Positions 1 to 29,542 of a stretch of DNA of 29,542 bases are shown here, in pieces. The stretch is taken from the IMG/VR virus record IMGVR_UViG_3300033067_000349, positions 1-29,542 of that record. The stretch is one strand, 5' to 3'. A program made the position numbers and the translations under genes. The stretch is from a virus (lineage: Duplodnaviria; Caudoviricetes). Position 1 is the first letter of the stretch. Every line of letters begins with the position of its first letter. A model generated the notes under the pieces. It had not been told where the DNA came from. It saw only the letters and a program-made list of their open reading frames with translations, and made no database searches.

Positions 1-198
1 GTAATGGAAGGAATGGAAATCGTAACGCCTCCCGTTTACGCTGACGGATACCACTATGACGTAATGAGCGATAACGAGTACGACTTTGGTGCTAACTTGG
101 TTGAGCCAAAGAACCCGAAACACGCATTTGCTGGTCATTCAATTAAAGAGGAATTCCCTTATGAGCCAAACTTCGATAGCATCTCCGCAGCAGTTTAG
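1..198 (+). CDS. 3' part of a 119-aa hypothetical (tail-fibre-associated) protein that wraps across the sequence junction from 29381
   Basis: Position 1 is in frame with ORF 4..198; 29381-29542 is exactly 54 stop-free codons and joins it as ...LIMVTPP|VMEGMEIVTPPVY... Confidence 0.85.
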   Translation, partial: VMEGMEIVTPPVYADGYHYDVMSDNEYDFGANLVEPKNPKHAFAGHSIKEEFPYEPNFDSISAAV

Positions 199-1588
199 TC
201 CTGCATATAACCCACTCAAGTTCATCGTTGATTCAACCAACAAGAACAAGTCAGGGTTCAGGTATATATTCGACATCTATGACAGTGGTACCACTAACAA
301 GATAGGTGAATACAAAGTATTGCCTCGCATCAACGATGGTTATGGTGAGCAGGATATGTCCAAGCTACTCCAGGCCAAAGTGTCATGGGACTTGGATACA
401 CTTTCAACCACATCCATCGCTGCACTCAACTCATCATATGAGTACGATGTCAAGGTCGGTGAGGAGTATGTCGCAGAGTTTACCTATACCTCGTCACTAT
501 CCAATGCGAGTGGCAACACTCAAATCAACGTATCCAACACATTCAGTGCAGGTGACCAGGTCATCATCACACAAGCTGATGGTGGTGTGGCCAATCCTCA
601 ACTCGAAGGACTTCACACTGTCATCTCTGCAACAGGTTCATCAGTGGTAGTCAATGTGCTATGGTCAACGATCACAAGTGCATCCATCGATGGTGTGGTC
701 AAGTACGCTGACAATCGTAAGGTCATCTTCAGAGACATCACCGAGTTCGATGCAAATATTGCATATAACGGTGCGTTCAGATGGATGGATTGGTCGACAT
801 ACGATGAGACTGACTTCACACTCAATCAACCTTCAGCATTGTGGTTGACAAACCAACCCACAACATTCTACATGACTCCGGGTCAAGATGCTTGGCTGAA
901 CCTACGCAAACCAAAGTTGACCCACACAGTGCGATTCGAGACATCACTCGGTGGTACGTTCTCAAAGTCACTGACTCAAACAAGTGAGATTGTACAGGTC
1001 GCAGTGGGTGCAGGAAACAACGGTGTGTTCCTGACTGATGGCATCGATTGGTATGACTTTTGGTTCGACAACGGGTCAACACTCGGTCAGCAGGATTCGG
1101 TTAAGTACCGAGTTTACATCGACCGCAGAACGCTCATGGAGCAATATCACATTGTGTTTCTTGATCGTCTTGGTTCATACTCATCTTTCTCGTTCCAACT
1201 CAAATCATATGAGCGAGGAGATGTCACTCGTGAAGTATTCAACCGCAAGGTCGAAGGATTCGTCAATGGCTCTGACCACTGGACATATTCAACCGAGGAC
1301 TTCGGATTCAACCAACTCAATGTGAATGCAGTCAAATCTCTTGACCTCAATTCAGATTGGATGACTCAAGATATGGCTCAATACTTCGAGGAGTTGATGA
1401 CATCACCGCAGACATTCATCAAGAAAGTATCGTATATTTGTAGTGATACACTTCAGGTGGTCGAGTCAACATATCAACCTGTGATATTGAACACCAATTC
1501 ATACGAGGTATTCAAGCAGAGAAACAAGAATTTGATTCGTCAAAATATCAATGTAAGATTCGCAAACCAGGACAACATAAATGGTTAA
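161..1588 (+). CDS. Virion structural protein, probably tail/baseplate
   Basis: ATG at 161 (MSQTSIA...) is preferred to TTG 86 because it limits overlap with the wrap-around ORF; beta-rich; lies between the tail fibre and the large tail protein. Confidence 0.6.
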   Translation: MSQTSIASPQQFSPAYNPLKFIVDSTNKNKSGFRYIFDIYDSGTTNKIGEYKVLPRINDGYGEQDMSKLLQAKVSWDLDTLSTTSIAALNSSYEYDVKVGEEYVAEFTYTSSLSNASGNTQINVSNTFSAGDQVIITQADGGVANPQLEGLHTVISATGSSVVVNVLWSTITSASIDGVVKYADNRKVIFRDITEFDANIAYNGAFRWMDWSTYDETDFTLNQPSALWLTNQPTTFYMTPGQDAWLNLRKPKLTHTVRFETSLGGTFSKSLTQTSEIVQVAVGAGNNGVFLTDGIDWYDFWFDNGSTLGQQDSVKYRVYIDRRTLMEQYHIVFLDRLGSYSSFSFQLKSYERGDVTREVFNRKVEGFVNGSDHWTYSTEDFGFNQLNVNAVKSLDLNSDWMTQDMAQYFEELMTSPQTFIKKVSYICSDTLQVVESTYQPVILNTNSYEVFKQRNKNLIRQNINVRFANQDNING

Positions 1589-4418
1589 GATACAAATCAA
1601 ATACTCCTCATCGATTGGCTCACAAGTCACTGCATTCGAGGACAGGGTCATTGCTGATGGTGGAGTGTTCGAAGCACAACAGTGTTGCATCGACTTCCTC
1701 AACACCCTTGGCTATGACCAACAAGGTGGTGGATACCTCGATGTGAAGGAAGATACATCCTTCCCTCTGAACTTCGCAGTCGGGGACATTCGTGACTTCA
1801 CCAAGCGCACAGGTACGTTCTCCAAGACCATCACATTGGTTGGAAGCAAGAACAACAATGAGATGCTCAACCACTACTATGATGTGAATATCCAAGCAGG
1901 GACATTCGACATCAACAAAGTAACCAAGTGCGCAGTCATTCAGAACGGTGTGCCTATCATTGAGGATGCACTGCTTCAGTTGTTGTCGGTTAAAAAGACT
2001 CAAGTCACCGATGCCTATGAGCAAGGGGTGGAATATGAGGTGTTAATCAAGGACACTCGCATTGAGTTCTTTACTGCGATATCCAACAGTGAATTGACTG
2101 ACCTGGACTTCAGTGACCTCAACCACACATTCAGTGCAGCAGATATCGTCAATTCATTTGGCAACACTGTTGCTGATGGATACAAGTATGTGATGCCATT
2201 CGTCACAAACCCGAACCTCCATGTTCGACTGTTCAAACCTGCCATCTATGCCAAGACCTATCTCGATAGGATATTCGCATCAGCAGGATTCCAATATCAG
2301 TGGGATGAATTGACTGCTGCTCGATTCGACAAGTTGCTCATCCCGTACAATGGTGATGCTAACACATTCGATGCTCAAGATTATTTGGTCGAAGCAGAAA
2401 CAACCTCGACATTCACAGTTGATGTTCCAACCAATACATTCGGCTCATATGATGAGGTAACAGGTTGGACTGAAATCACCGATGTTCAGGGTTCATTCGA
2501 CCCGACCACAGGTGAATATACCATCCCGATCACAACAACAGGATTCGGTGATGGCTACACTCTTGAATATGAAATAAACTACAACTACTATATTGAGAAT
2601 ACCAACTCGGTCACAGTGTACAATATGTACAACGCATACAATGGCAGACCGAGAATCTCCGCATCATTCGGAACATACACGAACCAACTGTCAAACATCG
2701 ATAACAACCAAGTCATTGGCACTGGCTTCGCTCTTGCTCCAGGTGTGCATCAATTCAATCCTGCATCATCAGGTGTCAAGACAGGTGGAATCTTTGCAGC
2801 GACAACAGGAACTGCATCGAACTTGAACTCGGGTGATGTCATGACCATCAGCATCGGTGTGAGTCAGCAATTCACTGCATGGTTCACAAACACCACCTTC
2901 CCATATACACCTGCACCGAATCCTGTCAATGCAGTGGTCAAGGTTTACTCACTACGGGTTAAGATTGTACCGACTGCAAACCTCAATGTGATTGGTGGAA
3001 CACTCGACATCAATCAGTATGTTCCACTCAAAGTGAAGCAAAGCGACTTTGTGAAGTCTATCTTCACGATGTACAACCTATTCGCTGACATCGACCCTGA
3101 CCAACCAACCAAACTACTACTCAAGTCAAGGGATGAATACTATGATTCGGGTGAGGAAAAGGATTGGACATATAAGCTGATGAAGGAACGAGAGCAAGAC
3201 TTGATATTCTTGCCTGACCTCACTGCCAAGAAACTCATCCTCACCTACAAACAAGACAAGGATTCACCGAATCAAGTGTACTTCGACATGACCAATGAGA
3301 TATATGGTCAACTCGAGTATATCTTCGACAACGAATATGTCAAAGGAATCGAGACAAAAGAACTGTTGTTCTCACCGACTCCAGTGGTACCGACTCCATT
3401 CGCTGCATTCGTTCCTGCATTGGATGGTGAAGCACCGAAAACAAACATCCGCATCCTATACGATGGAGGTGAGCAGACCTGTGGTGCATATGACATCATC
3501 GAGTATGGGTCAACAGGTGAGTTCGGTGTGACTACATATCCGATGCTTGGTCACTTCGACAACGCATTGACACCGACATTCGATATCAACTTCGGTACCA
3601 ATGACTATTATTACTATTCACCAAGCACACTGACTGCGAACAACCTTTACAATTTGTATTGGCGCAGGACAGTGAACCAAATCAATGTCGGCAAGATGTT
3701 GGTTGCTTACTTCAATTTGAACGAGGCAGACATAGAGACATTGAAACTCAATGACAAGATTCGCATCGACAACTCATGGTGGAACATCAACAAGGTCATC
3801 GATTACAATGCAAATGCAGAGACTGCCACAAAGGTGGAACTCATCAGCATCGATACCGAGATTGACCTACCACCATTCATCACTTCTCCAGGTACACCAA
3901 CACCACCGACCACAACCGCAGTGTCAGTGGATAGCATCTTGATGACAAAGTCTGCTGAAGCAAATGGCAACTTGTCGGGTGATGATGTGATTGTCAAGGG
4001 TTCATCGAATGTCATCGGTGATGGTCTCAAGGGATTAGTGATCGGGGACAACAAGGTTCTCAACGAGGATGGAATCATCACTCCTCAAATCAATGGGATG
4101 AACTTTGCATCCAATGGATATGTTGCGCTCTTGACTCAAATAGGAACCAATGCGCCTGATGCAACTATCTTGGCAGATTCAATCGGTGGCATCACTTGGA
4201 CACGAACTGCGCAAGGTGAGTATCTCGGAACACCTGTGAGACCGTTTGATGTTACAAACACTTTTGTGATAATTGGCAATGTAGAGCATGACTACCAAGC
4301 GAGTGCATATGTCAACACTGATGGGAACATCGTTGTCATCACTTGCCGCAACAGTGGTCACCAACACGATGATGAGAAACTTCTTTATTCACCAATAGAG
4401 GTCAGAGTATATGGCTAA
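1581..4418 (+). CDS. Large tail/baseplate hub-like structural protein (945 aa)
   Basis: N-terminal 'LNFAVGDIRDFTKRTGTFSKTITL' resembles Bacteroidota phage tail proteins; T/S/G-rich central region; PT linker; adjacent to tape measure gene. Confidence 0.65.
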   Translation: MVKIQIKYSSSIGSQVTAFEDRVIADGGVFEAQQCCIDFLNTLGYDQQGGGYLDVKEDTSFPLNFAVGDIRDFTKRTGTFSKTITLVGSKNNNEMLNHYYDVNIQAGTFDINKVTKCAVIQNGVPIIEDALLQLLSVKKTQVTDAYEQGVEYEVLIKDTRIEFFTAISNSELTDLDFSDLNHTFSAADIVNSFGNTVADGYKYVMPFVTNPNLHVRLFKPAIYAKTYLDRIFASAGFQYQWDELTAARFDKLLIPYNGDANTFDAQDYLVEAETTSTFTVDVPTNTFGSYDEVTGWTEITDVQGSFDPTTGEYTIPITTTGFGDGYTLEYEINYNYYIENTNSVTVYNMYNAYNGRPRISASFGTYTNQLSNIDNNQVIGTGFALAPGVHQFNPASSGVKTGGIFAATTGTASNLNSGDVMTISIGVSQQFTAWFTNTTFPYTPAPNPVNAVVKVYSLRVKIVPTANLNVIGGTLDINQYVPLKVKQSDFVKSIFTMYNLFADIDPDQPTKLLLKSRDEYYDSGEEKDWTYKLMKEREQDLIFLPDLTAKKLILTYKQDKDSPNQVYFDMTNEIYGQLEYIFDNEYVKGIETKELLFSPTPVVPTPFAAFVPALDGEAPKTNIRILYDGGEQTCGAYDIIEYGSTGEFGVTTYPMLGHFDNALTPTFDINFGTNDYYYYSPSTLTANNLYNLYWRRTVNQINVGKMLVAYFNLNEADIETLKLNDKIRIDNSWWNINKVIDYNANAETATKVELISIDTEIDLPPFITSPGTPTPPTTTAVSVDSILMTKSAEANGNLSGDDVIVKGSSNVIGDGLKGLVIGDNKVLNEDGIITPQINGMNFASNGYVALLTQIGTNAPDATILADSIGGITWTRTAQGEYLGTPVRPFDVTNTFVIIGNVEHDYQASAYVNTDGNIVVITCRNSGHQHDDEKLLYSPIEVRVYG

Positions 4419-6324
4419 TGAAATTGAAATACCTATAAAACTCGGAGGAGTCCAATCCCTCAAGGCAGAACTTCGCTCACTCAAGGCAGCACTCGCAGAG
4501 GCAACTGACCCCGCACAAATGGATGCTCTTGCTCAACGAGCAGGGGATGTCGCTGACAGGATTAAGGATGCCAATGACCAGGTGAATGTGTTTGCATCGG
4601 GTTCCAAATTCGAGCAGATATCTAACTCATTCGGTGGTATCAAGGATTCATTGATGTCACTCGACTTCGAAGAGGCATCCGGAAAAGCGCAGACATTTGC
4701 CAAGACACTCGGCAACTTGAATGCTGCTGATATCAGCAAGAGCATGAAAGGTCTGACATCAACCATTACAACGATGGGAGGTGCATTCGTTAAACTTGGG
4801 ATACAGATTCTTGCAAACCCAATCTTCCTATTGGCAGCAGTCATCATCGGTATTGTGGTAGCCATTGGTGTGTGGTTGAATAAGATTGGACTGCTCAAGA
4901 AAGCGATTGATATCGTGATGTATCCACTCAACTTGCTCATCGATGCGTTCAAATCACTGACCGATTGGTTGGGTCTGACATCATATGCAGCAGAGGAGAA
5001 TGCGAGAACGATGGAGAAAGCCAATGAAAAAGCATTCAAGTCATCGGAGAAACGAACTGCGCAGATATCTGACCAATACGATTTGGAGATTGCAAGAGCG
5101 AAGGCAGCAGGTGAAGACACCACCAAGTTGGAGATGGAGAAATCCAAGTCAATCACCAATGCTGCCAAGACTCGACTCAAGTCTGCTCGTGATGAGTACA
5201 ACCAAATCAAGAACTTGACTGACAAGGATTCGGTTGATCGTAGAAAGAAACTCGCAGAGAGAATTGCTGCCGAGAATAAACTCATCAAGGATGGTGCAAA
5301 GGAACGTCAATTGATGCTCATCCAGGAACAAGCTGACCAAGCAGCCGAAGCAAAAAAAGCAGCAGAGGAGGCCAAAGCCAAGAGAGAGGAAGCAGCCAAA
5401 AAATATCGTGAAGGAGCCAATGCAATACAGGCAGAAATCAATGCAGCAAACAAGTTGGTCATTGACTCGACAAAGACTCAATCACAAAAAGAAATTGATG
5501 ATGTCAAAGCGAAATATGCCAAGCTGATTGCAGAGGCGCAGAAATACAAAAAGGATATCACTGCACTGGAGGCAGCAAGAGACCTTGAAATCAACACGAT
5601 CCGAAAGGGAACCGCAGACGAGTTTGTTCGATTAGAAACAACATCGGCAAAGTCTATTGTCTCAAACATGGTTGCAACAAAACAACAACAGTTGCAGATT
5701 GAAGCCGATGCAAACATGAAGCGATTCCAAGACCAAAAGGCATACAACGAGGCAGTCGCTGCGGCAGACCAATCACTCGCTGATGCTAAACTTGGAGCAG
5801 CAAAAGGATTGATTTCAGGACTTACTGAACTTGCAGGTGAGAACAAGAAACTCGCAAACGCACTCTTTGTGGTTGACAAGGCACTCGCAATCGGTGAGAT
5901 TATTGTGAACACTCAACGTGAGATTGCAGGATATTGGTCGAACCCAACTTGGAAACTACTCCCTGATGGTGGTGCAGCATTGGCAACTGCGAACTCTGCC
6001 GCTGCAAAGATTCGTGCAGCGACATCCATCGGTACCATTGTGGCATCATCAGTAGCCAAGTTCATGAATGGTGGTAGCGCATCGGTTCAAACACCATCGG
6101 GTGGTGGTGGTGGAGGTGGCGCAACTGCAACACCAACTGCTCCATCAGTTCCTGCATTCGTACCTGGCAACCTATTCGGTCAAGGAAACCAAGCAAACAC
6201 TGTGACTCAATCACAAGGTGTGGAAGCCAATCAAACGATCACCGTCAATGCAGTTGTCAGTGAGACCGAGATGACAGGTGTACAAAATAAGGTCAGCAAA
6301 ATCATTCAAAATTCAGTACTGTGA
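4411..6324 (+). CDS. Tape measure protein (637 aa)
   Basis: Ala/Lys/Glu-rich helical protein, hydrophobic 'ANPIFLLAAVIIGIVVAIG' segment, coiled-coil middle, Gly-rich and PT-rich C-terminus. Confidence 0.85.
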   Translation: MANEIEIPIKLGGVQSLKAELRSLKAALAEATDPAQMDALAQRAGDVADRIKDANDQVNVFASGSKFEQISNSFGGIKDSLMSLDFEEASGKAQTFAKTLGNLNAADISKSMKGLTSTITTMGGAFVKLGIQILANPIFLLAAVIIGIVVAIGVWLNKIGLLKKAIDIVMYPLNLLIDAFKSLTDWLGLTSYAAEENARTMEKANEKAFKSSEKRTAQISDQYDLEIARAKAAGEDTTKLEMEKSKSITNAAKTRLKSARDEYNQIKNLTDKDSVDRRKKLAERIAAENKLIKDGAKERQLMLIQEQADQAAEAKKAAEEAKAKREEAAKKYREGANAIQAEINAANKLVIDSTKTQSQKEIDDVKAKYAKLIAEAQKYKKDITALEAARDLEINTIRKGTADEFVRLETTSAKSIVSNMVATKQQQLQIEADANMKRFQDQKAYNEAVAAADQSLADAKLGAAKGLISGLTELAGENKKLANALFVVDKALAIGEIIVNTQREIAGYWSNPTWKLLPDGGAALATANSAAAKIRAATSIGTIVASSVAKFMNGGSASVQTPSGGGGGGGATATPTAPSVPAFVPGNLFGQGNQANTVTQSQGVEANQTITVNAVVSETEMTGVQNKVSKIIQNSVL

Positions 6325-6770
6325 TAAGTTACCAAGCGTTAATAAATGAAATCATAGGATTCTATGATGCACATCTTCAAGTCAAGAAAGTAGGTTCTGA
6401 TTTCAAAGAGCAGTTGTTCAACTTTGCAACCAAGGATGAGAAGTATCCAATCGTGTACATCGTACCTGTGGATGCCATCCCTACCGAGAATACCAATGAC
6501 TTCACTCTTGAAATCTATTGCTTTGACATCATCCAAAAAGACAGGGCAAACATCAACACAATCTTGAGTGACTGTCATCAGATACTCATGGACTTGTATC
6601 TCAATTATACATTCAGCTTGAATGACCGAGACTTCGATGTGATGGGATTCCCTTCATTCGTTCCACTCAACAATGACCTTCTCGACTATGCAGCAGGGTG
6701 GTTGATGACCATCACATTCACCATGGATTCATGGACTGATTGCCAAATTCCTAAACAAATCGGTGACTAA
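6321..6770 (+). CDS. Putative tail completion/terminator protein
   Basis: 149 aa, GTGA overlap with tape measure stop; size and 'YPIVYIVP' pattern fit a tail terminator (inference). Confidence 0.5.
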   Translation: MISYQALINEIIGFYDAHLQVKKVGSDFKEQLFNFATKDEKYPIVYIVPVDAIPTENTNDFTLEIYCFDIIQKDRANINTILSDCHQILMDLYLNYTFSLNDRDFDVMGFPSFVPLNNDLLDYAAGWLMTITFTMDSWTDCQIPKQIGD

Positions 6771-6780
6771 TTGCAATATA
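6754..6780 (+). promoter_or_regulatory. Putative phage late promoter, copy 1
   Basis: AACAAAT at 6754 and TTGCAATATA at 6771-6780; ATG at 6785; matches three other sites. Confidence 0.65.
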
Positions 6781-6784
6781 AACG

Positions 6785-7210
6785 ATGGCAAGATATGCAG
6801 ACACTGGCGAGTACAACTTCAAATATCCATTAAGGAGACGAGTTGCAAACGTACTCAAGAAAGTAATCAAGGAAGAGGCACTCATTGATACAGGTACTTT
6901 GTACGATTCAGTGCGTATCAATGCCAAGGTCACAACCGAAGGCAATCTTCGCATTCAGATTGTTGCTGCATACTACTTCGGATTTCTAAATAACGGAACG
7001 CAAACGATTGCACCATTCGATTTGGTTCAAAAGTTCAACATCCAACTCGAGCAGAGTGGACTCATCGCAGAGATGTATGGGATGTATGTCGCTGACCTCG
7101 CTCAAAAGTTCCCTATATTGGAACTCGGAAATCTATTGCGTAAAAAACCAAAAGTTATATACGACTTCGAACCACTATTCGGTGAGTTTTGGGATTCGCT
7201 TGACTACTAA
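6785..7210 (+). CDS. Putative neck/tail completion (virion morphogenesis) protein
   Basis: 141 aa with 'DTGTLYDS' and 'YFGFLNNGT', patterns typical of HK97 gp10-like proteins. Confidence 0.55.
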   Translation: MARYADTGEYNFKYPLRRRVANVLKKVIKEEALIDTGTLYDSVRINAKVTTEGNLRIQIVAAYYFGFLNNGTQTIAPFDLVQKFNIQLEQSGLIAEMYGMYVADLAQKFPILELGNLLRKKPKVIYDFEPLFGEFWDSLDY

Positions 7211-7944
7211 ATATCCAACTCTTTGCGCATAGCAAGGAAGTTGAACACGAGAATCAGTTTCATGTTTATCACTTGATCGTACTTGGTGAGGTCACCATTG
7301 CACATCGACCATATCAATTGCTCCCATCCCCATTTGTTGGATGCCTTTTGCTTCTCTGCTTCCTTGCGTTCCTCCGGGTCATCAATATCTGAAAGGTCCT
7401 CCTCGATATCCTCTGTCATCAGGTTGGAATGCTTGGTGATGAATTGGTCTCTGAACTTGATGTATTCAGTTAGGATGCCGTACAACTTGGTGATTGGTTG
7501 CTCCAGGAAGTAGTGAGTCCTTGATGATGTCTTGAAGTTGGTTGACTCCCATTCGATGACTGCATTGTCTTCCATCCTCGATGGGATGCGATACAACAGT
7601 GCGCAGATGTTCGGAAGATATTTGATATAGTCCTGTGTGAAATAGTATTCGAGGTCGATAAACTCCCCCAGTGTCAACTCATTCATTGGCTTGAGATGGA
7701 ATTTTCCAACACGATCAACATGATTCTTGGATGGTTCTGAATACAACCATTGCAAATCTTTGAACCATTCACCTACCTCATGCAATTCAGCATCATCAAA
7801 ATCTTCAGGATAGGAATCAGTGAGAACGCAGAGTACATCGATGTTGTGGTTGAACAATCCATCCTCTGCTTGGAGTTGCCTTAACTCAATGAACTGCTCA
7901 AGACTGACTTGGTTCCACCCCTTCGGTAGAATTGGCTTTTGCAT
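7207..7944 (-). CDS. Putative tail assembly chaperone-like protein B (reverse strand)
   Basis: ATG at 7944; 'LPKGWNQVSLEQFIEL' and internal 'MNELTLGEFIDLE'; C-terminal 'KWGWEQLIWSMCNGDLTKYDQVINM'; function inferred from context. Confidence 0.55.
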   Translation of the reverse strand: MQKPILPKGWNQVSLEQFIELRQLQAEDGLFNHNIDVLCVLTDSYPEDFDDAELHEVGEWFKDLQWLYSEPSKNHVDRVGKFHLKPMNELTLGEFIDLEYYFTQDYIKYLPNICALLYRIPSRMEDNAVIEWESTNFKTSSRTHYFLEQPITKLYGILTEYIKFRDQFITKHSNLMTEDIEEDLSDIDDPEERKEAEKQKASNKWGWEQLIWSMCNGDLTKYDQVINMKLILVFNFLAMRKELDI

Positions 7945-8446
7945 ACTCTGCAATCTTTTCAGTTACGAACACAATGTATGGCACACACACCTCTGCCTTG
8001 AGGTCTCGAAATATCTTTGCCTTGTGTTTGAGGTGAGCATCTGCAAAGTGTTCAGTGTTCGACAGGTCAGTTCGTTTGAACATGATGGCCATGATATCAC
8101 TGATGTAGTGGTTCGGCTTGGTGTTGACAATCTTCTCGATGAGTTTTGTTTCTTTAACTGACAAGCGCAACTCGGCAGTGTAGGTGTATCCTTCCAACTC
8201 GATGGTTCCGATTGGTTCCTGTGGGGTGTATGAATCGAGATTGAACTCTTGCACCAACTTGATGAACTCACTGAATGGGTAGTCATCCCATAGTTTCTCA
8301 TCGATGCCGAGGAACTTAAACATCTCGACATACTTTTCGATGTTGTCGAACTCTTTGTTGTTGAGGATTTGGCTGATTTTCTCGAATTGGTCGATTGTCA
8401 ATTCGTTCATTTTGTTGGGAATCTCCCTGTCAAATACACTTATCAT
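7898..8446 (-). CDS. Putative tail assembly chaperone-like protein A (reverse strand), apparent paralogue of B
   Basis: Real start taken as ATG 8446 (MISVFDREIPNKMNELTIDQF), since the listed extension to 8812 overlaps the protease gene antisense. Confidence 0.55.
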   Translation of the reverse strand: MISVFDREIPNKMNELTIDQFEKISQILNNKEFDNIEKYVEMFKFLGIDEKLWDDYPFSEFIKLVQEFNLDSYTPQEPIGTIELEGYTYTAELRLSVKETKLIEKIVNTKPNHYISDIMAIMFKRTDLSNTEHFADAHLKHKAKIFRDLKAEVCVPYIVFVTEKIAEYAKANSTEGVEPSQS

Positions 8447-8458
8447 AATTATTTTTTG

Positions 8459-8484
8459 AACAAATATAAGAAAAAAGCAACATA
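8459..8484 (+). promoter_or_regulatory. Putative phage late promoter, copy 2
   Basis: AACAAAT at 8459 and GCAACATA at 8477; ATG at 8489. Confidence 0.6.
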
Positions 8485-8489
8485 AGCAA
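8461..8489 (-). promoter_or_regulatory. Bacteroidota housekeeping-sigma-type promoter for the reversed cassette
   Basis: Minus strand reads TTG-N18-TATATTTG (exact TAnnTTTG -7 box at 8468-8461), 14 nt before ATG 8446. Confidence 0.7.
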
Positions 8490-9469
8490 TGACAAAGGAC
8501 TTGCCTATCTACAAAATCACAATCGATGACGAGTACTCCGATGGAGAAAACTTGGGAATCGAGATGATTGCTTTCACAAATCTTCCTGCCGTTAAGGTCA
8601 AAGGGATGGCTTTTGGAAGTGAGCAGAGATTGATGTTTGCAGACGATGTGAAGTATCGCATCACTGCACCTGCCATGATACCAATGGACATCTATCGCAG
8701 AAGCGCAGAGGATGGTGAGTACTATGTACAGTTCACCGAGGAAGTAATCGAGCAGATTCACACCAAGTTCATGGCTGATTTGCGCAATCGTGACATCTTC
8801 AACCTTGAACACGATACCGAGAAAAAAGTCCCTGCTTACATTCTTGAGACATGGATTGTTGACAACCCAACCAAGGACAAAGCATACTCAACATTTGGCA
8901 TCGAAGTACCGAAGGGGACACTCATGGTGACTGCCCAGGTAACTGATGCTGACTACTATGCCGAGTTGGTTGCAAACGATCAAGTCGGTTTCTCCATTGA
9001 AGGGTTCCTCGGTCTGAAATTATCGGAACAAATTAAACTAAATAAAATGATGTTACCTGATGGAGAACACCGCATCGAAGACAAAATCTACGTCATCAAA
9101 GACGGAGAAGTTGTTGAGATTAAAGAGGTGGAAAAAGAACCAACCGAAGAGGTGGTTGAGGAAGAGATGTCAACCGAAGAGGTGAAGATGGAAGACACAA
9201 CAGTTGAGGAAGAGACGACAACTGAAGAGTCAACCACTACCGATGAGGAGATGGCAATCGACCCTGCTACCGATGCAGAGGCAATCGCTGCAATCGTTTT
9301 ACCGATGTTGGAAGAGAGAGAGAAAGCACTTATCGCAATGATTGCTGACCTCCGCAACCAAATCGAAGAGATGTATGCAGAGAAAACCGAGGAAGAGGTC
9401 GAGACGCAAATGACCCAGCTTTCATTGAGCGAAAAATTTGCGAAGTTCAAACAATTTGTAAATCAATAA
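8489..9469 (+). CDS. Prohead protease (XkdF-like) fused to an acidic scaffolding domain
   Basis: N-terminal 'NLEH...ILETWIVD...PKGT...GFSIEG'; C-terminal E/T-rich and coiled-coil region; directly upstream of capsid gene. Confidence 0.8.
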   Translation: MTKDLPIYKITIDDEYSDGENLGIEMIAFTNLPAVKVKGMAFGSEQRLMFADDVKYRITAPAMIPMDIYRRSAEDGEYYVQFTEEVIEQIHTKFMADLRNRDIFNLEHDTEKKVPAYILETWIVDNPTKDKAYSTFGIEVPKGTLMVTAQVTDADYYAELVANDQVGFSIEGFLGLKLSEQIKLNKMMLPDGEHRIEDKIYVIKDGEVVEIKEVEKEPTEEVVEEEMSTEEVKMEDTTVEEETTTEESTTTDEEMAIDPATDAEAIAAIVLPMLEEREKALIAMIADLRNQIEEMYAEKTEEEVETQMTQLSLSEKFAKFKQFVNQ

Positions 9470-9482
9470 AAACCAAATAAAA

Positions 9483-10403
9483 ATGTCTAAAAAATTAAGA
9501 TTTGATTTGGATGTGGATGCTTCAGCTTTATTGGCAGCCAATCCGGAGGCGTTCTACTCAAAAGCATATTTGTCTGAAGAGAACATCGCTGAAAACTACC
9601 GCTTACTTCCAGGTGTGAAGAGCAAAACCAAATTAGCAACTGTCCTCTTCGGGAACGTATTGCAATCATCATCTTGTCCTTTTGACGCTCCAACTGATGA
9701 CTTAAATGCAGTTGAGATTGATGTTTGTGCGCTTTCTGCAATGGCACAAATTTGTCAGTTTGACCTTGAGCAATCATTCGTTGCTTTACAAATGACTAAA
9801 GGTTCAAACGGTGACTTCAGTGTTGCTTCATTCATGGATTTCTATTGGAATGAAATGGCTAAACAAATCGGTCAAGATATCGAATTGATTCGTTGGCAAG
9901 GTGACACAACAAGTGAGAATGCTACTTTGGCTCTTTGTGATGGTTACATCAAGAACCTTTTAGCTGATGCCACTGTTGTTGATGTTGCAAACACAACTGT
10001 AACTGCTTCAAATGTTTTGGCTGAATTAGCTAAAATTTTCGCAGCAGCACCTGCATCAATCATCCGCAAAAAAGCTGACCTTCGTTTATATGTTTCTACA
10101 AACGTAGCAAACGCATACGAATTGGCTGCTGCTCAAGGTAACACATTAACATATGTGACAACTCCATTGGCGTTGACTTATCTTGGTGTTAAGGTTGTTG
10201 TTTGTGAAGGTATGCCGAATGACACTGCAGTGTTGACTTTGAAAGATAACCTACTTTACGCATTCGATGCTGAAGGTGATGACAAAGCACTTCGCGCAGT
10301 TAACCTTTCTGACACTGTTGCTGAACCATACATCCGAACACGTGCGAACATGAAAGTTGGTTTCGTTCACGTTAACGGTGCTGAAATCGTTCTTTACTCA
10401 TAG
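9483..10403 (+). CDS. Major capsid protein
   Basis: 306 aa, follows the scaffold, ends at a strong terminator, A-rich initiation region, 'WQGDT...CDGYIK' pattern, codons visibly biased to T/A endings as expected for a highly expressed gene. Confidence 0.85.
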   Translation: MSKKLRFDLDVDASALLAANPEAFYSKAYLSEENIAENYRLLPGVKSKTKLATVLFGNVLQSSSCPFDAPTDDLNAVEIDVCALSAMAQICQFDLEQSFVALQMTKGSNGDFSVASFMDFYWNEMAKQIGQDIELIRWQGDTTSENATLALCDGYIKNLLADATVVDVANTTVTASNVLAELAKIFAAAPASIIRKKADLRLYVSTNVANAYELAAAQGNTLTYVTTPLALTYLGVKVVVCEGMPNDTAVLTLKDNLLYAFDAEGDDKALRAVNLSDTVAEPYIRTRANMKVGFVHVNGAEIVLYS

Positions 10404-10410
10404 TATCTCC

Positions 10411-10440
10411 GAGGGGATGAAATACTCCCCTCTTTTTTTT
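10411..10440 (+). terminator. Intrinsic terminator after capsid gene
   Basis: GAGGGGA-loop-TCCCCTC followed by T8. Confidence 0.9.
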
Positions 10441-10460
10441 AACTGATTAAAATATTCAAA

Positions 10461-10979
10461 ATGGCTTGTGAAGCATTAGAAACAATCGTCAAATCGTGCG
10501 ACAACAATAGTGGTGGCATCGAGAAAATTTGGATTAATCAGCAAGATAACATTGACACTTTCACACTTGATGCAACCAATACTTGGACTATCGATGCAAT
10601 CACATTGAATGTGGGTGCGCCTGATTACACTGCTTTTGAAATTCGCAGAAACACAGGTTCATACACTGAAGATGCAGCCATCGACCTTGTGAACGGTTCA
10701 TCTTATGTGACTGCAACGATCAACTTATTGTTCCACCGAAGAGACCAGGACAAATCTCAAGCGATTAAAATCCTTGGTGCAGGTCAACAATATTTGAACG
10801 CAATTGTTAAGGACATGAATGGAAAGTATTGGTACTTCCCATTCCTTCAATTGAGTGCAGTTGGTGAAGGTTCAGGCACAACTCGTGCAGATGGCTCAAA
10901 ATATTCCGTTACACTCCTCGGAGAAATGGACACCCTCGCATATGAGATTGAGGAAGCCGCAGTTCTTGCAGTAATCTAA
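10461..10979 (+). CDS. Major tail tube-like protein
   Basis: 172 aa, 'C...SGGI..I' N-terminus, 'IVKDMNGKYW', 'GTTRADGSKYSVTL'; followed by a terminator. Confidence 0.65.
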   Translation: MACEALETIVKSCDNNSGGIEKIWINQQDNIDTFTLDATNTWTIDAITLNVGAPDYTAFEIRRNTGSYTEDAAIDLVNGSSYVTATINLLFHRRDQDKSQAIKILGAGQQYLNAIVKDMNGKYWYFPFLQLSAVGEGSGTTRADGSKYSVTLLGEMDTLAYEIEEAAVLAVI

Positions 10980-11005
10980 ACAACTTTTCCTGTTCATAGT
11001 TGTGG

Positions 11006-11032
11006 AAGCCATCCTTCGGGGTGGCTTTTTTT
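11006..11032 (+). terminator. Intrinsic terminator with cUUCGg loop
   Basis: AAGCCATCC-TTCG-GGGTGGCTT then T-run. Confidence 0.9.
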
Positions 11033-11035
11033 GTG

Positions 11036-11062
11036 AACAAATTTTGACCTATTTGCAACATA
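11036..11062 (+). promoter_or_regulatory. Putative phage late promoter, copy 3
   Basis: AACAAAT at 11036 and TTGCAACATA at 11053-11062; ATG at 11068; sits immediately after a terminator. Confidence 0.7.
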
Positions 11063-11067
11063 TACAA

Positions 11068-11409
11068 ATGATATACATCAACAAAGGTGAGGTTAACAGT
11101 ATTGTTCTGACTTTGTCGGAGGTCTCAACACTTCCTTCACCATATTATTTGTTCGTTTTTCAGAACGAAATGAATCCAACATCTGACCCAATCTTGTTCA
11201 CCAATCCTGATGAGTCACCATATCCGGAACGATTCAATCTTTTTTATTTGGATGAACCTGTCGATGTGGAACTCATGAAAGGACAATACTCATATTCGGT
11301 GTATGAATCCACAATACCACCAACATCAATCGATGATACCACTGGAGTGGTCATCGAGGAGGGTCGAATGGTTGTCAGTGGCGCACCTACTTCATCAATA
11401 TACGATTAA
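11068..11409 (+). CDS. Hypothetical structural protein (113 aa, beta-rich)
   Basis: ATG 11068 (MIYINKGEV...); the upstream extension to 11002 runs through the terminator. Confidence 0.7.
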   Translation: MIYINKGEVNSIVLTLSEVSTLPSPYYLFVFQNEMNPTSDPILFTNPDESPYPERFNLFYLDEPVDVELMKGQYSYSVYESTIPPTSIDDTTGVVIEEGRMVVSGAPTSSIYD

Positions 11410-11412
11410 TAC

Positions 11413-12750
11413 ATGGCTTGGTACGATATATTCAGAGCAAAAAAAGATTCACAGGTCGAGATGATTACGACCAATTATGATGCGTTCAGCACACCATTCC
11501 TAAAGGTAGGTGGTGCGAACTTGTCATTGCCTTATGTCAATGGGAGATACACCACTTCGAATTGGATTCCATTCGGTCAGGACAATATGTATCCGCAATT
11601 GCTCAATCAAATGGTGTTCAGCAGTCCACTACATGGTGCGATTGTTGACTACAAAACAAATGCAGTCATCGGTGGTGGGTTTGACCTCAAGACATCCAAC
11701 ACAACTCCAAAAGAATTGCTCGATTTGTACACCTTTGAGAAAAAAATCAAACTCAAAAAGACTGCTCGAATCACAACCGAACAGTTGATTGTTCACAATC
11801 GTGTGTACTTCATATTGCATTTTGATGAGAAGATGAAACTCACAAGAGCAGAGAACATCTCACCTGACAAAGTACGCAAAGGCAGACACAAAGGATTGTA
11901 CTTTTTGTGTGAAGATTGGTCGAGCAGAATCGATGTCAGAGAAATCAAGAGACATCACCCAACTTGCATGGATCGTGAACAGTTATTTGTTTATGAGGTT
12001 GAGTGTCTTGGACAAGATTGGTATCCACTACCAAAATATTCGAGCGCATTGAACTTTGCGTTTCTCTCGGGCGAGTTGTCGTACTTCGCAAAGTCCAACA
12101 TTCAGAACTCAATCTTCCCATCGTTTGCAATCATGTTCCCGAAACGACCGCAATCAGAGGAGGAAAAAAATGTACTGCGCCAAACCATCGACAAACTCAA
12201 GGGAGCGCACAACGCAGGGAAAACTGCGGCATTCTTTGCGAACTCACAAGAGCAGTTACCGAAGATTGAGAGTCTTCCAACCAACTCGAATGACAAACTC
12301 TTCCAGGAAGCAAGTGGATTGAACACCGAGCAGATTTGTTTCGCTCACACAATCGACCCAATATTGATGGGAGTCAGAACAACGGGTTCACTCGGTTCAG
12401 GTTCAGACATCAAACAAGCATATGTCATCTTCGAAAAGAATGTTGTCATGCCATTGAGAGAGCAAGTGCAGGATATCTTCAACGAGATACTTCACATCGC
12501 TAAATTGAATGCAGAGTTCAGCATCAACAACTTCCAAATCATCAATGAGACCATCGTTGAAATCGAGGGAGATGCTTCCAAGACATCTGATGCACTCAAT
12601 GCAATGAGTCCATTGGTAGCTACCAAGGTACTGGAGCAGATGACAGTCAATGAAGTCAGAGCATTGGCATCACTTCCACCGATTGAAGGTGGTGATGTCA
12701 CACAAGCACAAGCCGCAGCAGCAGCACAACCTCAAATACCTCAAGCATAA
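11413..12750 (+). CDS. Portal protein
   Basis: 445 aa; 'FGQDNMYPQ.L...SPLHGAIV..K..AVIG.G', 'KLKGAHNAGK', 'ICFAH...P.LMGV', C-terminal 'MTVNEVRAL..LPPIEGGD'. Confidence 0.85.
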   Translation: MAWYDIFRAKKDSQVEMITTNYDAFSTPFLKVGGANLSLPYVNGRYTTSNWIPFGQDNMYPQLLNQMVFSSPLHGAIVDYKTNAVIGGGFDLKTSNTTPKELLDLYTFEKKIKLKKTARITTEQLIVHNRVYFILHFDEKMKLTRAENISPDKVRKGRHKGLYFLCEDWSSRIDVREIKRHHPTCMDREQLFVYEVECLGQDWYPLPKYSSALNFAFLSGELSYFAKSNIQNSIFPSFAIMFPKRPQSEEEKNVLRQTIDKLKGAHNAGKTAAFFANSQEQLPKIESLPTNSNDKLFQEASGLNTEQICFAHTIDPILMGVRTTGSLGSGSDIKQAYVIFEKNVVMPLREQVQDIFNEILHIAKLNAEFSINNFQIINETIVEIEGDASKTSDALNAMSPLVATKVLEQMTVNEVRALASLPPIEGGDVTQAQAAAAAQPQIPQA

Positions 12751-13316
12751 TGTTGTATTTCATCACCGAAAACTACCTCAAGACCAACACACCAATCACT
12801 GCCAATGTGGATGTGACTGATGTATTCCCATATGTAGCAACTCAAGCACAACTCCGAGTGATGCCAATCCTTGGCACTACTTTTTACAATCATTTGCTGA
12901 CTGCATACAACGATCAAACGCTCACACCTGAAGAGGAGAAACTCGTCTCATTCATTCAACCTGTGATTGCATGGAGGTCAGCAGAGGATGCAGTATTTGG
13001 GTTGACATACCAACTCAAGAACAAAGGACTTCAGCAGCAGAGTGGTGACTTCTCACAACCAGTGAGTCGCTCCGAGGTTGCGTTTGGCATGGAACACTAT
13101 GCGCAGAAAGCATCGTTTTTTGAGATGCGATTGATTCGCTACCTAATTAAAAACAAATCAGAGTATCCAATCTTCACGAGCCATGAGAATCGTGACACTG
13201 ACCTTCGACCACAAGTCGAGTGCAATATGTGTCAAGGTGATTGCTTCTATGATGGCAAATGGCAGTGCGGATATCCACGAGACAATGGCTACAATAACTC
13301 AATATTAGTCATCTGA
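12750..13316 (+). CDS. Putative head-tail adaptor
   Basis: 188 aa, TAATG-coupled to portal, helical with 'AQLRVMPILGTTFYN.L'; Cys-rich C-terminal tail. Confidence 0.55.
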   Translation: MLYFITENYLKTNTPITANVDVTDVFPYVATQAQLRVMPILGTTFYNHLLTAYNDQTLTPEEEKLVSFIQPVIAWRSAEDAVFGLTYQLKNKGLQQQSGDFSQPVSRSEVAFGMEHYAQKASFFEMRLIRYLIKNKSEYPIFTSHENRDTDLRPQVECNMCQGDCFYDGKWQCGYPRDNGYNNSILVI

Positions 13317-13741
13317 TGAAACACACAATCCTCGCAATATTCGCATCCTTGTTCACAATACTTTCACCTGTGCAGCCCATGGTATTGGTTGCCATCCTCG
13401 CAATATTTATTGACACCATCTTCGGAGTTTGGCGCAGCGTCAAGCAAGGTGGTTGGAAATCATTCAAGTCAAGACGATTGAGTGACACCATTGGCAAATC
13501 ATTGCTTTATTCAGGTGGCATTGTGTTCGCTTTCTTGATTGAGAAATTCATTGCAGGTGATATCATTGCTCACTTCATTTCGGTTGAGTTAATCATGACC
13601 AAGTTTGTTGCGTTCTTTTGCGTAGTGGTTGAGGTCAAGAGCATCAATGAATCGTATGAAAGTGTGACAGGCAAGAACATCCTTGCAGCGATGCGCAGAT
13701 TTGTGACTCGTTCCAAGAGTGAACTTGACAATTGGAAGTAA
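13316..13741 (+). CDS. Holin (phage holin family 4-like)
   Basis: Several hydrophobic segments; 'IDTIFGVW..S', 'KS.RL..TI.K', 'E..SI.E' motifs; upstream of lysis enzyme. Confidence 0.85.
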   Translation: MKHTILAIFASLFTILSPVQPMVLVAILAIFIDTIFGVWRSVKQGGWKSFKSRRLSDTIGKSLLYSGGIVFAFLIEKFIAGDIIAHFISVELIMTKFVAFFCVVVEVKSINESYESVTGKNILAAMRRFVTRSKSELDNWK

Positions 13742-13983
13742 CTGTACCTCCATGCCTCTCAACGATGCACACTGGGGAGAGTTCAATGGACAGTGCAGCT
13801 GACTGATTCCATTTAGCTATGTAAGGAGGGTGATGCGCTTACATATACCACCAAGCTGAAGTCGGGTGGAATTTAAAAAGCACTCGCAGTGATGTGATTG
13901 AGTGAGCAACTCGATGAAACTGCACCCCCGATGATAATGTTGTCGGGGGATATTTACTTAATTAAGGAGAAAAACACTTAATT
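13741..13983 (+). ncRNA. Candidate structured RNA between holin and endolysin
   Basis: About 240 nt with no ORF of 60 aa or more on the + strand and at least eight complementary segment pairs; several G-U pairs favour the + strand; no known family recognised. Confidence 0.55.
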
Positions 13984-13984
13984 T

Positions 13985-14563
13985 ATGGTCAGAAACTACA
14001 CCGACAAACAACTTCTCGACAGGGTCAAATCACTTCGCAACTTCCGAAGCATTCCTTCAGACCATTGGATTCTTGGTGTACGATCAAACGAGGATACTGC
14101 CAATCGATTCGATGACAAGTTCTATCTCTTCAAAGGTGAGCAGTTCATTGCAGTCGCATCAGGAACCACCAATCCAGGTACACCGACACTCAAACAATTC
14201 GATAAGATAAACAAAGCAGGTGCAGCAGTAGTCAAAGCAGACTCATGGTATTATAATTTATGGAAGTTTGGCAAACACAATGGCAAGGTCGATGCACTGC
14301 TTCAGCTTGGCGCATCCATCACTGTCAATCGTGACACCGATAAGGATGACAAGAGCGAGGAGATTGGTCAAGTTCAATCAGGATACTTCGGCATCAACTT
14401 CCATCCTAACACATACGATATCACTGCCGACAATACAGGTGCAACCATTGGATGGTGGTCAGCAGGTTGCCAGGTAGTCAATGACATGGATAAGTATCGC
14501 ACATTTATCAGAGCAACCAAGCCACAAAAGTCAGTGACATACTGCCTCATCAACGAATTTTAA
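13985..14563 (+). CDS. Putative endolysin with L,D-transpeptidase (YkuD)-like catalytic motif
   Basis: 'GINFH-x16-SAGCQV' resembles the His...S-x-G-C motif of L,D-transpeptidases; lies between holin and spanin. Confidence 0.65.
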   Translation: MVRNYTDKQLLDRVKSLRNFRSIPSDHWILGVRSNEDTANRFDDKFYLFKGEQFIAVASGTTNPGTPTLKQFDKINKAGAAVVKADSWYYNLWKFGKHNGKVDALLQLGASITVNRDTDKDDKSEEIGQVQSGYFGINFHPNTYDITADNTGATIGWWSAGCQVVNDMDKYRTFIRATKPQKSVTYCLINEF

Positions 14564-14580
14564 ACATATAACCTGACAAA

Positions 14581-15003
14581 ATGAAAAAGATTTCAGGGTT
14601 CATCCTTATAATTTTACTCGCATCATGCTCATTGAACTATCATTTAGGTAAGGCAATCAAGAAAGGATATCGATGTGATGAGGTAGCCGATACGATTCGC
14701 ATCACAACTGTTGATTCATTTCCTGTCATTACAGACAATCAAATTGTATATGAAAGGTATTTCACCACCAAGGATACAATCGTTCAATATAAGACATCTT
14801 ATGTGCCAAAAACAAGGTACCAAACACGGATTGAATACAAACTGAAACGAGATACACTTCGATTGACTGAAAAAGTTGAGGTCATCAAATACAAAAAAGA
14901 CAAAAAGGACAACAAACAACCTAACCTTTGGTTGTTCATCATCGGATTTGGAGCAGGATTTCTAACGAAATGGTTGCTCAAGTTCTCTAAATACACACTA
15001 TGA
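14581..15003 (+). CDS. Putative unimolecular spanin (lipoprotein with C-terminal TM helix)
   Basis: Signal peptide II 'MKKISGFILIILLASC' and C-terminal 'LWLFIIGFGAGFLTKWLL'; follows endolysin. Confidence 0.7.
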   Translation: MKKISGFILIILLASCSLNYHLGKAIKKGYRCDEVADTIRITTVDSFPVITDNQIVYERYFTTKDTIVQYKTSYVPKTRYQTRIEYKLKRDTLRLTEKVEVIKYKKDKKDNKQPNLWLFIIGFGAGFLTKWLLKFSKYTL

Positions 15004-15878
15004 TTGTAAAAAAACACGCAAAAAACATCCACGAGATTCAGATGGATGGCAAACAGATCAAGATTGCAATGCTTTCTGACATCCATTGGGACAATCCCAA
15101 ATGCGATTGGAAACTTCTCAAGAGAGACCTTGACTATTGCAAAGAGAACAACATCCCCATCATGGTCAATGGTGACTTTTTCTGCCTCATGCAAGGAAGA
15201 GGTGACCGCAGAGGGAACAAGTCTGACATCAGACCTGAACACAACAATGCCAAGTACCTGGACTCAATCGTTGAAACCGCAGTCGAATGGTGGTCACCAT
15301 ATGCACACCTCCTCACTGTCATCGGTTATGGCAACCACGAGACCGCAATCATCAAGTATCAAGAGACTGACATCCTTCAGAGGTTTGTTGACTTGCTCAA
15401 CTACAAGAATAACACACAAGTGTATGCAGGTGGATATGGTGGATGGATTGTGGTTCGTCAAACATTCGAGACAAATGTTTCATCGTCTTTCAAAATAAAG
15501 TATTTCCATGGTTCAGGTGGTGGTGGTGTAGTCACAAAGGGTGCATTGAATCTCACACGAGCATTGGAGATGTATGAAGATTTCGATGTGTTCACGATGG
15601 GTCACATCCATGAGAACGCTGCTCGAAACGATGTGAGAGATACCATTACTTCCAATCCAAAACTTGGATACCGCCACGATCACAAGCAGATTCATATGAT
15701 GCTCACAGGTACCTACAAAGAGGAGTACGGTGATGGCTCAAAAGGATGGCACGTTGAACGAGGTGCGCCTGTCAAACCCACTGGAGGTCGCATTCTCATC
15801 TTCGAATCGGAACGACTTGAGCGAGATGGTGTAAAAAAAATGTACAAGAACATCGATAGTATGAAATTTCCTTTGTAA
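15000..15878 (+). CDS. Calcineurin-like metallophosphoesterase
   Basis: Motifs SDIH, NGD, GNHE, FHG and GHIH in the expected order. Confidence 0.85.
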   Translation: MIVKKHAKNIHEIQMDGKQIKIAMLSDIHWDNPKCDWKLLKRDLDYCKENNIPIMVNGDFFCLMQGRGDRRGNKSDIRPEHNNAKYLDSIVETAVEWWSPYAHLLTVIGYGNHETAIIKYQETDILQRFVDLLNYKNNTQVYAGGYGGWIVVRQTFETNVSSSFKIKYFHGSGGGGVVTKGALNLTRALEMYEDFDVFTMGHIHENAARNDVRDTITSNPKLGYRHDHKQIHMMLTGTYKEEYGDGSKGWHVERGAPVKPTGGRILIFESERLERDGVKKMYKNIDSMKFPL

Positions 15879-15901
15879 ATTCGAGAGTTCGTAATTGTTT
15901 T

Positions 15902-15925
15902 AGGGGGTGGCAACACCCCTTTTTT
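15902..15925 (+). terminator. Intrinsic terminator ending the late/lysis region
   Basis: GGGGTG-GCAA-CACCCC followed by T6. Confidence 0.9.
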
Positions 15926-15967
15926 ATGTCTTATTTTGTTGATAAGTAAAAAAAATGTGAAAAAAGT

Positions 15968-15998
15968 TTTGCAGATATGAAATTTATCTATATCTTCG
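15968..15998 (+). promoter_or_regulatory. Early promoter of Bacteroidota housekeeping-sigma type
   Basis: TTTG (15968)-N19-TATCTTCG (15991), one mismatch to TAnnTTTG; A-tracts upstream; ATG at 16025. Confidence 0.75.
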
Positions 15999-16024
15999 CA
16001 GTATAAACATCAAAACAAAACGAC

Positions 16025-16213
16025 ATGACAGTAGAAAAAATCATCACAATTCTTGAGGCAGAGCAACAGGATTTGTGGAACGCATTGAAAAATGCAGAGA
16101 CAGTGTTCGGAGTTGAACATGAAGCGACCAAGATGGCAAGAGCAAGATGGGTCACAATGGTAGATGCAATCAATTTAATCACACAAGAAAACAAAAACAA
16201 TGGTAAACTTTAA
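16025..16213 (+). CDS. Small early hypothetical protein
   Basis: 62-aa ORF after the early promoter with an A-rich leader. Confidence 0.7.
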   Translation: MTVEKIITILEAEQQDLWNALKNAETVFGVEHEATKMARARWVTMVDAINLITQENKNNGKL

Positions 16214-16448
16214 AGAAATCAGAGCCGAGTGGAAAGAACTCGAGGAGGAGGACAAGAATGTGTTTAGACACTTTGTAATCTTTTTTATTCCTATCGCATC
16301 AATCATCATTTGGTTATGCGCAACAAACACACCTCCAATGTTGGATGTTCAGGTTGACAATACTCAACTACCAAAACAAACATACGAACTCAAAGGTGAT
16401 TGGTCTAAATACGCACAACGAGCATACAACGATAAATATGGCAAATAA
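16200..16448 (+). CDS. Small membrane protein
   Basis: 82 aa, one TM segment 'FVIFFIPIASIIIWLCA'. Confidence 0.7.
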   Translation: MVNFKEIRAEWKELEEEDKNVFRHFVIFFIPIASIIIWLCATNTPPMLDVQVDNTQLPKQTYELKGDWSKYAQRAYNDKYGK

Positions 16449-16749
16449 ATTTTACTTCGAGCAAGGCGATAGCAGCAGCTATCAGCGATTAATGGATGTC
16501 AATATCTTCAGAACATGGGATGATGAGCATATTGGCATGGTTGAGTTACTTTACGATTACGACAAAATAAATGAAAGAGATGAATTTAAAATTGAATTTA
16601 CACGATGGAGTGAACGAATCACCATCGATGAAGCAGAGCAAGCGATGGATGAACTTCTCAAAGCAGCAAGAGATGGAGAGTTCCATGAGTTCGCAGAACA
16701 ATGCGGAAACTATGAACACTTTGATGACGAGGAGTCTTGGTTTGTTTAA
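16438..16749 (+). CDS. Acidic hypothetical protein (103 aa)
   Basis: ATG 16438 (MANKFYF...) overlaps the previous stop; D/E-rich. Confidence 0.7.
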   Translation: MANKFYFEQGDSSSYQRLMDVNIFRTWDDEHIGMVELLYDYDKINERDEFKIEFTRWSERITIDEAEQAMDELLKAARDGEFHEFAEQCGNYEHFDDEESWFV

Positions 16750-16834
16750 GGACTACCAAGTTGATAGGTTTTGGACAAACTTCAACCACGATCTTTACAA
16801 GCGAATTTGTGAAATAAAAATAAATACGATATGA
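16724..16834 (+). CDS. Possible small hypothetical protein (start uncertain, 16712 or 16724)
   Basis: 3' part of ORF 16571..16834 fills the gap and ends in an ATGA overlap with the next gene. Confidence 0.45.
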   Translation: MTRSLGLFKDYQVDRFWTNFNHDLYKRICEIKINTI

Positions 16835-16977
16835 GATTCAAACTAACATACCACATCGGCACCAAGGTAGTGCAAGAGTGGATATTCACATCAAAGAGTC
16901 TTTGCTATTGGAAAAAGATGGACTTGATTGAGACAGGAATATTCAACGATGGCAAATTTAAAATAGAAACAGTATGA
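16831..16977 (+). CDS. 48-aa hypothetical protein (absent from ORF track)
   Basis: MRFKLTYHIGTKVVQEWIF...KIETV; ATGA overlaps at both ends. Confidence 0.75.
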   Translation: MRFKLTYHIGTKVVQEWIFTSKSLCYWKKMDLIETGIFNDGKFKIETV

Positions 16978-17375
16978 CAAAGAGCGAGAAAATAGCTACC
17001 ATTGAGTTCATCATTGATCGTGACAACTTGAAAAGCAAATGCAAAGACCAACCACTTGTATATCGAAGGGCATACCTGATGACACTGCTTCGGGAGATTG
17101 GGTTGACATACCAAGAGATTGGTCGATTGATGAACCGAAACCATGCCACAGTAATCTATGCCACCCGACTACATGATTGGATGGTGTCATCAAGGGACAA
17201 GATATACCTGGCAGCCATTGATGACTATGTGAACGAATTGAATGGCAGTGTTCAGCAGATTAAAAAGCAGAGAGATATTCAAAAAGACATCATGAAAGTG
17301 AAGACATTCTCCCAAATCAAGACGATTCAAATGAGAATCAAAAAGGGTGAATATGGAAACAACGTGACAATATGA
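16974..17375 (+). CDS. DnaA domain IV-like helix-turn-helix DNA-binding protein
   Basis: 'R...M.LLRE.GLTYQEIGRLMNRNHATVIYA' matches the DnaA C-terminal signature (IG..F.RDHTTV.HA). Confidence 0.75.
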   Translation: MTKSEKIATIEFIIDRDNLKSKCKDQPLVYRRAYLMTLLREIGLTYQEIGRLMNRNHATVIYATRLHDWMVSSRDKIYLAAIDDYVNELNGSVQQIKKQRDIQKDIMKVKTFSQIKTIQMRIKKGEYGNNVTI

Positions 17376-17561
17376 CGATTCTCTTATTATACCCCCTCTG
17401 AAATAATACCCTTAATGAAATATTTTTTTTCGCAAAATTTATCGTCACATCGTCACGCTTTTGCTGAAAGTCAATACAGGTAAAGGATACAGGCGTGACG
17501 GTAATTTTTAATAGCGTCACGAATCGTCACGAAAACCCTTATTTTTGTATATTAGCGTCAC
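17363..17561. repeat. CGTCAC/GTGACG repeat array, putative replication origin or operator cluster
   Basis: CGTCAC at 17443, 17451, 17515, 17525, 17556; GTGACG at 17495; partial inverted copies at 17363 and 17373; AT-rich spacers. Confidence 0.75.
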
Positions 17562-17572
17562 AAAAAACAACT

Positions 17573-19978
17573 ATGGACATGAAAGTATCAGTATTTAAAA
17601 ACCTATTTAACACCAAAGAAACACCTTACAACCTATCAATCTATGAGGTTTACAATCGTATTAAGAACGGAACACCCGAATTGATTAGGAAGATATCATC
17701 CATTCGCTCACTCGACAAGAATGACCCTGAACATGACCGACTCAAGTCATCCCTCAATGCAATCATGTTCAATGGTATATTCACCGAGCGCAATGACAAC
17801 TCACTGACTGAACACAGTGGTCTCTGCATCCTGGACTTCGACCAATATCCAAACAAGAAAGTGATGGATGCTGAACGACAACGACTCATTGATGACCCTC
17901 ATGTGATGATGGTGTTCACATCTCCATCAGGCAATGGGTTGAAAGCAGTGATTCGCATACCAAAATGCGATAAGGTGGAACACAAGCGCAGATTCACTGC
18001 ATTCGGCAAGTACTTCCAATCAGAGTACTTCGACCACAAGAACTCAAATGTGAGTCGAGTATGCTTCGAATCCTATGACCCGAAGATATACTTCAATGAG
18101 TTCTGCCAAGAGTTCACAGGCATCGAACACGATCAAGGATTCAACTACACTGAACGAACACCAACCTGTGTACTGAATGATGAGGACAAAATCATCGCAT
18201 TGATTGAACGATTTGACCATGGTTGTCAATTCGAGGAAGGCAGTCGCAATGAGTTTGTGTTCAAATTGGCAGCAGTCATGTGTGAGTATGGAATCCACAA
18301 GGATACAACCGAGCAGTATGTGTGGACAAAGTACTGTCAAGGGTCATCATTCTCCGAGCAAGAGATGGTCACGACCATTCGCAGTGCATACAAGAAAGCC
18401 ACCTTTGGAATGAAGTACTTTGAGGATAAGGATACCTTTCAGAAAATCAAGCAGAAACTCAAGTCCGGAATACCTGAAGAGGACATAAAGAAACAACTCA
18501 ATGTCAGAGGTGATGTAGTTGAGGATGTCAAGAAAGAAATCAAGACAGGTGATGACATCTTTTGGTCGAAAAATGACAAGGGTGCAGTCAGCATCGAGCC
18601 ACTTAAATACTCCGAGTTCTTGGTCAAAAATGGATTCAATAAGTACTATCCCGAGAACGCAGAGAAACCAACATTTGTCAGAGTGATTGAGAATAAGGTG
18701 CGCATCTCCAGTGCAGAGCAAATCAAAGACTTTGTTTTGACCTATCTGATGGACAAGCAGGAACTCGATGTTTGGAACTACTGTTCAAAGTCAACATTTT
18801 TGTTCACTGAATCCTTCCTGAATATGATTGACTCCATCAATATCTTGATGCTTCAGGACTCAAAGGATGCCTCATTCATTCCATACAAGAATGGAGTGGC
18901 AAAAGTTACCAAGGATGCAGTCGAACTGATGTCATATATCGATGTGGATGGCTACATTTGGGAGAACCAAATCATCCCTCGAGACTTCACCGTCTTGGAA
19001 GATTGCACAAATGACTTCCAAAACTTTGTGAGCAAGGTATCTGCGGATGATTCTGCTCGTATATCTGCGCTTGAAACTACACTTGGCTACCTCATCCATA
19101 CATACAAGGATAAAACTGACCAAAAAGCAATTATATTCAATGACCAAGAGATTGATGACAACCCGAATGGTGGGTCAGGGAAGTCACTGATGTTGACTGC
19201 CATCGGTAATCTGCGCAAAATTGTCAAGATTGATGGCAAGAGTTTCAATCCGAGCAAGTCAGACTTTGTGTATCAGCGAGTGAACCTGGATACGCAGATA
19301 CTTGCATTCGATGATGTGCGCAGAAACTTCGACTTCGAGCAACTGTTCTCACTCATCACCGAGGGAATCACCGTGAATCGCAAAAACAAGGATGAAATCT
19401 TCATTCCTTTTGATCGTTCACCAAAGATTGTCATCACCACCAACTATGTCATCAGTGGTGCAGGGTCATCACACGATAGGAGAAGGCATGAATTGGAGTT
19501 CTTTCAGTACTTCCATGCCAAGCGAAGTCCACTCGATGAGTATGGTCGATTGTTATTCGACTCATGGGGTGAACAGGATTGGTTGAGATTCGACAACTAC
19601 ATGATTGGATGCCTTCAGAACTATCTGCAATTCGGTCTTGTGAAATCAATCAGTATCAATGCAGATGCCAAGCGATTCATCCAGGCAACTTGCAAGGATT
19701 TCTTTGATTGGGTTGAGGAAGGTAATCTTCCAACATCGGTGTATCACTATAATGCAGCCAAACTGCAAGAGTTCACATCCGAGTTCACAGGATTCAAAGA
19801 TATGGAGCCAAGGAGATTCCTCAAATGGGTGCAGTCTTATGCTGACTTCAAAGGATACACGATGACCAAGGGTCGCAACCACAATGGAAGATACTTCGAA
19901 CTCATTGGAGAACAGTCAACCCCAACGACTGATGGTGATGTGTGGGATGAGTTAAATGATAGAGCAAAAGGGATATGA
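17573..19978 (+). CDS. Primase-helicase: BT4734/VirE-N-like primase domain, PriCT-like domain and SF3-type helicase
   Basis: 'ILDFD', 'TSPSGNGLK', 'SRVCFESYDP'; 'GSRNEFVFKLA'; Walker A GGSGKS, Walker B ILAFDD, motif C ITTN; start moved to ATG 17573 (or 17579) past the repeat array. Confidence 0.85.
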   Translation: MDMKVSVFKNLFNTKETPYNLSIYEVYNRIKNGTPELIRKISSIRSLDKNDPEHDRLKSSLNAIMFNGIFTERNDNSLTEHSGLCILDFDQYPNKKVMDAERQRLIDDPHVMMVFTSPSGNGLKAVIRIPKCDKVEHKRRFTAFGKYFQSEYFDHKNSNVSRVCFESYDPKIYFNEFCQEFTGIEHDQGFNYTERTPTCVLNDEDKIIALIERFDHGCQFEEGSRNEFVFKLAAVMCEYGIHKDTTEQYVWTKYCQGSSFSEQEMVTTIRSAYKKATFGMKYFEDKDTFQKIKQKLKSGIPEEDIKKQLNVRGDVVEDVKKEIKTGDDIFWSKNDKGAVSIEPLKYSEFLVKNGFNKYYPENAEKPTFVRVIENKVRISSAEQIKDFVLTYLMDKQELDVWNYCSKSTFLFTESFLNMIDSINILMLQDSKDASFIPYKNGVAKVTKDAVELMSYIDVDGYIWENQIIPRDFTVLEDCTNDFQNFVSKVSADDSARISALETTLGYLIHTYKDKTDQKAIIFNDQEIDDNPNGGSGKSLMLTAIGNLRKIVKIDGKSFNPSKSDFVYQRVNLDTQILAFDDVRRNFDFEQLFSLITEGITVNRKNKDEIFIPFDRSPKIVITTNYVISGAGSSHDRRRHELEFFQYFHAKRSPLDEYGRLLFDSWGEQDWLRFDNYMIGCLQNYLQFGLVKSISINADAKRFIQATCKDFFDWVEEGNLPTSVYHYNAAKLQEFTSEFTGFKDMEPRRFLKWVQSYADFKGYTMTKGRNHNGRYFELIGEQSTPTTDGDVWDELNDRAKGI

Positions 19979-20199
19979 AAAAAAATATATTATTTGGAGA
20001 TATCCAGGTAAGAGATAAGACAAAAGTTAATGTCATAAAGAATGCAGTATTTATTGAAGATGAATGGATGTATAAAGGAATGACAATAATCAAAGTATTG
20101 TCATCAAAAATAATAGGTCAAACGAATACTTCAAAAGAATATACTGAAGTGAAAGCAAGTGATGAAATAAGAAACAAAATAACAGGAGCATATGAATAA
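19975..20199 (+). CDS. Hypothetical protein in AT-rich island
   Basis: 74 aa, ATGA overlap with helicase stop. Confidence 0.65.
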   Translation: MKKNILFGDIQVRDKTKVNVIKNAVFIEDEWMYKGMTIIKVLSSKIIGQTNTSKEYTEVKASDEIRNKITGAYE

Positions 20200-20908
20200 T
20201 TTAGAATTAAACAAAATATATTGCGAAAGCAATCTTGAAACAATGGCAAGAATGCCGGACAACTTTGTTGACTTAGTTGTCACATCACCACCATATAACA
20301 CAGGTGGTAAATCATTGGAGGTAGGTAGATTTTACAAGGATTATGATGATAATTTGAAAAATGAAGAATATAAAGAATTTATTTTTAATAATGTCAAAGA
20401 ACTTATTAGAGTTACAAAACACTATGTTTGTTACAATTTTCAAATTCTATCCAATAACAAAATAATATATTTGGAATTTATGAATGAATTTAAAGACAAC
20501 ATAAAAGATATTGCCATTTGGAAAAAACACGCAGTATCTCAAATTCAAAAGGGAAAAATGGCAACAGGTTTTGAATTTATTGTAATGCTCGGTAAAGATT
20601 CCAAAATGAATTTTGAATACAACAATTTCCCTGAAAATAATTATGTTCCAAATATTCAGACTTGGCATAAAAAGGAATCAATCAAAGGTCATGGTGCAAC
20701 AATGCCTGTTGAAATGGCAAGATATTTTATTGAGTATTTTTCAAAAGAAGGAGATATTGTATATGACCCATTTATGGGAACAGGAACAACTGCTATTGCA
20801 GCTATATTACAAAAAAGAAAATATATTGGAAGTGAAATCACACAACAATATATTGATATTGCAAACAAAAGACTTGAACCACATTTATCTCAACAATCTT
20901 TATTCTAA
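20192..20908 (+). CDS. DNA amino-methyltransferase (N4-C/N6-A, beta class)
   Basis: Motif IV 'TSPPY' precedes motif I 'DPFMGTGTT'. Confidence 0.9.
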   Translation: MNNLELNKIYCESNLETMARMPDNFVDLVVTSPPYNTGGKSLEVGRFYKDYDDNLKNEEYKEFIFNNVKELIRVTKHYVCYNFQILSNNKIIYLEFMNEFKDNIKDIAIWKKHAVSQIQKGKMATGFEFIVMLGKDSKMNFEYNNFPENNYVPNIQTWHKKESIKGHGATMPVEMARYFIEYFSKEGDIVYDPFMGTGTTAIAAILQKRKYIGSEITQQYIDIANKRLEPHLSQQSLF

Positions 20909-21366
20909 TGACACGACAAGAACGACAACTGCTCAAGGACTTGGAACTCGCTTATAAGATGGCGAAGTATCCAACCATTCCACCGAATCTCTTGGCACTG
21001 ACCCACTGGAATGACAACGGAGCCAATGCACTGACCAAGTCGGTGATTGCATTCCTTCAGTTCAATGGATGCCAAGCAGAACGTATCAATACGATGGGTG
21101 TGTATCGCAAAAAGTATCGCACTGATGGTGTTGCCATTGGTGGTCAATGGACAAAGGGAACAGGAACACCTGGCTCCGCTGACATCTCTGCCACGATCAA
21201 GGGGAGAAGTGTCAAAATTGAGATTAAGTATGGCAAGGATAGGCAGTCACAAGCGCAAAAAGACTATCAAAAAGCCATCGAAGAGGCAGGTGGTACCTAC
21301 ATAATCGTGAAAACATTCGCAGATATGCTGAAATTTTATGATGAATTTACGCAATCAATCAATTAA
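20908..21366 (+). CDS. VRR-NUC-like PD-(D/E)xK nuclease, possible resolvase
   Basis: 'GSADI...KIEIK..KDRQS..QK.YQ..IE.AGG.Y.IV'. Confidence 0.8.
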   Translation: MTRQERQLLKDLELAYKMAKYPTIPPNLLALTHWNDNGANALTKSVIAFLQFNGCQAERINTMGVYRKKYRTDGVAIGGQWTKGTGTPGSADISATIKGRSVKIEIKYGKDRQSQAQKDYQKAIEEAGGTYIIVKTFADMLKFYDEFTQSIN

Positions 21367-21397
21367 TTAACTATATTTACAATTCAAAACAACAATT

Positions 21398-21907
21398 ATG
21401 AGCAAAAACACAATGACCCTATGGCAGAAATTACACGCTGCCAAGCAGCAGATTGGCAAGGTTGCCAAGAATGCAAAGAACCCACACTTCAAGAACTCGT
21501 ATGCAGACATCAATGCACTGCTTGATACGGTGGAACCAATCCTTCACGAGCATGGTTTGATTCTATTGCAACCCGTCAATGGTACTGATGTGGTGAGTCG
21601 CATCATCGACATCGAGACAGGTGAGCAGATTGAATCCTTCATGACCTTACCTCCAATTGCTGACCCTCAAAAGACACTCGCAGCAGTGACCTACTTCAGA
21701 CGAGGAACACTTCAGTCATTGCTATCTCTTCAAGCAGTTGATGATGATGGCAACACTGCGGCAGCAGCAACAGGTGGCAAACCAAAGATTGACAATGCAA
21801 GATTCGAGAAGGCAGTTGCATCGATTGAATCAGGCAAGTACACTGTTGAGCAATTGGTTGCCAATTATGACCTCACTGAATTGCAACGTAAAGCATTGAA
21901 CTTATGA
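21398..21907 (+). CDS. ERF-family single-strand annealing protein
   Basis: 'KNPHFKNSYADI', 'TYFRR..L..LL.L...DDDGN'. Confidence 0.85.
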   Translation: MSKNTMTLWQKLHAAKQQIGKVAKNAKNPHFKNSYADINALLDTVEPILHEHGLILLQPVNGTDVVSRIIDIETGEQIESFMTLPPIADPQKTLAAVTYFRRGTLQSLLSLQAVDDDGNTAAAATGGKPKIDNARFEKAVASIESGKYTVEQLVANYDLTELQRKALNL

Positions 21908-22521
21908 AATGGCATCCATCGCAAATCGGTAAACTGATGACCAATGGAAGAGGGAAGTCAGAGATGGGTGAAACTGCCAAGAGTTACATCAGACAGTGTG
22001 CGAAGGAGGACTTCTACAACTACACCACCGAACTCAACAACAAGTATATCTTCAAAGGTAGGGAGCAAGAACTCGAATCCATCTCTTTACTCAATGCAGT
22101 TCGATTCACTGACTATCGCAAGAACGAGGTGACCATTGAGAACGACTATCTCATCGGTACTGCTGATATCGTACTGGAGGACAAAATCATCGACATCAAA
22201 ACATCTTGGTCACTCGACACATTCCCTGCCACACCTGATGAAGGATACAAATCAGATTATGAATGGCAGTTGAGAGCATACATGATGTTGTACGACAAAG
22301 GTATCGCTGAACTCGTGTACTGCATGGTGACCACATGGGATGAGTTCCTCAACGAATGGGAGAACCTCCAATTGCACCGAGTTGACCACATCGACCCCGA
22401 GAAGAGAATCACTGTCCTGTGGTGGGATAGGGATGAGGACAAAGAGATTCAGATGATTGAACGATTGAAACAAGCATCCGAGTATTATGAACAGTATTTC
22501 CAACAACTAAAAGATAAATAA
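21904..22521 (+). CDS. YqaJ/lambda-exonuclease-like nuclease
   Basis: 'PSQIG.LM', 'G...E', 'GTADI', 'DIKTS', 'Y.WQL..YM'. Confidence 0.8.
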   Translation: MKWHPSQIGKLMTNGRGKSEMGETAKSYIRQCAKEDFYNYTTELNNKYIFKGREQELESISLLNAVRFTDYRKNEVTIENDYLIGTADIVLEDKIIDIKTSWSLDTFPATPDEGYKSDYEWQLRAYMMLYDKGIAELVYCMVTTWDEFLNEWENLQLHRVDHIDPEKRITVLWWDRDEDKEIQMIERLKQASEYYEQYFQQLKDK

Positions 22522-22523
22522 AC

Positions 22524-22844
22524 ATGGAAGAGTTAAAAGCAAAAGGCACAATCCACCTAATCGGTGAGCCAAGACAAGTGAGTGAGAAGATGAACCTCGT
22601 TGAGTTCGTCTTGAGTATCGGAGACAAGTATCCACAATTGGTGCAGTTCCAAGCAGTCAATGAACGAGTGAAGTTCTTGGATGGTGCAAAGCCAGGTCAA
22701 GAGTGTGAGGTTAAGTTTGACCTCCGAGGTCGTGAATACAATGGCAAGTTCTATGTGTCATTGAACGCATGGGACATCAGAGTGAATGGAACAGTTGAAA
22801 AAAATGCAATCGCAGATGCAATCGATGACGATCTTCCTTTCTGA
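22524..22844 (+). CDS. DUF3127-like putative ssDNA-binding protein
   Basis: 'EFVL...KYPQ.V.F', 'V.FDLRGREYNGK.Y.SL.AW.I', acidic tail DDDLPF. Confidence 0.85.
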   Translation: MEELKAKGTIHLIGEPRQVSEKMNLVEFVLSIGDKYPQLVQFQAVNERVKFLDGAKPGQECEVKFDLRGREYNGKFYVSLNAWDIRVNGTVEKNAIADAIDDDLPF

Positions 22845-23025
22845 TGGTGAGAACATTCGGGAGTTCATCCAACGTGAATTGGACTCCCGTTTGAACAAGA
22901 GATACAAAATGACTCACATGGCTGAAGATATGGATATCTCCTATTCAATGCTCCATCGTTTCATGAGTGGTCGAGGAGTGGGAGATGAGTTATATATCAA
23001 GGCATTCCAATACTTAATGAAATGA
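22825..23025 (+). CDS. Small HTH protein (start uncertain: 22804, 22816 or 22825)
   Basis: 'MTHMAEDMDISYSMLHRFMSG' has an XRE-like HTH pattern. Confidence 0.6.
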   Translation: MTIFLSDGENIREFIQRELDSRLNKRYKMTHMAEDMDISYSMLHRFMSGRGVGDELYIKAFQYLMK

Positions 23026-23210
23026 AATACTTTATCGCATATATCGGAACCAAGAACGAGAACCTCGACCATTTGGTTGCAAGAGCAAGAGACCTGTTTG
23101 ACATGATGCCAAACGTGAACAGTTGCATCGTGTTGACAGTGTCAGACGAGATGCACATATCTGAAGTCACACCTGAAGAATTCTATGACCAATGGTCAAG
23201 TCTGAACTAA
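23022..23210 (+). CDS. Hypothetical protein
   Basis: 62 aa, ATGA-coupled. Confidence 0.65.
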   Translation: MKYFIAYIGTKNENLDHLVARARDLFDMMPNVNSCIVLTVSDEMHISEVTPEEFYDQWSSLN

Positions 23211-23407
23211 TCGAAGACCCTATCGTTCTCAAGGTACTTGCAAAGTATTATGAGCGCAGTCAAACGGGCATCAGAAAATATGGTCGAACTTTGGATCGTG
23301 ATGACCTGAATCTCATCGATTGGCTGAATCATCTCCAGGAGGAACTGATGGATGCGACATTGTATATTGAAAAACTTAAACAAGATGAACTACGAACTAA
23401 CCGCTAA
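23192..23407 (+). CDS. Small all-alpha protein resembling MazG-like nucleotide pyrophosphohydrolases
   Basis: 'G.RKYG.TL.R.D....WL.HLQEELMDATLY' with an EExxD motif. Confidence 0.55.
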   Translation: MVKSELIEDPIVLKVLAKYYERSQTGIRKYGRTLDRDDLNLIDWLNHLQEELMDATLYIEKLKQDELRTNR

Positions 23408-23576
23408 ACCAAATACATGGGATAGGACATTCACTATCCGATTGAAGTACACCAAAGGAATCGAGAAGTATCGAACCGATAGATTAACCGAGGCAGAGTT
23501 CAATGTGATGTCAACCTACACAACTCAAGAATGGGAGATATACCTGGACACTGCTGATAATTACAAAAAAATATGA
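23385..23576 (+). CDS. Hypothetical protein
   Basis: ATG 23385 (MNYELTAK...), ATGA-coupled to the next ORF. Confidence 0.6.
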   Translation: MNYELTAKPNTWDRTFTIRLKYTKGIEKYRTDRLTEAEFNVMSTYTTQEWEIYLDTADNYKKI

Positions 23577-23695
23577 AACTACACAAAGACGATCGCAGAG
23601 AGGAGATGGCAGCATATGGCACCATGATACTCATCAGCACCATCGGCATCGGTATTGTTATTTCAATTATCTTTGAACTATGGAAACATTTTTGA
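23573..23695 (+). CDS. 40-aa single-TM protein (absent from ORF track)
   Basis: MKLHKDDRREEMAAYGTMILISTIGIGIVISIIFELWKHF; fills the gap with overlaps on both sides. Confidence 0.7.
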   Translation: MKLHKDDRREEMAAYGTMILISTIGIGIVISIIFELWKHF

Positions 23696-23931
23696 CACTC
23701 CTCAACTGCCTTGCCATCGGATGGCTCATCTCAAAGTTCGAACCTCTGCACTGGGTGATTGATTACATCTTCATTCGATTTGAGGCAAAATTCATGCAGT
23801 TCGTTCACGCATCCTTTGGATGTTGGAAATGTACATCATTTTGGACTACTTTGGCACTTACTTGCAATATAGGATATGCCGCAATCGTTTCGATGGTTGC
23901 CTACTTGATTACGCAATGGACACAAGACTGA
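23680..23931 (+). CDS. Membrane protein with CxxC (DUF1360-like)
   Basis: Hydrophobic segments flanking 'GCWKCTSFW'. Confidence 0.6.
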   Translation: METFLTLLNCLAIGWLISKFEPLHWVIDYIFIRFEAKFMQFVHASFGCWKCTSFWTTLALTCNIGYAAIVSMVAYLITQWTQD

Positions 23932-24128
23932 CACAAACCGACCTCGAGTATATCGCAACAGTGATTGCGATGGATGATGCACATCGGTACACCAAGAAAG
24001 CACTCATCCCACTCAAGAAAATCAAGGAGCGAATCGAGGGTCGCATTGATCGTGAGTGTTTCTGCTCCATGGTCAGGCGCAAAATATGGTACAAAGACTT
24101 CATCAATTGGTATGAAAGCAACTCTTGA
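23916..24128 (+). CDS. Hypothetical protein with CxC
   Basis: ATG 23916 (MDTRLTQ...RECFCS...). Confidence 0.6.
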   Translation: MDTRLTQTDLEYIATVIAMDDAHRYTKKALIPLKKIKERIEGRIDRECFCSMVRRKIWYKDFINWYESNS

Positions 24129-24657
24129 CCGATATATCACCGAACACTACACCGAGGTATTTAGATACACTCGGTATTTTTGTGCCAAGTACAATCCGAG
24201 ACTCACTCCCGACCTTGTCATCAACAACGCATATCTCCATTGCATCGAAATCAATGACAACACCGATGATGTCGGTAAGGTCAAAGCATACATCCTCAAC
24301 TCAATCAAGAGGCAAGTCCTATGGCAGAACCTCGACACCAACAAACAGGAACGAATCAGAGCCAATGACATACCTGTTCCGGATTTGATGGTCGATGACA
24401 CTGACCTCAACGAGAAAATCAGCATCGAACAAAAATATCACAAATGGAAGTCATGTGTGGACATCTATCGGGATTCACTCAACGACAATGTCAAGATAAG
24501 AGTGGCAAAAGCATACTTCGATGATGGATATACAACATCCAGGTCGATGGCCAAGTATTTCAACATACCGAATACATCGGCTCATAACCTCATCGCAGAG
24601 ATAAAAAGAGAACTTAAATCAATATACCATGAAAATCAAAGACGAATACAAGGGTAA
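24112..24657 (+). CDS. ECF-like RNA polymerase sigma factor (181 aa)
   Basis: Region-2-like 'YTEVFRYTRYF...DLVINNAYL...KAYILNSIK' and region-4-like HTH 'AYFDDGYTTSRSMAKYFNIPNTSAHNLIAEIKREL'; lies just before packaging genes. Confidence 0.7.
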   Translation: MKATLDRYITEHYTEVFRYTRYFCAKYNPRLTPDLVINNAYLHCIEINDNTDDVGKVKAYILNSIKRQVLWQNLDTNKQERIRANDIPVPDLMVDDTDLNEKISIEQKYHKWKSCVDIYRDSLNDNVKIRVAKAYFDDGYTTSRSMAKYFNIPNTSAHNLIAEIKRELKSIYHENQRRIQG

Positions 24658-24916
24658 GACCATAATTAAGCGGACATCCCTTGGAAACAAAACCATCATT
24701 GTTGACAATATAGATGTATCGAAGTTCAGATACTATGTGTCAATCGGACTTGGATACCTTTTTGAGAAGGAAGCAGAGACCAAAACAACACCCGAACCGA
24801 TACAATACACAGGTATCGAGCAGGATGAGCAGGTCGAAGCACCAGCAGTTGAACCGAAACCGAAACGAAAAAAACCAACAAATGCCAACACCAAGACCAA
24901 ACGAGCAAGAGGATGA
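24629..24916 (+). CDS. Hypothetical protein with basic C-terminal tail
   Basis: 95 aa, 'KPKRKK' tail. Confidence 0.65.
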   Translation: MKIKDEYKGKTIIKRTSLGNKTIIVDNIDVSKFRYYVSIGLGYLFEKEAETKTTPEPIQYTGIEQDEQVEAPAVEPKPKRKKPTNANTKTKRARG

Positions 24917-25658
24917 GTTCATCAGTCGCTGCATGGGCGATGAGGAGGCAGTCAATGATTTCCCTGATGAAGCTCAACGATATGCAGTTTGCAGTTCAAA
25001 GTGGGATGAGTCAAGGATGAGCGCAGTGTCTAAATATCGCAAGGCATTCGCAGAACCTCAACGCATATCCTTCGACTATGATGAGACACTCACAAAGTCA
25101 AAAGAGATTGCAAGGAGATGGATTGCTAAAGGAGCAGAGGTGTACATCATTTCAGCAAGGCATGAGAAGGCAGGAATGCTCAAGACTGCTGCTGAACTCG
25201 GAATCCCTGCATCTCGAGTGTATGCCACTGGAAGCAATAAGAGCAAAATCGAGATTGTTCAGAGACTAAAGATTGACAAACACTATGACAACAACCCTGA
25301 TGTCATCAAACAACTCGGTGTGCATGGTCAACTCGTGATATCTCAAGCTGAATCATTCACTGACTATCCTGAAGCAGCAACCGAGAATGCAAAAATAGCA
25401 CTCCGATGGGTTGAGGAGAACGGATGGGGATCGTGTGGTGAGGCAACAGGCAAAGCAAGAGCATCACAATTGGCAAATCGTGAACCCATTTCGGAGGATA
25501 CCATAGCAAGAATGGCTGCATTTGAACGTCACCGTCAAAACTCCAACAAAGAACTCGGTGACGGATGTGGTCGATTGATGTGGCTAGCATGGGGTGGTGA
25601 TGAAGGAATCGAATGGGCAAGTCGTAAACTTAAACAAATCAGAGATGGGAAGGCCTAA
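24882..25658 (+). CDS. Three-domain protein with a central HAD-like phosphatase domain
   Basis: ATG 24882; 'FISRCM...QRYAVC'; HAD motifs 'FDYDETL', 'IISAR', K, 'HYDNN'; C-terminal 'WLAWGGD.G..WA' domain. Confidence 0.65.
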   Translation: MPTPRPNEQEDEFISRCMGDEEAVNDFPDEAQRYAVCSSKWDESRMSAVSKYRKAFAEPQRISFDYDETLTKSKEIARRWIAKGAEVYIISARHEKAGMLKTAAELGIPASRVYATGSNKSKIEIVQRLKIDKHYDNNPDVIKQLGVHGQLVISQAESFTDYPEAATENAKIALRWVEENGWGSCGEATGKARASQLANREPISEDTIARMAAFERHRQNSNKELGDGCGRLMWLAWGGDEGIEWASRKLKQIRDGKA

Positions 25659-26067
25659 ACACATCGAGACACCTGATGATATGTGGCAATTGTTTCAAGA
25701 GTACCGCAAATGGTGCAAGGACAATCCACGATATCTATACCAACTATCGAACAAGACAGGTGAGGCAGTTCCTGTGCCACTTGAAAGACCGCTTACTGTG
25801 GTCGGTTTCAGGGCATTTGCTGCTGACAAACACAAAAGTGTGGAGGATTACTTTGCGAATACCGAAGGGAGATATTCGGAGTTCACCACAATCTGCCGCA
25901 CGATAGAGGCAAACATCAAGCAAGACCAAATCGAGGGAGGCATGGCAGGACAGTACAATCCATCCATCACTCAACGATTGAATGGTCTCACCGAAAAGAC
26001 TGACATCACCAGTGGAGGACAAAGCATCTCCGAGGTGAAGGTCAACATAATTAAACCGACTGAATAG
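25645..26067 (+). CDS. terS: Terminase small subunit (P22 gp3-like)
   Basis: 'MGRPK.IETP..M...F.EY', 'RPLT..G', 'G.YNP.I..RL.GL.EK'; upstream of terL. Confidence 0.8.
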   Translation: MGRPKHIETPDDMWQLFQEYRKWCKDNPRYLYQLSNKTGEAVPVPLERPLTVVGFRAFAADKHKSVEDYFANTEGRYSEFTTICRTIEANIKQDQIEGGMAGQYNPSITQRLNGLTEKTDITSGGQSISEVKVNIIKPTE

Positions 26068-26077
26068 ATATATTTAG

Positions 26078-26121
26078 TATCTTTGTTCAGAATTGTCTAT
26101 ATAGGAGAAAAACCTGTATAG
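26078..26121 (+). promoter_or_regulatory. TAnnTTTG box plus hairpin upstream of terL
   Basis: TATCTTTG at 26078 (no clear -33 box); CTATATAGG-AGAAAAA-CCTGTATAG hairpin at 26097-26121. Confidence 0.45.
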
Positions 26122-26146
26122 CATCCCTATTGCCTAAACTCTGCAT

Positions 26147-27307
26147 ATGGCTGCAATCACAATAGACTCCACTGTAATCTTCGAAAAGAACTACTCTGCA
26201 TTGGCAGACCCGAGCATCAGGTTTGTCATCAACGAGGGTGGTTCACGATCCAGCAAGACATACTCGCTATGTCAGATGATTATCGTGTACTGCATCCAAC
26301 ACCCCAACAAGGTGGTCAGTGTGGTGCGCAAGACATTCCCTGCTTTGAGAGCAACAGTCATGAGGGACTTCTTTGAAATCATGAAGGCGATGGAGATTTA
26401 CAACGTGAACAACCACAACAAGTCTGAACACATCTACACCTTCCCGAATGGAAGCATCGTTGAATTCTTTTCGGTGGATGATGAGCAGAAAATCAGAGGG
26501 CGCAAGAGAGACATCGGATGGTGCAATGAGGCCAATGAATTGTGGTTCGAAGATTTCCAACAGTTGAACATGAGAACCGAGACGAAACTCATCTTCGACT
26601 ACAACCCGAGTGAGTCATCATGCTGGCTATACGAGTTGCCGATGGAGGAGTCGGTGGTCATCAAGTCAACGTATCGAGACAACCCATTCCTTCCGGATAG
26701 CATCAAGCGACAAATCGAGGACCTCAAGCGAACCGATGAAGCACTGTACCAAATCTATGCGCTTGGTGAGAAGGCAATCAGCAAGTCGAACATCTACTCG
26801 AATTGGACATTCGTCAAGCATCGACCTGCGAGGTTCGTCAACTACGTCTATGGCCTTGACTTCGGATATAATCACCCGACTGCTCTGATGCGAGTCTATT
26901 GGTGCGACAATGATATCTACATTGAACCTGTGATATACGAGTCATATCTGACCACCACCAATCTGATTGCTCGAATGGATGAGATTAACATCGAGAAGCA
27001 CATCACCATTGTGGCTGACTATGCTCGACCTGAAATCATCGCAGAGATGAACAATGCAGGATACGATGTGCAGAACGCAAACAAGGTGGTCAAGAAAGGA
27101 ATCGACAACATCAAGACCTTCGGTGTGTTCTGCGAGGATGACCCTCGAGTCAAGAAAGAATACGAGAACTACAAGTGGAAAAAGGTCGGGGACATCATAA
27201 CCGATGAGCCAGTGAAGTTGTTTGATGATGCCATGGATGCCATACGATATGCGACCACACACATCAGGCAGGAGTACTATACTGATGATTCATACTTTGC
27301 GTTCTAA
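26147..27307 (+). CDS. terL: Terminase large subunit (PBSX-type)
   Basis: Walker A 'GGSRSSKT', Walker B 'WCNEANE', 'DYNP', nuclease 'GLDFGY', 'DDAMDAIRY'. Confidence 0.95.
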   Translation: MAAITIDSTVIFEKNYSALADPSIRFVINEGGSRSSKTYSLCQMIIVYCIQHPNKVVSVVRKTFPALRATVMRDFFEIMKAMEIYNVNNHNKSEHIYTFPNGSIVEFFSVDDEQKIRGRKRDIGWCNEANELWFEDFQQLNMRTETKLIFDYNPSESSCWLYELPMEESVVIKSTYRDNPFLPDSIKRQIEDLKRTDEALYQIYALGEKAISKSNIYSNWTFVKHRPARFVNYVYGLDFGYNHPTALMRVYWCDNDIYIEPVIYESYLTTTNLIARMDEINIEKHITIVADYARPEIIAEMNNAGYDVQNANKVVKKGIDNIKTFGVFCEDDPRVKKEYENYKWKKVGDIITDEPVKLFDDAMDAIRYATTHIRQEYYTDDSYFAF

Positions 27308-27333
27308 ACACTTGGCTGATAAATTGCAATATA
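27307..27333 (+). promoter_or_regulatory. Putative phage late promoter, copy 4
   Basis: AACACTT at 27307 and TTGCAATATA at 27324-27333; ATG at 27337. Confidence 0.65.
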
Positions 27334-27336
27334 AGC

Positions 27337-27708
27337 ATGGCAATATACAATCAATCTTGGCTGCACACGATACTGACTGACCTCAATGGGTCGGTTGTCA
27401 ATGAGTCGCTATGGCAGTCGATATGCTTCCACTATGGAATCACTGCAACAGTCAACGGGTCATGGCTTGAAGCACTGTGCAACTATTTCGATGTTCAACA
27501 CGATCTCGGTGAGGGATGGATTCAATCCTTGGCTGAAGACTTCGGTGCCACTGCACCTGTCAATGGTTCCTGGATACAGGCACTGGCTATGGAGATACAA
27601 AAGAACGCAGACCTGATTGATATATTCATCACCCGAATCACCAACAATAACGGAACATTCGAAGCCGAAGTATGCCTTGAAACAACACTTAACGAATTTG
27701 ACATATGA
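27337..27708 (+). CDS. Small repeat protein, probably virion-associated
   Basis: Five 17-18-aa repeats (N.SW...L/I) then a C-terminal F..R.....G.FEA..C motif. Confidence 0.7.
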   Translation: MAIYNQSWLHTILTDLNGSVVNESLWQSICFHYGITATVNGSWLEALCNYFDVQHDLGEGWIQSLAEDFGATAPVNGSWIQALAMEIQKNADLIDIFITRITNNNGTFEAEVCLETTLNEFDI

Positions 27709-29384
27709 GTTTACTTGACACCGCATCCCTAATAGTAACGCCAAACGGATACAAAGAAGGCAAACTTTACTCCGTTATTCCGTCCGATGGTTCGGGCGAC
27801 TTGTCCGTAACAAGAGCAACAACTGCAACAAGAGTAAACTCGCAAGGGTTTGTTGAATTAGTGCCTTATAACATTGTTCAGTATTCCGAACAATTCGACA
27901 ATGCAGCTTGGACAAAAGCAAGAGGTTCAGTAACTGCAAATGCCACTACTGCACCAAACGGAACAACAACTGCGGATAAATTTGTTCCCGATACACAAGT
28001 AAATCCACACTTCATATATCAAAGCGCATCTAATTTAAGTACGGGAGAAAGATATACTTCAAGTGTTTATGCTAAAATTTCTGAATGGAATAGTGTAGCG
28101 ATATTTAGAATGGATAGTTCCGTTGGTGTTTCTTTTAGATTAGATACGCAAGCCGCAACCGTTCTTGTAGGTTCTCCAATTTCTTATTCAATTACAAGTG
28201 TGGGGAATGGTTGGTATAGATTAGACGTATGCTTTGCAGCGGGAAGCGCTTCGGATGGAGTTCAAATCAGAATTGGGAACAATTCGTCTTATGGTATTGC
28301 GGGAAACAATTCTAACGGTTTATTCTTGTGGGGTGCACAACTTGTCGAAGGTTCATTAGCGAAAGACTACCAAAAGACGGAAACAAGACTTAATATACCA
28401 CGTTTAGACTACTCAAACGGAACTTGTCCAAGTATATTAGTAGAGCCACAAAGGACTAACTTGCTTACTTGGAGTTCGTCTTTTGATAACGCTGCTTGGA
28501 CTATGTTTAATGGTAGTGTAACTGCAAACCAAACTACTGCACCTGATGGCACTAATACTGCTGATAAAATCACTATGGGTGGAGCAGGTAGTGCTACATT
28601 AAGACAAAATATAAGTGGTGTATCAAATGGTACTATTGTAACATTTTCTTTATATATAAAACAAGGTAGTGGAGTAACTGCATTTTTAGATATTAGCGAT
28701 ACTAAAAGTACTGTAGATATTACTCCTACTGCAAATTGGGTAAGATATACTTATTCTGTAGCTTTTAATACTACACTTAATTTTATTGATATTGAATTAA
28801 GAGGAGCGAGTGGTACTGCGTTTTGTTATATTTGGGGTGCTCAAGTAGAAGTCGGTTCTTACGCTACTTCCTACATACCTACAACATCTGCAAGTGTAAC
28901 ACGAAACGCAGACGTTATCTCAAAGACGGGTATCAGTTCGCTTATCGGTCAAACGGAGGGGACAATCTTCCTTGACTTTGTTTTAAAGAATCCGCTTTCC
29001 GCTACAAATCGAATTATCTCAATTACTGAGCCATTTTGGCCCGATGGTTCAATCCGTCTTGACATAGACTATAATAAGTTTACCGCTGACTTTGTTAACG
29101 GTGGAACTACTGTGGGTGGTATAGGGTACTTTACTGCTGTACAACCAAACACGAGATATAAGGTAGCAATCGCATACAAAGTGAATGACTGCCAAATGTA
29201 TATTAATGGAGTTGATGCGGGTAGCGATACAACAACCACAGCAATGCCTACTTGTTCGGAGTTTTATTTAAATGCTTTAGGTGCTGGTTTTAACGCACCT
29301 TATGAAGCTTCTAATATCAATGCAGCAGCCCTTTGGAAAACTCGCTTGACAAATACTCAACTCGCACAACTTACAGCACTATGA
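27705..29384 (+). CDS. Tail fibre/receptor-binding-like protein
   Basis: Two repeated modules 'FDNAAWT...APxGTxTADK...WGAQ' and a C-terminal LamG/concanavalin-like segment ('KVAIAY...MYING...LTNTQLAQLT'). Confidence 0.7.
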   Translation: MSLLDTASLIVTPNGYKEGKLYSVIPSDGSGDLSVTRATTATRVNSQGFVELVPYNIVQYSEQFDNAAWTKARGSVTANATTAPNGTTTADKFVPDTQVNPHFIYQSASNLSTGERYTSSVYAKISEWNSVAIFRMDSSVGVSFRLDTQAATVLVGSPISYSITSVGNGWYRLDVCFAAGSASDGVQIRIGNNSSYGIAGNNSNGLFLWGAQLVEGSLAKDYQKTETRLNIPRLDYSNGTCPSILVEPQRTNLLTWSSSFDNAAWTMFNGSVTANQTTAPDGTNTADKITMGGAGSATLRQNISGVSNGTIVTFSLYIKQGSGVTAFLDISDTKSTVDITPTANWVRYTYSVAFNTTLNFIDIELRGASGTAFCYIWGAQVEVGSYATSYIPTTSASVTRNADVISKTGISSLIGQTEGTIFLDFVLKNPLSATNRIISITEPFWPDGSIRLDIDYNKFTADFVNGGTTVGGIGYFTAVQPNTRYKVAIAYKVNDCQMYINGVDAGSDTTTTAMPTCSEFYLNALGAGFNAPYEASNINAAALWKTRLTNTQLAQLTAL

Positions 29385-29542
29385 TTTATAAACTGACATA
29401 CGAAAACAAGGACAAAGCACTCGCAGACCTCAAAGCAAAAGGCATACTTGTAGAGGTAGAGTTCAACGGAGAAAAACACGAAGCATACGGACAAGGTGTC
29501 CAAGCAGTAGTTGAACTTGGGTTGATTATGGTAACTCCTCCC
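29381..29542 (+). CDS. 5' part of the 119-aa ORF that continues at position 1
   Basis: ATGA overlap with the tail-fibre stop; 54 open codons MIYKLTYENK...IMVTPP. Confidence 0.85.
   Translation, partial: MIYKLTYENKDKALADLKAKGILVEVEFNGEKHEAYGQGVQAVVELGLIMVTPP

Follow-up and report, generated by a model that had tools for sequence, protein, structure and literature searches.

Phage-borne four-hairpin RNAs with an AbiF antitoxin-like arm: a candidate dimeric decoy encoded between holin and endolysin genes

Genome context

The DNA analysed (the window) is a whole virus record of 29,542 bases, 100% complete according to CheckV, with genes for portal, capsid-like, terminase, tape-measure, primase, Erf, SSB and methyltransferase proteins. 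Its holin and endolysin-like genes are separated by a gap that carries a series of predicted hairpins (Table 1), the first of which starts 2 nt past the holin stop codon. Among cultured phages, the capsid-like protein has its sole matches in Nonlabens phages (27% identity); this similarity, together with the Pfam families present, points to a host of the phylum Bacteroidota. No tRNA or tmRNA gene was detected in the window by ARAGORN, and a repeat search of the window found no second copy of the RNA element described below.

Table 1. Genes and predicted RNA features at the holin-endolysin locus of the window
Feature	Position	Strand	Description
Holin gene	13316..13741	+	Pfam PF05105, E 7e-8
P1	13744..13784	+	abiF-RNA-like hairpin; GTAC-CTCC / GGAG-A-GTTC base, 6-7 nt 3' bulge
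abiF core of P1	13754-13768	+	15 consecutive bases identical to abiF
P2	13785..13813	+	6-bp stem, 2-nt 3' bulge, 3-4-bp inner stem, loop
TAGC linker	13814..13817	+	complementary to GCTG 13855-13858 in P4 loop
P3 (optional)	13818..13845	+	stem, conserved bulged G, freely variable apex
P4	13848..13869	+	5-bp stem, near-invariant 12-nt loop; outer pairs covary
Module E	13886..13923	+	separate two-stem hairpin, GAG(C/T)A loop
Module F	13925..13949	+	G+C-rich hairpin closing the array; flagged terminator-like
A/T-rich conserved element	13953..13983	+	before endolysin start
Endolysin-like gene	13985..14563	+	PHROG 33083 endolysin, E 4e-11

Modular composition of the gap

The + strand of the gap folds to -75.6 kcal/mol (z -3.79, with 1 of 200 shuffles as good), in keeping with a preliminary description of the gap as densely structured, and the - strand folds no better than shuffles (z -0.61). 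The excess stability is located at 13884-13952 (z -5.5); the segment 13744-13870, taken in two parts, has z scores of -0.08 and -1.0, that is, no stability above shuffles. All 21 strings quoted in the preliminary description were found where it had placed them, and every stem it listed is present, but its picture of a single multi-stem element is not borne out.

Of 134 loci that encode a related endolysin, the best 80 were taken for comparison, and 59 of these have a holin gene too. Eighteen of these 59 holin-endolysin pairs have no modules (the genes overlap in 6, abut as TAATG in 8, and are separated by short gaps in 4), and the other 41 have one to five scored modules in fixed order. Even in the closest relatives, whose endolysins share 89-97% identity, gap length ranges from 64 to 321 nt and the modules differ. 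Within the same best 80 of 134, the abiF hairpin is present in only 4 of 53 scored gaps and the whole 5' element in 1 of 53; therefore, lysis cannot depend on the element. Judged from these relatives, the gap is made up of separate hairpin modules in variable combination and is not one fold.

Module E has 31 viral matches; 11 distinct copies show 99% of cells paired and 4 pairs with double changes, and in 301 Bacteroidota genomes, no true copy was present in the 25 loci inspected of 43 matches allowing mismatches. Module F is found in all 41 module-bearing gaps versus none of the 12 scored module-free gaps (best 80 of 134), and is likely to be a leaky terminator or a protective 3' end. The slot before module F is occupied in several relatives (L006, L016, L026, L069 and others) by module H, which has a CTCG stem and an ACTGCT...GAACAC internal motif, and by module I. 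The A/T-rich element next to the endolysin gene is independent of the RNA modules, with variants in module-free gaps as well (L001, L010, L072). This element, ACTTAA...AAAACACTTA, precedes endolysin and other genes, with or without RNA modules, and in relatives an inverted repeat, TGTCC...GGACA, often comes next; the element is possibly a DNA operator. At three loci (L267, L212, L111), a holin gene and RNA array like those of the window precede an endolysin gene of an unrelated family, which suggests that endolysin genes are exchanged and that the array moves together with the holin side.

A family of four-hairpin RNAs

Positions 13744-13869 of the window constitute one member of a family of RNAs of approximately 125 nt that consist of four hairpins in the order P1-P2-TAGC-P3-P4. 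A search pattern based on the P4 hairpin found 74 viral loci, which with the window make 75; 73 were parsed to one layout, representing 59 distinct sequences, outside of which fell a chance match (L286) and a divergent true copy (L291). Lysis genes (holin) are neighbours in only 2 of the 74 loci; others lie near genes for SSB, primase, terminase or small unknown proteins (49 of 113 neighbouring ORFs were scanned). The element usually starts a few bases past a stop codon, inside an operon, and at 10 of 73 loci the gene immediately after it encodes a tRNA or tRNA-like RNA.

The predicted stems are strongly supported by comparison. In 37 aligned rows, 97.8% of cells are paired and 17 of 28 pairs have changed on both sides, a result reached by none of 500 shuffles, and when partners were slid as a control, pairing was 27-47%. 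RNAalifold recovered P2, P3 and P4 unaided. P2 has many G-U pairs (at one position, in 20 of 37 rows), an indication that the element is read as a single strand, the + strand. P3 has double changes in 6 of 9 pairs, and the pair above its bulge is G-C in 22 rows and A-U in 15; two copies lack P3 (L270, L290), and seven keep P1-P2 without P3-P4. From the base of P1 to P4, 29 columns are invariant in 38 rows, many of them in linkers, bulges and the P4 loop, some being fixed by the search pattern. The TAGC linker and GCT(A/G) of the P4 loop may form an H-type pseudoknot into which P3 is inserted; there is no covariation either way because both sides are near-invariant, and when the pattern was freed on the P4 loop side, none of the 58 true matches showed a variant there.

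The family appears to be restricted to phages in the searches made. The P4 pattern gave 15 matches in 185,579 prokaryotic genomes (GTDB), none with the upstream hairpins, and model R1 found no frame in 150 Bacteroidota genomes, a set that contained no positive-control genome. The frame was found in no cultured phage. Rfam has no family for it in the window, the gap or 40 related loci, where the credible matches were to abiF, tRNAs and one DUF3800-VIII RNA, and no Rfam ribozyme was matched in the gap (E 10) or in 20 family loci (E 5). By blastn against annotated phages and plasmids, the gap had only short matches, of which the credible ones were to the abiF core; nothing credible came from searching phages with another family member or plasmids with the J and K loops (see below). 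The literature searched, to which most subscription papers did not belong, contained no description of the four-hairpin frame, of the palindromic loop, or of AbiF decoys made from AbiF's own RNA; the RNAs named in the available text of one recent report are manA, EGFOA and a kink-turn RNA (10.64898/2026.07.01.735769).

Thus, judged by covariation, this is almost certainly a real structured RNA family, and apparently an uncatalogued one. The expectations in the preliminary description of a new structured RNA and of a processed small RNA are upheld to the extent that the stems covary, that most of the element is without an Rfam family, and that 59 distinct copies exist. Its view that no known RNA could be recognised was mistaken for 13748-13782, which match Rfam abiF weakly; the Rfam search it called for gave this single credible match, below the cut-off, and left the rest of the element unmatched.

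Predicted folds of the window copy and the possibility of a lysis switch

For the window copy, the fold that ViennaRNA prefers (-75.6 kcal/mol) is not the comparative one (-63.4 kcal/mol): in the preferred fold, P2 is open and the abiF loop is taken up in pairing. Across the 59 copies, the comparative hairpins exceed a probability of 0.5 in 73% for P1, 78% for P2 and 93% for P4, and we read the alternative predicted for the window as a quirk of one sequence. Two of the helices listed in the preliminary description are backed by relatives, namely ATGTAAG/CTTACAT (P3) and CCCCCGA/TCGGGGG (module F). The proposed closing stem (GTGCAG/CTGCAC) and the CACTC/GAGTG stem have pair probabilities of about 0, and TTAGCT/AGCTGA, whose probability when nested is about 0.04, survives only as the possible pseudoknot. 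The proposed first hairpin (TCCAT/ATGGA) is indeed the best predicted fold in the window copy (about 0.9), but it pairs fully in only 1 of 59 copies, the window itself, as does ATTCCAT/GTGGAAT, and the GTGCA on which a two-state switch was based is present in 1 of 59. The two conformations depend, then, on bases private to the window copy.

A cis-acting, two-state switch that times endolysin expression, as originally proposed, could exploit this more stable alternative fold, and module F could attenuate read-through into the endolysin gene. The evidence from relatives runs the other way, since the gap differs between close relatives and is absent from 14 of the 59 (best 80 of 134 endolysin loci), the element adjoins a holin gene so rarely, and the alternative helices are not shared; such a switch is considered extremely improbable.

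A palindromic loop in P2

The loop of P2 carries a self-complementary hexamer, CAGCTG (13796-13801), which is fully palindromic in the window (duplex -7.7 kcal/mol). Double changes are found in 9 of the 10 P2 pairs, and the central pairs of the loop are kept in 37 of 37 and 36 of 37 rows, with 20 and 12 double changes. The central tetramer is palindromic in 56 of 59 copies and in 8 of its 9 distinct words (CGCG in 24 copies, AGCT in 13, ATAT, CTAG and GTAC in 4 each, GCGC in 3, CCGG and GGCC in 2 each), a degree of palindromy reached by 1 in 200,000 permutations; the sole non-palindromic core, GACC, occurs in the remaining 3 copies.

The HIV-1 dimerisation loop is a self-complementary kissing loop that may be compared with P2. 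In the OLE and GOLLD RNAs, which likewise have a central palindrome with adjacent covarying bases, the covariation of neighbouring loop bases was read as cross-chain pairing in kissing loops (Kretsch et al., 10.1101/2024.12.08.627333). Because the middle bases of P2 are also neighbours, unable to pair within one strand, the same argument predicts that the RNA probably forms a homodimer through a P2 kissing loop. P2 shares with the OLE, GOLLD and HIV-1 loops the presence of purines 5' of the 6-nt self-complementary stretch; unlike them, it belongs to an RNA of only about 125 nt, uses eight different palindromes, and is coupled to a candidate toxin-binding hairpin. No sequence kinship to any of the three was found.

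The P1 slot and its links to AbiF

The base of P1 is constant among copies while its top is swapped. Above an invariant C-G, the next three pairs form in every one of the 59 copies and use 3-5 pair types each; the parser accepted only copies with three pairs, which accounts for part of this. In a classification of our own, the 59 tops comprise 14 of type A (as in the window), 2 of type J, 17 of type K, 9 with a short CTCTTG and 17 stubs.

P1 of the window has the exact core and the outer stem of abiF RNA, the kind to which the RCd22 and AbiFr antitoxin RNAs belong, together with its short 5' bulge, inner stem-loop and 3' bulge, but not the score: 13748-13782 match RF03085 with 26.2 bits (E 0.0086 for the gap alone), short of the 37 required for gathering, and abiF was not matched at E 10 by four related A-type copies. 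The exact 15-nt core of the window was also found 8-41 nt upstream of Abi_2 (AbiF) frames at two loci (L113, L131). TAnnTTTG is the Bacteroidota-type promoter consensus, and one of the two loci (L131) has such a promoter and an AbiF that groups (99/98) with J-loop AbiF. Of 104 metagenome loci with sufficient flanking sequence, 29 have a J or G loop directly upstream of an AbiF-like gene, and 25 of 64 ORFs downstream of such loops match PF07751. Abi_2 was matched in 22 of 221 Bacteroidota genomes. Upstream of 16 full-length Bacteroidota AbiF genes, the RNA is J-type in 10, A-like in 3 and another variant in 1, with none seen in 2.

These loops recur around the four-hairpin frame. The J loop occupies the P1 slot in two copies (L276, L317) and closely precedes the element in three (L258, L309, L320), while the G loop occupies another slot in 10 of 53 scored holin-endolysin gaps (best 80 of 134). 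An A or J loop is present within 300 nt at 20 of 73 family loci versus 0 of 209 control stretches, and all 3 matches in a search for J loops across 37 whole frame-bearing records were at the frame locus. At the other 53 of 73 loci, no A or J loop was recognisable within 300 nt; since so many of the tops are K, CTCTTG or stubs, the frame is evidently kept without a known antitoxin. The K loop had 6 matches in 251 Bacteroidota genomes versus 10 for a control, and no native partner. The A-type core was matched 17 times in 401 Bacteroidota genomes versus 18 for a control, never before an AbiF gene, and thus at chance level; the loop of the window is therefore rare in the inferred host phylum.

On a tree of AbiF proteins with 29 rows, loop types are clustered (4 changes versus 10.6 when shuffled), which would give a reason to swap P1 tops, although kin share labels, so that the clustering does not amount to proof of specificity. 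The G-linked AbiF proteins form one well-supported clade. The second and third AbiF-linked RNA classes, J with a 6-nt bulge and G with none, dominate in Bacteroidota (L398-L514, L532-L552). A J-type loop was also seen at the anticodon-arm position of a tRNA-like frame (L396 on the - strand, L494), and this tRNA-like frame, with middle arms that are long and variable, comes after the four-hairpin element at five loci (L251, L274, L276, L317, L321).

Orphan abiF motifs

The window genome has no Abi_2 (PF07751) gene, nor does any of 46 related records, 23 of which are at least 90% complete. Native AbiF RNAs have a promoter and a U-run; no match to TAnnTTTG was found on the + strand of the window between 8012 and 17540. 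With no toxin, promoter or U-run, the window element is not an AbiF system. It resembles native Bacteroidota AbiF RNAs in the GTAC...GT(N)C base of P1, and differs from them in that P1 runs straight into three further hairpins, lacks the native U-run and has a top that is swapped; nor does it have the promoter-RNA-terminator-toxin layout of the AbiF type III system.

Orphan motifs of this kind are widespread in viruses. The 15-mer occurs in an estimated 1100 or so viral stretches; in the 120 that were fetched, a stem of at least 6 bp is present in 82 of 105 distinct flanks versus 19 with shuffled partners, AbiF lies just downstream in 2 of 116 stretches, and Abi_2 is encoded in 1 of 49 whole viral records. 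Several phage loci, including L091, L092, L099 and L155, have tandem runs of several variant abiF-like hairpins, one of them with a DUF3800-VIII RNA (80 bits) about 310 nt further on, and other large phages (L085, L119, L109, L118 and others) have orphan abiF hairpins within or at the edge of tRNA clusters.

A lysis module is also where a complete cassette is known: in the Clostridioides difficile prophage phi027, RCd22 RNA and abiF lie right after the holin gene (10.1101/2025.04.15.648962). This keeps alive the reading of the abiF motif in the window as the relic of an RNA-plus-abiF cassette lost from the lysis module, with an ordinary terminator after it, and the terminator-like character of module F is consistent with it. 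The fusion of P1 to P2-P4 at many unrelated loci argues against such an origin, as do the spread of the frame, the loss of the native U-run, the absence of Abi_2 from the related records, and the 15-nt core, which remains exact while its stems vary in step. Already strained, the relic reading is regarded as very unlikely.

A candidate decoy for AbiF

RNA of the abiF motif binds AbiF directly and neutralises it in trans (10.1101/2025.04.15.648962), one RNA is bound, through a bulge, per monomer of the AbiF dimer (PMC12737573), and a hairpin of phage sk1 that is unlike the native RNA also inhibits AbiF (PMC13064643). At the level of sequence, the modular layout, the stems, the palindrome, the swapping of P1, the AbiF linkage of two loops and the absence of the toxin can be accommodated together if the element is a dimerising decoy RNA for a host AbiF RNase; this is the best reading of the data, with about even chances of being correct, and that the window copy in particular inhibits an AbiF is slightly favoured. 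The array would be transcribed with the late operon and released by host RNases, with hairpin F as its 3' end. Two copies would kiss through P2, so that each of the two RNA sites of the AbiF dimer would be offered a P1 hairpin, and the paired hairpins would occupy host AbiF once the host's own antitoxin runs out, P1 taking the antitoxin's place and thereby keeping the infected cell from shutting down. Swapped P1 tops would follow different host toxin variants; stub copies may have lost the top or may inhibit in another way, and module E may be a further decoy with another partner. Native Bacteroidota systems have one motif per RNA, and therefore a dimer is not required for antitoxin action as such. 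One 181-nt contig from a freshwater RNA library, which may contain DNA, covers 13760-13940. The AbiF toxin is reported to block DNA replication (PMC13064643), against which a position in the late operon may be too late; other copies of the family lie near SSB and primase genes.

The four-hairpin frame could instead have a job of its own, such as cutting the operon transcript, by self-cleavage or by guiding an RNase, and so freeing neighbouring tRNAs, or binding of a phage protein, with the abiF loop a passenger on P1 in some lineages. The invariant columns outside the stems would suit such a function, as would the many loci that keep the frame without a known antitoxin loop, the usual start just past a stop codon inside an operon, and the tRNA or tRNA-like genes that follow some copies. 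The ribozyme searches of the gap and of family loci were negative, however, seven copies dispense with P3-P4, and the conserved P1 base resembles that of native AbiF RNAs, which ties the whole frame to the AbiF system; an independent function of the frame is rated unlikely.

The array might also be a sponge for several RNA-binding defence proteins of the host, with P1, P2-P4 and E each addressed to another and with the P2 palindrome and P4 pseudoknot copying undescribed antitoxins. Modules E, G, H and I are each present or absent independently of one another, their order being constant (best 80 of 134 endolysin loci), gut phage loci pair abiF motifs with DUF3800-VIII RNA, and type III antitoxins are described as H-type pseudoknots (PMC12283969). 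Bacterial copies that such modules would imitate were not seen, either for P2-P4 in the GTDB genomes by pattern and in the R1 set, or for module E among the inspected loci, and no ToxN exceeded the cut-off in 301 Bacteroidota genomes; this explanation is judged distinctly improbable. A pseudoknot antitoxin of the ToxI/TenpI/CptI kind was also considered for the element and rejected: it is present in single copy, it has no Rfam match, and no such toxin is encoded among the window proteins scanned.

Relation to known RNA mimics

The decoy reading has precedents. The pseudo-ToxI of phage PhiTE is a phage RNA that mimics a type III antitoxin and was proposed to suppress abortive infection (PMC3475682); like the window element, it is antitoxin-like RNA in a phage that lacks the toxin. 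It is, however, a tandem repeat of one ToxI-like unit, directed at ToxN and selected in the laboratory, unlike the window array, which has dissimilar units, a conserved frame with a self-complementary loop, and a HEPN RNase (AbiF) as candidate target. In the literature searched, this laboratory-selected case was the type III antitoxin RNA mimic found. The lytic cyanophage S-CREM1 has an orphan abiF sRNA among other ncRNAs, a lone hairpin for which the available text of the report proposes no decoy role and in which no four-hairpin frame is described (PMC9964418). Antitoxin mimicry by phages is known, and what would be new is the four-hairpin frame that carries it.

Most described phage counter-defences are proteins. 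If the decoy reading is right, the orphan AbiF antitoxin hairpins of roughly a thousand viral contigs would be natural anti-defence genes, of a kind missed by protein-centred annotation. More tentatively still, Bacteroidota phages may have evolved a natural RNA display platform, in which a frame of about 125 nt, a kissing-loop dimer and an exchangeable antitoxin hairpin make a two-armed inhibitor for the dimeric AbiF, as one of several carriers, tRNA-like ones included, in a widespread and mostly unnoticed RNA counter-defence. The element is a small natural RNA in which comparison of copies clearly points to self-dimerisation and in which one slot accepts unrelated inserts, and its swapped loops would provide a map of toxin-RNA specificity in a family that has been proposed as the ancestor of Cas13. 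The structured family holds even if the decoy role fails.

Other genes of the window

A gene for an N6/N4 DNA methyltransferase (20192-20908), likely another counter-defence gene, lies in the kilobase of lowest GC content in the genome (30%). One gene of the morphogenesis block (7820-8450, - strand) is opposite in direction to its neighbours, and its start resembles, by eye, that of the gene located 3' of the RNA element in many relatives.
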